Shown here: piece by piece, positions 1-64,000 of the stretch
How the letters are laid out: each line of letters begins with the position of its first letter
Position numbering within the stretch: the stretch's first letter is position 1
Assembly (NCBI GenBank): GCA_963805625.1
Contig: CAWDVE010000025.1
Coordinates: 1-64,000 of the forward strand
Direction: 5' to 3'
DNA length: 64,000 bases
DNA from: an uncultured Candidatus Rokubacteria bacterium
Lineage (GTDB): Bacteria; Methylomirabilota; Methylomirabilia; Rokubacteriales; DASRDR01
The notes under the pieces: model-generated
Seen by the model: the letters and a program-made list of their open reading frames with translations, nothing else
Told to the model about the DNA's origin: nothing
Database searches by the model: none
Position numbers and translations under genes: made by a program

Positions 1-334
1 GCGCGACGCCAACCGGGTGTTCCAACACTTCCAGGCGACGTTGGCGCAGACGCTCGGCGACGACGTGGAACTCCTCTGGGATCGCCGGGCGGGTGATCGG
101 CGTCGTCCCGCTGCATCGGTCCCCGTGGAGCGGCGTGTCCAAGACCGCCGAGACCCTGAACCCGAGCCGGTGTTCCTGGACCAGCGACAACTGGAGCGCC
201 GCCAACGGCCTGAGGCGCGGTTGCCTGACCGACGACGGGCCGAGCGACGTCGACGCATGCCGGCCGCCTGGCGGGCATTGGGCTTTGTCGTGGTGCGGCG
301 AGAGCGCCCCGGTTCAGGCAGGGGCACCGCCTAG
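1..334 (+). CDS. Hypothetical protein with Arg-rich DRR/ERR repeats (probably starts upstream of the window)
   Basis: ORF 17..334 is open back to the window edge; 'VELLWDRRAGDRR...ERRVQDRR...ERRQ...DRRRAERR...WRALGFVVV'. Confidence 0.6.
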   Translation, partial: RDANRVFQHFQATLAQTLGDDVELLWDRRAGDRRRPAASVPVERRVQDRRDPEPEPVFLDQRQLERRQRPEARLPDRRRAERRRRMPAAWRALGFVVVRRERPGSGRGTA

Positions 335-419
335 CCATGTCGACCGGCGCGGCCAAGGTCGGACGCCGGATCGCCGCGCTCCGCCAGCGCCTGGGGCTCA
401 TCTGCATCGGCCGCCGGCA

Positions 420-1548
420 ATGGGAAGCGTGTGGCGTCCCAAGTATCCGCCGACCGGGCAGACGTACAAGTCCGCCAAGGCGGCCGGCGTGCTGATCGAG
501 TCGCGGATCTGGTGGGTGAAGTACTACGTGAATGGCCGGCCGACACCGACAGTCGGACCGAAGCGCAGCGCTTCCTCAAGGGGCGCGAGGGCCGCGTCGC
601 GACCGGGCAGCCCGGGCTGTCTCGAGCGGATCGCGTGCGCTACGAGGAGCTTGCGGCGGATCTCCGGGGGCATTGCGAGACGACCGAATGCCGGGACCTC
701 GAGGAGGCGGACGGTCGCTTCGCCCACCTCAAGGCGTTCTTTGCGGGCCATCGCGCCTCGGGCAGCCCGAGGCCACGGCCTATGTCGCGCACCGGCATGG
801 GGAGGGGGCGCAAACGGCACGATCAACCGCGAGCTCGCGGTCTTGATCCGGATGCTCCGGCTCGGCTACGAGACGCGCAAAGTGCTTTCCCTAATGATCC
901 GGAAGCTGAAGGAGAACGGCCCGCGCCAAGGCTTCTTCGAACTCGGGCAGTTCGCCGCAGTCAGAAAGCATCTCCCGCCGGATCTCCAGGTGTCCGTGGG
1001 GGGTAGCGTACACGTTCGGCTGGCGGATGCAGAGCGAAGGGCTCACCCTCGAGCGCCGACACCTCGACCTCGAGGCGGGGACCCTGCGGCTGGATCCCGG
1101 CACCACCACGAGGAACGACGACGGGCGGGTCGTCTACCTCCCGGCCGACGTCCAGGCCCAGCTGGCCGCCCAAGTAGATCGCGTCCGAGTGCTCGAGCGC
1201 ACGCTCGGCCGCGTGTATCCCGTTCCTGTTCCCGCATCTGCGGGGGCCGTGGAAGGGGACCCGGCGCCGGGACTTCCGGAAGGCATGGGCACTGGCGGTC
1301 AAGCAGGCCGGCTGTCCCGGCCGGCTGCGGCACGACTTCCGGCGAACGGCGGTCCGAAACATGGTCAACGCGGGCGTGGCCGAGCGGGTTGCTATGACCG
1401 TCACCGGCCACAAGGCGCGGGCCGTGTTCGACCGCTAGCACATCGTCAATCCGGGCGAGACCTCCAGGACGTGGCGCGGCGGCTCACGGGCCAAGTATCG
1501 GGCAAAGTCCAGACCGCGGCCGTTGACGGCCGTCCGGCAAGTAGCTAG
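420..1548 (+). pseudogene. Tyrosine recombinase/phage integrase, frameshifted, with a stop at the catalytic Tyr
   Basis: MGSVWRPKY..WWVKYYVNG; TINRELAVL; [32 protein letters not shown] (TAG at 1436-1438); several frame switches. Confidence 0.85.
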
Positions 1549-1551
1549 GAT
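1523..1551 (+). promoter_or_regulatory. sigma70-type promoter of tRNA-Val
   Basis: TTGACG-N17-TAGGAT ending about 10 nt before the tRNA. Confidence 0.65.
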
Positions 1552-1560
1552 TGCAGGCAC

Positions 1561-1636
1561 GGACGATTAGCTCAGTTGGCAGAGCACCGGCCTCACATGC
1601 CGGGGGTCGCAGGTTCAAGTCCTGCATCGTCCACCA
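1561..1636 (+). tRNA. tRNA-Val(CAC)
   Basis: 76-nt cloverleaf GGACGAT...ATCGTCC-A-CCA; anticodon arm CCGGC-CTCACAT-GCCGG; T-loop GTTCAAGT. Confidence 0.97.
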
Positions 1637-1650
1637 CCTGAACGCCAATG

Positions 1651-1680
1651 GAACCGGGGAGTTGTCGAGCCCCCGGTTTC
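1651..1680 (+). terminator. Hairpin downstream of tRNA-Val (island-supplied terminator)
   Basis: AACCGGGG-11nt-CCCCGGTT followed by TC. Confidence 0.5.
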
Positions 1681-1703
1681 CGATCTTAGCCACTCGCTTG
1701 GCC

Positions 1704-1726
1704 GGTGCCACTTCTGGTGCCACTTC
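1704..1726. repeat. Tandem GGTGCCACTTC, likely integrase arm-type sites
   Basis: Perfect 11-bp copies at 1704-1714 and 1716-1726; inverted AGTGGCA near attR (14695-14701). Confidence 0.5.
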
Positions 1727-1782
1727 CTGGGAGCCGGCTCAGGGCCCGCACCGCTTCTTGGAGCCGCTCGTCCGAGAGGTGG

Positions 1783-2222
1783 GCCCATTTGGACGTAGCT
1801 GGCGAACGTGTGGCGCAGGTCGTGGAAGCGAAAGTTTGCGATCCCGACTTTCCGGAGCGTCGTCGCCCACACCTTCTTTATGCTGACGAACCGGGTCTCC
1901 GTCTCGTCGTTCCAGAAGACGTAATCCGTCTTGAGGTGGCGCGGGAGGCGGCGCAGCTCCTCCAGGAGGGGGTCATTGATCGGAATGCCCCGGGACTTGC
2001 CGGATTTGGTCCCGGTGACGCGGATCATGCGATTCGTCATGTCCACCGGTCCCAGGTGAGCCCGAGGATCTCCCCGCGACGCATCCCGGTGTGGAGCGCG
2101 CAGACCACAATGGGTCGGAGATGAGGCGGACAGGCCGCGAAGAGACGCTCGATCTCTTCCGGCGCCAAATAACGGACCCGGCCCTCGGGCTCCGGCAGCT
2201 TCTTGACGCGCAGGATGGGGTT
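1783..2222 (-). pseudogene. Internal fragment of a different tyrosine integrase
   Basis: RVRYLAPEEIERL..LHTGMRRGEILGLTW; TKSGKSRGIPIN; FRFHDLRHTFAS; truncated at both ends. Confidence 0.85.
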
Positions 2223-2730
2223 TCTGGAACAGATCGAGGCGCTGGACGGCCAGGTGCGCGGGTTCGACCAGCGGATCCAGGCCACCTTCACGCCGACCCC
2301 GGTGATTCAGCGGCTGCTGAGGCTGCCGGGGGTGGGACAGACGTTGGCTGTGGTGATCGCCCTCGAGGTGGGGGACGTCACGCGGTTTGCCATCGCCGAA
2401 AAGCTGGCCAGCTATGCGGGGACCACCCCGCGCGTCCACGCGAGCGGGGGAAAGACCCGATACGGTCCCTCGCGCCCCGACGTCAACCGCTACCTCAAGT
2501 GGGCCTACGTCGAAGCGGCGAACGCGATTTGTCTGACGCGCGGGCGCACGGCACCTCGCCACGTCAGCTGGCTGTATGAACGCGTCGCGCGACGCAAGGG
2601 CCACGCGAAGGCCATCGGGGCGGTGGCCCGGCATCTGGCCGAAGCGACGTACTGGATGTTGAGGAACGCGGAGGCCTATCGAGAACCGAAGGCGTTCACG
2701 CCGTGTCGTCCACGAGACATACATGGGTAG
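2221..2730 (+). mobile_element. IS110-family transposase C-terminal fragment
   Basis: LLRLPGVGQTLAVVIALEVGDVTRF..KLASYAGTTPRVHASGGK..NRYLKWAYVEAA..KAIGAVARHL; N-terminal DEDD domain absent. Confidence 0.85.
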
Positions 2731-2832
2731 GCTCGACGGGAAAACCGCACTGGTTACCGGTGGCACGAGCGGCGTCGGCCTGGCGACAGCGAAGCAGTTC
2801 GTGGCCGAGGCGGCTACGTCGTCATCACGGGC
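2723..2832 (+). pseudogene. Short-chain dehydrogenase N-terminal fragment
   Basis: MGRLDGKTALVTGGTSGVGLATAKQF, after which the similarity ends. Confidence 0.7.
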
Positions 2833-3112
2833 CCACGTTGTCCTCGCTCATCGCGAAGAAGATCATCTCGCGTTCACCCTCACCCTGAGGCCGGAGCTCA
2901 GCGGCCCCTTCGGGCGCGGAATGATCGTGATGGATTCCTCGTCGAGCCGTGCTGGTGGAAGCGCCCTCACCACTGCGAGACTTCGTGAGCTTCACCGACG
3001 ACTTGCGAGCCCGTGTGCCGTACAATCACATCGACACCGGCTCCTTTGTGCTGGACAATGTCCTCCGCGTCAACCTCGGTTGGCCCGACGGGCTCGGGGA
3101 GGGAGGCAACCT

Positions 3113-3409
3113 ATGCGAAGACTGGTCGCGCTCGGGGCCGTCGTCGGCGGTGTGTTCGCCATTCGGTGGCTTCTTCCATCAGAGGGACGCGGGTCGTCGC
3201 GACGGCCCGGGGCCACGATGAGGCAACGGATCATGGCGCGCATGCTCGAGGGGATGCCGCCCGACTCACCCCCAAAGCTCGTCATGGCGATTCTGCCTCG
3301 GCTGCAGCAGCAGAACGACGAGATAACCGCGCTACTCCGAGAGCAGAACGAGCTACTTCGGCGGGCACTGCCCCAGCCCGTCACTCGCGAGAGCGAGACA
3401 ACGGGGTGA
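3113..3409 (+). CDS. Small membrane-anchored hypothetical protein (98 aa)
   Basis: GGAGG RBS before ATG 3113; N-terminal TM segment and C-terminal coiled coil LQQQNDEITALLREQNELL. Confidence 0.6.
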   Translation: MRRLVALGAVVGGVFAIRWLLPSEGRGSSRRPGATMRQRIMARMLEGMPPDSPPKLVMAILPRLQQQNDEITALLREQNELLRRALPQPVTRESETTG

Positions 3410-3494
3410 GAGTTTGGAGGCGCTTTACATGGGGCCGTCACTGAGAGTAGCGCGGCAAGCTGCGCGGCGTGGGGCGAGGGCACAATCTCGCGCG

Positions 3495-3779
3495 TCATGG
3501 AATCACGATTTCCCGACGAACAGTGGTTTGAGCAGTATGCCGCGCGCCGACCAATATGAGGAGAATGGGGACGAACGGCAACTTCGCACCAAACATGTCG
3601 TTCAGTCCGATGAGTAGCGCCAGGATGCCCAGGAGAACGGTGAAGCCGCGGACCTGAACGTCCCGAAAGTAACGAGCCGCGCCCCAGGAACGCCACAACC
3701 TTCCGAGGTCGAGTTTATCCGGATGTGGAATAAGGTTTGAGTCCCGATGGCTAAGTGCGGAGGAGACGACCCTTGACAA
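3495..3779 (-). CDS. Small membrane protein or fragment
   Basis: Hydrophobic GFTVLLGILALLIGL..FVPILLILVG; start unclear. Confidence 0.3.
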   Translation of the reverse strand: MSRVVSSALSHRDSNLIPHPDKLDLGRLWRSWGAARYFRDVQVRGFTVLLGILALLIGLNDMFGAKLPFVPILLILVGARHTAQTTVRREIVIP

Positions 3780-3872
3780 GGCGTGAGGTTTGAGTCCCGT
3801 GTCCCTCTTCGGGACCAGACACCGCGGAACCTCTTGCTCTCACTGGCGAAAGCGCGATCGTGGTTCAAGCAC

Positions 3873-3897
3873 GGTTCGAATCCCGCCGGAGCCACCA
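3873..3897 (+). repeat. Orphan tRNA 3'-end fragment (att remnant of another tRNA)
   Basis: GGTTCGAATCCCGCCGGAGCCACCA (T-arm + acceptor strand + CCA) with no matching 5' half. Confidence 0.6.
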
Positions 3898-3943
3898 CCG
3901 ACTGTCTCGGCGCCCCTCTCTTCCGTGCCGCGCGCGCCGCGCG

Positions 3944-4486
3944 TCAGCGGGACACCCCCAGCTTTTCACGGGTCTGATCGTCGAGCCGGCCGCTTTCGGT
4001 CAATTTCTGATCCTTCTGAAACGCCTTGAGAGCCGCCATCGTCTTCGGGCCCATGACGCCGTCGATGGGACCGGGGTCCATGCCCTTGTCCTGGAGCGCC
4101 TTCTGGACCGCCTTGACCTGCTCAGCGCCGGCGCTGCCGCTGGTGCTCATGCCGGACTTCGGTGTGCTGCCCATACTGGGCGCGCTGGTGCTGCCGGCGC
4201 TCGGCGAGCTGGTGCTCCCGCTGGGCGCGCTGGTCGTGCCCATGCCCGACTTCGATTTCCCGGTCGCGCCGGAGCCCGTGCCGGCCGGTGGGGTCGACGG
4301 CGAAGTCGTCGAGCCGGGCTGCGTGGCGGACGGCGCGGGCGGGGTGGTCGGCGTGCTGCCGCCGGAGCCCGTCGCCGGGGCGCTGCCGGTGCCCGTGCTG
4401 CCCCCGCTGCTTTGCGCGAGCGCCGGCGCGACCATCGCGGCGACGATCGCCAGGGTGGCCAGGATGCTGATGACTCGGGATGCCAT
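3944..4486 (-). CDS. Secreted peptidoglycan-binding domain protein with Ser/Thr/Gly-rich linker
   Basis: Signal peptide ending PALAQ; C-terminal VKAVQKAL..DPGPIDGVMGPKTMAALKAFQ..GRLD (PG_binding_1). Confidence 0.85.
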   Translation of the reverse strand: MASRVISILATLAIVAAMVAPALAQSSGGSTGTGSAPATGSGGSTPTTPPAPSATQPGSTTSPSTPPAGTGSGATGKSKSGMGTTSAPSGSTSSPSAGSTSAPSMGSTPKSGMSTSGSAGAEQVKAVQKALQDKGMDPGPIDGVMGPKTMAALKAFQKDQKLTESGRLDDQTREKLGVSR

Positions 4487-4505
4487 TGCGTGTTCCTCCT
4501 GGGAG

Positions 4506-6110
4506 CTACTCGCTCCCTCCTGATTGGCGGACCTCTCGGTCAAACCCCGGAAGGATCGCCTTGATGAACGCGTTCTGGATGAGCTTGACGATCGCCTGGA
4601 ACGTGCTGGTCTGGGGATTGTCGAGCCGTCCAGAGATGTCGATCTGCGTGGCGACTTCCTTGCGGGGGACGTTCTTCATGACCTTGGAAACGCCGGTCAC
4701 AACCTTCTCGTACAGCTTGCGCATCGTGCTCTTATCGCGGTCCTGCGCCGGGTCGTAGGCCTGCACGTCCTTGAAGAGCGGCTTCACCCACCCGCGGATC
4801 TGGCCGTTTTTTACTGCGAGCTCCGAGTAGAAGGAGAACACCCCGGCGACGACGTCGAACCCGCCGTGCGCCCGCAGCATGTCGTTCATCGTCCGGAGGT
4901 CAGTGTTCTCGAGCGCGACCCGCATGTCGAAGTCCGGCCCGTCGATCTCAGGCCGGAAGTGGGCCGTGGCTTTGGTCGGGCCGCTGCCCATGAAGCGGCC
5001 CCCGAGGGTCGCCGTCATCTGCCCCTCGGTGCGCTGGTTGGTGAAGTTCTCGAGCTGGAGCCGCGCGACGTCGATGAAGGCCCGGTAGTTGGGCGTCGTG
5101 CGCTTGTTGAAGAAGCCGACGCGGCTGTCGACCAGTTCGACGCGCCCCGCGCGGATCAAGAGGTCCGGCGCATTGTTGGCCTGTTGCACCGCCTGGACGG
5201 TCTTGCGGGCGGCCTTCTCGGGGACGCCGGCGGCCGCCGCCTGCGGGGTCTGGACGTACTCGATCTTCATCCCGCTGATTGTCGCCTCCTTGAGGTCGGC
5301 GATCCGGACGGTGGGGCCGTACTCGAAGGCGCCCGCCGCGGACAGGATCCCGCCCTCGATGGCGACGCTGCCGCGGTTCAGCACCGGCTTGAAGTGGTCG
5401 AGGGCGATCCCCTCCAGCTTCACGTCACCCTGGACGCCCGGGATCGGCACCGCCAGGAAGTCGGCATGGCCGTTCAGGGTCACGCGGCCGTTCTGGAACG
5501 CGACGGCGTCCAGATGGAGGTCCGACGGGTAGGTCCGCTCCTTCGACCGGATGTTCCGGATGTTCTGGGCGGTCAAGTTGATCTGGGTGACCTCGAGCGG
5601 GTCGAAGGGCCCCTCGTCGACGTAAGTCACGCGCCCGTCCGTCACGCGGACCTCGTTGATCTTCAGGGGGTAGATCGCCTCGAACGCCTCCTGCCAGCCG
5701 TGGTCCTTGACGGGAGTCGGATCCTTCGCCTCGGCGCGGAGCTGCTGGAGGTCCACGTAGATGGCGGGTTGGGTCAGGCCGAAGTTGGCGACCAGCCGTC
5801 CCCGAAGAAGCGCTTTCCACTGGACGCTGGCGTCCAACTGGGGTGCGTGGAAGACGGGCGGATCGGGGTGGGCTTCCTGGAGGAACTTGAGATCGTACAG
5901 GGTCAGCGAGAGCCCGATGGGATGAAAGCTGAGCTTCCGGATGTCCGCGCTGTACCCCTTCAGCTGCCGGTTCATCTGGCGGACCACGACGCGCCGGAGC
6001 GGCTCGTCGATGAAGAACGAGCCGACCACGGCCAAGGCCACGAGCACCAGGAGGGCGACGCCCGTGTAGCGAAGCCAGCGACGTTTGCCATGAGGGCGGT
6101 GGGATGTCAT
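4506..6110 (-). CDS. DUF748/AsmA-like protein
   Basis: 534 aa; N-terminal TM; repeated beta-rich segments; C-terminal LIQNAFIKAILPGF. Confidence 0.75.
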   Translation of the reverse strand: MTSHRPHGKRRWLRYTGVALLVLVALAVVGSFFIDEPLRRVVVRQMNRQLKGYSADIRKLSFHPIGLSLTLYDLKFLQEAHPDPPVFHAPQLDASVQWKALLRGRLVANFGLTQPAIYVDLQQLRAEAKDPTPVKDHGWQEAFEAIYPLKINEVRVTDGRVTYVDEGPFDPLEVTQINLTAQNIRNIRSKERTYPSDLHLDAVAFQNGRVTLNGHADFLAVPIPGVQGDVKLEGIALDHFKPVLNRGSVAIEGGILSAAGAFEYGPTVRIADLKEATISGMKIEYVQTPQAAAAGVPEKAARKTVQAVQQANNAPDLLIRAGRVELVDSRVGFFNKRTTPNYRAFIDVARLQLENFTNQRTEGQMTATLGGRFMGSGPTKATAHFRPEIDGPDFDMRVALENTDLRTMNDMLRAHGGFDVVAGVFSFYSELAVKNGQIRGWVKPLFKDVQAYDPAQDRDKSTMRKLYEKVVTGVSKVMKNVPRKEVATQIDISGRLDNPQTSTFQAIVKLIQNAFIKAILPGFDREVRQSGGSE

Positions 6111-6137
6111 ACGAGTCCTGCTCTACCAGTGCAGCAG

Positions 6138-6153
6138 TGCAAAGGGCCTGCCC
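6138..6153 (-). promoter_or_regulatory. Putative sigma54 promoter for the DUF748 gene
   Basis: GGGCAGGCCCTTTGCA (GG-N10-GC) about 28 nt upstream of ATG 6110. Confidence 0.4.
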
Positions 6154-6454
6154 GTGCCAGCCCAGCCCCGCGTGTCAGCTGAATCGCCGCTGTTCGAGGC
6201 TTCTCGGACGACAGAACGGCGAAGCGGCGTCACGCTGGCGGGCCAGCCGTCGGGTCACCGGCTCGCTGGCACAGCCCTCTCACGGAGAGCCACGATGGGG
6301 GTGTCCGGCACGCGACTGCGCGGGAATCGACGAGACGCGAAAGTTGGGGGCGTTGATCCGGCCGCAGCGTCTCGTCCTGGACGCCGTCCCCCGACACAGC
6401 GGCCCGCGCGCGCCTCGACCCCCGGCCCCCTGGCCGAGAGCGAGACGACGAAAC

Positions 6455-6890
6455 CTGCACGCTCGCCGTGGACATCGGCGGGACGGGGATCAAGGCCTCG
6501 GTGCTCGACGAGCGCGGGGCGCTGCTCGGGGCCAAGGTGCGGGTCAGCACGCCGGTCGGCGAGCCCCCTCGCACGCTGCTTCGGGCGCTCGTGGGGCTCG
6601 TCCGAACGCTCCCGCGCTTCGACCAGGTCTCCGTGGGCTTTCCGGGTGCCGTCGCCGACGGGCGCGTCCTGACCGCCGTGAATCTCTACCACCGGGGCTG
6701 GATCGGATTCGACCTCGGGAGAGCCGCTCGAGGCGCTATTTCGCAAGCCCGTCCGCGCGGCGAACGACGTCGCTCTCCAGGGCCTGGCCGCCATCCGCGG
6801 CCAAGGCTTCGAGCTCGTGATCACGCTCGGGACCGGCCTCGGCTGCGCGATGTACCTCAACGGCCTCTTGGTGCCGCAGTTCTCGCTCAG
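6455..6890 (+). pseudogene. ppgK: ROK-family polyphosphate glucokinase-like gene, frameshifted and truncated
   Basis: LAVDIGGTGIKA..VSVGFPG; next frame PVRAANDVALQGL..VITLGTGLG. Confidence 0.7.
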
Positions 6891-7104
6891 CCGCTAACCC
6901 ACGCCGCGCCGGTGTGGCAATCGAGCGTCAGACCCTCAGGGATGTGCGGGCGCAGACGCTCGGGATCGACCGGCCAATGGGCGAAGAGGAGATCGCGCCA
7001 CCGCTGCGCCATGACCCAGGGCCGGGGCGGGAGCGGCCAGGGCCGATGCGCGCGGAAGTCCAGGCGCTTCCGGAAGCTGTTCTCGCGGGTCGCCCGCCGC
7101 TCAT
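6887..7104 (-). pseudogene. DUF2071 (YqjF) N-terminal fragment
   Basis: HRPWPLPPRPWVMAQRWRDLLFAHWPVDPERLRPHIPEGLTLD; truncated. Confidence 0.75.
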
Positions 7105-7457
7105 GAGTCAAGTCAGGGCCCCTCCCTCCCGGCCGAAGAGGCCCGCGTGCAAGAACCGCCGCAGCGCGCGTCAAGGCTGGGGCGGGCGCGGTCCGCGTCC
7201 TGAGCGGATCGTGGCGGCTCCCCAGAGCGCGCCGCCTCATTGCTACCCCATCGCCGGCGGCCGGTGCGACCGGCGACTCGGGAGTCACGGTGTCGTCGCG
7301 ATGTCAGCCTGGCGCTCTGTAGCGGCGTGGGCGACGCCTGCGCGTCGAGGCCCACGCGCTCGCCGGCGCGGGGCGCGGGCGGTCCTGAGTTGCCAGGAAG
7401 CCCGCCGCGTTCCGAATCGGCGCCGCCGGACTCAGAGGTCCACGTGTTCTCTCGCGC

Positions 7458-7473
7458 TGGCACAGCATTTGCT
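7458..7473 (+). promoter_or_regulatory. sigma54 (-24/-12) promoter
   Basis: TGGCAC-AGCAT-TTGCT, full consensus. Confidence 0.65.
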
Positions 7474-7739
7474 CCTCTCATGAGAGTTCCCGGCAAGACC
7501 ATGAGCAGGGCAGTCGTTCCGAAGGCCCCGGTCCACCGCCTGTCGACGGATGGAGCAGGCAAGAGGTCGCCTCACCCCGATGGTCGACGGGCTCGAATCC
7601 TGAGCGCCGGGACTAGCGTATCCACCCCCTCACCGACGGCGCGCCCGTCGGGTCCGAAGCGCGGCTAACGCATCAAGGCGGCACGGAGCGCGGGACCGAG
7701 GGCGCCTTCGATATTCCGATTCACCCAAGGAGAGGTCCC

Positions 7740-8333
7740 ATGAAAGACGAAGAAGTCCGCGAGTTGCTCTACCAGGCCCTCGAGACCGAGCTCGGCGGCG
7801 TGCAGATCTACCAGACGGCGCTGCGCTGCGCCGTGAACGACGACCTCAAGAAGGAGTGGGAGGAGTACCTCGAGCAGACGCAGAACCACGTGCGCGTCGT
7901 GGAGAACGTCTTCACGCGGCTTGAGCTGGATCCAGAGGTTGAGACTCCCGGGCGAATGATCGTGCGCCACATCGGCGAGTCCCTGGTGAAGGCCATGGAG
8001 ATGGCCCTCGATGGCGGCAAGCCGGAGGCGGCGCAGCTCGTGGCGGCCGAGTGCGTCGTGCTCGCCGAGACCAAGGACCATTTGAACTGGGAGCTGATCG
8101 GCGAACTCGCCAAGAAGGCGAAGGGCGAGAAGGGCTCGGCGCTGAAGGTAGCGCACAAGGAGGTCGAGGAGGAGGAGGACGAGCACCTCTACCACACGAC
8201 CGGCTGGACCCGGGAGCTGTGGATCGAGGCACTGGGGATGCCGGCCGTCCTGCCGCCGCCGGAGGAGGAGAAGGAAGTGAAGACGGCGATCGGCGCCGCC
8301 CGGGCCAAGCGCGCGCGCAAGGACATGCTGTAG
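7740..8333 (+). CDS. Ferritin-like (DUF892-type) stress protein
   Basis: AAGGAG RBS; ETELGG..EQTQNH..ETKDH..EEDEH diiron-like motifs. Confidence 0.8.
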   Translation: MKDEEVRELLYQALETELGGVQIYQTALRCAVNDDLKKEWEEYLEQTQNHVRVVENVFTRLELDPEVETPGRMIVRHIGESLVKAMEMALDGGKPEAAQLVAAECVVLAETKDHLNWELIGELAKKAKGEKGSALKVAHKEVEEEEDEHLYHTTGWTRELWIEALGMPAVLPPPEEEKEVKTAIGAARAKRARKDML

Positions 8334-8544
8334 GGCTGCCATGGCGCCAGAGCCGACCGGAGCTGGGCGACGTGTCGCGCGGGGAGGTCCGTCTCGTTCG
8401 ACAATGTTCTGCGCGATCATCTCCGGGAGATCGAGAATATCTCGGCGAAGGTCCTGGCCAAGAAGTAGTGGGTGCGATCCGGTCGGGCGGATGGCCGGCG
8501 GTCAGCGCCGATCGCCGGCCATCCCCGCGGTGAGGTGAGCAGGG

Positions 8545-9597
8545 ATGCTCTCGTTCGGCTTCACGCGCGTGCCTCTCACATGGCGTGAGCTCCTCACACG
8601 GACCGTCAAGGAGTTCGTGGGGGACAACGGCCTCGGTCTCGCCGCCCAGCTGGCCTACTACTTCTTCTTCTCGCTTTTTCCCGCCGTGCTGGTCGGGATC
8701 GCGTTCGCGAGCTTCTTCCCGCTCGAGCACTTCGTCGACCGCATGGTGGGCGCGCTCGGCGGCATCATCCCGGGCGACATCATCGGGATCCTCCAGGATC
8801 AAATCCGCAAGATCTCGGAGGGCAACAACGGGGGGATCCTGACCTTCGGCCTCCTCGCCGCCCTCTGGAGCAGCTCGGCGGCCGTCATGGGGCTGATCGA
8901 CGCGCTGAACCGCGCGTACGACATCGAGGAAGGCCGGCCCTGGTGGAAGGTTCGCTTGCTGGCGCTCGGCCTGACGCTCGCGCTGGCGGCGATCATCCTC
9001 GTCGCGTTCGCCCTGGTCCTCATCGGTCCGACGGCCGCCGAGTACATCGCACGGGTGACCGGGCTCGGCCCGGTCTTCACCTGGACGTGGAAGATCCTTC
9101 AGTGGCCGGTGGTGCTGGCTCTCGTAGCGACCGGCGCGGGCTTCGTCTACTACTTCGCCCCGGACGCCGAGCAGGAGTGGGTCTGGGTGACGCCGGGCGC
9201 CGCCCTCGCGTCGCTCATCTGGCTCGGTGCCTCGCTCGGGTTCAAGTACTACGTCGCGCACTTCGCGACCTATACCGAGACCTACGGCGCCATCGGCGGC
9301 GTCATGGTCCTGCTCCTGTGGTTCTATATCTCCGGCGTGGTCTTGCTGCTGGGCGCCGAACTGAACGCCGAGATCGAGCACGCGTCGCCGTACGGGAAGG
9401 CGGTCGGCGAGAAGGTGCCCGGCGCGAAGCGGGCGATCGGCGTGCTCGCCTATCGGCGTTACGCGTCACGCCCGCCCGCCGAGCCCCAGCCGGCGCCCGT
9501 GCCCTTGCCGGCGCCGCTGCCTGCGCCGGGACTTCTGCGGCGGGTCGTCATGGCGATCGTCGCCGCCATCATCATCCTCCGGTGGCAGGACGACTGA
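8545..9597 (+). CDS. YihY/virulence factor BrkB family membrane protein
   Basis: LAAQLAYYFFFSLFP; LNRAYDIEEGRPWW; TYGAIGGVMVLLLWFY..LGAELNAE. Confidence 0.9.
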   Translation: MLSFGFTRVPLTWRELLTRTVKEFVGDNGLGLAAQLAYYFFFSLFPAVLVGIAFASFFPLEHFVDRMVGALGGIIPGDIIGILQDQIRKISEGNNGGILTFGLLAALWSSSAAVMGLIDALNRAYDIEEGRPWWKVRLLALGLTLALAAIILVAFALVLIGPTAAEYIARVTGLGPVFTWTWKILQWPVVLALVATGAGFVYYFAPDAEQEWVWVTPGAALASLIWLGASLGFKYYVAHFATYTETYGAIGGVMVLLLWFYISGVVLLLGAELNAEIEHASPYGKAVGEKVPGAKRAIGVLAYRRYASRPPAEPQPAPVPLPAPLPAPGLLRRVVMAIVAAIIILRWQDD

Positions 9598-9703
9598 CGG
9601 CTCGATCCGCAACCACGCCGACGCGCTACAGCAACCTGCCCACGCTGTTCCAGCGGACCCGGTGAATCGCCGGCGTCGCCTCGCGGTATGCTCGGAGTCG
9701 GCC

Positions 9704-10537
9704 ATGAAGAAGGGCGCGGTACGGGACTCCACGGGATCCGGGAAGGCGAAGCGGCCGGCACGTCCGGCCTCGCGGGCGGCCGAGCTGCCCGACATGAGCG
9801 CGTACGGCCGGCTCGCCGAGTACAACCGGAAGCGCCACTTCGACGTCACGCCCGAGCCCCGGGGGACCGCACGGGCGCGCGAAGCGGGGCGGCCCCTCCA
9901 GTTCGTCGTCCAGAAGCACCGCGCCACCGCGCTCCACTACGACTTCCGCCTGGAGCATCGCGGGGTGATGCTCTCGTGGGCGGTTCCCAAGGGCCCGTCG
10001 CCCGATCCCGCCGTGAAGCGGCTGGCGATGGAGACCGAGCCGCACCCGATGGACTACAACCAGTTCGAGGGCGTGATCCCCGAGGGCGCGTACGGCGGCG
10101 GAACCGTGATGATCTGGGACAAGGGCGTGTGGGCGCCGATCGCCCAGGACCGGCTCGGGGACGAGGCCGAGGTCGACCGCCAGCTCGCGAAGGGTGACCT
10201 CAAGTTCGTGCTACTGGGAGAGAAGCTCCTCGGCTCGTGGGTTCTGGTCCGGACGCGCGGCGGCCGGCAGTGGCTCCTCATCAAGCACCGTGACGAGTAC
10301 GCGAGCAAGGAGGATCTCACGGTCTCGAAGCCCCGGTCGGTCGTGTCCGGGCGCACGATGGCCGAGATCGGCGGAGCCGCCGGCGCGAGCCCGCGCCAGC
10401 TCCAGCAAGCCGCCGGCGCCGATCCCGCCGCGCCGCCTCCGGCCTCGCGCCCTCGCCGGACGGCTGAGCCGGCGGCGCGGCGGCCGGCGACACCATCCCG
10501 GCCGCGCCGCCCCGCGGGCGCGTCTTCACGGAGCTAG
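9704..10537 (+). CDS. ligD: Stand-alone LigD 3'-phosphoesterase (PE) domain protein
   Basis: YNRKRHFDVTPEP; FVVQKHRATALHYDFRLE; SWAVPKGPS; HPMDY..FEG.IP...YGGGTVMIWD. Confidence 0.9.
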   Translation: MKKGAVRDSTGSGKAKRPARPASRAAELPDMSAYGRLAEYNRKRHFDVTPEPRGTARAREAGRPLQFVVQKHRATALHYDFRLEHRGVMLSWAVPKGPSPDPAVKRLAMETEPHPMDYNQFEGVIPEGAYGGGTVMIWDKGVWAPIAQDRLGDEAEVDRQLAKGDLKFVLLGEKLLGSWVLVRTRGGRQWLLIKHRDEYASKEDLTVSKPRSVVSGRTMAEIGGAAGASPRQLQQAAGADPAAPPPASRPRRTAEPAARRPATPSRPRRPAGASSRS

Positions 10538-10662
10538 GCGCGGCCTCGCGAGGTTCCCCGGCGGCTCGGCGACGGCGGTCGTCGGCCGGCTCGAAGGCCG
10601 CTCGATCGGCGGCCTCCCGCCAGACGGCCGCCTGGCCATGGGCCCGCGCGCCGTCGCTCTCC

Positions 10663-11583
10663 TTGCCGACGGACGCCGACACCGTGGAGATCCGCGCCGG
10701 CGAGCGCGCCGTCCGGCTCACCAATCTCCGCAAGGTGTTCTGGCCGGAGCTCGGGCTCACGAAGCGCGACCTGCTCCAGTACTACGCCGACGTGGCGCCC
10801 GTCCTGCTGCCGCATCTCCGGGACCGCGCAATGGTGATGAAACGCTACCCGAACGGAGCATCCCGGGCGTTCTTCTTCATGAAGCGGGTGCCCGAGCCTC
10901 ATCCGCCGTGGCTCGACCTCTGCCCGATCGAGCACAGCTCGGGCAGCGTCATCGACTTCCCCGTCGTCCAGGATCTGCTCTCGCTCCTCTGGGTGGTCAA
11001 CCTCGGGTGCATCGACCTCAACCAATGGTACGCCCAGTGCGACGACGTGGACCGGCCCGACTACGTCCACTTCGACCTCGATCCCGTGACCGGCGCGACC
11101 GCGGTGGCGTTCGACCGCCTGCGCGAGGCCGCGCTCACGGTGCGGGACGCCCTCGCGGGGCTGGACATGCCGGCCTACGTCAAAACCACGGGCTCCCGCG
11201 GGTTTCACGTGTACGTGCCGATCGTGCGGGGGCCGGCCCAGAAGGACGTCTGGGACTTCGCGAAGCGGGTCGCGCTGGCGCTCGCCGCGGCCCGTCCGGC
11301 GCTCCTGACCGCGGAGTACCGGATCCCGAAGCGGCCGGCGGGACGCGTCCTGGTCGACTACAACCAGAACGCCTGGGGGCGGACGCTGGCGTCCGTCTAT
11401 TCGGTCCGGCCTCATCCGCGCGCGCTCGTGTCGACGCCCGTCACGTGGGACGAGGTCGCGCGGGGCGTCCGGCTCGAGGACCTCCACATCGGGAACGTTC
11501 CCGCACGCGTGCGGGCGCGTGGCGACCTGTGGGCGCCGCTCCTCGCCGACAAGAAGCGGGTGCGCCTCCCGCCCGTGTCCTGA
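10663..11583 (+). CDS. ligD: Stand-alone LigD primase-polymerase domain protein
   Basis: LTNLRKVFWP..TKRDLLQYY; KRYPNG; FDLDP; KTTGSRGFHVY; VDYNQN..TLASVYSVR. Confidence 0.9.
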   Translation: MPTDADTVEIRAGERAVRLTNLRKVFWPELGLTKRDLLQYYADVAPVLLPHLRDRAMVMKRYPNGASRAFFFMKRVPEPHPPWLDLCPIEHSSGSVIDFPVVQDLLSLLWVVNLGCIDLNQWYAQCDDVDRPDYVHFDLDPVTGATAVAFDRLREAALTVRDALAGLDMPAYVKTTGSRGFHVYVPIVRGPAQKDVWDFAKRVALALAAARPALLTAEYRIPKRPAGRVLVDYNQNAWGRTLASVYSVRPHPRALVSTPVTWDEVARGVRLEDLHIGNVPARVRARGDLWAPLLADKKRVRLPPVS

Positions 11584-11605
11584 GCCGCGAGGGCGCCGCG
11601 GTGGG

Positions 11606-11803
11606 GTGATCCGCGTCGGGATCTCCGGCTGGCGCTACGGACCCTGGCGCGGAGTGTGGTATCCGGACGGGCTGGCCCAGCGGCGCGAGCTGGAGTTCTG
11701 CGGCCATCACTTCCCGACTGTGGAGATCAACGGGTCCTTCTACTCGCTCCAGCGCCCCGGGAGCTACGACGCGTGGTACCGCGCGACGCCCCCGGGCTTC
11801 GTC
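11606..11803 (+). pseudogene. DUF72 family N-terminal fragment
   Basis: IRVGISGWRY..W.GVWYP..TVEINGSFYSLQRP; cut off by the XRE module. Confidence 0.8.
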
Positions 11804-11832
11804 GTCGGCGGAGTCGCTCTTGAAGAAGCCAT

Positions 11833-11861
11833 GTGACAATCTATCTCTGTAGAGATATCAT
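11833..11861 (+). promoter_or_regulatory. Promoter with palindromic operator upstream of the XRE gene
   Basis: GTGACA-N17-TATCAT with perfect inverted repeat TATCTCT-GT-AGAGATA (11842-11857) between the boxes. Confidence 0.6.
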
Positions 11862-12063
11862 GAGCGCTAAGAGACTGAGCGTGGCGATTCGACAGGCACG
11901 AGAGCAGAAGGGCCTGAGCCAAGCGGAGCTCGCGAAGCGGGCGAAGGTGGCGCAGGGATACATCTCCGATCTCGAGGCTGGCGGCAAGAAGAACCCGGGC
12001 ATCGATGTGCTGAAGCGTCTCGCCAAGGCCCTCGGCGTGCCGGTGGCGAAGCTGCTGGGGTGA
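11860..12063 (+). CDS. XRE-family HTH transcriptional regulator
   Basis: IRQAREQKGLSQAELAKRAKVAQGYISDLEAG..NPGIDVLKRLAKALGV. Confidence 0.9.
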   Translation: MSAKRLSVAIRQAREQKGLSQAELAKRAKVAQGYISDLEAGGKKNPGIDVLKRLAKALGVPVAKLLG

Positions 12064-12081
12064 AGGACGGAAGGCGCGTGT

Positions 12082-12106
12082 GTTGGGGCGCGCAGGCGCC
12101 CCCAAC
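12082..12106. terminator. Hairpin between convergent genes
   Basis: GTTGGGGCGC..GCGCCCCCAAC. Confidence 0.45.
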
Positions 12107-12115
12107 GGCAGTGTC

Positions 12116-12466
12116 TCAGTTCGAGGGGGGCCTATTCCAAGGGGTGACCCGTATCCTGGCGACGGCGTCAGGATCTTCGGATTTGATCCGGGCGGAGAAC
12201 CTAGTGCCGAGCGGCACGTGCTCATAGACTTGCAAGGCTACTTGTGGGGGTTGCATTGAAGTCCGTGGCTGGACCTCGGTCGGCTTGGTGCGGGATACCT
12301 CACGGCCCGATGGCCCTGTGGCCCATTCGACAAGGATAGTGCGGCGCGCTTGAGACCACACCGTGACCGTATAGCCCTCAGCGTCTTCCGGGCATGAGGC
12401 GAGAACCTCGGTCCATGCCCCCCAGGTGTCGAGACGGGTCGATCCGCGAACATCCGCAGCCGCCAT
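12116..12466 (-). CDS. Hypothetical protein (116 aa, lower GC)
   Basis: ORF from ATG 12466 ending at the hairpin; no recognised motif. Confidence 0.4.
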   Translation of the reverse strand: MAAADVRGSTRLDTWGAWTEVLASCPEDAEGYTVTVWSQARRTILVEWATGPSGREVSRTKPTEVQPRTSMQPPQVALQVYEHVPLGTRFSARIKSEDPDAVARIRVTPWNRPPSN

Positions 12467-12617
12467 GGCCTGAGTATGACACGGGCGGGTACTGAGGACG
12501 ACCTGGCGTGGTGCTGCTGTCGCCGGGTCGGTTGGCAAGTATGGACTGGTCAGTGCCGGTGACGGCGCTGCTGGAGTGAAGCTGCTGTGCTTGCTCGCAC
12601 CTCACGGGAGGATGGTA

Positions 12618-12805
12618 ATGAAACCCCTGACCGATTTCATCGTGAGTTGGGGTCCCATGCTCCTTTTCGTTGGGATCTGGTTCTGTTTCATGAAGAGAGG
12701 CCCCTGGATATCCGAGAACACAAGCAGAACGAACGGAGTCAGCAGCACATGGAGAAGGTTGAGCGTCTCTTGGAACGAATCGCGACGGCGTTAGAGCGTC
12801 GGTAG
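12618..12805 (+). CDS. Small membrane protein resembling FtsH TM2 plus coiled coil (one frameshift)
   Basis: GGAGG RBS; IVSWGPMLLFVGIWFCFMKR, continuing in another frame as QHMEKVERLLERIATALERR*. Confidence 0.6.
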
Positions 12806-12912
12806 GGAATGAAGAAGACGCCCCGCGCGGTGGTTGCGACACTGCTGGAGCCGGGCCGAGGACGACCTCGCGCCGCGGATGGCGGCGCTGGAGCTGTGAG
12901 GAAGGACTAGTC

Positions 12913-13242
12913 ATGGCACGAGGACTGACCGGACCACGTGGAGTGAAGGGTGCGCGGGGTCAACGCGGGGGCGTCGGACTGACAGGACCTCCGGGCCCGC
13001 CTGGACCTCCCGGGATCGAGGGCATGCGAGGCGTCACGGGAGCCAGAGGCGCCAGGGGTGCCACCGGGCGACAGCGCGTCATCACGAAAGTGAGCCGGAA
13101 ACTCACGATCCGGATGATCGAACACCTAGATTGTGAGATGAGCGCGGTGCACAAGGCCCTGGAGACGCAACTCATCCGGATCGCGCAGATTCAGCAGCAG
13201 TTGGACGAGCTCCGCGCGAGGGTGGGCGCTGAAGGTCGATAG
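12913..13242 (+). CDS. Short collagen-like protein (17 Gly-X-Y triplets + C-terminal coiled coil)
   Basis: GLTGPRGVKGARGQRGGVGLTGPPGPPGPPGIEGMRGVTGARGARGATGRQ; AAGGA RBS. Confidence 0.8.
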   Translation: MARGLTGPRGVKGARGQRGGVGLTGPPGPPGPPGIEGMRGVTGARGARGATGRQRVITKVSRKLTIRMIEHLDCEMSAVHKALETQLIRIAQIQQQLDELRARVGAEGR

Positions 13243-13329
13243 GGGATGCGCCATGATCGCCGCCGTCTACGCCTGCACGGCGACCGCGCCGCACGGATGG
13301 CGGCGCTGAAGCTGTGAGTCTTGGCTCCG

Positions 13330-13473
13330 CTAGATGGGTTGTGGCTCGCCACCGGACAAGAAGAAGTCCGTCGGCCCAGCGTACAGGACCTCATGCGCCA
13401 GGTCCTCCGGGGTCAGGACGCGCTCGATGCGGGGCGGCTCGTAGGGTGGGGCAATCGGGGGCGTCTCGGCCAT
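13330..13473 (-). CDS. 47-aa RiPP-precursor-like peptide (not in the ORF track)
   Basis: AAGGAGG RBS; MAETPPIAPPYEPPRIERVLTPEDLAHEVLYAGPTDFFLSGGEPQPI*. Confidence 0.6.
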   Translation of the reverse strand: MAETPPIAPPYEPPRIERVLTPEDLAHEVLYAGPTDFFLSGGEPQPI

Positions 13474-13556
13474 GGGGGGCGGTCCTCCTTGGGTGGGGTG
13501 GGTGGGGGCAGGCTATCACGGCATCGCGGTTCAGGCGACGCGGGGAGGGGAGACTG

Positions 13557-14745
13557 ATGGGCGCGATCTATCGCCCGAAGTACCAGGGCGGCACGGGGTG
13601 ACGCAAGTCTCCACCGTGTGGTGGGTGCGCTTCCGCCAGCACGGCAAGACGCTCCGGCAATCCGCGGAGACGACCTCGGAGGCGAAGGCCCGAGCGTTTC
13701 TGCGGGAGCGTGAGGGGAAGGTGGCCCTCAACATCCCGGTCAACGTCGAAGCGGACCGGCTGACGCTGGGCGAGGCCGCCGACGTGATCCGGAACGACTA
13801 CACCGCGAACGGCCACAAGTCCGCGGGACACCCTGGAGCTCCGGCTCACACATCTGCTCGCGCACTTCGGCGCCGCCACGCGGCTGAGTCGGATCACCAC
13901 CGGCCACGTGGAGCACTACAAGGTCGCTCGGCTCGCCAAGCCCGTCACCCTGCCGGCGACGAAAACGCTCCGCGTCGAGTCGCCCGCCCGACCTCCGAAG
14001 CTCACGTCGTCCGCTACCGTCAACCGCGAGATCGCCATCCTCGCCCGGATGGGGTCGCTGGCCCGGCGCCAGCACGGGCTCGCGGTGCCGTTCATGGTCG
14101 AGAAGCTCAAGGAACGGAATGCCCGGGAGGGTTTTTCGAGGAGGCGGCGTTCCTGGCGGTCTGTCGCCTGCTCCGCCCGGAGGTTGCGGCGCTCGCGACG
14201 GTGGGGAACCTCACCGGCTGGCGCAGTCGGAACTCCGCTCTCGCCAGTGGCGCCACGTTGACTTCGGCGCCGGCTGGAAGCGGCTTGAGCCCGAGGAGAC
14301 GAAGAACCGGGAGGGGCGCATGTTCCCCCTGATCCCCGAGCTCCGGGCGGTCCTCCAGGCGCAGCGCACGCGCGTGGAGGCGCTCCAGACGGCGACGGGC
14401 CAGGTGATCCCGTGGGCGTTCTGCCGGGACAACGGCGCCCCGGTGGGCGACTTCAAGAAGGCGTGGACGACCGCGCGGATCAAGGCCGGCGTCCCCGGGC
14501 GGCTCTTCCACGCCTTCCGGCGGACCGCCGTCCGCAACCTGATCCGCGCGGGGATCCCGGAGACGGTCGCGATGAAACTAACGGGCCACCGAACGGCCGT
14601 GTTCCAACGCTACGCGATTGTGGAAGAGGGGATGCTCCAGGAGGCGGGCGCCCGCCTCGCGGCGGCTGGGCTCGCCGGGGGTGCCGGGGGCAAGAGTGGC
14701 AAAGACAGGCGGAGAAGTGCAAAGTCGCCGCACTTGCCCCGCTGA
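13557..14745 (+). pseudogene. Island tyrosine integrase (frameshifted)
   Basis: MGAIYRPKY..WWVRF; ATVNREIAIL; TGWR; ETKNREGR; [22 protein letters not shown]; several frameshifts. Confidence 0.88.
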
Positions 14746-14777
14746 GATATCATATGGTCACGGGGCAGGATTTCAGA

Positions 14778-14823
14778 CCTCACATGCCGGGGGTCGCAGA
14801 TTCAAGTCCTGCATCGTCCACCA
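14778..14823 (+). repeat. attR: duplicate of the tRNA-Val 3' half starting at the anticodon loop
   Basis: CCTCACATGCCGGGGGTCGCAGATTCAAGTCCTGCATCGTCCACCA matches 1591-1636 at 45/46. Confidence 0.95.
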
Positions 14824-14828
14824 GCTCA

Positions 14829-14863
14829 AGCCGCGGGGTTGCATTGGCACCCCGCGGTTCTTC
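14829..14863 (+). terminator. Intrinsic terminator (probably the displaced native tRNA terminator)
   Basis: CCGCGGGG..CCCCGCGG followed by TTCTTCT. Confidence 0.65.
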
Positions 14864-14958
14864 TGTCGCGTTGCAGATCCGGACACTGTTGACATCGGGC
14901 AAGGTGGCGGGGTCTACAATGGTGGCGCGACGTCAACTCCCCAACCGCGAGGTGAACC

Positions 14959-15618
<660 letters not shown>

Positions 15619-15709
15619 TCGGGTCGCAGCGCGACCGGGGCGCCCGTGAGAGATGCAAGTCTCGCGGGCGTCCCGGGCCCGGAGGTGTAAGCCTTCCGGG
15701 CTTCGAGCG

Positions 15710-16552
15710 TTAGACGACCACCTCGCTGAGATCCGTGCCGAGCACCACTGGGCCGTCGTAGTCCCGCGCCACGTCCGCCGCGATCGACCGGATCATCGCG
15801 TCAGAGGCCGGCCGGAAGTGCGTGAGGACCAGCTTCTTCACCCGCGCCTGCTGGGCGATCCGGCCCACGGTGTCCGCGCATGCGATGGTCTCCTGAGCGA
15901 GGCGGAGGAAGTACGGCGTGGCGAGCTCCGCCCGGGCCATGTAGCAGCACTGGACCAGCACGTCCGCGTCCCGGGCGAGGCGATCGAGGCCCTCGCAGGC
16001 GACGCTGTCCCCGCTGAACGCGACGACCTTGCCCTTGGCCTCCACGCGGTAGCCGAGGCACACCCAGCGACGTTTGAAGGCTTCCGGGTAGTCGAGCCCG
16101 TGCCCGTGCGCAACGGGCTCGGCGAGCACTCTCCAGGTTCCGCCATCGTGGACGAGCCCGCTGACGACGTCGGCGCTCTCGACGGGCGCCCAGCGGGTGC
16201 TGAGCTCACCCTGGGAGCGAAACGCGATGTCCCGCTCGTAGACCTGCTCGATGAGAGCCGTCACGATTGACGCGGTGCCGGGTGGACCCACGACACGCAA
16301 CGCCCGCTTCCGGCCCTGGAGCCAGCCGGTGAGGATCACGTCCCCGAGATCGCCGATGTGGTCGTAGTGGTGATGGGTGATGAACACGGGGTGGACCTTC
16401 TCGACGGGGATGCCCGCGCGGGCAAGCTGCAGGACGACGCCGCGGCCGGTATCGAACAGGAGGTGCGCGTCTCCGATCTCGAGTGCGATTGCCGACCCGT
16501 GACGGGTCGGGTCGGGTATCGGTCCGCCGGTGCCGAGGAGCGTGAGCTTCAT
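15710..16552 (-). CDS. MBL-fold metallo-hydrolase (RNase Z/AtsA-like)
   Basis: MKLTLLGTGGP; THHHYDH; FSGD; LVLTH. Confidence 0.85.
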   Translation of the reverse strand: MKLTLLGTGGPIPDPTRHGSAIALEIGDAHLLFDTGRGVVLQLARAGIPVEKVHPVFITHHHYDHIGDLGDVILTGWLQGRKRALRVVGPPGTASIVTALIEQVYERDIAFRSQGELSTRWAPVESADVVSGLVHDGGTWRVLAEPVAHGHGLDYPEAFKRRWVCLGYRVEAKGKVVAFSGDSVACEGLDRLARDADVLVQCCYMARAELATPYFLRLAQETIACADTVGRIAQQARVKKLVLTHFRPASDAMIRSIAADVARDYDGPVVLGTDLSEVVV

Positions 16553-16769
16553 TCGCCAGTTCCAAGACTGCGGGAGACTTCTACCGTGCCGCCGGCGGCC
16601 GTGCAAGGGTAGGTCGAGCTGCGCGAGCGGCTGCTACCGGGCACCGGCGCGGAGCCTTGCCGGGATCAGAGCGGTCTCTGGGACCGCCGGTAGGCCGTTG
16701 CCGGGCGCCTGAGGATATACTCGACGTCATGGAGCGAGCCTTGCGCGAATCCACTTCGCACGGGAGGGT

Positions 16770-17540
16770 GTGATGTCGAGTGTGACCAGCTTGCGCGCGA
16801 ATCGACGGGACGAGTCGGCGGAGTGGCAGCTTCGCGTCGACCTGGCGGCAGCGTTTCGGCTGGCGGCCGAGTTCGGCTGGCACGAGGCCGTGGCGAACCA
16901 CTTCAGTCTCGCCGTGACGGCCGACGGCAAGAAGTTCCTGATGAACCCGAGGTGGCGGTACTTCTCCCGGATCAAGGCGAGCGAGCTCCTGTTGCTCGAC
17001 GTCGACGACAAGGCGACCATGAGCCGTCCCGACGCGCCCGACGCCTCCGCGTGGTGCATCCACGGCCACCTTCACGGGGCGCTGCCGCAGGCGCGCTGCA
17101 TCCTCCACGTTCACCCGCCGTATGCCACGGCGATCGCCTCGCTGGCCGATCCTGAGCTCAAGCCGATCGAGCAGAACACGGCCCGCTACTACAAGCGGAT
17201 GGCGATCGACCTGGAGTTCGGCGGCATCGCCGACAACGAGGAGGAAGGCCGGCGTCTGGTGCGCATGCTCGGCAATTACAAGCGCGCGATGCTCGGTAAC
17301 CACGGCGTCCTGGTCGTGGGCGACACTGTGGCGGAGGCCTTCGACGACCTCTACTACCTCGAACGCGCCTGTCAGACGCTGGTCCTGGCCTATTCGACCG
17401 GTCAGAGACTCAAGGTCCTGTCCCCCGAGATCGCCGAGGCCACCGCCCGCGGCTGGGAAGACTACAAGGACGCGGCGTTCTCACACTTCGACGAGCTGAA
17501 GAGGATCCTCGACGCCAAGGATCCCTCGTACAAGGACTGA
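16770..17540 (+). CDS. Class II aldolase/adducin family protein
   Basis: RVDLAAAFR; NHFS; IHGHLH; ILHVHPPY; LGNHG. Confidence 0.9.
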   Translation: MMSSVTSLRANRRDESAEWQLRVDLAAAFRLAAEFGWHEAVANHFSLAVTADGKKFLMNPRWRYFSRIKASELLLLDVDDKATMSRPDAPDASAWCIHGHLHGALPQARCILHVHPPYATAIASLADPELKPIEQNTARYYKRMAIDLEFGGIADNEEEGRRLVRMLGNYKRAMLGNHGVLVVGDTVAEAFDDLYYLERACQTLVLAYSTGQRLKVLSPEIAEATARGWEDYKDAAFSHFDELKRILDAKDPSYKD

Positions 17541-17574
17541 TCCTGGGCCGAGGCGCCGAGCGGGCCGTCACGAG

Positions 17575-18465
17575 CTAACCCCAGGTCAGGAGGCGAAGGA
17601 GATCGCTCGTGAGATCGGTGAGCTGAAAGCAGCCCCGCCGCCCGCCTAGTCGCGTCCGCACGCCCCCCGCCCAATCGGCGCCGAGCTTCACGCCGATCAT
17701 GTCCCGGACCCGTTGCTGCGGCTCCTCGCAGATGCCCATGTAGGGGAGACGGGGTGTCAGCACGCGGGCCGCGAGGACCTGGTGGCTCTGCTCGTCCACG
17801 TCGTACCAGAGCTCGAACCCGTGCACCTGGTCGAACATCGACTGGTAGAGGGAGAGCGTCCCTCCCGCGCGGGCGACGTGACTCCGCTTGTAGCGGTGGA
17901 ACACGAGCTTCCGGCCGGGGGGCGCTGCGTACATGTCGACGATGGCGGGCGTCCGGACCGGTCTCTCCGCGAAGAGAGCCTCCGTCTCCGCCCGGTACGT
18001 GAAGCAGAGATCGAGGAGCTCCGGCCAGGCCTCGAGGTCCAGTCGGTGAAACTCCGCGGGACCCAGTCGAGGCGAGCCGGGCAGGTCGACCTGCGTCACC
18101 TGTCGCGAGAGGCGGGCCGCCTCGATGGCCGCGTCGAGCAGGTGGCAGGCGAACGGATGCTCGCCCAGGAGGCCGGCGACCTGCCGGCGGAAGCCGGCGG
18201 CGATGCGGAGGCGGCCGATTCTCCGGAATGCTTCCAGGAGCGGGCCGCACCTCTCCCTCGTCGACTCGGAGCGCGCGGTCGCTGTCGCCGCGGACAGCTG
18301 GTAGCTCGGCGCCGGCTCGGCGACGAGGCCGACCTCGAGGTCGATCAGCCCGTCGCTCAGCCGAGCGTTGAGCTGGAGCAGGGACCCCTCGAGAGCGTCG
18401 ACCCATCCCGTCGCGATCCGCTCGTAGGAGCCGGCTCGATCGAGAAACCGGCACTCGATCGTCAT
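17575..18465 (-). CDS. DUF2889-like hypothetical protein
   Basis: 296 aa; PYMGIC..GGRRGCFQLTDL. Confidence 0.55.
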   Translation of the reverse strand: MTIECRFLDRAGSYERIATGWVDALEGSLLQLNARLSDGLIDLEVGLVAEPAPSYQLSAATATARSESTRERCGPLLEAFRRIGRLRIAAGFRRQVAGLLGEHPFACHLLDAAIEAARLSRQVTQVDLPGSPRLGPAEFHRLDLEAWPELLDLCFTYRAETEALFAERPVRTPAIVDMYAAPPGRKLVFHRYKRSHVARAGGTLSLYQSMFDQVHGFELWYDVDEQSHQVLAARVLTPRLPYMGICEEPQQRVRDMIGVKLGADWAGGVRTRLGGRRGCFQLTDLTSDLLRLLTWG

Positions 18466-18572
18466 CGCGTCAGTGCTTTCCCGCCCCGCGGACTGCCCGA
18501 GGGCGGGTCACGCGGCGCCTTCTCTCGGGCCTGCGTTCACGGTGTCATCGGGGGTGCCGGGCGTCTCGAGCG

Positions 18573-19298
18573 TCACTGGCCCGTGACCAGTCCGTCGACG
18601 TGCTTCGCGGCGCGATCGAGGTCGTACTCCCGGTACATCTGGAGCCACTCGGCCGCCGGCGACCCCGAGCCGTGGATGATTTCCACGTCCCACCACCCGG
18701 CGTACTCCGAGGCCGTGAGGTCCCGGATGAAGCGGAACAGGCGCATGCGCTCCTCGGCCGTGCCGGTGGCCCCCGCGTAGTACTTGTCGAAGTAGGGCTT
18801 GAGCTCCGGGGCCCGCTGGTCCTCGATCGCCGGCAGCGTCTCCAGCGCACCCCCGGCGATCTCCAGGAGGAGCCGGGTGGCGAGGTAGTGGCCTTCCATG
18901 GCCACGTGCTTGCCCGTGTTCGCGTAGACCGCGTCCGGCACCGCGACGCCCGGCTCCATGACGGTCGCGTGCATCGAAGCCGCCACGCCCGTGCTCCAGA
19001 TCAACGCCTGGAGCTTGATCATCTGCGTGATCTTGTCCCGGACGTGAGGCGCGTCGGCCACGCCGTTGAGCTCGGCGATGCGGTGCGCGGCGCCGATGAA
19101 GATATCGAGTTTGCCGACGTCGGCGCCCAGGTAGCCCTGGCGATTGACACTCGCGAAGATGTTGGCCATGTTGCCGGAGTGTTGCCATTCGCCGCAGAGG
19201 AAGACCCGTTCCCACGGGACGAACACGTCCTCGAAGATCGTGAAGGTCTCTGGGAGCTGGTCCTTGCGGGTCATCGGCGAGGTCTCGGGATCCTTCAT
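18573..19298 (-). pseudogene. 4-hydroxyphenylacetate 3-hydroxylase/4-hydroxybutyryl-CoA dehydratase family, C-terminal half only
   Basis: IFEDVFVPWERVFLCGE; HVRDKI; IAGG; EERMRLFRFIRDL; HGSGSP. Confidence 0.75.
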
Positions 19299-19954
19299 GC
19301 TCTGGGCCTCGCGGGCGACAGCATGTGGGCGAGGCCGTCGTTGTAGCCGGTGTTGTGAAAGAGCGGGCACACGATGGCCGTCGTGCTGTCGGGCCCGGAC
19401 TGGAAGATCTGCGCGACCATCTCGGCATTCTGCACGAGCGAGGCGTTCCGGATCATCACGCCGCGCGGCTCGCCCGTCGTGCCGGAGGTGTAGCAAAGGA
19501 CGCCGATCTCCTCCGGCCGCGCCTCGGAACCGTCCAGCGCCGGCGCCGGGCGCCGGGCCACGTCGACGTCCGACGACACGAGGATCCGGCTCCGATGCCG
19601 CTCGGACAGCCGTGGCAGGTACGGGGGATCGCCGACGATCACCGCGGGATCGAGGTCGTCGAGCACCTGGTCGAGATCGCCCGCGGCATGCCGGGTGTTG
19701 AGCGGCGTCGCGACGGCGCCCTGGGCCAGCGTGCCGAGGTACGCCACGACCCAGACGCAGCTGTTGTCGGCCAGGATGGCCACGCGGTCGCCGCGCTTGA
19801 CGTCGAGTCGCTGGAGGCGCGCGCGAAACCTCCCGACGGAGCCCGCAACCTGGCCGTAGGTGTACGTCGGCCCGTGGTCGGGCTCGGTGACGAAGATCGA
19901 CTCGGGCGTGCGCTCCGCCCAGTGGAACAGAAACTCCGGTAGGGTGGCAGTCAT
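19295..19954 (-). pseudogene. AMP-binding acyl-CoA synthetase, N-terminal half only
   Basis: VKRGDRVAIL; YTSGTTGEPRGV; PLFH; ends abruptly. Confidence 0.8.
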
Positions 19955-20009
19955 CGAGCGAATGGGCGTGAATCGGATGCCAATATTCTAGTGACGCTGC
20001 GGAACGAAA

Positions 20010-20201
20010 TCAATCAACGGGCTGGCACTCCGGGAGCTCCCGGAAATAAATGATGGTGTGGCTCTCGACGTCCTGCATGTAGCGGAGAGTGCGAATCACC
20101 TCGGGGGTCACGGGGCATCGGGGGACGTCGGCCCAGGGAAACGCAGCGAGGTCGACAGCGCGGGAGCAGGCGACGTAGGCCTCGAGATCTACCGCGGCCA
20201 T
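20010..20201 (-). pseudogene. Ferritin-like protein N-terminal fragment
   Basis: LRYMQDVESHTIIYFREL, then truncation. Confidence 0.6.
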
Positions 20202-20319
20202 GGTCGGGGCAAAGCCTACAATGATCCGCCTGCCGAGGGCAAAGGAGGAATTCGCGTCATCTCACGTGACTTTACGTCCGGCCCCTGCCGGCCGGATGTC
20301 TCCCCGCGGCCAGCCGGGC

Positions 20320-20630
20320 CAGGGCGCCGATCACGTGGTGTGGGGCACGGACGCCATCTGGACTGGCGCGCCGCAGTGGCAGATCGAGGCGCTGCGCCGG
20401 CTCGAGATACCCGACGACATGCAGCAGAAGTTTGGCTTCGCACCGCTCGGCCCCGCCGACGGTCCCATCAAGCGCGCGATCTTCGGCGAGAACTCCGCGA
20501 AGCTCTACCGGTACGATCGCCGCGCCGAGCTCTCGACCGACCGCATCGCGATTGCCAGGGCCACCTACGAGCGGGAGGGCCGGGCCGGACGAACCGGCGC
20601 TACGGCTACGTGACTCCGCCGATCGCGTGA
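20320..20630 (+). pseudogene. Amidohydrolase C-terminal fragment
   Basis: GADHVVWGTDAIWTGAPQWQIEALRRLEIP..KRAIFGENSAKLY. Confidence 0.75.
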
Positions 20631-20668
20631 TCAGCGGGCTGGCGGGGGAGATCCGTCGGGGGAGTACG

Positions 20669-21136
20669 TCAGGTGCTGAGCGAGGATCGGAGGGCGCGCG
20701 CTTCTTTGGGCAGCCGCAGGGTCTCGACGAGGTGCGTGAGCTCCTGCAGGCTGATGGGCTTTCCGAGGATGCCGGTCACGTCGAGCGCGAGTGCCTCGGG
20801 GCCCGGGGTCGGGTCCTCGTCCGCGCTCAGCACGATGACGGCGATGTCCGGTCTGTAGGCGCGCGCGATCCGGACCACGTCCCAGCCGCCAAGTTCGACT
20901 CCGTGCACGGCCGGCAGATCGAGGTCGACCACCGCGATGTCGAACGATTGGGCTCGCAGCCGGACCATCGCCTGCCACGCATCGGCCGCGGCGTCGACTG
21001 CATGGCCCTCCCTGCGCAAGGCCGTGCTCAGACCCTCCCGGCTCGGGCGGTCGTCGTCCACGACGAGGATGCGGCGAGCCAGCCGCTCGGTCAGGGCGGC
21101 CCCCGTGAACGAATCCGATGTCATCATCTTGGCCAT
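20669..21136 (-). CDS. Single-domain response regulator (receiver)
   Basis: ILVVDDD; FDIAVVDLDLP; VLSA; GKP. Confidence 0.85.
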   Translation of the reverse strand: MAKMMTSDSFTGAALTERLARRILVVDDDRPSREGLSTALRREGHAVDAAADAWQAMVRLRAQSFDIAVVDLDLPAVHGVELGGWDVVRIARAYRPDIAVIVLSADEDPTPGPEALALDVTGILGKPISLQELTHLVETLRLPKEARALRSSLST

Positions 21137-21171
21137 GCGCTTTTCCTGGGTCCTCTTTCCGGATCGTGAGG

Positions 21172-21186
21172 GCAACCCCCGTGCCA
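21172..21186 (-). promoter_or_regulatory. sigma54 promoter for the receiver gene
   Basis: TGGCAC-GGGGG-TTGC on the minus strand, about 35 nt upstream of the ATG. Confidence 0.65.
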
Positions 21187-21359
21187 GGTGAGAAGTCCCG
21201 CCATCACCGCGTCGAACCACTGGTTTTGGCTCCTCGTCAGGTCCGATCCTGCCGGTAAGCGTTACGTGACGGCCCATTGGCCGGTGTAAGGTCTACACGG
21301 CGAACCGGAGTGAAGCATCCTTGACACCTGACGTGACGCGGGCTACAAGGAGACCCGCC

Positions 21360-22307
21360 GTGTCGCCTTCCCGTCGCCGCGCTGTTCCCGACCGATCTCC
21401 GAACTACGCCGCCCTCCCGACCGAGCGGCCGAATCCGCGTCTCCGCGCGCTCGACCGGCTCCCCACGGAGCGCCTCGTCGCCTCCATTACCCGGGAAGAC
21501 CGCCGCGCGGCGGCCAGCGTCGCGGGCGTCCAGCGGTCTCTCGCGCGGGCCGTCGACCTGGTGGCCGACGCGCTCGGGGAAGGCGGGCGACTCGTGTATG
21601 TGGGCGCCGGAACGAGCGGGCGGCTCGGGGTCCTCGATGCCGCGGAGTGCCCGCCGACCTTCGGCGTGTCCCCCGGGCAGGTCGTGGGAGTGATCGCCGG
21701 CGGCCGCCGGGCGCTCTGGCGAGCCGTCGAGGGCGCCGAGGACCGGGGTGGCGACGCGAGGCGGGCGCTCCGGCGGCTTCGCGTGGGCCCGCGGGACGTG
21801 GTGTGCGGCATCTGCGCGAGCGGCGTGACGCCCTTCGCGCTGGCCGCCCTCGGAGAGGGGCGGAGGCGCGGCGCGCGGACCATCGTCGTCACGTGCGCAC
21901 CATCGGCGGCGCTGCGTGCCCTTGCCGATGTGGTCGTGGCGCCACGGCCCGGGCCGGAGGTGCTGGCGGGCTCCACCCGCATGAAGGCGGGGCTGGCCAC
22001 CAAGATGGTTCTCCACACGCTCACGACTGCGGCCATGGTCCGGCTCGGGAAGGTCTACGGCAATCTCATGGTCGACCTCCGGCCTTCCAGCCGGAAGCTC
22101 CGGGCCCGCGCGCTTCGCATCATCGGGGCGCTCACCGGCCTGTCGCCCGTGTCCGCGCGCGCCCTCGCCCGGCGAGCGAGCGGACGGCCCAACGTGGCCC
22201 TCGTCATGCACCGGCTCGGTCTGGACGCCCCGGGGGCCCGCCGGCGCCTTGTCGCCCACGGCGACAATCTGCGCGCGGCGCTCGAGGACCCACGACGTGA
22301 ACGGTGA
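21360..22307 (+). CDS. murQ: N-acetylmuramic acid 6-phosphate etherase
   Basis: TERPNP; GRLVYVGAGTSGRLGVLDAAECPPTF; GSTRMKAG; KVYGNLMVD. Confidence 0.95.
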   Translation: MSPSRRRAVPDRSPNYAALPTERPNPRLRALDRLPTERLVASITREDRRAAASVAGVQRSLARAVDLVADALGEGGRLVYVGAGTSGRLGVLDAAECPPTFGVSPGQVVGVIAGGRRALWRAVEGAEDRGGDARRALRRLRVGPRDVVCGICASGVTPFALAALGEGRRRGARTIVVTCAPSAALRALADVVVAPRPGPEVLAGSTRMKAGLATKMVLHTLTTAAMVRLGKVYGNLMVDLRPSSRKLRARALRIIGALTGLSPVSARALARRASGRPNVALVMHRLGLDAPGARRRLVAHGDNLRAALEDPRRER

Positions 22308-23466
22308 CCCGCTTGCCCGCCTCCTCGCGCTCCGGATGGTGAGCCCCCGCCGCGTGGTCGGCCTCATCTCCGGGACGAGCGCCGACGGCATCGACGCCGC
22401 GCTGGTCGAGATCGATGGAGCAGGGGACACCACACGGGCGCGCCTCCTCGGTTTCCAGACACGACCGTTCGATCCGGCCCTGCGCGCCCGCATCCTCGCG
22501 CTCGGCGACGCGCGTGCGGACGAGCTCCTGCGCTGCCACTACTGGCTCGGCGAGGAGTTCGCGGAGGCAGCCCTCGAGGTGATGGGCGAGGCCCGGCGTG
22601 ACGGGCTTCCGGTCCACCTGGTCGGCTCGCACGGCCAGACGGCGCGGCACCATCCGCGTGCGGGGAGCCCCGATGGTCGTGCGGCCACGCTGCAGCTCGC
22701 CGAGCCGGCGATCATTGCCGAGCGCACCGGGCTGCCCGTCGTGGCCGACTTCCGCCCACGGGACATTGCCGCGGGCGGCGAGGGCGCGCCGCTCGTTCCC
22801 CTGGTGGACTGGCTGCTGTTCCGCCGCGCCGGAGCCACGCGCGCCTGTCTGAACATGGGAGGCATCGCCAACGTGACGGTTGTTACCGAGCGGCTCGACA
22901 CGGTGCGCGCCTTCGACCTGGGGCCGGCGAACATGCCGCTCGACCTTGTCGTCCACGCCTGGACTGGCGGCGCCGAGACGTTCGACCGGAACGGGGCGCG
23001 CGCTGCGACGGGGCGCGTGGACCCCGGGCTCGTCGCCGAGCTGCTCCGTCACCCGTTCTTCGACCTGTCCCCGCCCAAGTCCACCGGCCGCGAGGCATTC
23101 GGGGACGTCTTCGTGCGGCCGCTCCTCGGGCGCTACGCGGGACGCGAGGGCGACCTCCTGGCGAGTCTCACCCGGTTCGTCGCCGAGTCGGTGGCGACCG
23201 GGATCCGCCGGTGGGTCCGCGAGCCGGTCGCGGAGGTGCTGGTCTCGGGCGGCGGCGCGCGGAACGGGACGCTCATGGCGGCGCTGGGGGCGGCGTTGGC
23301 ACCGGTGCCCGTGCGCTCGCTCGCCGAGGTCGGCCTCGACCCCGACGCCAAGGAAGCGGTGGCGTTCGCGGTGCTCGCGAACGAGACTCTCTTCGGCCGG
23401 CCCGGCAATCTGCCGGGGGCAACCGGCGCCGTCGGCCCGCGCATCCTCGGCAAGCTCGTCCTCTGA
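22297..23466 (+). CDS. anmK: Anhydro-N-acetylmuramic acid kinase
   Basis: GLISGTSADGID; GSHGQT; DFRPRDIAAGGEGAPLVP; PKSTGRE; KEAVAFA. Confidence 0.95.
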   Translation: MNGDPLARLLALRMVSPRRVVGLISGTSADGIDAALVEIDGAGDTTRARLLGFQTRPFDPALRARILALGDARADELLRCHYWLGEEFAEAALEVMGEARRDGLPVHLVGSHGQTARHHPRAGSPDGRAATLQLAEPAIIAERTGLPVVADFRPRDIAAGGEGAPLVPLVDWLLFRRAGATRACLNMGGIANVTVVTERLDTVRAFDLGPANMPLDLVVHAWTGGAETFDRNGARAATGRVDPGLVAELLRHPFFDLSPPKSTGREAFGDVFVRPLLGRYAGREGDLLASLTRFVAESVATGIRRWVREPVAEVLVSGGGARNGTLMAALGAALAPVPVRSLAEVGLDPDAKEAVAFAVLANETLFGRPGNLPGATGAVGPRILGKLVL

Positions 23467-23511
23467 CCGGCGGCATGCCGGCCCTCGGACGACCTTCCTA
23501 GAGCCCCGGGC

Positions 23512-23883
23512 CTATAGCCCCGGGAACAGCGGCGGCTGGTCCGGACCGGCGCGTGGGCGCGCCGGCCGGCTCGGACGCGGGGCCTTCTCAGGTCGGGCGG
23601 CTGCGGGACGGCGACGGCGCGGCCTGACCGTCTGGGACCAGCCCTTCTGCCGCGCGATCTTGTCGCCCTGCTTGATGACGAGGAGATCCACGATGCGGGC
23701 GAGCGGGTGGTGGATGAGCGTCAGGTACCGCACCCAGTAGCGGGGCGTGAACGCGAGGGTCCGCATCTCGTCGAGGGCGAGCGCGAGGGCGGTGCGATCG
23801 CCCTTGCGCGCGGCGATGCGGAGGTTGTCGAGGACCCGGGTCTGGCTCGTCGTGCGGCGCGCTCCCGAGCCAGCCCCGCTCAC
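23512..23883 (-). CDS. Hypothetical protein
   Basis: GTG overlaps the upstream stop; VLDNLRIAARKGDR..LLVIKQGDKIARQKGW. Confidence 0.55.
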   Translation of the reverse strand: MSGAGSGARRTTSQTRVLDNLRIAARKGDRTALALALDEMRTLAFTPRYWVRYLTLIHHPLARIVDLLVIKQGDKIARQKGWSQTVRPRRRRPAAARPEKAPRPSRPARPRAGPDQPPLFPGL

Positions 23884-24074
23884 GGCCGGTCTCGCCGAGA
23901 AGCGCGGAAGATGCGCCAACCCGAGGGAATGACGAGCCCCAGCGCGGCCGCCGTCCCGATCATCTGCTTCCAGCCGAAGCCCGCAAAGGCGCCGATGCCA
24001 ACCAGGTCGGCGGTCAGCGACACGACGCCCAGCAGCGTTCCGGTGACGAGGAGAGCCCAGTCGCGTCCGAGCAT
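23880..24074 (-). CDS. Small two-TM membrane protein
   Basis: LLGVVSLTADLVGIGAFAGFGWKQ. Confidence 0.6.
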   Translation of the reverse strand: MLGRDWALLVTGTLLGVVSLTADLVGIGAFAGFGWKQMIGTAAALGLVIPSGWRIFRASRRDRP

Positions 24075-24255
24075 TCCGGGGCCGGATTGTAGCACGCGGC
24101 ATGCGATCGTCTCCGCGGCCCGTCCCGCGGTTTGGCCGGCTCCGGCCGGCCGTTGTAGACTGGCGGCGACCGCGCGCCGGATGGCGCGCCAGGCGCGTCC
24201 GTCCCGTAGCGGTGCACGCTCGAGCGTTGCGATGCGCGGCGCAGGGGGCCGAGAC

Positions 24256-25161
24256 ATGAAGTCGATCGCGTTCGTCGGGCTGGGCAACATGGGGTTGCCG
24301 ATGGTGGCGAACCTCGTCAAGGCCGGCTACCGAGTGCACGCCGCGGACGTGCGACCCGAGGCCGTCGAGGCCGCTGTCGGCCAGGGGGCGCTCGCCGCGG
24401 AGTCCGTCGCGGCGGCGACCAGCCGGGCGGAGGTCGTCGTCACCATGGTGCCGAACTCTCCCGAGGTCGAGGTCGCGTACCTGGGACCTGGGGGCGTCCT
24501 CGAGGGCGCCCGGCCGGGTCAGATCGCGATCGACATGAGCACGATCGATCCTGCGACGACGCGCAAGGTTGGCGCCCGGCTCGAGGCCGCGGGCGTCCGC
24601 ATGCTCGACGCTCCCGTCTCGGGTGGGGTTCCGGGTGCCGTGGCCGGGACGCTCACGATCATGGTGGGAGGCGATGCTGACACAGTGTCCCAGATGCGCC
24701 CCATCCTGGGCGCGATGGGGAAGAACGTCGTCCACGTGGGGCCGCTCGGGTCGGGCGAGGTAGCCAAGATCTGCAACAACCTGCTCGCGGGGGTCTCCAT
24801 GATCGCAGCCGCCGAGGCGTTCACGATCGGGACCAGGGCCGGGGTCGACCCGAAGATCCTCCACGATGTGATCCGGACCAGCTCCGGCAACTGCTGGGCC
24901 ATCGAGCACAACTGCCCGGTTCCCGGGCTCGTGCCCAAGTCGGCATCGAACCGTGACTTTGCGGCCGGGTTTATGACGGACCTGATGGCCAAGGACCTGT
25001 CCCTGGCCCGCGCCGCGGCACGTGATCTCGGCGTGCCCTGCTTCACGGGCGCCCTCGCCCACGATCTCTACATGCTGGCCAGCCGTCACGGCCTGGGGCG
25101 GAAGGATTTCTCCTCGGTCATCCAGCTCCTGACCGCCTCCGAGGGGGGAGGGAGCGGCTAG
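24256..25161 (+). CDS. mmsB: 3-hydroxyisobutyrate dehydrogenase
   Basis: FVGLGNMGLPM; DAPVSGG; KICNNLL; SSGNCW..NCPVPG; LMAKDL. Confidence 0.9.
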   Translation: MKSIAFVGLGNMGLPMVANLVKAGYRVHAADVRPEAVEAAVGQGALAAESVAAATSRAEVVVTMVPNSPEVEVAYLGPGGVLEGARPGQIAIDMSTIDPATTRKVGARLEAAGVRMLDAPVSGGVPGAVAGTLTIMVGGDADTVSQMRPILGAMGKNVVHVGPLGSGEVAKICNNLLAGVSMIAAAEAFTIGTRAGVDPKILHDVIRTSSGNCWAIEHNCPVPGLVPKSASNRDFAAGFMTDLMAKDLSLARAAARDLGVPCFTGALAHDLYMLASRHGLGRKDFSSVIQLLTASEGGGSG

Positions 25162-25203
25162 GGCGCACGGCATCCCACGGTTCACCCCAGCGCCTGCATC
25201 CCG

Positions 25204-25219
25204 CGGCATCTGGCTTGCA
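25204..25219 (+). promoter_or_regulatory. Putative sigma54 promoter
   Basis: CGGCAT-CTGGC-TTGCA upstream of ATG 25252. Confidence 0.5.
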
Positions 25220-25251
25220 TCATAATAAGTGCGGTCACCGAGGGAGGAGCC

Positions 25252-25725
25252 ATGGGATCAGTGTGTAGGATCCGGTCGTTCCCTGTTCTGTTCGTCGCCG
25301 GTTTGCTTGCCGCCGTGCTCGTCTGGGTTACCCCCGCCTGGGCGCAGACACCGCCCGCCTCCGGAACGACCGCGTCCCCCGGGGCTGCCGGGTCTCTGGG
25401 GGTCACCGTCACCCCCCAGCCATCCAAGCCCGCCCCCGAGTTCGGGTTCGAGGGTGCGCTTCCACCGGAGCAGGGGAGTCCGCGCGAAGGGGACTACGGC
25501 GAGCGCACGCGAACGATCTATCAGCCCGCCTTCGTCAAGGGCGCCGTGACGACGAAGCGGACCTCGCGGACGTCCGGCATGCGCGTGGGTCTGAGCGGGT
25601 GGACCGCGCCCCGGATCCCGTTCGACGACCCGCAGTCGAATGGTTTCCCGGCGCTCGGCTTAACAGTCGAGTGGGGAACGCCGATGGAGCCGCCGGCCGA
25701 GCCGCCGCTGCCCGGCAAGCGCTGA
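25252..25725 (+). CDS. Exported hypothetical protein
   Basis: GGAGG RBS; signal peptide ending PAWAQ. Confidence 0.65.
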   Translation: MGSVCRIRSFPVLFVAGLLAAVLVWVTPAWAQTPPASGTTASPGAAGSLGVTVTPQPSKPAPEFGFEGALPPEQGSPREGDYGERTRTIYQPAFVKGAVTTKRTSRTSGMRVGLSGWTAPRIPFDDPQSNGFPALGLTVEWGTPMEPPAEPPLPGKR

Positions 25726-25732
25726 GCTGCGA

Positions 25733-25975
25733 TCAGCCCTTCGCGAGCTTCTCGACTTCACGCTTGGGCAGGGGCTCGATCCGGGCCAGGAGTTGTTTGA
25801 CCCGGCGCTCGGAAGTGTGATCGGCGAGAATCAGCCGCCTCGACTTCGTGCCGTTCACGATGAGGGCCACCCAGTCGTCCAGGTTGGGCGTGCCTCGCCA
25901 CTGGATGACCAGACCGCTGGCCTTGAGCTTCTTCCGCCCTTCGACTTTCGCCAGGGGCTTTCGCGGAACGTCCAT
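25733..25975 (-). CDS. Small basic hypothetical protein
   Basis: GGAGG RBS; 80 aa, typical codon usage. Confidence 0.7.
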   Translation of the reverse strand: MDVPRKPLAKVEGRKKLKASGLVIQWRGTPNLDDWVALIVNGTKSRRLILADHTSERRVKQLLARIEPLPKREVEKLAKG

Positions 25976-26282
25976 GCGCGCCTCCGGACCTCGTGCCGAG
26001 CAAATGAAAGAGTGCGTACCGTCCAGTGAATGCCCCCCACAATCGTCGGGCGTCCAATCCGTGTCAAGGGTTTGTTTCGCCTGTGCTCATGCGCTCACGC
26101 GACGATGGACCGTTCGCGCGCGGGCATTCATCGGCCGATCGAGAGCCTTGCCTTCGCGAGCCTCGATCTGTCGCGGCTCCGCGCACCGCCGCCGACGAGC
26201 GCCCGCGCCAGATGGGGCGGATCGTCGTCGGTGGATGACGGTGGATATGTGGATAACTGCGCGCGATGGACCGGACGGCTGC

Positions 26283-26924
26283 TCAGCGCCGGGAAGCGGC
26301 GCCGACGTCTGCCGCGCCGACCGAACGAAGCAGGAGCGCTGAGAGTGCGGGCGCCGCGTCCGCGAGCGCGGACAGCTCGCCCTCGAGCGACTGCATCACC
26401 ACCTCGTTGAGCGCGCCCAGCCAGGCGTAGGCGGCCACGTCGGTGTCCACCGGCGGGATGCTCCCCTCGGCGACCGCCTCGTCGAGGTGGTGGCGCACCA
26501 GCGCGGCGAAGCGGCCGAGCACTTTGCGGCGCTTCATCGCGTAGGCGGGCCCGAGGCTTGCCGCCTCGATGAGCACGATGCGCGCCAGCTCCTGCCGGCG
26601 CCCGAAGAGGGTCAGTGCGGCGGTCACGGCCGCCTCGACCCGCGCCACGCCGCCCTCGTGCGCCAGGATCGCGGCGGCGACGTCCGCAGCCAGCTCGGCG
26701 GCGAACTCGTCGACCAGCGCGGAGAAGAGCGGGAGCTTGCCGGGGAAGTGGAAGTAGAGCGCTCCCTTGGACACTCCGGCCGCCGCGGCGATCGCGTCCA
26801 TGCGCGCCGCGTGATACCCTTCGCGGGCAAAGACCTCCATGGCGGCCGCGAGCACCCGGCGCCGTGTGCCGGCCTTCGCCTCGTCCCGCCGCGGTGAGCG
26901 TCGACGCTCCTCGCGGCCGCTCAT
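26283..26924 (-). CDS. TetR/AcrR transcriptional regulator
   Basis: FAREGYHAARMDAIAAAAGVSKGALYFHFPGK. Confidence 0.9.
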   Translation of the reverse strand: MSGREERRRSPRRDEAKAGTRRRVLAAAMEVFAREGYHAARMDAIAAAAGVSKGALYFHFPGKLPLFSALVDEFAAELAADVAAAILAHEGGVARVEAAVTAALTLFGRRQELARIVLIEAASLGPAYAMKRRKVLGRFAALVRHHLDEAVAEGSIPPVDTDVAAYAWLGALNEVVMQSLEGELSALADAAPALSALLLRSVGAADVGAASRR

Positions 26925-26971
26925 GGCCCGCACCCCGGCGGACCCACGCTCCGGGGAGCACGGAGGAGTGG

Positions 26972-27802
26972 ATGACCCAGGTGATCCGGATCGGTCACAG
27001 CCCTGACGCCGACGACGCGTTCATGTTCTACGCGATGACGCACGGAAAGGTGACGATCCCCGGCGTGCGGATCGAGCATGTGCTCGAGGACATCGAATCG
27101 CTGAACCGTCGCGCCGCCTCGACGGAGCTCGAGGTGACAGCGGTGTCGTGCGCCACGTACCCGGCCATCGCGGATCGGTACCGTCTCATGGATCCCGGAG
27201 CGTCGATGGGCAAGGGCTACGGCCCGATCGTCGTGGCCCGGGAGCCCATCCCTGCCGAGACGCTTCCCGAGCGAATCATCGCCATTCCGGGGTACGGGAC
27301 CACGGCGTACCTGCTTCTCCGTCTTGCGCTGGGGGACCCGCCCGTGATCGTGGTGGCCTTCGACCACATTCCGCGGGTGGTGGCGGACGGACAGGCCGAC
27401 GCCGGCCTCCTGATTCACGAGGGGCAGATCACGTACGGCGCGATGGGTCTCTCCAAGGTGCTCGACCTGGGCGAGCTGTGGACGAAGCGGACGGGGCTTC
27501 CCCTCCCGCTGGGCGTCAACGTGACGCGCCGCGATCTGGGTGAGGACATGGCCCGGAGCCTGTCCGAGGCCCTGCGCGCCTCGATCCGCTACGCCCACGC
27601 GCACCCGGACGAGGCCGTGGGGTACGCGCTCCGGTACGGCCGAGGCATTGACGCCGACACCTGCACGCGATTCGTCCACATGTACGTCAACGACTACACG
27701 GTGACGCTGGGTGAGGAAGGACGCCGCGCCCTGGAAACCCTCTACAGGGAGGCCGTCGGCGCGCGGCTGCTCGGTGCGATGCCCCCGCTCGATCCTCTCT
27801 AG
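26972..27802 (+). CDS. mqnD: 1,4-dihydroxy-6-naphthoate synthase
   Basis: IGHSPDADDAFMFYA; DIESLN; GYGP; LIHEGQ; LPLPLG; MYVNDYT. Confidence 0.9.
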   Translation: MTQVIRIGHSPDADDAFMFYAMTHGKVTIPGVRIEHVLEDIESLNRRAASTELEVTAVSCATYPAIADRYRLMDPGASMGKGYGPIVVAREPIPAETLPERIIAIPGYGTTAYLLLRLALGDPPVIVVAFDHIPRVVADGQADAGLLIHEGQITYGAMGLSKVLDLGELWTKRTGLPLPLGVNVTRRDLGEDMARSLSEALRASIRYAHAHPDEAVGYALRYGRGIDADTCTRFVHMYVNDYTVTLGEEGRRALETLYREAVGARLLGAMPPLDPL

Positions 27803-27865
27803 CGGCGGCGCCGGCGGACCGGAACTCGTGCACGATGCGCGCGAGGCGCCCGGCACGCGGCTGTC

Positions 27866-28954
27866 CTAGAAGGCCTTGACCCGCTCGTAGAGCGTGGTCC
27901 GCTGGACGGGCCGGAAACCGGCCTCCCGGATCAGGGCCACGATCTCGTCCACCGTGATCTTGTTGACGTAGTCCGCCGCCTTGTGGACGTTCTCCTCGAA
28001 GAGGGTTCCGCCCCAGTCGTCGGCCCCGAAGTGGAGCGCGATCTGCCCGGCCCGCTTTCCCTCCGAGAACCAGGACGCCTGCACGTGGGGCATGTTGTCC
28101 AGGTAGCAGCGCGACAGCGCCAGCATCCGGCAGTAGGCGTTGGGCCCGGCGTAGTGCTTGATCCACTTCTCCAGCAGCGTGTTGCCCGGCTTGAAGGACC
28201 AGGGGACGAATGCCGTGAAGCCTCCGGTCTCGTCCTGGAGGGCGCGCACGGCGTCCAGGTGGTCCAGGACGTCCTCCGGCCCCTCGACGTGGCCGTACAT
28301 CATGGTGGCCGTCGACCGGAGCCCGTGCCGGTGCGCCTCCCGGTGGACCTCCAGCCAGCTGCCCGGGCCGCCCTTCTTCGGGGCGATGCGGAGGCGGACG
28401 CGCTCGGAGAGGATCTCGGCGCCCCCGCCCGGCAGGGTCCGCTGACCCGCGTCGCGGAGCCGCGCCAGCACCTCGCTCACGGGAAGCGTGGAGACCCGGG
28501 CCATCGTCTGGATCTCGGATGCGGTGAAGAAGTGAGGCAGCACGCCCGGGAAGCGCCGCCGGGTCTCTCGGACCAGATCGAGGTAGTAGTCGAGGGGCAG
28601 GGACGGGTTGTGCCCTCCCTGGAGGAGGACCGTGGTCGCGCCCCGCTCGACGGCCCCGGCGATCTTCGCCATGACCTCGTCGACGGTGAGGGTGTAGGCC
28701 TCGGGGTCACCGGGCTTCCGGTAGAAGGCGCAGAATTGGCAGTCGGTGACGCAGACGTTCGTGTAGTTCGGGTTCGTGTCGATCGCGAACGTCACCTCAC
28801 CGTCGGGATGGAGGCGACGGCGCACGGTATTAGCCAGCTGGCCGACCTCGAGCAGGGGAGCCTCGGTCAGGAGCCACCGTCCCTCTTCGCGGGACAGCCG
28901 CATCCCCCCGTCGACCTTGGCACGGACCGTCTCCAGCATGGCTTGCGCCGTCAT
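27866..28954 (-). CDS. mqnC: Cyclic dehypoxanthinyl futalosine synthase
   Basis: NYTNVCVTDCQFCAF; LLQGGHNP; PGGGAEIL; TATMMYG; HVQASW. Confidence 0.9.
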   Translation of the reverse strand: MTAQAMLETVRAKVDGGMRLSREEGRWLLTEAPLLEVGQLANTVRRRLHPDGEVTFAIDTNPNYTNVCVTDCQFCAFYRKPGDPEAYTLTVDEVMAKIAGAVERGATTVLLQGGHNPSLPLDYYLDLVRETRRRFPGVLPHFFTASEIQTMARVSTLPVSEVLARLRDAGQRTLPGGGAEILSERVRLRIAPKKGGPGSWLEVHREAHRHGLRSTATMMYGHVEGPEDVLDHLDAVRALQDETGGFTAFVPWSFKPGNTLLEKWIKHYAGPNAYCRMLALSRCYLDNMPHVQASWFSEGKRAGQIALHFGADDWGGTLFEENVHKAADYVNKITVDEIVALIREAGFRPVQRTTLYERVKAF

Positions 28955-28959
28955 GCGAG

Positions 28960-29706
28960 TCAGCCCTCGAGGAGGGCCAGGAGCCGGCGATACTCGCCGA
29001 CCGCCTTCTCGTCGTCGGGTCCGATCCAGTAGCGGAAGCTCTCGAGGTAGTCAATGATCTCGCCCTCGGAGAGTCCGAGGTCGCGGCGCCGCGCCGCGAT
29101 GGCGGGGAGGCTCGCGAGGCCGGTCTCGAGCGCTTCCGCCAGTGTCGACTCCAGGTCCTCCCGCGCCGCCGCCGTCGTGTCGAGGCGGACGGCCCAGGCG
29201 GCGAAGACCATGGGGTAGCCGGTCCACTGGGTCCACTCCTCGCCGAGGTCGTAGCAGAGCCGCCGGGGCCATGGTCCCTGGCGCAGGCGGAGCGCCGCGT
29301 CGCCGATGAGGAGCACGGCGTCGGACGCCTCGCCGAGCCCGACCAGGACGGGGGCGGGGACCTCGTACCGGAACGCCAGCAGGATCCGCAGGAGCCGCAC
29401 GGATGTGGAGGTCTCGCCGGTGACGGCGATGCGGCGGCCACCGAGCTCACCCATGGGGCGGTCGGAGAAGAGGAGGACGCTCTGCGCTCGCGTGGGGCCC
29501 ACGATCCCAAACGGCAGGCGGGTCACGGTGCCCTCGAGCCGGAGGCAGTCGGCGAGGGCGAGCGGCCCGGCGTCGACCCGGCCCTCGGCCACCGCCTCGC
29601 CGAGCGCGCGGGGCGGCAGGGACGCTGCGATCGGCCAGGGGAAAGCGTGGAAGAACGGCTCGACGTTCAGGTACGAGATCCGGCCGACCCGCAGCATCAG
29701 CTCCAC
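28960..29706 (-). CDS. mqnA: Chorismate dehydratase
   Basis: VGRISYLNVEP; TSTSVRLL; LLIGDAAL; DLGEEW..TGYPMVFAAW. Confidence 0.9.
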   Translation of the reverse strand: MELMLRVGRISYLNVEPFFHAFPWPIAASLPPRALGEAVAEGRVDAGPLALADCLRLEGTVTRLPFGIVGPTRAQSVLLFSDRPMGELGGRRIAVTGETSTSVRLLRILLAFRYEVPAPVLVGLGEASDAVLLIGDAALRLRQGPWPRRLCYDLGEEWTQWTGYPMVFAAWAVRLDTTAAAREDLESTLAEALETGLASLPAIAARRRDLGLSEGEIIDYLESFRYWIGPDDEKAVGEYRRLLALLEG

Positions 29707-30797
29707 ACGTTGATCACGTTGTAGAGGGCGTCGCGCTCCACCGGAACCCGCCCGGCGTCGCGGACCATCCGCAGGATCTGCTCGCGCGCGAGCCCGGCCG
29801 GGCTCTCCGCCTTCGCCGCGTGCGCGATGCGCTCGTCGACCAGGGTGCCATTGACGTCGTCGGCCCCGAAGTTGAGCGCGATCGAGGCGGCCTCCTCGCC
29901 CATCATGACCCAGTACGCCTCGACGTGCGGGAAGTTGTCGAGGACGAGCCGGGACGTCGCCACCACGCGCAGCGCTTCCACGGCAGAGGCCTGGCGGGGG
30001 ACGAGCCGCGTGTCGCCGACCTGGTACAGGAGGGGGATGAACGTCAGGAAGCCTCCGGTCTCGTCCTGGAGCGCCCGGAGGCGCAGCATGTGCTCGATCC
30101 GCTCGGCGTACGTCTCGATGTGGCCATAGAGCATCGTCGCATTGGACCGGATACCGAGACCGTGAGCGATCCGGTGGATCTCGAGCCAGCGATCCGCCCC
30201 CGCCTTGCCCATGAAGCGGAGCGCCTTCTGGAGCCGGGCGGAGAAGATCTCCGCGCCCCCTCCGGGCATGGTGTGGAGCCCGGCGGCCTTCAGGCGGCTG
30301 AGCGCCTCGCTCGGCTCGATCTTCCAGCGACGCCAGAGGTAGTCGATCTCGGCCGCGGTAAAGGCCTTGATCTGGGCGTCGGGGCGGGTTGCGTGGATGG
30401 TCTGCACCAGCCGCTCGTAGTACTCGAACGGCCAGTCCGGGTGATGGCCGCCCACGATGTGGACCTCCCGGACGTCCGCCTCGATCATGCCGACGACGTC
30501 CTCGATGGAGTGCTCGAACGCGCCCTCGTCGCCCTTCTTCTTGGCGAAGTCACAGAACGAGCAGGACAGCACGCACACGTTCGTCGGATTCACGTAGCGG
30601 TTGATGACGAAGTACACCCAGTCGCCGGACTTCTGGCGCTTGACGTGGTCCGCCATTCGACCGAGACCGAGGAGGTCCTCCGTTTCGAGGCAGGCGAGCC
30701 CGTCGTCGACGTCGAGGCGCTCGCCTCCGTGCACCTTCTCCCACACGCGGGCGAGCCGCGGATCCGAGATGCGAAGGTCGTCGACGACGCTGCCCAT
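29697..30797 (-). CDS. mqnE: Aminofutalosine synthase
   Basis: NPTNVCVLSCSFCDF; EVHIVGG; KAFTAAEI; SNATMLYGHIE; AYWVM. Confidence 0.9.
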   Translation of the reverse strand: MGSVVDDLRISDPRLARVWEKVHGGERLDVDDGLACLETEDLLGLGRMADHVKRQKSGDWVYFVINRYVNPTNVCVLSCSFCDFAKKKGDEGAFEHSIEDVVGMIEADVREVHIVGGHHPDWPFEYYERLVQTIHATRPDAQIKAFTAAEIDYLWRRWKIEPSEALSRLKAAGLHTMPGGGAEIFSARLQKALRFMGKAGADRWLEIHRIAHGLGIRSNATMLYGHIETYAERIEHMLRLRALQDETGGFLTFIPLLYQVGDTRLVPRQASAVEALRVVATSRLVLDNFPHVEAYWVMMGEEAASIALNFGADDVNGTLVDERIAHAAKAESPAGLAREQILRMVRDAGRVPVERDALYNVINVWS

Positions 30798-30931
30798 ACT
30801 CGCCTCCACCGGACTCGGGTAGAGCCTCCGTCTCTGGAAAACCGACCAGTCGGTCGGTGAGATTGTAGCATTCGCCATGGTATAGTGCGGGTCGATCGAC
30901 GGAGGATTTTGATCGCCTCGGGAGGACGCCC

Positions 30932-31384
30932 ATGTCGGAGCCGAGCCGCCAGTACTTCGAGGACATCCAGGTGGGCGACGAGTACCTGTCTCCGGGTCGC
31001 ACCATCACCGAGGCGGACATCGTCGCGTTCGCGGGGCTGTCGGGAGACTACAATGTCCTCCACACGGACGCCGAGTTCATGAAGAGCTCCATCTTCGGCG
31101 AGCGCATCGCCCATGGACTCCTGGGGCTCTCGATCTCGTCGGGCCTCGGCGCGCGGGCCGTCGCGCGCCCCTTCGCCACGCTCGCCTTCCTGGGGCTTCG
31201 TTGGCGATTCAAGGGGCCGATCAAGATCGGCGACACGATCAAGGTCCGCATGAAGGTCACCGACAAGAAGGAGACCTCGAAGCCCGACCGCGGGATCGTC
31301 ACGATCCAGCGCGCCGTTCTCAACCAGCGGGGAGAGCTTGTCCAGGAGGGGGACACGGAGCTCATGATCGAGCGCCGGAAGTAG
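30932..31384 (+). CDS. MaoC-family dehydratase
   Basis: GRTITEADIVAFAGLSGDYNVLH; IAHGLL. Confidence 0.9.
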   Translation: MSEPSRQYFEDIQVGDEYLSPGRTITEADIVAFAGLSGDYNVLHTDAEFMKSSIFGERIAHGLLGLSISSGLGARAVARPFATLAFLGLRWRFKGPIKIGDTIKVRMKVTDKKETSKPDRGIVTIQRAVLNQRGELVQEGDTELMIERRK

Positions 31385-31393
31385 CGGCGGCCG

Positions 31394-31822
31394 ATGCCGC
31401 GCTACTTCGAGGACCTCGAGGTCGGCGACGGGTTTGAGTCCCCGGGCCGCACGATCACCGAGGCCGACGTCGTGAGCTTCGCCGCGATCTCCGGCGACCA
31501 GGAGATCCTCGATTTCACGACGGGCGAGGCGGGCCTCCCGCCCTTGGTGCCGGAGCTCCTGATCATGGTCATGAGCTCCGGGCTGGGCTTCCGGGCCCCT
31601 GCCGAGACGCCCCAGGTTCTCGCCTTCATGGTGTTCGATCTCCACAACCGCCTTCCCGTGCGTGTCGGGGACACCATTCGGTGTCGCATCCGCGTGGCGG
31701 GGAAGCGGCCGATGAAGGATGGCGGCGTCATCGTCGAGCAGCGTCAGATCGTGAACCAGCGAGGCGACGTGGTCCAGGAGACGGAGTACAAGCTCCTGGT
31801 CGCGCGCCGACCCCGGGAGTGA
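31394..31822 (+). CDS. MaoC-like hotdog protein lacking the catalytic His motif
   Basis: GRTITEADVVSFAAISGDQEILD; PVRVGDTI. Confidence 0.8.
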   Translation: MPRYFEDLEVGDGFESPGRTITEADVVSFAAISGDQEILDFTTGEAGLPPLVPELLIMVMSSGLGFRAPAETPQVLAFMVFDLHNRLPVRVGDTIRCRIRVAGKRPMKDGGVIVEQRQIVNQRGDVVQETEYKLLVARRPRE

Positions 31823-31909
31823 CGATGGGATGAGCCCCCAGGCCGCCACAGGCCGAAGGCCGTGCGACGAATCCCGTCCGATCGCCTCCCGCGGGGCCAG
31901 GGTGGCCCA

Positions 31910-32698
31910 GTGAGCGCGGAGCCGCGCTGGCGCGGGCTCCTCTACCGCGTCTACGCCCGGCGGCTCGAGGCCGAGGTGCGGCGGCGGCCCACGCCCCAGC
32001 ACGTCGGCATCATCCTCGACGGGAACCGGCGCTGGGCGCGGGCGCAGGGGCGGGACCCCGTGGACGCGTACCGGCTCGGGGCGGCGAAGCTCGACGAGGT
32101 CCTAGCCTGGTGCGTCGACCTCGGCATCCCCGCCGTGACCCTCTGGGCGTGCTCCACCGAGAACCTCGGGCGGGCCCCGGAGGAGCTACGCGGCCTCCTC
32201 TCGGTGATCGAGAACAAGCTCAGCGCGCTCGCCGACGACCCGCGTATCCATCGGCGGCGGATCCGGGTCCGGGCGGTCGGGAAGCTCGACCTCCTACCCG
32301 ACTCCACGCTGGCGGCCATCCAGCGCGCCGAGCAGGCCACGGCGGGCTACGCCGACGCCGTGCTCACGTTCGCCCTGGCATACGGCGGTCGCCAGGAGAT
32401 CGCGGACGCGGTCCGGCGCCTCGTGCGGGACCGCGCCAAGCAAGGCGGAACGCTCGACGAGATCGTCGACGCCGTGACCCAGGAGGAGATCTCCCGGTAC
32501 CTGTACGCTCCGGACCTGCCGGACCCCGACCTGATCATCCGGACCTCCGGCGAGGTCCGCCTGTCGGGCTTCCTCCTGTGGCAGAGCGCGTACAGCGAGT
32601 TCTACTTCTGCGACGTCCACTGGCCGGAGTTCCGCAAGATCGATTTCCTCCGCGCGCTCCGGAGCTACCAGCAGCGGGACCGGCGCTTCGGCGCGTGA
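31910..32698 (+). CDS. uppS: cis-prenyltransferase (UppS family)
   Basis: HVGIILDGNRRWA; STEN; YGGRQEI; PDLIIRTSGEVRLSGFLLWQSAYSE. Confidence 0.88.
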   Translation: MSAEPRWRGLLYRVYARRLEAEVRRRPTPQHVGIILDGNRRWARAQGRDPVDAYRLGAAKLDEVLAWCVDLGIPAVTLWACSTENLGRAPEELRGLLSVIENKLSALADDPRIHRRRIRVRAVGKLDLLPDSTLAAIQRAEQATAGYADAVLTFALAYGGRQEIADAVRRLVRDRAKQGGTLDEIVDAVTQEEISRYLYAPDLPDPDLIIRTSGEVRLSGFLLWQSAYSEFYFCDVHWPEFRKIDFLRALRSYQQRDRRFGA

Positions 32699-33843
32699 GT
32701 CACGGGGCTCCGGGCCCTCGAGCCGTGCCCCGGATCCTGATCCTGTCCGCTCCATACGGCGCCGGCCACCTGCGCGCCGCGGAGGCGCTGGCCCGGGCTC
32801 TCGCGGGCGAGGGTGCGCGCGTCGAGATCCTCGACCACTTCGTCCGCTTCTTGCCGCCGGCCTTCGTGCGGGCCTCGCTCACGATGTTCTGGGGCATTCT
32901 TCGCTGCGCTCCGGGTCTGTGGGGGCTCGCCTACGAGTTCTCGGCGCGGATCGGTCCCCGGTCGCCCGTCATGGCGGGGATGGACCGGATCGGCGCGTGG
33001 GGCTTGCTGCGCCATCTCGAACGAGAGCGCCCCGACGCCGTCGTGCACCTCCACCCGACGCCCGCCGGAGCCATGGCGTGGCTCCGTGCCCGCGGCGAGA
33101 CGGCGGTGCCGCACGGGATCGTGTTCACGGACTTCGCCGCGCATCCGCAGTGGATCCACGCGGGCCTGGAGCGCTACTTCGTGCCCACCGAGGCCGTGCG
33201 CGCAGGCGTCGTGGCCCACGGCATCTCACCGAACCGGGTAGTCGCGAGCGGCCTGCCCGTGGATTCCGCCTTCATGGTCCCGCCGGAGCGGCTGGCGCTC
33301 CGGGCGGCGCTCGGGTTGCCGGCGGACGTTCCGGTCGTGCTCGTCACCGGCGGCATGCGCGGGCTCCTCCGGGGAGTCGCGGAGGCGTGCGAGGCGCTGG
33401 CCTCGCTCGACCGACCATTCATCGCAATCGCGGTCTGCGGGGACCACCGCCGGCTCGCCGCCCGGCTCCGCCGGCGGCACGAGGGGGACGGGAGGTTCCG
33501 GATCCTCGACCGTGTGCCGGACATGGCGCAGGTGATGGGGGCCGCCGACTTCGTCGTCTCGAAGGCGGGTGCCATGACCTGCGCCGAGGCGCTCGCGCTC
33601 GGGCGGCCGCTCCTGCTGCACCGCTCCCTCCCGGGCCAGGAGCGGGCCAATGAGGACTGCCTGGTCGCGGCGGGGGCGGCGCTCCGCGCGCGAAACGAGC
33701 GGGAGCTCCGGCGGTGTCTGGACGCCCTCCTGGGCGAGCCCGAGCTCCGCGCGGCGCTCGCCGCGATGGCGCGAAGCCTGCGGCGCCCGGATGCGGGACG
33801 GATCGTGGCCAAGGAGATGCTCGCCCTCCTGGGGCGGGAATGA
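32695..33843 (+). CDS. MGDG synthase/UgtP-like glycosyltransferase (GT28)
   Basis: LSAPYGAGHLRAAEAL; TDFAAHPQW; KAGAMTCAEAL; PGQERAN. Confidence 0.85.
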   Translation: MSHGAPGPRAVPRILILSAPYGAGHLRAAEALARALAGEGARVEILDHFVRFLPPAFVRASLTMFWGILRCAPGLWGLAYEFSARIGPRSPVMAGMDRIGAWGLLRHLERERPDAVVHLHPTPAGAMAWLRARGETAVPHGIVFTDFAAHPQWIHAGLERYFVPTEAVRAGVVAHGISPNRVVASGLPVDSAFMVPPERLALRAALGLPADVPVVLVTGGMRGLLRGVAEACEALASLDRPFIAIAVCGDHRRLAARLRRRHEGDGRFRILDRVPDMAQVMGAADFVVSKAGAMTCAEALALGRPLLLHRSLPGQERANEDCLVAAGAALRARNERELRRCLDALLGEPELRAALAAMARSLRRPDAGRIVAKEMLALLGRE

Positions 33844-34553
33844 CCGTGCGCAGTGGCTGGTGGGCAGCGGGTGCGGGCGCCGCGGTGTGGGCCGCCTACG
33901 CCTGGGGAGCGCAGTGCATCCTGCCCGCGGTCGCCTGGCGGCGCGGGCCGGAGGGCAGACACCAGGTCGCGCTCACCTTCGACGACGGACCCGATCCGGG
34001 GGCGACGCCTCGGCTCCTGCGGCTTCTGGACGCGCGCGATGTCCGGGCCACCTTCTTTCTGATCGGCGAGCGCGCGGTGCGGCATCCGGACGTGGTGCGG
34101 GCGATCGCCGCCGCGGGCCACGAGATCGGCAACCATACCTGGCGGCACCGTAACGCGTGGCTCCTTCCCCCGGCCGCCGCGGCGCGGGAGATCACCGAGG
34201 GAGCGCGCATCCTGGGGGACATCCTCGGTCGGCCTCCGCACCTCTACCGGCCTCCCTGGGGTATCGTCAACGCGGCAGCCTTGGCCACGGTCCGCCGACT
34301 CGGGCTGGTCACGGTCCTCTGGTCCGTCCAGCACGAAGGTCTCCGTCCTCGGTCTCCGGCCGCCCAGCTCCGCCACGTCGCGGACCGCCTCCACGACGGC
34401 GCGATCGTCGACCTTCATGACGCGCCCGGGCTGCCGGGCGCACCCGAGCGGCTTCTGGCCACGATGCCTGGACTGCTGGACGTCCTGGAAGCGCGCGGGT
34501 ACGCCGCCGTCTCGGTGGGAGAGCTTCTCGCCGGGGCGCCGGCCGCCGGGTAG
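33840..34553 (+). CDS. Polysaccharide deacetylase (NodB/CE4)
   Basis: ALTFDDGP; ATFF; HEIGNHTWRH; YRPPWG; DLHD. Confidence 0.9.
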   Translation: MTVRSGWWAAGAGAAVWAAYAWGAQCILPAVAWRRGPEGRHQVALTFDDGPDPGATPRLLRLLDARDVRATFFLIGERAVRHPDVVRAIAAAGHEIGNHTWRHRNAWLLPPAAAAREITEGARILGDILGRPPHLYRPPWGIVNAAALATVRRLGLVTVLWSVQHEGLRPRSPAAQLRHVADRLHDGAIVDLHDAPGLPGAPERLLATMPGLLDVLEARGYAAVSVGELLAGAPAAG

Positions 34554-34699
34554 GTCCAGCAGCCGAGCCGGTCTGCGCGCCCGGGCTTCTTCATGTCCGG
34601 CTATCGCGCTCGTCGGATCGGCCCGCGAAAATTCTTGGGATGTCCACCATCGGCGCCGTAGTCTGACGGTGAGTAACTCAATCTGCGGAGGTGTTCTCG

Positions 34700-34990
34700 A
34701 TGGGACGTCGGCTAACGGTGGTGGCGGTCACGATCTGCCTCGGAGCGAGCGGCGCGTGGGCTCAGAGCCCGGCTCCGAAGAACAGCAGCGACTCGGAGTA
34801 CACCGACACGGTGTTCGCCACCGACCAGCACATGGGGTTCTCGATCCGGACCACCATCGTCCAGTGGCTTGGCGGCATCGACGTCGCCCGGGAGAAAGAC
34901 GCCAAGGCCGCCGAGAAGGAAGGCTGGTGGGGCGAGCCCGTGCCGCAGGTCCCCCCGGAGCTGGCGCAGGCGCCGAAGTCCGACCGCTAG
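34700..34990 (+). CDS. Small exported hypothetical protein
   Basis: GGAGG RBS; signal peptide ending GAWAQ. Confidence 0.6.
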   Translation: MGRRLTVVAVTICLGASGAWAQSPAPKNSSDSEYTDTVFATDQHMGFSIRTTIVQWLGGIDVAREKDAKAAEKEGWWGEPVPQVPPELAQAPKSDR

Positions 34991-35099
34991 TTCCACGTCC
35001 CGCCCGCCCCTGGCGCGGCCTCACCCGCTGACGCCTGCTGTCAGCTGCGCACGGCCCGGCCCACTTCCGGGGTCCGGCGCCGTGCGCTAGAATGCCGTC

Positions 35100-35240
35100 C
35101 GCTCCGCCATATCCCATCATGTTCAGGAGGCGGAGGCCGCCCTGATCCCCGTCGCGCACACGACTGGCGGGGAGTTTCACGCCGCTCCGCGAGTCCCCCC
35201 GCGCGAGCGGACCTACTGGGACGCCTGGGGACGGAAGCGC
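35100..35240 (+). ncRNA. Candidate structured ncRNA (multibranch; family unassigned)
   Basis: TAGAAT at 35088-35093; closing stem TCCCA/TGGGA enclosing three hairpins; downstream 12-bp hairpin. Confidence 0.45.
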
Positions 35241-35252
35241 TAGGTCTTCGGT

Positions 35253-35281
35253 GCGGGCGCGCCGGAACTCGGCGCGCCCGC
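35253..35281. terminator. GC-rich hairpin between convergent transcripts
   Basis: GCGGGCGCGCCG-GAACT-CGGCGCGCCCGC. Confidence 0.6.
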
Positions 35282-35291
35282 CGGCGTCCCG

Positions 35292-35822
35292 CTAGTCCTG
35301 GCCCTTCAGGAGAAGCTTGACGACCTGAGGCGCCATCGCGCGCGCCCGCTGGTCGAGCTCGGCCTCCGTCAGGTTCGCGATCGGGTGGGGCATGAGCAGA
35401 AACCGGTACGCGGGCACGCCCCATTGCTCGGCCATGGCCCGGCCCGTGAGCTCGAACACATCGGTGACGATCGAGACCGAGGGCACGCCTGCCTTCTCCA
35501 GCACGATTCCGTCGAGCACACTGCCCGACGAGCAGGACCCTCAGTCGCCGATGCCGGCGACCATCACGTCGCAGGTCGCCCGGAGCTCCTGGACGATCTC
35601 GTCATGAGCGGGGACGCTCGCGTTGTGCTTTCGCCACATGCGCGCGTCGGCCGCCCCGTACTCGGCCACCAGGATGTCGCCGATCTTCTGGAGCAGGCGG
35701 TCGGAGTTGAACTTCGTGTTCTCGACCAGGCCGACACGCTTTCCCGCGAGCGAGCCCGGCCGGGCGACGAACTTGAGCGGCTGCGTCGAGACCTCGACGG
35801 TCGGATCCAGGACCTCGATCAT
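35292..35822 (-). CDS. UGSC-family selenoprotein (176 aa, Sec at codon 94)
   Basis: Two in-frame ORFs joined at TGA 35541-35543: ..VAGIGD-U-GSCSSGSVLDGIVLEKAGVP.. Confidence 0.9.
35510..35530 (-). promoter_or_regulatory. Bacterial SECIS element
   Basis: CGTCGGGCA-GTG-TGCTCGACG stem-loop starting 11 nt after the UGA. Confidence 0.75.
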
Positions 35823-36859
35823 CGCTTGACCTCCTTGGTCACGGCCTGGGAGGAGCGCTTGCCGCCCCAGCCCGGGATGTAGCAGGAGAAGGCGCCCGCC
35901 CGGCCACCGGCCGCCACGACGAAGATGTCGTCGGGAGACTCGACGAGTGGCCGCATTCGCGTCTCGTCGTCCGGCTGGGCGGTTCCGGCCATCTGGTGCG
36001 TGCGCTTCAGGTGAGCGTGCGAGTTCTTCGTGTGCGTGAAGAGGAACTCGCGGATCATCGCCTTGGTCCAGCCGTCCCCGGCGATCGTGCGCATGTGCTC
36101 GCCGGCGAGCACGACCACGAACTGCGGTTGGCCCATCAGGTTCCCGGAGCTCCGCATGTCGTCCGCGAGGGTGGTCAGCACGCCCTCCGCGGTGTTCGAG
36201 AGCTGGTTGTAGAACTGCCGGGGCGCCGCCGCGGCCACGACGGTCACGGCACTCTGGTCCGGACGGAGGCCGCGCTCCACGTGGAGGGGCGGCCAGGGAC
36301 TCTCGGCCTCGTTCTCGGCGATCACGTAGGAGAGCTTGCCCGGGTGCCCGAGCGTGCCCCGGTCGAGGGTGCCGGGCCGGGAGCCGCAGACGTTCCGCAT
36401 CACGAGACGGACGGCGCGCCCGATCGTCAGGTTGGCCCGCCACCCGGGCCCGAAGAGGTTGTCGCCGGCGTTGACGTCCAGCTCGCGCGCCACCGGCCCG
36501 TTGACGACGATGAGGACCGCGGCCCCGGCCGTCGAGGTTCCCGGCCCATGGTAGCTCCAGCGCGGGTCTCCGATGCCCTCGATGGCCGCGACGACGACCG
36601 GCATGTACTCGGGCCGGCACCCAGCCATGACGGCGTTGATGGCGACCTTCTCGGCGGTGACGGAGACCGCCCGGTGGGCGACGTAGGTGATCTCGTGGGC
36701 GGGGTCGAGGTGGGCGGCCGCGAGCATCCGCTCCACTCGCTCCGGGGTGGGGGGGACGACGGGAAGGCCGTCCGTCCATCCCCGCGCAAAGCAGAGCTCG
36801 ATCGCGTCGGCGTCGTCCGCGGCTCTGTGGCGTTTCGAGGTCAGCGTGGCCGCGCCCAT
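35819..36859 (-). CDS. Conserved hypothetical partner of UGSC proteins
   Basis: GWTDGLPVVPPT; EKVAINAVMAGC; RANLTIGRA; IAENE..SPW; stop overlaps the selenoprotein start. Confidence 0.85.
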   Translation of the reverse strand: MGAATLTSKRHRAADDADAIELCFARGWTDGLPVVPPTPERVERMLAAAHLDPAHEITYVAHRAVSVTAEKVAINAVMAGCRPEYMPVVVAAIEGIGDPRWSYHGPGTSTAGAAVLIVVNGPVARELDVNAGDNLFGPGWRANLTIGRAVRLVMRNVCGSRPGTLDRGTLGHPGKLSYVIAENEAESPWPPLHVERGLRPDQSAVTVVAAAAPRQFYNQLSNTAEGVLTTLADDMRSSGNLMGQPQFVVVLAGEHMRTIAGDGWTKAMIREFLFTHTKNSHAHLKRTHQMAGTAQPDDETRMRPLVESPDDIFVVAAGGRAGAFSCYIPGWGGKRSSQAVTKEVKR

Positions 36860-36876
36860 CGCGATGGCGCCGGGGG

Positions 36877-37080
36877 TCAGCGGGCCTTCTCGGCCGCCTG
36901 GAACCCTACCTTGTTGTGCGTGCCGTCGCAGAATGGCTTGTTGGCCGAGTGCCCGCACCGGCAGAGGGCGATGGTGTCGCTCGTGAGAGTGAACTCCTTG
37001 CCTTCCGCGTCGATCAGGTGAACCGGACCCTTCACGAGGTACGGGCCGTTCATGCGGGTCGTGATGCTCGGCTTCTCCAC
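36877..37080 (-). CDS. CDGSH iron-sulfur domain protein
   Basis: NGPYLV; ALCRCGHSANKPFCDGTH; AAGGAGG RBS. Confidence 0.92.
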   Translation of the reverse strand: MEKPSITTRMNGPYLVKGPVHLIDAEGKEFTLTSDTIALCRCGHSANKPFCDGTHNKVGFQAAEKAR

Positions 37081-37230
37081 GTCACGCCTCCTTGGCACGG
37101 CCCGGAGGGGGCCTGGGGTCGGTTTGGCCACGAGTCTCATCGGACAGGATGGAGAGTTTCCACGCCGCCTGTCAATTGGATGGTGGGAGCTCGGGTTGAG
37201 GTTCCGCGCGACAGCGGCGACCGCCGCCGT

Positions 37231-38433
37231 TCAGCGAGGCAGGGCACCGAGCCCCCCGACGGCCGCGCCCCCGGCCACGAGCCACGCGGAATTGAGCCGT
37301 GTCGCCAGCAGGATGGCGGCGGCCGCCAGGGCAAGGGCGGTCGTGAGCCAGTCCACGAGGGCGGCGCGCCCCAGCTCCCAGGTGACCGTTGCCATCAGCG
37401 CCACCGAGGCGGCATTCGCGCCGTCGAGGAATGCGCCGGCCCAGGGTGATCGTCTGAGCCGCGGGATGAACGGGCTCGACAGCGCCACGAACACGAAGGA
37501 CGGCAGGAAGATTCCCACGGTTGCCACGATCGCGCCCGGCACCCGGGCGACGAGGTAACCGATGAAGGTCGCGGTGGTGAGAACGGGCCCGGGGGTGAAC
37601 TGGCCGACCGCGACGGCGTCCAGCAACTGTGCGTCGGTGAGCCAGTGGGTCCGCTCGACCAGGTCCGGCCGGAGGAACGCCAGGAGGACGTAGCCGCTCC
37701 CGAAGAGGATCGAGCCGACCTTGAGGAAGATGAGCGCGAGCTGCGGGAGGATGGCGTTCCCGCTCGCCGGTGTGCCGGCGAGCGGGGCGAGCCCGGCCGT
37801 GCTCGAGAGACCGAGGCCGAAGAGCCCTCCTCCCGGGGCCAGCGTCCGGGTGCCTCCCGTCCTCACCACGCTGCGGAGGAGAGGCAAGCCGAGCGCCGCG
37901 GCGAACAGGAGCACGACCTCGTTGGCGCCCCGAAGGGCGAGGACGAGGACCGCCAGCGCGACGGCGGCGACGATCGGGGTGGCGATGGCCTTCCGGGCGA
38001 GGCTCCACACGGCCTGGACCACGACGGCGATGATCACCGGTTTGACGCCGTAGAGGATCCACCCGGCCTCGGGAAGACGTCCGTAGCGGGCGTACGCGAT
38101 CGCCAGGGCGAGCGTGATCAGCATCGCCGGCAGGATGAAGCACGCACCGCCCGCGACGAGACCCGGCCAGCCCGCGCGCACGAACCCGATGTGAATCGCC
38201 ATCTCCGTCGAATTCGGACCGGGGATGAGATTGGTCGCTCCGAGGAGATCGAGGAACTGCGCGCGAGTGAGCCACTGCCTCCGCCGGACGACCTCATCCT
38301 CCATCAGCGCGATGTGGGCGGCCGGGCCGCCGAAGCCGATCACGCCGAGCTTGAGGAAGAGGCGCGCCACCTCTCCGGCGCTGCCCCGCGGCGCGGGAGT
38401 TCCAGCGAGCGGTTCGGTGACCTCGTCGCGCAT
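37231..38433 (-). CDS. chrA: Chromate efflux transporter (long-chain CHR)
   Basis: FLKLGVIGFGGPAAHIALM; PGPNSTE; FGSGYVL; GQFTPGP. Confidence 0.92.
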   Translation of the reverse strand: MRDEVTEPLAGTPAPRGSAGEVARLFLKLGVIGFGGPAAHIALMEDEVVRRRQWLTRAQFLDLLGATNLIPGPNSTEMAIHIGFVRAGWPGLVAGGACFILPAMLITLALAIAYARYGRLPEAGWILYGVKPVIIAVVVQAVWSLARKAIATPIVAAVALAVLVLALRGANEVVLLFAAALGLPLLRSVVRTGGTRTLAPGGGLFGLGLSSTAGLAPLAGTPASGNAILPQLALIFLKVGSILFGSGYVLLAFLRPDLVERTHWLTDAQLLDAVAVGQFTPGPVLTTATFIGYLVARVPGAIVATVGIFLPSFVFVALSSPFIPRLRRSPWAGAFLDGANAASVALMATVTWELGRAALVDWLTTALALAAAAILLATRLNSAWLVAGGAAVGGLGALPR

Positions 38434-38478
38434 CGGGGCTCTCCTGCGGCGGAGTATACTCGGACCGGAGGCGCCCGC

Positions 38479-39174
38479 ATGAGAGGGGATGTGAAGCAGG
38501 CGCGCGGGCGCGCGCCGGGAGACGGCAGGGGTGACGGGGGCCTCTCGCCCACGCTGGTCGCGTGGCTCGCCGAGGAGCCGCTTCACGGTCGCGCCGTGCT
38601 GGATGTCGGGACTGGAACCGGCCGCCTCGCCCTCCACCTCGCCGCCCGGGCCCGGCGCGTGCTCGGGATCGACACCGATGCGGGCGCGCTCGTCGAGGCG
38701 CAACGTCACGCGCGTCTGGCAGGGCTCGGCAACGTCCTCTTCGTGGTGGCGGACGCCGAGCAAGTCGACTACCGGGCGTTCGGCCAGCCCGACCTCGTGG
38801 TCGCGCACCTCTGCATGTCCGACGCGATCGTCGCCCGGGCCGGAGCCAGCCTTCCGCCGGGTGGCGTCCTTGCCTTCGCGGCATTCCACACCGACCAGTG
38901 GCGGGAGACGGGCCGCGTGTCGCGCTTCGCCTACGGGGCCGACCGGGCTCGCGCCGTGCTGGGCGACGCCGGCCTGCGCGTCGAGCGCCTCGAGGTGGAG
39001 GCCGAGATCGCCCGCTTCTCGTCGGCGGCGGAGGCCCTGGCCGGGGTCGCCGGTCTGCGCTCCCGATGGGAGGCTGACGGGCGCTGGGCGGCCTGGGAGC
39101 GATTCGTCGCCGAGGGCGGCCGGACACTCACCCAGAGCCGGCTGGTCGTCCTCGCGCGGCGCGATGCGGTCTGA
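38479..39174 (+). CDS. Class I SAM-dependent methyltransferase
   Basis: VLDVGTGTGRLAL; LGID; ADAE. Confidence 0.8.
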   Translation: MRGDVKQARGRAPGDGRGDGGLSPTLVAWLAEEPLHGRAVLDVGTGTGRLALHLAARARRVLGIDTDAGALVEAQRHARLAGLGNVLFVVADAEQVDYRAFGQPDLVVAHLCMSDAIVARAGASLPPGGVLAFAAFHTDQWRETGRVSRFAYGADRARAVLGDAGLRVERLEVEAEIARFSSAAEALAGVAGLRSRWEADGRWAAWERFVAEGGRTLTQSRLVVLARRDAV

Positions 39175-39181
39175 CCGCGCC

Positions 39182-40315
39182 ATGACACCGGCGGCGCTTG
39201 CGGCGCGCGTCAAGGAAACCGGGCGCGGGCTCGGTTTCGACCTCGTCGCGGTCGGGCCGGCGAGCCCACCGGATCACGTGGCGGCCTTCCAGGGATGGCT
39301 CGACGCGGGCCATGCCGGAACCATGGCCTACCTCGAGCGGGGTCGGGACAAGCGGGTCGACCCTGGGCGGGTCCTGTCGGGCGCGCGGTCGGTGGTCGCG
39401 TGCGCCCTCGGATACTTTCAGGGCCCGGCGGAGGAAGGTCCATCTGGGGTGGCGCGGTACGCCTGGGGCGAGGACTACCACGCCGTCATCGAGCCCCGGC
39501 TCCGGACGCTTGCCGACACGATCCTCGAACTGGCGCCGGGGACGGTGGCGCGGGCTTACGTGGACACCGGTCCGCTCCTCGAGCGGGATCTCGCCGCACG
39601 GGCCGGCCTGGGATGGGTCGGGAAGAACACGATGCTGCTGCACCCGGACCTCGGCTCCTTCTTCTTCATCGGCGTGGTGCTGACCACGGCGGAGATCGAG
39701 CCCGATGCCCCCTTGCCAGACCGCTGCGGCAGTTGCACGCGCTGTCTGGACGCGTGCCCCACGGAGGCTTTCGTCCATCCCTACGTCCTGGACGCCCGGC
39801 GCTGCATCGCGTACCTGACGATCGAGCACCGGGGACCGATCCCGCCTGAGCTCAGGTCGGGCATCGGCAGGTGGACCTTTGGCTGCGACGTGTGCCAGGA
39901 CGTCTGCCCGTGGAACCGCCGCGCCCCACTCACCGGTGAGGCGGCGTTCGGGCCGCGCCGGCATCCGCCGCTCGCCGAGCTCCTCGCTCTCGGTGAGGCG
40001 GCCTACCTCGAGGGTTTCCGCGGGAGCCCGGTCAAGCGGGCGCGGCGAGAGGGGCTTGCCCGCAATGCCGCGATCGCGCTCGGCAACGGGGGGACGGCTG
40101 GCGACGTTCCGGCGCTGCGCGAGGCGCTGGGCCACGCCGAGCCGACCGTTCGCGGCCACGCCGCCTGGGCCCTCGGCCGCATCGGCGGAGCGGCGGCGTG
40201 CCGGGCGCTCCTCGCCGCGCGGACACAGGAGGCCGATGCCGACGTGCTCGAGGAGATCGAGCGTGCGGTTGCTGAGATGTCCCCGGCGGGCACTTCGAAG
40301 GGGGTGTCCGTATGA
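39182..40315 (+). CDS. queG: Epoxyqueuosine reductase
   Basis: ARYAWGEDYH; VDTGPLLER; CGSCTRCLDACPT; RRCIAYLTIE; GCDVCQDVCPWN; HEAT-like tail. Confidence 0.95.
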   Translation: MTPAALAARVKETGRGLGFDLVAVGPASPPDHVAAFQGWLDAGHAGTMAYLERGRDKRVDPGRVLSGARSVVACALGYFQGPAEEGPSGVARYAWGEDYHAVIEPRLRTLADTILELAPGTVARAYVDTGPLLERDLAARAGLGWVGKNTMLLHPDLGSFFFIGVVLTTAEIEPDAPLPDRCGSCTRCLDACPTEAFVHPYVLDARRCIAYLTIEHRGPIPPELRSGIGRWTFGCDVCQDVCPWNRRAPLTGEAAFGPRRHPPLAELLALGEAAYLEGFRGSPVKRARREGLARNAAIALGNGGTAGDVPALREALGHAEPTVRGHAAWALGRIGGAAACRALLAARTQEADADVLEEIERAVAEMSPAGTSKGVSV

Positions 40316-40908
40316 CGATCGATCCGACCCGCGACGCACTGGTCGTGGTGGATCTCCAGAACGACTTCTGCCCGGGCGGGGCGCTCGGGGTCCGGGGTGG
40401 GGACGCGATCATACCCGTCCTCAACCGGTATCTCGAGCGATTCGGAAGGGCCGGCGCGCCCGTGTTCCTGACGCGCGACTGGCACCCACCGGTGACCCGG
40501 CACTTCCGGGCCTATGGGGGAGTCTGGCCGCCGCACTGTGTCCAGGGCACTCGGGGCGCCGAGTTCCATCCGGGTCTCACGCCGCCCGCCGGCGCGGTGG
40601 TCGTCTCCAAGGGGATGGATCCCGAGCAGGATGCCTACTCCACCTTCCAGGCGGAGGACCGATCGGGCCGGCCGTTTTCGGCTGTACTCGCGGGGCGGGG
40701 TATCCGCCGGCTCTACGTCGGCGGGCTGGCCACGGACTACTGCGTCCGCGCGAGCGCCCTCGACGCGCTGCGGGAGGGGTTCGAGGTCGTTGTTCTCACG
40801 GATGCGATCGGCGCGGTCGAGCTCGAGCCTGGGGACGGAGCCCGGGCGATCGACGAGATGCGGGGGGCGGGCACAAGATTCGCCACGGCGAATGATCTCG
40901 GGATCTGA
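40312..40908 (+). CDS. pncA: Nicotinamidase/pyrazinamidase
   Basis: VVDLQNDFCPGG; DWHP; WPPHCVQ; GLATDYCV. Confidence 0.92.
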   Translation: MTIDPTRDALVVVDLQNDFCPGGALGVRGGDAIIPVLNRYLERFGRAGAPVFLTRDWHPPVTRHFRAYGGVWPPHCVQGTRGAEFHPGLTPPAGAVVVSKGMDPEQDAYSTFQAEDRSGRPFSAVLAGRGIRRLYVGGLATDYCVRASALDALREGFEVVVLTDAIGAVELEPGDGARAIDEMRGAGTRFATANDLGI

Positions 40909-40983
40909 CGTGCGTGCTAACATGAACTCGAGCATGCGGAATCGATTCATTCCTCGTCGATCGGCGTCTCGGGGAAGGTCGGC

Positions 40984-41529
40984 GTGGCGATCCTGAAGGT
41001 GGCCCGGCTGGGCCATCCGGTGCTCCGGCGGGTCGCCGAGCCCGTCCCCCGGGCGGAGATCGGGCGCCCGGAGACGCAGCGTCTCATCGACGACATGATC
41101 GAGACGATGCACGAGTACATCGGTGTCGGTCTCGCGGCACCCCAGGTTCACATCTCGCGGCAGATCGCCGTCCTCGAGTGCGATGCGCACCCGCGCCACC
41201 CCGACATGGAGCGCATCCCGCTGATGGTGATCATCAACCCGGTGTTGACGCCGGTCTCCGACGAGACGAACTCCGACTGGGAGGGCTGCCTTTCCATCCC
41301 GGATTTCCGCGGGGCCACCCCGCGGTACACGGCGATGCGGCTGGAGGCCTACGGTCGGAATGGCGAGCGCATCGATCTGGTCGCCAAGGACTTCTTCGCG
41401 CGGGTCCTCCAGCACGAGACGGACCACCTGAACGGGAAGGTCTACCTCGACCGGATGGGCGACCTTACGACTCTCTGCCATTTGCAGGAATGGTCCCGTT
41501 ACTGGCTCGATCGCGGGGAGCCGGAATGA
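40984..41529 (+). CDS. def: Peptide deformylase
   Basis: GVGLAAPQV; EGCLS; QHETDHLNG. Confidence 0.95.
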   Translation: MAILKVARLGHPVLRRVAEPVPRAEIGRPETQRLIDDMIETMHEYIGVGLAAPQVHISRQIAVLECDAHPRHPDMERIPLMVIINPVLTPVSDETNSDWEGCLSIPDFRGATPRYTAMRLEAYGRNGERIDLVAKDFFARVLQHETDHLNGKVYLDRMGDLTTLCHLQEWSRYWLDRGEPE

Positions 41530-41924
41530 GCGCCGGCGATCCGGTGCGGACCGTCGTCGCCCACGTCCGGGACCTGCTGTTCTCGAGCCGGATCGCGGAG
41601 ACCGCGCGACGTCTCGGATATCCATTCCAGGCCGCTCGGTCGCTCGACGACCTGCGCGTCGCGCTGGCGGGGCGCCCGAGCCTCGTCATGCTCGACCTCA
41701 CGGCCTCTGGCCTCGATATGGACGCCGCTCTCCGGGAGATCGAGGCCGCGGGGCGTCCGGCGCCCGTGCTCGGCTGGACGACCCACGCTCTCTGGAAGAC
41801 GACCAAGCCCCTCCACGAGCGATGCGACCGCGTGGTGACCCGCGAGACGCTGACCGGCGAGCTGCCGGAGCTGCTGCGGGGGTACGTGGAGACAGGGAGC
41901 GCACCGGGCGCGGGTACACCGTGA
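41526..41924 (+). CDS. Atypical receiver-like protein
   Basis: DLLFSSRI; PSLVMLDL; overlaps the def stop. Confidence 0.65.
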   Translation: MSAGDPVRTVVAHVRDLLFSSRIAETARRLGYPFQAARSLDDLRVALAGRPSLVMLDLTASGLDMDAALREIEAAGRPAPVLGWTTHALWKTTKPLHERCDRVVTRETLTGELPELLRGYVETGSAPGAGTP

Positions 41925-41938
41925 CGGGAGGGGCGGGC

Positions 41939-42598
41939 ATGGACGCGGAATCCTTCGTCCGGGATCTGGATGCGAAGAACCAGGAGCTGCTGCGGCGTCT
42001 CGCTCCCGAGTCGACGCTGAAGCCCGAGGTCGAGGGTGACCTCACCGTGGTGAACCTGCTCAAGGTCGCGCTGAAGAACGAGATCGAGGCGACCGAGAGC
42101 GCGGCGCGCTGGCTGACGACGACGCCCGAGATCGACGTCAAGCTGGCGCTCGCCCGCCAGGTCGGGGACGAGGCCAAGCACTACCGGTTGATCGCCGATC
42201 GGCTGCAGGAGCTGGGTTTCGATGCCCATGGATTCGACCCGCTCGCGAAGGGCTACGGGTCCCTGTTCCAGTATCTCGACGGACTCCGGACCACGGTGGA
42301 GCGCGTGGCAGCCGGGCAGTTCACCCGGGAGGCCATCGCGGTGGTGAAGAACCGGCAGTTCATCGAGTTCTGCGAGACCGCGCGCGACGAGGCGACGGCA
42401 CGGCTTTACCGAGACATCATCGAACCCGACGAGCGTCACCATCACGAGCTAGGTCGGCGCCTCTTGCTGCGTTACGCGACGACGCCGGAGACGCAGGAGG
42501 CGGCGCGGCGCGCCGCGACGCGAACGCTCGAGCTGGCCGAGGAGCTGCAAGGCGCGGCACTCCGGACCGGAGGCATCCACCACGCCCCCGGCTGCTGA
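41939..42598 (+). CDS. Ferritin-like domain protein
   Basis: ALKNEIEA; DEAKH; TREA; DERHH. Confidence 0.8.
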   Translation: MDAESFVRDLDAKNQELLRRLAPESTLKPEVEGDLTVVNLLKVALKNEIEATESAARWLTTTPEIDVKLALARQVGDEAKHYRLIADRLQELGFDAHGFDPLAKGYGSLFQYLDGLRTTVERVAAGQFTREAIAVVKNRQFIEFCETARDEATARLYRDIIEPDERHHHELGRRLLLRYATTPETQEAARRAATRTLELAEELQGAALRTGGIHHAPGC

Positions 42599-42626
42599 CC
42601 GACGCCGAACGAGGGAGGTGCGAAGG

Positions 42627-43295
42627 ATGATCCAGAGGCGTTTCAAGGGATCCGGGGCGCTGGCTGCCGTGACGATGGCCATCGCGATGATCGCGCTGGG
42701 CGGGTGCGGGAAGAAACCGCTGCCGCCCCTGTCGGCGATCGTCGACGCCCCGTACATCAGACCTGGCTCCTCTTGGACCTACAAGGTCGAGGACTCGGCC
42801 TGGAACGCGCCCCAGATGGTCACGCTCACGTTCATGAAAGACGACGTGTACAAGAACGCCGGCGTCCTGGCCTTCGCTGCCGGGAACGAGACCATCCTGT
42901 ACGACCGCGACCTGAACTTCGTGGCGGTCGCCTCTGACGGGCGGATCCTCCGCGAGGCCTCGCCGTCGCTCCGGTCGTACGACTTCCCGTTCCACGTGGG
43001 CAAGGAGTGGCGCTCGGTGTTCACGTTCCAGGACAACCAGAAGGGGCTGTCGTGGACCCCGGTCGAGGTGTTCTGGCGCGTCAAGGAGTACGACGAGATC
43101 AGTGTGCCGGCCGGCAAGTTCCGCGCCTTCCTCATCGAGAGCGAACCCAGCACGAACTGGGGAATCCGCAAGGAGCAGGTCTGGTATGCTCCCCAGGTGA
43201 AGCAGCTGGTGAAACGGGTGAGGGAGCGGACCTCGGCGCACTACGAGGGGAAGGGCAAGGATACCTGGGAGCTCGTGCAGTACACGCTGAAGTAG
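42627..43295 (+). CDS. Lipoprotein
   Basis: Lipobox LGGC; ISVPAGKF..WYAP. Confidence 0.75.
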   Translation: MIQRRFKGSGALAAVTMAIAMIALGGCGKKPLPPLSAIVDAPYIRPGSSWTYKVEDSAWNAPQMVTLTFMKDDVYKNAGVLAFAAGNETILYDRDLNFVAVASDGRILREASPSLRSYDFPFHVGKEWRSVFTFQDNQKGLSWTPVEVFWRVKEYDEISVPAGKFRAFLIESEPSTNWGIRKEQVWYAPQVKQLVKRVRERTSAHYEGKGKDTWELVQYTLK

Positions 43296-43311
43296 GCTCG
43301 GAGGGGCGATC

Positions 43312-44262
43312 ATGACGGTGGTGACGCAGCGACCGACGTATGCCGCGGTGCCGGGGTGGGGGAAGCTTCCCGACGGCTGGAGCTTTGTGGAGGCGACGGC
43401 CGTCGGCGTCGACTCGAAGGACAACGTCTACGTCTACAATCGCGGGGCCCACCCCGTGATCATCTTCGACCGGCAGGGCAAGTTCCTCCGCTCGTGGGGC
43501 GAGGGGATGACCAGCCGGGCCCACGGCATCACGATCGGTCCGGACGACACCGTCTGGCTGACCGACGACGGCAACCACACGATCCGGCAGTACACCGCCG
43601 ACGGGAAGCTCCTCCTGTCGATCGGCGATCCCGACAAGCCGTCGCCGCCCCACAGCGGGAAGCCATTCAACCGGCCCACCCACGTCGCGCTCTCGCCGCA
43701 GACCGGGGACGTCTACATCTCGGACGGGTACGGGAACTCCCGCGTGCACAAGTACGATCCGAAGGGCCGGCTGCTCTTCTCGTGGGGCGAGCCGGGCACC
43801 GATCCGGGGTGCTTCAACATTCCGCACAACATCGCCACGGACTCCGAGGGCCTCGTGTACGTGGCGGACCGGGAGAACCATCGCGTCCAGGTGTTCGACG
43901 GGAAGGGGCACTACCAGTACCAGATCAACAACCTGCACCGGGCCTGCGCGCTCTACATCGACCGCGCGAACGGCGGGCGGATCTTCGTCGGCGAGCTACC
44001 CTCGCACCTCCCGGTCAACGCGGCGGTGCCGAACATCGGGGCCCGGGTGAGCGTGCTCACCCTCAAGGGCGATCTTCTCGCGCGAGTGGGCGGGAAGTTC
44101 TGGGGCGAGGGGCCGGGCGAGTTCATCGCCCCGCACGGCGTCGTCATGGATTCGCATGGGGATTTCTACGTCGCCGAGGTCGCGTTCACGGCCAAGGGCC
44201 GCCACGAGACCCCGCCACGGGAGATCCGAAGCCTCCAGAAGTTCGCGCTCGCCCGCGGCTAG
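43312..44262 (+). CDS. NHL-repeat protein (peptidyl-alpha-hydroxyglycine lyase-like)
   Basis: HGI; FNRPTHVA; SDGYGNSRV; PHNIA; ADRENHRVQVFD. Confidence 0.88.
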   Translation: MTVVTQRPTYAAVPGWGKLPDGWSFVEATAVGVDSKDNVYVYNRGAHPVIIFDRQGKFLRSWGEGMTSRAHGITIGPDDTVWLTDDGNHTIRQYTADGKLLLSIGDPDKPSPPHSGKPFNRPTHVALSPQTGDVYISDGYGNSRVHKYDPKGRLLFSWGEPGTDPGCFNIPHNIATDSEGLVYVADRENHRVQVFDGKGHYQYQINNLHRACALYIDRANGGRIFVGELPSHLPVNAAVPNIGARVSVLTLKGDLLARVGGKFWGEGPGEFIAPHGVVMDSHGDFYVAEVAFTAKGRHETPPREIRSLQKFALARG

Positions 44263-44318
44263 ACCGCACCGCATCCTCGTTTCTCGCCGGCCGCTCGTCC
44301 GGCCGGCGGGAGACCGTG

Positions 44319-44687
44319 CTATCGCCCGAGTTCCTCGAGGAGCGCGTCCGCTGCCCGACGGACCTGCGTCGCGAGATCCGGCTCGCTCGCGGCGTCCAGT
44401 CGGTCGGCCACGGCCAGGACGTGCTCGAGGTCACCCGCATCCTGGGCATGATGGAAGGCCAAGAGGTACGCCTTCCCGGCTGTCAGGGGCTGGCCGTCCA
44501 GAGTGCCCGTTAACTGACCGGCTGCCAGCTCGTCCCCCGTCCGGACCACCGTCGTCCAGACCTCCGCCATCTGTCCTTCCCGGCGCGGCGCCCTCGCCGT
44601 AACGCTGAGCCCGATCGCTATCGTGAGCGCCGCCACGACGAGCCACCCCGGCCTTCGGGCCGCGAACCCTGATCCACGGTCCGCCAT
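44319..44687 (-). CDS. Hypothetical membrane-anchored protein
   Basis: TM segment WLVVAALTIAIGLSV; helical C-terminus. Confidence 0.55.
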   Translation of the reverse strand: MADRGSGFAARRPGWLVVAALTIAIGLSVTARAPRREGQMAEVWTTVVRTGDELAAGQLTGTLDGQPLTAGKAYLLAFHHAQDAGDLEHVLAVADRLDAASEPDLATQVRRAADALLEELGR

Positions 44688-45349
44688 GCGCCATGCCCTC
44701 CTTCGTGGGTCGAGCCCCACGCGTGACGAGGAGAGCAAAGGCAATGCCTGAGGCCAGGTCGTGTAACTGAGCGCGAGACAAGGCCGATCCAGCACCGACC
44801 CGTAGCGGCGATAGTACGGGGTCGGCCTTTTCGGATACAGGATGAGTGAGCGAGAGGCGGTCCGCCCAGGTCCATGAATGGGCGGCGCCTTCCGCGCGAG
44901 CGACGAATCATGACCGGTCCATGCACTCTTCTCAAAATCCAAAATCACGTTGCGCATCGTCGCTGCGGTCTCGATCCGAAGGGGATTCCACCTGTCTCGG
45001 CTGAGGCTGTCTCGGCCAGCGTAGTGGCCGGCGGGCGGGCCGCCGGACCGCAATCGCGGGTCCGTCCGCCACTGCGCCGAGAGGGCTGCGGCGACGAGCC
45101 GCGACTCCACCCCCAGCGGGGGCCTTCCGCTGCGCTGGCCGGGATCGGTCGGAAGGTTGCCGGGAGAGCCCACGCCTTGACGCCGTCGACGGGCAGGGCG
45201 TAGCGTCCAAAGTAGACGGCCGTCCGCGGACCGTCCGGACCGGAGGCTCTCATGGGCCTGGGATTGGCCGGACAACCGACTGGCGCCCTCGTTGTCCGTG
45301 GTTACGACCACGGAACGACGAGGGCCTTCGTGTCTTCAGGGGGGACGTC

Positions 45350-45877
45350 ATGATCGATCAGGCCGAGACGACGACTCTCGGTTCGGGACAGCCGGAAGCC
45401 GGCACGGGGGATAGGCTCTACCAGGAGGGGTTCGTGGCGGGAGTCATCGGCGCCGCCACGATCGCCGTGTGGTTCCTCATCCTCGACAGCCTCGCCGGGC
45501 AACCCCTCCGGACGCCGTCGATCCTGGGCACCGCGATCTTCCGCAATGGTGCCGGAACGGCGGCGACGGAAGTCGCGTCCGTCTCGCTCGAGATGGTGGT
45601 CCTGTACACGTGGGTCCACGGGCTCGTGTTCTGCGTCATCGGCGGTATCGCCGCGCGGCTCCTCTCGGTGGCCGAGCGACGGCCGAACGCGGGCTTCGGG
45701 ATCCTCCTGCTGTTCGTCGTCTTCGAGTTCGGGTTCCTCGTGCTCACGCTCCTGTTCGCGGAGCCGGTCCTGCACGCCCTGACCTGGCTCGCGATCCTGG
45801 TGGGGAACCTGCTCGCCGCGGCTGCGATGGGCGCCTACTTCTGGCGCCGCCACCCGGATCTCCAGATCTCTCCCTGA
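45350..45877 (+). CDS. Multi-pass membrane protein
   Basis: EGFVAGVIGAATIAVWFLILD..PLRTPSILG; about 4 TM segments. Confidence 0.75.
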   Translation: MIDQAETTTLGSGQPEAGTGDRLYQEGFVAGVIGAATIAVWFLILDSLAGQPLRTPSILGTAIFRNGAGTAATEVASVSLEMVVLYTWVHGLVFCVIGGIAARLLSVAERRPNAGFGILLLFVVFEFGFLVLTLLFAEPVLHALTWLAILVGNLLAAAAMGAYFWRRHPDLQISP

Positions 45878-46865
45878 GTCCGGCCACGACGGTCGCGTCC
45901 GCTGGCGGCATCGGGAGAGACTGGAGCTCGTCGGGTGTCACCCAACGATAAGGCTGGCCCTCGCGGGATCTGATGCGCCCATCGGTGAGCTGGCACCGGA
46001 AGAAGTGGAGAAGAACGCGCCGATCCGGATATGTCCACGGGACGACGGCCGTCCGCGCGCCCACCCGGACTCGGACCCCCAGCTCCTCGTCGAGCTCGCG
46101 GGCCAGGCACGCCTCGAGCGACTCGCCGAACTCGCGCTTCCCTCCGGGGAACTCCCAGAGCCCCCCGAGATGTTTCGCCGGGTCGCGCTGCGTCACGAGG
46201 AGGCGTCCAGCGCGCTCGACGACCGCCGCGGTCACCTCCATCACGGGGAAGCCGGCGCGTGCGGCCAGCTCTCCGAAGAGTGCGAGGAGCGAGGCGCGGT
46301 AGGTGGGCCACGCACCGGGGTGTCGGCTCGCGTTCGCTGGATGGAGGAGGACCACCACCTCCCGCCCGCCCGCTCGGTAGCGCCGCCCGTGGTCATCCGG
46401 AAGACGCACGGGCTGATCCAGCACCGCGCGCGCGGCGACGGCGCCCACGGCCACCACGACCTCCGGGCGGAGCGCCTCGAGCTCGGCGGCGAGGAACGGC
46501 TGGCATCGTCGAGCCTCGCTCGCGAGCGGGCTGCGGTTTCCCCGGCTGCTGCTCCGGCGCGTCCCGATCGCGGGCCAGCACTTGACGGCGTTGGTCAGAT
46601 AGAAGAGGTCCTCGAGGTCGAGCCCGAGACGCCGGATCTCGCGGCGCAGAAGCATCCCGCCGGCGCCGGTCCACTGTCGGCCGTTCTCGATGCTGGCGAT
46701 TCCCGGAGCCTCGCCGACGAGGGCGAACCGAGCGTCGCGCCGACCGAGGGCGCCCGCCGGGAACTTCCGCCAGCCGCGCATCGTCGGGCACGCGCGGCAC
46801 GCGGCGACCCGGCGGAGCGCTCGCGGGAGCGAGGGTGGCGGCGGCGACGCCTTTCGCCGCGTCAG
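45744..46865 (-). CDS. Family-4-like uracil-DNA glycosylase fused to a MutT/NUDIX domain
   Basis: CRAC; VGEAPG; TNAVKC; HPA; then WEFPGGKREFGESLEACLARELDEELG; start is probably a CTG overlapping the mutY TGA. Confidence 0.8.
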   Translation of the reverse strand: MTRRKASPPPPSLPRALRRVAACRACPTMRGWRKFPAGALGRRDARFALVGEAPGIASIENGRQWTGAGGMLLRREIRRLGLDLEDLFYLTNAVKCWPAIGTRRSSSRGNRSPLASEARRCQPFLAAELEALRPEVVVAVGAVAARAVLDQPVRLPDDHGRRYRAGGREVVVLLHPANASRHPGAWPTYRASLLALFGELAARAGFPVMEVTAAVVERAGRLLVTQRDPAKHLGGLWEFPGGKREFGESLEACLARELDEELGVRVRVGARTAVVPWTYPDRRVLLHFFRCQLTDGRIRSREGQPYRWVTPDELQSLPMPPADATVVAGLRERSGDPGGGARSRRPSQPRRAGSPPGSRARSGRAGPAPRTGA

Positions 46866-47554
46866 CTGGCGTCCCAGGGGTACGCGCGGCAGAAGCGCCG
46901 CATCGGGCAGGGGAGGCAGAGGGGCTTCCTCGCGGTGCACCAGGTCGCCCCGAAGTCCATGAGGGCCTGGTTGAAGTCGTACACGCGCACCCGCGGGAGG
47001 ATCCGCTCGGCCAGCGCCCACAGAGCCGCCGTCGCAACGCGGCGGCCGTCCTCGCCGTGGAAGACGCGGCCGAGGACGCGCCGGACGTTGGTGTCGAGGA
47101 TGGGGGCGCGCGCCCCGTAAGCGAACGACCTCACCGCTCCCGCCGTGTACCGTCCGATTCCCTTCATCGCGCGGAGGGCCTTGTCGTCGACCGGGAGGCG
47201 GCCACCGTAGCGCGCGACCGTCTCTTGCGCGATGCCGTGGAGGTGCACCGGTCGGATGTTGTACCCGAGGGGGTACCATGTGCGCATGACGTCGGCGACG
47301 TCCGCCGTGGCGAGCGCCTCGAGCGTCGGGTAGCGGCCGAGGAACTCCTGGTACTTCGGAATGACGCGGTCCACCTGTGTCTGCTGGAGCATGATTTCCG
47401 AGACCAGCACGTGGTAGGGGTCGCGTGTCCGGCGCCAGGGCAGGTCGCGCTGGTGGCGGGCGTACCAGCGCAGGAGGCCCCCACGGAAGCGCCGGACCGC
47501 CCGGGTGTCGGGGGTCGCTGGGGCCGGGCGCCGGCCGGGGGGCTTTCGTGGCAC
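46862..47554 (-). CDS. mutY: A/G-specific adenine glycosylase (catalytic domain only)
   Basis: RDLPWR; VSEIMLQQTQV; LGY; GIGRYTAGAV; DTNVRRV; NQALMDFGATWC..C..C..C. Confidence 0.88.
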   Translation of the reverse strand: MPRKPPGRRPAPATPDTRAVRRFRGGLLRWYARHQRDLPWRRTRDPYHVLVSEIMLQQTQVDRVIPKYQEFLGRYPTLEALATADVADVMRTWYPLGYNIRPVHLHGIAQETVARYGGRLPVDDKALRAMKGIGRYTAGAVRSFAYGARAPILDTNVRRVLGRVFHGEDGRRVATAALWALAERILPRVRVYDFNQALMDFGATWCTARKPLCLPCPMRRFCRAYPWDAS

Positions 47555-47851
47555 GAGGCCGATTATATCGAGCGGCCCGGTCCCGGGGACCGAGCGAGGG
47601 AGAGTGTGACGCCGGCGCGACAGCCGGGCTCGCGCGGATCTTCCGGAGGACCCATCTCGCAGTAGTGACGCGCGCCCCAGCCTGACGGCGAACGCTCCCA
47701 CCTCCGGGCCGGCCGCGTCCCGCATGGCGGCATGATCGGGCTTCGCTCGTCCTCGGGCAAGCGCTGGTGTCGAGGCGCACATCTTCCGGCGGCGGTTCCG
47801 GCGGTACAGCGCGGGGGCCGGTATAATGCAGGCGCAGCGGATGAGCGAAAC

Positions 47852-48937
47852 ATGAGCGAGCGACTCCCCCTCCATGATGTCCACGAGCGCCTCGGCGCGC
47901 GCTGCGTCGCGGTCGACGGGCTTCTTGTTCCGCGCGACTACGGGGATCCGACCGCCGAACACAAGGCCGTGCGCGAGCGGGCGGGCCTGATCGACCGCTC
48001 CGAGCGCGGGAAGATCGAGGTCACCGGGAAGGACCGCGCGACCTTCCTCCATGGGCTCGTCTCGAGCGACGTCAAGGGTCTCGCTCCCGGACAGGGCTGC
48101 GAGACGGCCCTCCTCGACGTCCACGGGAAGGTGACTGCGCTCCTCGCGGTCCACTGCCTGTCCGACCGCCTCGTGCTCGAGACGGACCGCCAGCTGGCCG
48201 GGCCGCTCCTGGCTGCGATCGACCGCTATCTCTTCTCCGAGCGGGTCGAGCTAGAGGACGTGACGCCCGCGTGGGGGATCCTCACCGCAGCGGGTCCGAC
48301 CGCCCGCAAGACCGTGGAGCAGGCAGTCGGCGCGGCCCTCCCCGACCTCTCCCGCTGGCAGCACGTGGTCATGCCCTGGGAGGGGATGGAGATCCGCGTC
48401 GTCCGAACGGACGAGACCGGGGAGGAAGGCTACGACCTCTGGGCGTCCACGGGTGGGCTTGAACAGCTCTGGGAGCGGCTCCGGGAGTCGGGCGCCCGCC
48501 CGGTCGGGCGCGCGGCGTGGGATGTGCTGCGGGTGGAGGCGGGGGTCGTCCGCTACGGCGTGGACGTTGACGCGGCGACGCTCCTCCTGGAAGCGCCCCT
48601 TCCCGAGTCCTACTCCCTCAACAAGGGCTGCTATCTCGGCCAGGAGGTCATCGCGCGGATCACCTACCGGGGCCACGTGAACCGGAAGATCGTGGGCTTC
48701 CGCTTCGCGGGGGCGCGGCTGCCGCCCGCCGGGGCGCCGGTCCTGGTCGAGGGGAAAGAAGTCGGGCGGATCACGAGCGCCGTCCTCTCGCCAGCCCTCG
48801 GGATCGGGCTGGCCCTCGGGTTCGTGCGCAGGGAGCACCACGAGCCCGGGACGCGGGTCGAGGTGCAGGATGGAGGCGAGTTGCTCTCGGCCGAGGTCGC
48901 GGCGCTGCCGTTCTACCGGCGGACCGCGTCGGCGTGA
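47852..48937 (+). CDS. ygfZ: YgfZ/GcvT-family folate-binding protein
   Basis: KGCYLGQE motif; TATAAT at 47822-47827. Confidence 0.8.
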
Positions 48938-51063
48938 GCCAGACGACGCCCCACGGCCAGGGCGGGGGCCGAACGCCCAACCGCCTGGCGGGCGAGACGA
49001 GCCCGTACCTCCTTCAGCACCAGTACAACCCGGTCGACTGGTACCCCTGGGGTCCGGAGGCGTTCGAGCGGGCGCGACGCGAGGACCGGCCGCTCCTGCT
49101 TTCCGTCGGCTACTCGGCCTGTCACTGGTGTCACGTCATGGAGCGAGAGTCGTTCGAGGATCCCGCGATCGCGGGGCTGATGAACGAGCGCTTCGTCAAC
49201 ATCAAGGTCGACCGCGAGGAGCGCCCGGACGTCGACTCGATCTACATGCAGGCCGTCCAGTCGATGACGGGCCACGGTGGCTGGCCGATGACGGTCTTCC
49301 TTACGCCCGACGGCGTCCCGTTCTATGGGGGCACCTACTTCCCTCCGGGGGACCGACATGGGATGCCTGGATTTCCCCGGGTGCTCGAGGCGGTGGCCGA
49401 GTACTACCGCGACCGGCGTGGCGAGGCGACCCAGGTCGGGCGTGAGCTGCTCGATCGACTCCGTCAAGCGGAGCGCGTCCGGGCGGGCGGGGACCTGCTC
49501 AGCCCTTCGGTGCTCGACGCCGCCTACCAGGGGATTCGGAGCGAGTTCGACGCCCGCTACGGAGGGCTCGGCCGGGCGCCCAAGTTCCCGCAGCCGATGG
49601 CGTTCGACTTCCTCCTCCGCTACTGGCGCCGGCGAGACGTCCCGGATGCGCTCCAGATGGTTCGCCAGACCCTCACGCGCATGGCCAGGGGCGGCATCTA
49701 CGACCAGCTGGGAGGCGGCTTTCACCGCTACTCGGTCGACCAGGTCTGGCTGGTGCCCCATTTCGAGAAGATGCTCTACGACCAGGCCCAGCTGGCGCTC
49801 CTCTACCTTCAGGCCTGGCAGGCGACGGGCGATCCCGAGTACCGTCGCGTGACCGAGGAGACGCTCGACTACGTCGTCCGCGAGATGACTCACCCCGAGG
49901 GCGGCTTCTACTCCACGCAGGACGCGGACTCGGAAGGGGAGGAGGGGAAGTTCTTCCTCTGGGACCCGGCGGAGATCGAAGCGCTGCTCGACGCCGAGAC
50001 CGCCCGCGTGGCCCTCCACTACTGGGGTGTGGCCGACGGACCCAACTTCGAGGGCCGGAGCATCCTCCATGTACCGCGCGATCCCGACGAGGTGGCGGCC
50101 GCGCTCGGGCTCACGCCGGACAGGGTCTCAGAGCTCCTTCGCCGGGCTCGCGCCATGCTCTTCGCGCACCGAGAGAGCCGGATCAAGCCCGGCCGGGACG
50201 AGAAGGTGCTGTCAGGCTGGAATGGCATGATGCTCCGGGCCTTCGCCGAGGCGTCCGGCGCCCTGGGGCGGCCGGACTACCTCGAGGCGGCCGAGCGGAA
50301 CGCCGGGTTCCTCCTGTCCGCCCTGGTCCAGGACGGCCGGCTCCTCCGGACCTGGAAGGACGGCCGGGCGAAGCTCCTCGGGTACCTGGAGGACCACGCG
50401 ATGGTGGTCGACGGACTCCTCGCGCTCCACGAGGTGACGCTCGACCAGCGGTGGCTCGGCGCAGCGCGCAGGCTGGCCGGCGCGATGGTGGACCTCTTCT
50501 GGGACCCGGAGGCGGAGGGGTTCTTCGACACGGGGCGGGATCACGAGACCCTCGTCGTCCGGCCGCGGAGCCTCTTCGACTCGGCGGTTCCCTGCGGCTC
50601 GTCGGTGGCAGCTGATGTCCTGCTTCGTCTCGCGGTTCTGACCGGGGACGCGGATCTCGAGCAGCGCGGCGTGGCAACCATCCGATCGGTCGCACCCCTC
50701 ATGGGTCGGTACCCCTCGGGCTTCGGGCGATTCCTGGCGGCGCTGGATTTCCATCTCGGATCTCCCGTCGAGGTGGCCGTCGTGTGGGCGGGGGACGAGC
50801 CTCCCGCCGAGCGGGAGCGGCTCCTCGCGCCCCTCCTGGCGGAGGTCTTCCGCCGCTACCTCCCCAACCGGGTCCTCACCGGGGGCGTGGAGGGATCCGG
50901 AGGGGACCTGCCCCTCCTCGCCGGCAAGCGGGCCCGTGCCGGCCGGCCGACGGCCTACGTCTGCGAGAGATACGCGTGCCAGGCGCCCACCACCGAGCCG
51001 GCGGAGCTCGGTGGCCAGCTCGATGGGCGCGGCGGCCGGCCAGCTCCGGCGCCGGTCCGTTGA
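48934..51063 (+). CDS. YyaL/SPATA20-like thioredoxin-domain protein (DUF255)
   Basis: [14 protein letters not shown]; SACHWCHVM; [19 protein letters not shown]. Confidence 0.92.
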
Positions 51064-51178
51064 TGCGGGCCGGCCCTAGGGACTAGCCCCGGCCGCCCAG
51101 TTGATGCGGGCCTGCCGCGGGGCTATAGTCTGGGCACCTTTCCCAGCTACCCCAACTACCCAAGGAGGGGATACACCT

Positions 51179-52784
51179 ATGCGCTTCACGCGAGCCGTGC
51201 TTCTGGTGACGGCCGTCCTGCTGCTCGGTGCGGCGGGACCGGCCCTGGCCCAGACCTTCATCTTCGGCGGCCAGGGGGAGCCGGTCCAGTTCGACCCGGC
51301 CGTCATCACCGACGGGATCACCGCCAAGGTCACGCGCCAGATCTACGACACCCTCTACGAGTTCAAGCCGGGCACGACCCTGGTCCAGCCGGGGCTCGCC
51401 GAGAAGGCCGAGGCCTCGGCCGACGGCAAGACGTGGACGCTCGAGCTTCGCAAGAACGTGAAGTTCCACGACGGCGAGCCGTTCGACGCCAAGGCCGTAG
51501 TCTGGAACTTCGAGCGTTGGATGAACACGAAGAACCCGCAGCATGAGAACCAGCTCAAGGCGGGCCAGACCTTCGAGTACTTCGAGGGCCAGTTCGACGG
51601 CTTTGACGACAAGTCGGTCATCGAGAAGGTCGAGGCGACCGGCAGCCACACCGTGAAGTTCACACTCCGGCAGCCCCAGGCGCCGTTCCTTCAGAACATC
51701 GCCATGTTCCCCTTCGGCATCGCCAGCCCGAAAGCCGTCGAGAAGTGGGGCACGGAGTTCGGGAAGCACCCGGTGGGAACGGGCGCCTTCAAGTTCGTCG
51801 AGTGGAAGGCGAACCAGGAGGTCGTGCTCGAGGCGAACCCGGACTACTGGGGGAAGAAAGCAAGCATCAAGCGGGCCATCGTCCGCAACATCAAGGACAA
51901 CTCCCAGCGGGTGGCCGCGCTCAAGGCCGGTGAGGTGCACGGGATCGAGGGGATCAACCCCGACGACCTCAAGGTTCTGCGGGCCGATTCGAACCTCCAG
52001 GTGCTGCTCCGCCCGACCAACACGACTGGCTACGTCGCCTTCAACTACAAGGTGAAGGAGTTTCAGGACAAGCGCGTCCGCGAGGCGGTCGCCCATGCGA
52101 TCAACAAGAAAGCGATCGTCGACGCGCTCTACGGCGGCACCGGGCTCGTGGCAACCCAGTTCCAGCCGCCGCCGCTCTGGGGCTACAACAAGGAGCTGAA
52201 GGACTACGAGTACAGCACGGCCAAGGCTCAGGACCTCCTGAAGCAGGCGGGATTCCCCAACGGCTTCAGCGAGATCACCTGGGACGACGGCAAGAAGGAG
52301 CCGCTCGTCTTCTGGTACATGTCCCGCTCGCGTCCGTACTTCCCGAACCCCAAGGAGATCGGGGAGGCTATCGCGGCCGACCTCGCGAAGGTCGGGATCA
52401 AGGGCCAGCTCCAGACCGTGGAGTGGGCAAACTACCTCGACAAGCGGAAGAACGGCCAGCTCCCGCTCTACATGCTCGGGTGGACCGGTGACAATGGCGA
52501 TCCCGACAACTTCCTCTGCTACTTCTTCTGTCCGGACAAGCCGTCGCGCGAGGGGTTCCATTCGAACCCGCCGCTCTCGGACCTGCTGAAGCGCGCCGCG
52601 ACGCTGACGACCCAGACGGAGCGCGCGAAGCTCTACCGCCAGGCCGAGCAGATGATCCACGATAACGTCTCGCGGGTGTTCGTCGCCAACAACGAGCCCC
52701 CCCTCGCCTTCTCGAAGAAGGTGAAGGGCTACGTGCCGAGCCCGTTGGACGACGAGCGGTTCAACACCATCAACGATCCAGTAA
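51179..52784 (+). CDS. dppA: Peptide ABC transporter substrate-binding protein, copy 1 (likely 1-nt indel near the 3' end)
   Basis: Signal peptide; VKFHDG; GTGAFKF; GWTGDNGDPDNF; promoter TTGATG-N17-TATAGT at 51101-51129. Confidence 0.88.
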
Positions 52785-52817
52785 CACGCGGAGACCCTGT
52801 CGGAGGACGGGGAGTCG

Positions 52818-53822
52818 GTGCGGAGTTACGCCATTCGGCGCAGCCTCACCGTCATACCCGTCCTCCTCGGGGTCTCGATCCTCGTCTTCAGCTTCGTTCA
52901 TCTGATCCCCGGTGACCCCGCGGTCACCATGCTCGGCGAGCGCGCGACGCCCGAGAAGGTCGCCGAGGTCCGAAAACGACTCGGCCTGGACCGCCCGATC
53001 CCCGAGCAGTATTTCCTCTACATCAGCAAGGCCATTCGGGGGGATCTGGGCGTCTCCATCGTCCGCGGCGACCCGGTGTTCACCGACATCCTCCGTCGAT
53101 TCCCCGCGACCGTTGAGCTGGCGGTCGCTGCCATCGTCCTCGCCGTCCTGTTCGGGATCCCCGTCGGCATCGTCTCCGCCGTCTGGCGGAAGTCCCTGAT
53201 CGACAGCCTCTCCCGCCTGCTCGCGCTGACCGGGGTCTCGATGCCGATCTTCTGGCTGGGCGTGATGCTGGCCTGGGTGTTCGCCGTCGAGCTCCACTGG
53301 CTGCCCACGGGAGCCCGGCTCGACAGCGTGGCCGACTACGAGCCGTGGACCCACTTCGTCCTGATCGACGCGGTGCTTCAGCGCAACTGGGCCATGATTC
53401 CGGACGCGCTGCGGCATCTGGTGCTGCCCGCGGTGGCCCTCGCCACGATTCCTCTCGCCGTCATCGCCCGGATGATGCGGGCGAGCATGCTCGAGATCCT
53501 CTCGCGCGACTATATCCGCACGGCGGATGCCAAGGGCCTCTCGCGAGCGGCCGTGGTCCTGCGCCACGGGCTCCGGAATGCGCTCCTGCCGGTGCTCACC
53601 GTGGTGGGCCTTCAGGTCGGCTCGCTCCTGGCGGGGGCGATCCTCACCGAGACGATCTTCTCCTGGCCGGGGATCGGGCGCTGGGTGTACGAGTCGATCG
53701 AGTCGCGCGACTACCCGATCGTCCAGGGGGCGAGCCTCTTCATCGGAGTCATCGTGGTCGTGGTGAACCTCTTCACGGACCTCCTCTACGCCGCGGTCGA
53801 TCCGCGGATCAAGTACGACTGA
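52818..53822 (+). CDS. dppB: Peptide ABC transporter permease, copy 1
   Basis: PGDP; RFPATVEL; DYIRTADAKG; ETIFSWPGIG; DPRI. Confidence 0.92.
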   Translation: MRSYAIRRSLTVIPVLLGVSILVFSFVHLIPGDPAVTMLGERATPEKVAEVRKRLGLDRPIPEQYFLYISKAIRGDLGVSIVRGDPVFTDILRRFPATVELAVAAIVLAVLFGIPVGIVSAVWRKSLIDSLSRLLALTGVSMPIFWLGVMLAWVFAVELHWLPTGARLDSVADYEPWTHFVLIDAVLQRNWAMIPDALRHLVLPAVALATIPLAVIARMMRASMLEILSRDYIRTADAKGLSRAAVVLRHGLRNALLPVLTVVGLQVGSLLAGAILTETIFSWPGIGRWVYESIESRDYPIVQGASLFIGVIVVVVNLFTDLLYAAVDPRIKYD

Positions 53823-54729
53823 TGGGCGCCACGACTGAAGCTGCGGCCCTCGATCCGGTCGTGGTCCCCGCCGCGCGCGGCCAGAGCCCGGCGGCGGCGG
53901 CCTGGCGCCGGCTCCTGTCGAGCCCGGTGGCGCGAGTGGGCCTGGTGATCGTGTGCGTGTTCGTCCTGGCCGCGGCCCTTGCCCCCTTCCTCCACCACTA
54001 CGACCCCAAGACGGATTCGAGTCTGGGTGAGCGGCTCAGGCCGCCCGGTGTCGAGCACCCCTTCGGCACGGACTCTCTCGGACGAGACATCCTGGTGAGG
54101 GTCATTCATGCGGCGCGGGTGTCGCTCGGCCTGGGAATCAGCTCAGTGGTCGTGGCGGCCGTGATCGGGTCGCTGCTTGGCCTCTTGGCCGGTTATTCCG
54201 GCCGGACGTCGGACCTCGTCATCATGTTCTGCATGGACATCCTGCTGGCTTTCCCGGGACGCTCCTGGCCATCGCCATCGTGGCGATGATCGGCCCCGGC
54301 CTCCGGAACTCGCTCCTGGCGATCAGCACGGTCGCGATCCCCATCTACGCGCGGATTGCCCGCGGAGCGGTGCTCGAGCTTCGCGAGCTGGAGTTCGTCA
54401 CGGCGGCGAGAGCTCTCGGTGGCAGCGGTCCGCACGTGGTCATGCGCCACATCTTCCCGAACACGCTGCCGCCACTCATCGTCCAGACGACCCTGGCGAT
54501 CGCGTTCGCCATCCTGGAGGCGGCCGCGCTGGGGTTCCTCGGTCTCGGCGCTCAGCCGCCGACCCCGGAGTGGGGCGCGATGCTGTCCGACTCGTACAAG
54601 TACTTCACGAGCGGCGCCTGGTGGGTGTTCTTCTTCCCCGGCGTGGCCATCATGCTGTCGGTCCTGGGGTTCAACCTGCTCGGCGACGGTCTGCGCGATG
54701 CCCTGGACCCAAGGCTGCGCTCGGACTAG
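53822..54729 (+). CDS. dppC: Peptide ABC transporter permease, copy 1 (one frameshift near 54255)
   Basis: HPFGTDSLGRD; FLGLGAQPPTPEWG; FNLLGDGLRDALDP. Confidence 0.85.
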
Positions 54730-54879
54730 TTTCGCTCAACCCCGGCGTCCATTCCTGACGGCCCGCGGGACCGTGTCCGGCAGGGGGGCCGCTTGCCCCG
54801 GGCCCGTCCGTTGAAGCCAGTTGGCCGGAGGACTATAGTCTGGCCACCGCTTCCAACCATCGAACAAGGAGGAACACCT

Positions 54880-56481
54880 ATGCGTCTTGCGCGCGCAATG
54901 CTCCTGCTGACCACGGTTCTGGTCTTGGGCGCGGTGGGCCCGGCTCGAGCTCAGACGTTCGTGTTCGGGGCCGAGGGTGAGCCCGTCAGTTTCGACCCCG
55001 CGATCATCACCGACGGCGTTTCGCAGCGGGTCACGACGCAGGTCTACGACAACCTGGTCCGGTACAAGGGCGCGACGACCGACGTCGAGCCCGCGCTGGC
55101 CGAGAAGTGGGATACCTCGGCGGACGGCAAGGTTTGGACGCTCTACATCCGCCAGAACGTGAAGTTTCACGACGGTGAGCCACTCGACGCCAAGGCGGTG
55201 GTCTGGAACATCGAGCGCTGGTGGAAGGCAAGTCACCCTCAGCACGAGAACCAGCTGAAGGCCGGGCAGACGTTCGAGTACTGGGAGGGACAGTTCGACG
55301 GCTTCGACGACAAGTCGATCGTCTCCAAGGTGGAGGCGCTGGACTCGCACACCGTTCGCGTCACGCTGAAGCAGCCACAGGCGCCGTTCCTGTCCAATCT
55401 GGCGATGCTTCAGCTTCGGCATTGCCAGCCCCAAGGCGGTGGAGAAATGGGGCACGGAGTACGGGAAGCACCCGGTGGGGACGGGGGCCTTCAAGTTCGT
55501 CGAGTGGAAGGCAAACCAGGAGGTCGTGCTGGAGGCGAATCCCGACTACTGGGGAGTGAAGGCGAAGGTGAAGCGGGTGGTCGTGCGGAACATCAAGGAC
55601 AACTCGCAGCGGCTGGCCGCTCTGAAGGCGGGTGAGATTCACGGGATGTACGGCCTCAACCCGGACGATATCAAGGTGGTCAAGAGCGATCCAAATCTCT
55701 AGATGCTGCCGCGGCCGACGAACAACACCGGCTACGTGGCGTTCAACTACAAGGTGAAGGAGTTCCTGGACAAGCGGATCCGCCAGGCAATCGCCCACGC
55801 GATCAACAAGAAGGCGATCGTCGACGCACTCTACGGCGGGACCGGGCTGGTGGCGACGCAGTTCCAGCCGCCGGCGCTGTGGGGCTACAACAAGGAGCTG
55901 AAGGACTTCGAGTACAGCCAGGAGAAGGCCCAAGACTTGCTGAAGCAGGCCGGGTTCCCGAACGGCTTCACCGAGATCACCTGGGAGGACGGCAAGAAGG
56001 AGCCGTTGGTGTTCTGGTACATGCCGGTGTCCCGGCCTTACTTCCCGAACCCGAAGGAGATCGGCGAGGCGATCGCGGCGGACCTGGCCAAGGTCGGCAT
56101 CAAGGCCCAGCTCCAGACGGTCGACTGGGCCGTCTACCTTGACAAGCGGAAGAATGGGCAGCTGCCGATCTACATGCTTGGGTGGACCGGTGACAACGGT
56201 GATCCGGACAACTTCGTCTGCTACTTCTTCTGCTCCGGGCTCGTCCCGGGAGGGATTCTATTCCAACCTGCCCTGGCCGACGTTCTGAAGCGGGCCGCCG
56301 TGCTGACCCAGCAGGATGAGCGCGCGGCGCTATACCGCCAGGCCGAGCAGATGATCCACGATGACGTGGCCCGGATCTTCATCGCGAACAACGAACCCCC
56401 GCTGGCGTTCTCGAAGAAGGTGAAGGGCTACGTGACGAACCCGACTGGGACGAGCCCTTCAACACCGTCTCGATGCAGTAG
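54880..56481 (+). pseudogene. dppA: dppA copy 2 (frameshifts and in-frame TAG at 55700-55702)
   Basis: Paralog of 51179-52784; promoter TTGAAG-N17-TATAGT at 54811-54839. Confidence 0.8.
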
Positions 56482-56506
56482 TTCCGACCCGGCGGCGGAC
56501 GGGGCG

Positions 56507-57511
56507 GTGAGGGACGTCGCGATGCGGCGTTCCCTCACCGTCACCCCGTCCTCTTCGGGATCTCGATCCTCGTCTTCGGCTTCATCCACCTGATCCCGGG
56601 CGACCCCGCCGTCACCATGCTCGGCGAGCGCGCGACGCCCGAGAAGGTCGCCGACGTCCGGGCGCGGCTCGGCCTGGACCGTCCGCTCCACGAGCAGTAC
56701 CTCATCTACATCGGCAAGGTCATTCGCGGGGATCTGGGCGTCTCGATCGTCCGCGGCGACCCCGTGTTCGCCGACATCCTCCGCCGGTTCCCCGCGACGG
56801 TGGAGCTGGCGCTGGCCGCCATCGTCTCGCCATCCTGTTCGGGATTCCCGATCGGCATCGTCTCCGCCGTCTGGCGCAAATCGTTGATCGACAGCCTCTC
56901 CCGCGTGCTGCGCGCTGACCGGCGTCTCGATGCCGATCTTCTGGCTGGGCGTGATGCTCGCCTGGGTCTTCGGCGTCGAGCTCCACTGGCTGCCCACCGG
57001 CGCCCGGCTCGACAGCGTGGCCGACTACGAGCCGTGGACGCACTTCGTCCTGCTCGACGCGGTCCTCCAGCGCAACTGGGCGATGATCCCGGACGCGCTG
57101 CGGCACCTGGTGCTGCCGGCGGTCGCGCTCGCCACGATCCCGCTCGCGGTGATCGCCCGGATGACGCGGGCGAGCATGCTCGAGGTCCTCTCGCGCGACT
57201 AGATCCGACAGCGGAAACCAAGGGCCTGGCCCGGGCGGCCGTGGTCCTGCGCCACGGGCTCCGGAACGCGCTCCTGCCGGTGCTGACGGTGGTGGGCCTT
57301 CAGGTCGGCTCGCTCCTGGCAGGGGCGATCCTCACCGAGACCATCTTCTCCTGGCCGGGAATCGGCCGCTGGGTGTACGAGTCGATCGAGTCGCGCGACT
57401 ACCCGATCGTCCAGGGCGCGAGCCTCTTCATCGGCGTCATCGTGGTCGTGGTGAACCTGTTCACGGACCTCCTCTACGCCGACGGTCGATCCGCGGATCA
57501 AGTACGACTGA
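56507..57511 (+). pseudogene. dppB: dppB copy 2 (frameshifts, TAG at 57200-57202)
   Basis: Close paralog of copy 1, split over several frames. Confidence 0.8.
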
Positions 57512-58415
57512 TGGGCGTGACGACGCAGGCTGCGACCTCGAGCCGGTCGCGGTCCCCGCTGCGCGCGGCCAGAGCCCGGCGGCGGCGGCCTGGCGCCGGC
57601 TCCTGTCGAGCCCGGTGGCGCGAGTGGGCCTGGTGATCGTGTGCGTGTTCGTCCTGGTCGCGGTCCTCGCCCCGTTCGTCCATCACTACGATCCCAAGAC
57701 GGACTCGAGCCTGACCGAGCGGCTTCGAGCCGCCCAGCGGGGCGCACCCCTTCGGCACGGACTCGCTCGGGCGCGACATCCTGGTGAGGGTCATGCACGC
57801 GGCGCGGGTGTCGCTCGGCCTGGGGATCAGCTCGGTGATCGTGGCGGCTGCGATCGGGTCCTGCTCGGCCTCCTGGCCGGCTACGTCGGGCGGACGTCGG
57901 ACCTCGTCATCATGTTCTGCATGGACATCCTGCTGGCCTTCCCCGGGACGCTCCTGGCCATCGCCATCGTGGCCATGATCGGCCCGGGTCTGCGGAACTC
58001 GCTCCTGGCGATCAGCATGGTCGCGATCCCGATCTACGCGCGGATCGCCCGGGGGGCGGTGCTCGAGCTTCGCGAGCTGGAGTTCGTCACGGCGGCGAGG
58101 GCTCTCGGGGGCAGCGGCCCGCACGTGGTCCTGCGCCACATCTTCCCGAACACGCTGCCGCCGCTCATCGTCCAGACGACGCTGGCGATCGCGTTCGCGA
58201 TCCTGGAGGCGGCCGCGCTGGGGTTCCTCGGTCTCGGCGCCCAGCCGCCGACCCCGGAGTGGGGCGCGATGCTGGCCGACTCGTACAAGTACTTCACGAG
58301 CGGCGCCTGGTGGGTGTTCTTCTTCCCGGGGGCCGCCATCATGCTGTCGGTCCTGGGTTCAACCTGCTCGACGACCGTCTCCGCGATGCCCTGTACCGGG
58401 CTCCGTTCGGATTAG
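57511..58415 (+). pseudogene. dppC: dppC copy 2 (frameshifts)
   Basis: Close paralog of copy 1, split over several frames. Confidence 0.8.
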
Positions 58416-58428
58416 CCTCGACCGATCC

Positions 58429-59145
58429 CGGCGTCCGTTCCTGACCGCCCGCTGGGTCAACGTCGCCCTGCTTTCCTATCCCGTGCCGGACGAGGTTCTC
58501 GCGCCGCGGCTGCCGCCCGGCCTGGCTCTCGACCGCTGGGAAGGCCGCGGCTTCGTGAGCCTCGTGGCCTTTGACTTCCTCGACACGCGCGTCGCGGGCG
58601 TACCCTGGCCTGGATTCACGCGATTCCCCGAGGTCAATCTGCGCTTCTACGTCCGGGAAGGGGACCGACGCGGCGTCGTCTTCATCAGCGAGCTGGTGCC
58701 GAGCCGGCTCGTGGCGCTCCTGGCCCGCCACCTCTACAACGAGCCGTACCGGGTAGCGCGGCTCCACAGCACCACCTGGGCGGAGCGTGACCGGATCCGA
58801 GTGGCCCACGAGTTCGTCTGGGGAGGCCGGCGGCAGCGCCTCGCGGTCGAGGCACGGTGCCCCGCCGAGCCCACCGCCGAGACTGGGCCGACTCACTTCT
58901 TCAAGGAGCACGCGTGGGGGTACGGGACCGACCGGCGTGGCGACCCGCTCCGGTACGCGGTCGACCACCCCCGCTGGCGCGTCTACCCCGACGCAGTGGC
59001 GCGTGTCGACCTGGACTTCCGGGCCGTGTACGGGCCCGAGTGGGGCTTCCTGACCGGTCTCGTGCCCGAGCTGGTGGTCCTTGCGGAAGGGTCGGCGGTG
59101 GCCGTCTACCGGGGCGAGCGACTGCGAACGGGGCAGCCAACGTAG
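58429..59145 (+). CDS. DUF2071 (YqjF) family protein; true start probably overlaps the dppC end
   Basis: PFLTARWVNVALLSYPV; FPEVNLRFYV; GVVFISE; VDHPRW. Confidence 0.8.
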   Translation, partial: RRPFLTARWVNVALLSYPVPDEVLAPRLPPGLALDRWEGRGFVSLVAFDFLDTRVAGVPWPGFTRFPEVNLRFYVREGDRRGVVFISELVPSRLVALLARHLYNEPYRVARLHSTTWAERDRIRVAHEFVWGGRRQRLAVEARCPAEPTAETGPTHFFKEHAWGYGTDRRGDPLRYAVDHPRWRVYPDAVARVDLDFRAVYGPEWGFLTGLVPELVVLAEGSAVAVYRGERLRTGQPT

Positions 59146-59229
59146 CCGGCGCCACCCCGGCGCCGGTATAGTAGACTCGACGACCGCGCCGCCCCCGGCG
59201 CGGTTCGCGCTTCGGAGGAGAGCGGGAGA

Positions 59230-59991
59230 ATGTGGGACGAGCCACTGGTGATCGCGACGCGGTCCTTCCGCTCGCGACTCGTCGTGGGGGCCGAGCGCTA
59301 CCCCTCGGCGGAGATCATGCGGCGGAGCCACGACGCCGCGGGCGCGGAGCTCGTGACCCTGGTGGTCCCGGACCTGGACCTCGCGAGTCCGGGAGGCTCG
59401 CTCCTGACGTCGATCGACCAGGGGCGCTTCACCCTGGTCGCGACCACCACCGGGTGCCGGACGGCAGATGAGGCGGTGCGTACGGCCTACCTCGCTCGGG
59501 AGTCGGGGCTCGGAGACTTCGTGAAGATCGACGTGGTCGGGGATTCGCGGACCGAGATGCCGGATCTCCCGGCGGTTCTCGAGGCGACCCGCACCCTGTC
59601 GCGGGACGGGTTCGTCGCGCTGCCGGTGGCGGGCGAGGATCCCGTCGCCGCGCGGCGGCTGGAGGAGGCGGGCGCGGCAGCCATCCTGCTCCAGCCCGCG
59701 CCGGCTGGGTCGGGGCTCGGAATCCGCAACCCCTACGCCATCCGCCTGGTCCTGGACACCGCGACCGTGCCGGTCATCGTGGCCGCCGGGATCGGCACGG
59801 CCTCGGACGCGGCGGTCGCCATGGAGCTGGGCTGCCACGCCGTGCTGGTGGGTACGGCCATCGCCGAGGCACGTGACCCGGAGGTCATGGCCGAGGCGAT
59901 GCGCCATGCGGTGGAGGCGGGGCGCGCTGCCTACAAGGCCGGGCGCATCGCCCGGCGCCTCCATCGGAACGCGTTCGGCTCCCCGGATTGA
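59230..59991 (+). CDS. thiG: Thiazole synthase-like protein (divergent active site)
   Basis: FRSRLVVG; GCRTADEAVRTA; VKIDVVGD; GSGLGIRNP; GIGTASDAAVAMELG. Confidence 0.8.
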   Translation: MWDEPLVIATRSFRSRLVVGAERYPSAEIMRRSHDAAGAELVTLVVPDLDLASPGGSLLTSIDQGRFTLVATTTGCRTADEAVRTAYLARESGLGDFVKIDVVGDSRTEMPDLPAVLEATRTLSRDGFVALPVAGEDPVAARRLEEAGAAAILLQPAPAGSGLGIRNPYAIRLVLDTATVPVIVAAGIGTASDAAVAMELGCHAVLVGTAIAEARDPEVMAEAMRHAVEAGRAAYKAGRIARRLHRNAFGSPD

Positions 59992-60031
59992 GTCTGCCCC
60001 TGCAGGTCCTCATCGTCGCGCTCCGGCTCAC

Positions 60032-60244
60032 GTGAGCCGGCCTGACGCCGTCGTCGTCGGGACGGGTGCGATCGGGGCTGCCTGCGCGTACGAGCTCGCG
60101 TGCGCCGGGCTCCGCGTCACGGTGGTCGAGCGCGCGGAGCCTGGGGCGGAGGCCTCGGGCGCGTCGGCCGGAATCCTGTCGGTCCCGGATCCCTCCCGTC
60201 GTGATCCCGTCGCCACCCTCGGCCGGCTGAGCCGCGACCTCTGA
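60032..60244 (+). pseudogene. thiO: Glycine oxidase N-terminal fragment
   Basis: VVVGTGAIGAACAYELA..EASGASAGIL, stop after about 70 codons. Confidence 0.7.
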
Positions 60245-60597
60245 AGCCGGGGGCCTTCTTTGCGCTTACCGAACATGGCTTGGGTCCGAGGGGGAATCCG
60301 CACTACCCCGTGCCCTGGTCGATGGACGGAAGCGGCGTCTACCTGCTCACGCCGTCCGAGACTCGAGCCGTTTTGGAGCAGATCGGCTTCGAGGCCATCC
60401 TCATCGAGGATACCGGAGCCAAGTACCTCGCCGGATACAGAGCGGCGATTGAAAGAGCCGAAAAGGGGGTTGTGCCGCCGCTCGGAATCCACATACTCTT
60501 CGGCGAGACCGCGTTGGAGAAGACACGCAACGCCGCGCGTAACATAGATGAGGGTCGCACACACCCCATACAGTTGATCTGCCGCAAGCGACGATGA
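60242..60597 (+). pseudogene. SAM methyltransferase C-terminal fragment (lower GC)
   Basis: LKPGAFFALTEH..PHYPVPW; abuts the thiO break. Confidence 0.6.
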
Positions 60598-60774
60598 TTG
60601 CACTGGGTACAGCCCGGTCGGCCGGGCGCGATCCTGGGCCTCTCTCTGGATGTGAACGTCACAAGTCGCACGCCGGCCGGACAGGCAAGACTGTTTGGTC
60701 GAGCGGTGCCCCTCATGGCCCGCGTCGGCGCTCCGGCCGGACGGTTGGCGCGGGGGCGGTGATAGGATGCCCTC

Positions 60775-61626
60775 GTGTACGGCACGCCGCCTGCGCCGTA
60801 TCCTCGCCGCGTCGTCTGCCTGACCTCGGAGACGACCGAGATTGCGTTCGCGATCGGGGCGGGGGACCGCGTCGTCGGTGTGCCCGGCACCGCCCGGCGG
60901 CCGCCGGCAGCCCGCCAGCTCCCGAAGGTGGGCGGGTTCACCACGTTTCGCCTGGAGCGGATCGTCGACCTCGCCCCCGATCTCGTCCTCGCGTTCTCCG
61001 ACCTGCAGGCGGATGTCGTGCGCGAGCTGGTCCAGGCCGGGATCCCCGTGCTGGCGCTGAACCAGCGGAGCCTTACCGAGATCTTCCAGGCCATCCTCGT
61101 GATCGGCGGCGCGCTCGGGTGCGAGGCGGCGGCCCGCGGCGTCGTCGTGGACATCCAGGACGAGATCCGGCAGGTGCGGGAGTTCTCGAGTGTCTGGCCG
61201 GACCGGCCGCGCGTGTACTTCGAGGAGTGGGGAGATCCGCCGATCTCGGGGATCCGCTGGGTGTCGGAGCTGATCGAGGTCGCCGGCGGCCAGGACGTCT
61301 TCCCTGAGCTTCGGGACCGCCGGGACGCCCGGGGGAGAGTGGTGGATCCGGCCGAGGTGGTCCGGCGCAACCCGGAGATCATCGTCGCCTCGTGGTGCGG
61401 GAAGCCGGTCGACGTCGAGGCCATCCGACGCCGGCCAGGGTGGAGCGGGATCTCGGCCGTCCGGACTGGCCGAGTCCACGCCCTGCCGTCTGGAGACCTG
61501 CTTTCCCCGGGTCCCTCGGTGGTCCGGGGGCTCCGGGCTCTCCACGAGCTCGTCCAGGCCTGTGTTGCTGGGGAGGCTCCGGACACCGCCTCGATCTCAA
61601 CTGACGACTCTGATGATGGACAGTAA
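60775..61626 (+). CDS. BtuF-like cobalamin/metal-binding protein
   Basis: PRRVVCLTSETTE; PDLVLAFSDLQA; RPRVYFEEW; SWCGK. Confidence 0.85.
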   Translation: MYGTPPAPYPRRVVCLTSETTEIAFAIGAGDRVVGVPGTARRPPAARQLPKVGGFTTFRLERIVDLAPDLVLAFSDLQADVVRELVQAGIPVLALNQRSLTEIFQAILVIGGALGCEAAARGVVVDIQDEIRQVREFSSVWPDRPRVYFEEWGDPPISGIRWVSELIEVAGGQDVFPELRDRRDARGRVVDPAEVVRRNPEIIVASWCGKPVDVEAIRRRPGWSGISAVRTGRVHALPSGDLLSPGPSVVRGLRALHELVQACVAGEAPDTASISTDDSDDGQ

Positions 61627-61742
61627 CTAAATAATTACATGGGATAAATCTGACCCTTCTTGTCACCCGATCCCGGGTCGACCCGTATGGTACGATGAGG
61701 GTGCTCCCAGCCTTTCCGGACACCCCGACCCGGGAGACTTTC

Positions 61743-63191
61743 ATGACGACGACTGCCCCCCCTGCCCGTCCCGAGCGCTTCTTCGCCGACCGGTTCGGTC
61801 TTACCCAGTCCCGGTTGGAGGCCCTCGTGGGGTCCGCGGCCAGCAGGGTGGACTACGCCGACGTCTTCATCGAGTACCAGGTGGCGGAGGAGCTCGTCCT
61901 CGAAGACGGGGTCGTCAAGCGGGCCTCGCGAACCATCAGCCAGGGCGGTGGTATCCGGGCCCAGGCTGGGGTGCGCACGGGCTACGCGTACACGGACGAC
62001 CTCGATATCCGCCACCTCGAGGTGGCGGCGCGCCAGGCCCAGGCCATCGCCGAGCATCCCGGTGAGTCGGGCCCGGTCGCCGTCCACGGGAGCCCGCGGC
62101 CGCACGACCTCTATCATCTCGCCCAAGCGCCGGTGGAGGCGGACCTCACGGCCAAGGTGGCGCTGCTGGGCCAGGTGGATCGTCTCGCGCGGGCCCAGGA
62201 TCCTCGGATCCGGCAGGTCATCGCCACGCTCACCTCGCTCGAGCAGATGGTCCTCATCGCCACGTCGGCCAACTGGCAGCTGGCGGACGTGCGGCCCCTG
62301 ACCCGACTGAACGTGACCGTGGTCGTCGAGGACGGCGGACGCCGCGAGGTGGGCAGCTTCGGCGGGGGCGGTCGCGTGCCGTTCGATTACTTCGTCGACG
62401 GAGAGCGCTGGGCTCGCTTCGCCCGAGAGGCGGCGCGCCAGGCCCTCGTCAAGCTGAGCGCCGTCGCGGCGCCGGCAGGGACGATGACGGTCGTGCTCGG
62501 ACCCGGCTGGCCCGGGATCCTCCTCCACGAGGCGATCGGTCACGGGCTCGAGGGGGACTTTAACCGGAAGGGCGTCTCTGCCTTTACCGGGCGAGTGGGC
62601 GAGCGGGTCGCCTCCGATCTCGTCACGGTCGTCGACGATGGGACGATGCCCAACCGGCGGGGCTCGCTCAACGTCGATGACGAGGGGACGCCCACCAGCC
62701 GGACCGTCCTGATCGAGAACGGCGTGCTGCGCGGGTACATGCAGGACCGGCTCAACGCGCGCCTTCTGGGGACCGGGCTCACGGGCAACGGCCGGCGAGA
62801 GTCCTTCCAGCACCCGCCGATGCCGCGCATGACGAACACGTTCATGCTGGCCGGCGAGGAGCCTCCGGAGGATATCGTTCGCTCGGTGTCGCACGGGCTC
62901 TACGCGGTCGCGTTCGGCGGCGGGCAGGTGGACATCACGAGCGGGAAGTTCGTCTTCTCCGCGAGCGAGGCCTACCTGATCGAGGACGGCCGTGTCACCG
63001 CGCCGGTCAGGGGAGCCACGCTCATCGGCTCGGGGCCTGATGCCCTCACCCGGGTGAGCCGCGTCGGTCACGACCTCGCCCTCGACGAGGGGGTGGGCAC
63101 GTGCGGGAAAGACGGGCAGTCCGTGCCGGTGGGCGTGGGCTTGCCGACGATCCGCATCGACGGCATCACCGTCGGCGGAACCGAGATCTAG
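61743..63191 (+). CDS. tldD: Metalloprotease TldD
   Basis: GWPGILLHEAIGHGLEGDFNRK; PMPRMTNT; CGKDGQSVPVGVG. Confidence 0.95.
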   Translation: MTTTAPPARPERFFADRFGLTQSRLEALVGSAASRVDYADVFIEYQVAEELVLEDGVVKRASRTISQGGGIRAQAGVRTGYAYTDDLDIRHLEVAARQAQAIAEHPGESGPVAVHGSPRPHDLYHLAQAPVEADLTAKVALLGQVDRLARAQDPRIRQVIATLTSLEQMVLIATSANWQLADVRPLTRLNVTVVVEDGGRREVGSFGGGGRVPFDYFVDGERWARFAREAARQALVKLSAVAAPAGTMTVVLGPGWPGILLHEAIGHGLEGDFNRKGVSAFTGRVGERVASDLVTVVDDGTMPNRRGSLNVDDEGTPTSRTVLIENGVLRGYMQDRLNARLLGTGLTGNGRRESFQHPPMPRMTNTFMLAGEEPPEDIVRSVSHGLYAVAFGGGQVDITSGKFVFSASEAYLIEDGRVTAPVRGATLIGSGPDALTRVSRVGHDLALDEGVGTCGKDGQSVPVGVGLPTIRIDGITVGGTEI

Positions 63192-63233
63192 CTGGTGGCC
63201 GGGCAAGTCCTCACCACCGGGGCCGAGGCAGAG

Positions 63234-64000
63234 ATGCTTGATCGGCTGGAGGGCCTTCTGCGCCGTGCCCGTGCCGGCGGGGCTGTCGAGGCCGATGCCT
63301 TCATGGTGGAGGAAGAGCTCCAGACCGTGCAGGTTCGGCTGGGAACCGTGGAGTCCCTCAAGCACGCCCGCGAGAACCGCTGCTCGCTCCGGATCTTCAC
63401 CGAGTCCGGCTCCGCATCGGCGACGACCTCGGACCTTTCGCCGGGCGCACTCGCGCGGCTCGTCGACGAGAGCATGCGGCTGGCGCAGGTGACCCGGCGC
63501 GACGAGCACTCCGGGCTACCGGCCAGGGAGGCGCTCGCGCGCGAGGTGCCGGATCTCCAGCTCTGGGATGCCGAAGGCCACGCGATGGGGGTCGAGGAGA
63601 AGATCGACTGGGCCCGCCGGGCCGAGGCGGCCGCCCTCGAGAGCGACGCGCGCGTGCGGAACTCCGAGGGAGCCGAGTTCTACGACCGCCAGGGTCGAGT
63701 CGCTTACGCTTCGAGCGGCGGATTCGCCGGGAGCTTCCGGGTCTCGTCGTTTGCCCTGTCAGTGACACCAGTCGCCTCGGACAACGGTGACATGGAGCGC
63801 GATTACTGGTACACGTCGGCGCGGCATCTCGCCGACCTGGAGTCCCCGGAGAAGATCGGGCGGGAGGCGGCGCGCCGGGCCGTGCGCCGGCTCGGGGGCC
63901 GCAAGGGCCAGACGACGGAGGTTCCGGTCATCTTCGATCCCGAGACGGCTGCGAGCCTGATCCGGGGCCTGGCGGTGGCCGCGTCGGGGCCGAGCCTCTA
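63234..64000 (+). CDS. pmbA: PmbA/TldE (runs off the window end)
   Basis: VQVRLGTVESLK; MERDYWY; IGREAARRAVRRLG; VPVIFDP; follows tldD. Confidence 0.9.
   Translation, partial: MLDRLEGLLRRARAGGAVEADAFMVEEELQTVQVRLGTVESLKHARENRCSLRIFTESGSASATTSDLSPGALARLVDESMRLAQVTRRDEHSGLPAREALAREVPDLQLWDAEGHAMGVEEKIDWARRAEAAALESDARVRNSEGAEFYDRQGRVAYASSGGFAGSFRVSSFALSVTPVASDNGDMERDYWYTSARHLADLESPEKIGREAARRAVRRLGGRKGQTTEVPVIFDPETAASLIRGLAVAASGPSL

Follow-up and report, generated by a model that had tools for sequence, protein, structure and literature searches.

A putative RiPP precursor cassette on a decayed tRNA-Val island of a Rokubacteria genome with candidate maturation enzymes on another contig

The 47-aa peptide gene described here, located in a 64,000-nt stretch of contig C25 of the Rokubacteria genome G000 (hereafter the window), is very probably the precursor gene of a peptide maturation system consisting of a PqqD-family RiPP recognition element (RRE), an HprK-like kinase, and a radical SAM (rSAM) domain fused to a nucleotidyltransferase (NTase) domain, NTP_transf_5. 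We consider it moderately probable that the gene forms an accessory cassette for a precursor within a decayed tRNA-Val island, and that its product is processed in trans by the RRE, kinase, and rSAM/NTase encoded on contig C13 of the same genome. The positions of the features are listed in Table 1.

Table 1. Features of the window around the precursor peptide gene and at the boundaries of the island
Feature	Position	Strand	Basis or remark
tRNA-Val(CAC)	1561..1636	plus	likely left boundary of the ~13-kb island
XRE-type HTH regulator of the element	11860..12063	plus	
Repeated scar-like element	13253..13318	plus	MIAAVYA... start, then 24-nt motif; convergent with the precursor
Precursor peptide gene, 47 aa	13330..13473	minus	ORF, homologues, genome profile scan
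Variable 14-residue tail, putative core	13333..13374	minus	T35 and S40 are candidate kinase sites
Conserved 23-residue leader block, Y11-G33	13375..13443	minus	alignment and profiles
AAGGAGG ribosome-binding site	13484..13490	minus	10 nt before the ATG
Extended -10-like motif GTGATAGCCT	13510..13519	minus	conserved, common to orphan copies
Tyrosine integrase, broken by frameshifts	13557..14745	plus	Pfam Phage_integrase; head-to-head with the precursor
Copy of the tRNA-Val 3' end	14778..14829	plus	att-like right boundary, 52 bp, 94% identical

The ORF, its ribosome-binding site, and the peptide sequence quoted in an earlier sequence-only reading of this DNA were all present as stated, and the ORF is indeed divergent from the integrase, whose ATG lies 83 nt away on the opposite strand. 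The leader block opens with YEPPRI, a YxxPx[LVI] RRE motif, and closes with E-x-x-Y-A-G. YEPPRI also fits [Y/W]xxPx[L/V/I/F/A], given as the RRE-binding motif in PMC13381572, which agrees with the assignment of the peptide to the RiPP-type precursors. The putative border between leader and core was set from the conservation boundary only. Judged from its sequence, the GTGATAGCCT motif is likely the cassette's own promoter; a scan of positions 13200-13700 for sigma-70 consensus promoters and terminators called nothing, this motif included. Two RNA runs contained only 0.05 of the sampled words, a share that carries no weight for or against expression.

The 24-nt motif of the scar-like element occurs twice in the window (12877-12900 and 13295-13318) and six more times on contig C10, and a precursor lies directly after four of these eight copies in G000. 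Elsewhere in the genus, two copies were found in G013, one in G004, and none in 12 other genomes. The motif recurs between cargo genes of these elements, often after an MIAA[IV]YA... start, and a short collagen-repeat gene of 109 aa (12913-13242) lies between the two window copies. This element could be the collapsed remains of a recombinase gene, or else a site of cassette exchange.

A single-sequence search with the window peptide returned 71 homologues at E<=0.01, the profile search gave 637 clusters at 50% identity, and G000 contains four paralogues. Since the leader also has a dN/dS of 0.17 over 17 orphan copies, the ORF is not a chance reading frame. The family consensus is a leader of the form YxxPx[IV]E..L[TS]..[DE]L..E..YAG followed by a short variable tail, with a 23-residue block, YEPPR[IV]ERVLTPEDLEREVLYAG, common to the family. 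Within the motif Y11-E-P-P14-R-I16, Y11 and P14 are invariant in the family alignment A2. The conserved leader and variable core anticipated for the homologues were therefore both found.

The precursor family has no name in curated libraries and is in that sense hidden. Searches of NCBIfam and Pfam with 59 aligned members assigned them to no family and gave two single-member matches only (E 0.05-0.1), and neither PHROGs nor the PDB sequences provided a name for the window peptide. IMG/VR gave three partial matches covering residues 7-22 only, none of which passes the precursor profile. The ESM Atlas contained unnamed matches at 0.89 and, as a lead only, lasso-leader-like clusters at 0.83-0.84. 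No description of the precursor family or of the rSAM/NTP_transf_5 fusion was found in a literature search covering a minority of subscription journals; such loci may be present in the supplementary cluster tables and RRE tree of PMC13381572. In one protein, P0203, the leader of the family is fused to a domain resembling those in the precursors of a lasso-type cluster on contig C16 of G000.

The maturation genes were identified next to homologues of the window gene. Eight genomes of the same genus carry arrays of three to five precursors directly before the genes for the PqqD-family RRE, the HprK-like kinase, and the rSAM/NTP_transf_5 fusion of ~737 aa; in G012, the fusion gene is on another contig. 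At metagenome loci, an RRE or kinase gene lies directly downstream of the precursor in 34 of 65 cases, and 15 of the other 31 loci have less than 300 bp of downstream sequence. In genomes titled as other taxa, which include Acidobacteriota, Gemmatimonadota, and Opitutales, the precursor lies directly before the RRE or kinase gene at 8 of the 9 scored loci, with L096 left unscored as it has no precursor above the threshold. The proximity of homologues to PqqD and rSAM genes, which had been proposed as a check, was thus confirmed. The bins of two operon loci, L091 and L096, bear the names Bifidobacterium breve and Synechococcus, probably through misbinning, because L091 is nearly the same as the metagenome locus L147.

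The expected partners were PqqD-like proteins with either lasso or classical SPASM enzymes. PqqD and rSAM held up, and lasso and SPASM were replaced by an RRE, an HprK-like kinase, and an EpeE-like rSAM/nucleotidyltransferase fusion. Cleavage by a peptidase-containing (C39) transporter did not find support either: no peptidase or transporter gene occurs in the operon on C13, in those of the same genus, or in the other examined operons, the only C39 match in G000 is a stand-alone 184-aa protein, and no double-glycine leader model matches the peptide.

The precursor and its enzymes share a distribution. In a sample of the phylum, the precursor and the cognate RRE co-occur in the same 8 of 201 genomes, and in the bacterial family 9 of 21 genomes contain the fusion and 10 an intact precursor, although these genomes are kin, so the counts are not independent. 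The extra genome, G006, is 68% complete and has a precursor and no maturase match. The genomes G004, G005, and G008, which are without the maturase, contain 5, 2, and 4 related integrases and 0, 0, and 1 (frameshifted) precursors, respectively, which among related genomes amounts to a pattern rather than a test.

This context also bears on the possibility that the small divergent ORF is an integrase regulator, either excisionase-like or an anti-repressor, with an incidental likeness to RiPP leaders. In several elements the ORF does lie 75-90 nt head-to-head with recombinase starts, but only two of the six related integrases in G000 have the cassette, the ORF pairs with different recombinase starts, and it has no PHROG match, while the same leader stands directly before RREs in many taxa. 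This reading is largely refuted by the operon context and we consider it extremely improbable.

The 3 kb around the window precursor are free of RRE, kinase, and rSAM relatives, in line with the earlier claim that no maturase is near. In G000, the corresponding operon is intact at C13:237735-241110 and is 91-95% identical to that of G013; its kinase keeps the GEAGKST and DD motifs, and its NTase keeps DxD. The supposition that the machinery is encoded elsewhere in the genome has therefore gained a concrete candidate, which would act on the window peptide in trans. The precursor array of this operon has been deleted. The gap between the upstream aminotransferase gene and the RRE gene on C13 is 142 bp long; in it, the conserved promoter region runs directly into the second half of a single precursor, with the start codon and RRE motif missing and the junction at C13:241193. 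A 151-nt contig from run X2 (study P2) spans this junction with 0 differences and with 67 and 83 letters on either side; it is the only bridge, since the contigs of run X1 end there (1857-1862) and so neither support nor refute the junction. A profile scan of the whole assembly detected exactly five intact precursors, that of the window and four on C10, all of them orphans, in an assembly (99.9% complete, 6.3% contamination, 28 contigs) that could still have a missed or foreign precursor copy.

The fate of the maturase genes is relevant to a rival explanation, according to which the window gene is a true family precursor but a silent passenger, with a pathway that recently lost its substrates and is near decay and an orphan that either goes unexpressed or is rejected by the C13 enzymes. 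Omega for the three maturase genes is 0.28 on the G000 branch (36.5 non-synonymous and 51.5 synonymous changes), far below neutral (p=3e-9). Two relatives that have arrays give 0.25 and 0.18, a difference from G000 that is not significant (p=0.23), which speaks against this rival; in its favor, the rSAM/NTase alone has 21 non-synonymous to 28 synonymous changes in G000, above the relatives (9/18 and 24.5/65.5). Moreover, the deletion remnant looks fresh and well preserved, and the loss of the array may be recent. Because a recent deletion gives the same result, omega cannot separate ongoing use from recent orphaning. A passenger is also favored by the decay of the surrounding element, with its frameshifted integrase and truncated DUF72 gene, and by the existence of broken orphans (L157, L110, G003, G008); against it, the ORF, ribosome-binding site, and promoter-like motif of the window gene are intact within this decayed element, and four more intact orphans are present in G000.

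The leader was compared with the 31 array leaders of the same genus, from which it differs at a mean of 6.7 of 23 positions and a minimum of 4, compared with a mean of 4.1 within arrays. All array-invariant positions are kept in the window leader. E23 and A26 occur in none of the 31 genus array leaders, which would suit a peptide that the C13 enzymes do not accept, but both residues are found in other taxa, in leaders next to an RRE (L114, L118, L124, L080). We judge the silent passenger unlikely, and processing of the window peptide in this cell by the C13 enzymes appears likely. In a 69-column tree, built on rows of three groups without duplicate loci, the window leader falls outside the branch holding 29 of the 31 array leaders (support 93/94); therefore, it is not the host's lost array in a new location. 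Its sequence places the leader in an older, separate lineage with a putative fit to the C13 enzymes. The orphans cluster apart from the host arrays (7 label changes versus 21.3 in shuffled data), and the tree data (69 columns, 7 changes, p-AU 0.34) neither support nor reject that the orphans arose once.

Structure prediction of the C13 RRE with the window peptide gave weak support for a complex, with a score of 0.55 compared with 0.08 for the best control, a value which likeness to solved RRE-leader complexes alone may explain. Of 157 solved pairs, 116 reached the mark for this score, as did 2 of 215 mismatched ones, and the range at or below 0.60 contained only 18 solved pairs and both mismatches. 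The runs agreed in at least 85% of contacts, with a partner pLDDT of at least 56.

The window gene is placed near the right end of the ~13-kb island, because the tRNA-Val gene and the copy of its 3' end mark the putative boundaries. The variable cargo, which includes the precursor, lies between the HTH regulator and the integrase. Other cargo (9662-11836) comprises genes for LigD phosphoesterase and primase-polymerase, which are separate, as well as a DUF72 gene truncated immediately ahead of the HTH regulator. The integrase frameshifts were judged against an intact 393-aa sister on C13, and with the integrase broken, present mobility of this copy is not demonstrable from it. In two sister elements that are empty, the MIAA... 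element abuts the ribosome site of the integrase, while in the window ~270 bp with the precursor lie between them. G000 has two tRNA-Val(CAC) genes, the one in the window and one at C13:14205-14280, each with a related integrase element; the C13 element has an intact integrase and no precursor. Given the contamination of 6.3%, two strains may have been binned together.

The same genus contains 11 short-leader orphan sites (the window, L001, L002, L003, two in L044, L034, and L045-L048), with the 3 kb around each of them free of RRE, kinase, and rSAM relatives. Of the 11, 9 lie no more than 3.2 kb from a tRNA gene or att copy, 6 are head-to-head with an integrase start or fragment, and all 11 have one or the other, which bears out the proposed association with mobile DNA. 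None of the eight operon loci (L035-L042) has a tRNA. Since four long-leader orphans (L050-L053) have neither tRNA nor integrase, not every orphan is element-borne. At L003, a near-complete element at tRNA-Leu contains an intact integrase, an HTH regulator, a primase, a helicase, and an internal-virion-like gene. This sister may be a PICI-like element or phage satellite, a class marked by a tRNA att site, an integrase, a regulator, a primase-helicase, and the lack of a full structural module; the element in the window keeps only the att site, the HTH regulator, and the broken integrase. Near-identical peptides occur at different tRNA sites across genomes, as at L001 (tRNA-Ala) and L045 (tRNA-Met), with 100/99 support.

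A second conserved orphan site was observed at L050:8008-9574, L053:7912-9457, and L161:4551-6090, where one long-leader precursor lies directly after a ~465-aa PhyH dioxygenase gene. The C-terminal half of the dioxygenase gave a weak match to HprK-like queries at two of these loci, and the protein is possibly a second tailoring enzyme.

The tails follow a simple rule. Not one of 86 operon, 83 short-leader, and 43 other tails lacks both Ser and Thr, compared with 11.3, 6.6, and 6.9 expected from pooled shuffles, so that Ser or Thr is present in 212 of 212 tails. The 50%-identity set gave the same result, with Ser or Thr in 128 of 128 tails, none lacking versus 17.8 expected, and 0 of 5000 shuffles as extreme; this set consists of 144 proteins minus 16 with the motif absent or a length outside the limits, and the sets of 212 and 128 overlap in part and contain relatives. 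As a control, the variable N-terminus of the operon copies is without Ser and Thr in 9 of 82 cases versus 9.2 expected, i.e., it follows no such rule, and no comparable rule was found for other residue classes, except for Asp in short-leader tails. The presence of Ser or Thr in every tail fits a kinase substrate. Array tails show no enrichment of [ST]D, of [ST]xD (16/86 versus 13.7 shuffled), or of a terminal Ser or Thr (17/86 versus 20.7 shuffled). Cys is absent from 169 tails and occurs in 5 of 128 in the wider set.

The short-leader orphan tails are more acidic, with [ST]xD in 41 of 83 versus 22.5 in shuffled tails, unlike array tails. Together with their separate clustering, their own promoter-like motif, and their place in the variable cargo slot of integrase/primase elements, this could indicate that the orphan works for the element against the host, either as a decoy or hijacking substrate that occupies the RRE or through an element-specific product for signaling or interference. 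A pure decoy would not need the Ser/Thr rule, which is kept in 83 of 83 tails as expected of a substrate. Furthermore, many copies persist beside dead integrase remnants, which fits a benefit to the host, and no direct evidence of conflict was found. We therefore regard such a role as improbable.

Starting from the observed family, operon, deletion, orphan positions, and Ser/Thr rule, we infer the following steps for a cassette that is processed in trans. The cassette would be transcribed from its own conserved promoter-like motif, and the C13 RRE would bind YEPPRI. The kinase would then phosphorylate a Ser or Thr of the tail, T35 or S40, as LppK and PsmK do; if the peptide is processed at all, such phosphorylation is quite likely. 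The NTP_transf_5 domain would decorate that phosphate, as PsmN does with a hexose, and the EpeE-like rSAM domain would add a further radical change, for which the near-invariant E-x-x-Y-A-G junction is a guessed site (crosslink or cleavage). Because the rSAM domain has no H-donor cysteine, EpeE-type epimerization is probably not involved. Host proteins would handle leader removal and export, should these occur, since the operon has none for these steps.

The closest known systems were compared with these loci. The LPP system (LppA/B/K/S/D/N, PMC13381572) shares a discrete RRE, a YxxP leader, an HprK-like kinase, an NTP transferase yet to be characterized (here as a fusion), a variable C-terminus, and the lack of a lasso cyclase; in that source, LppK phosphorylates Ser3 of the core, and activity of LppN was not detected. 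However, LPP operons have a SpI-like leader peptidase and an MsbA-like transporter, both missing here, and their leader, YxxPxVLxHQxIxFETxxS, is unlike the YEPPR[IV] block, so the LPP reading was rejected. The NTase is here fused to an EpeE-like rSAM domain, the tails are short (mostly 5-14 aa) with Ser/Thr at no fixed position, and the titles of the loci are not Bacillota but Rokubacteria/Methylomirabilia, Acidobacteriota, and Gemmatimonadota. Phospho-glycosylated lasso peptides (pseudomycoidin PsmK/PsmN, paeninodin PadeK) share the DD of the kinase, the DxD of the NTase, and the RRE motif of the leader. According to PMC6993621, PsmK phosphorylates a Ser, PsmN is needed for the hexose on that phosphate, and both need such aspartates. 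The lasso reading was rejected, as the macrolactam cyclase and the B2 protease are absent from the C13 and same-genus operons, and no C-terminal Ser rule applies; genes resembling asparagine synthase flank a few loci in other taxa (L082, L091).

Prochlorosins (ProcM/ProcA; PMC10783134) share a conserved leader, a hypervariable core, precursors scattered from one maturase, and recombinases and integrases reported nearby. Lanthipeptide chemistry, a Nif11 or double-Gly leader, and Cys-containing cores are absent here, while the orphans lie head-to-head with integrases at tRNA sites, and the G000 maturase has no intact adjacent precursor. Over its full length (residues 17-305), the rSAM domain is structurally closest to EpeE/YydG (PDB 8AI1-8AI6; PMC13012085), with a matching C-terminal cysteine pattern. 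However, the rSAM domain scores 74-76 bits versus a cut-off of 300 and is fused to NTP_transf_5, and the position equivalent to C223, the H-donor of EpeE in that source, located from wild-type versus Cys-to-Ala chains, is Asn, Pro, or Thr in the 13 aligned homologues; the epipeptide reading was rejected on the absence of this cysteine. In NCBIfam scans of the G009 and G013 orthologues, HPr-rel-A (TIGR04352 kinase, TIGR04353 PqqD) came out best for both kinases and one of the two RREs, with scores below the cut-offs (60-64 versus 200 and 28-33 versus 35). The enzymes thus resemble those of LPP and phospho-lasso systems, and the scattered precursors resemble prochlorosins, but a defining feature of each is lacking; the integrase-linked orphans and the emptied operon are special here.

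As a broader proposal, which we put forward tentatively and with slightly less than even confidence, satellite-like elements of one Rokubacteria genus carry plug-in cassettes (promoter, leader, and hypervariable Ser/Thr tail) for a host pathway, the substrates in G000 are all element-borne, and the fusion implies an undescribed peptide chemistry. If this holds, a natural RiPP pathway would be split between vertically inherited chromosomal enzymes and horizontally acquired substrates on mobile DNA, with the split complete in one genome, and the part that scattered precursors such as those of prochlorosins play in evolution would become directly testable. The 637 clusters define a precursor family that escapes Pfam and NCBIfam, and the rSAM-nucleotidyltransferase fusion, whose substrate rule is simple, bears on the role of NTP_transf_5 in peptide clusters. 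Cluster-centered mining would label the C13 operon as precursor-less and overlook the scattered peptides.

G000 also contains six other PqqD-family matches, which weighs against the assignment of the window peptide to C13. Three more sets of PqqD, HprK-like, and NTP_transf_5 genes were observed at C17:256768-263163, C24:97478-103712, and C21:336610-341071, two of them beside glycosyltransferase-like genes, and no precursor of the window family lies near them. An RRE cluster at C12:71538-78961 combines PqqD, an HprK-like gene, ferritin-like-looking genes, and a convergent NTP_transf_5 gene with a Cys/Trp-tailed peptide of 48 aa (73320-73466) that has a YxxPxI motif. The lasso-type cluster at C16:412426-416230 has an RRE, a B2-like protein, an asparagine-synthase-like cyclase, and an adjacent HprK-like gene, and its two apparent precursors of 162-177 aa consist of a YxxPxL leader and a longer domain, which we take to resemble a peptidase-S74-type chaperone.
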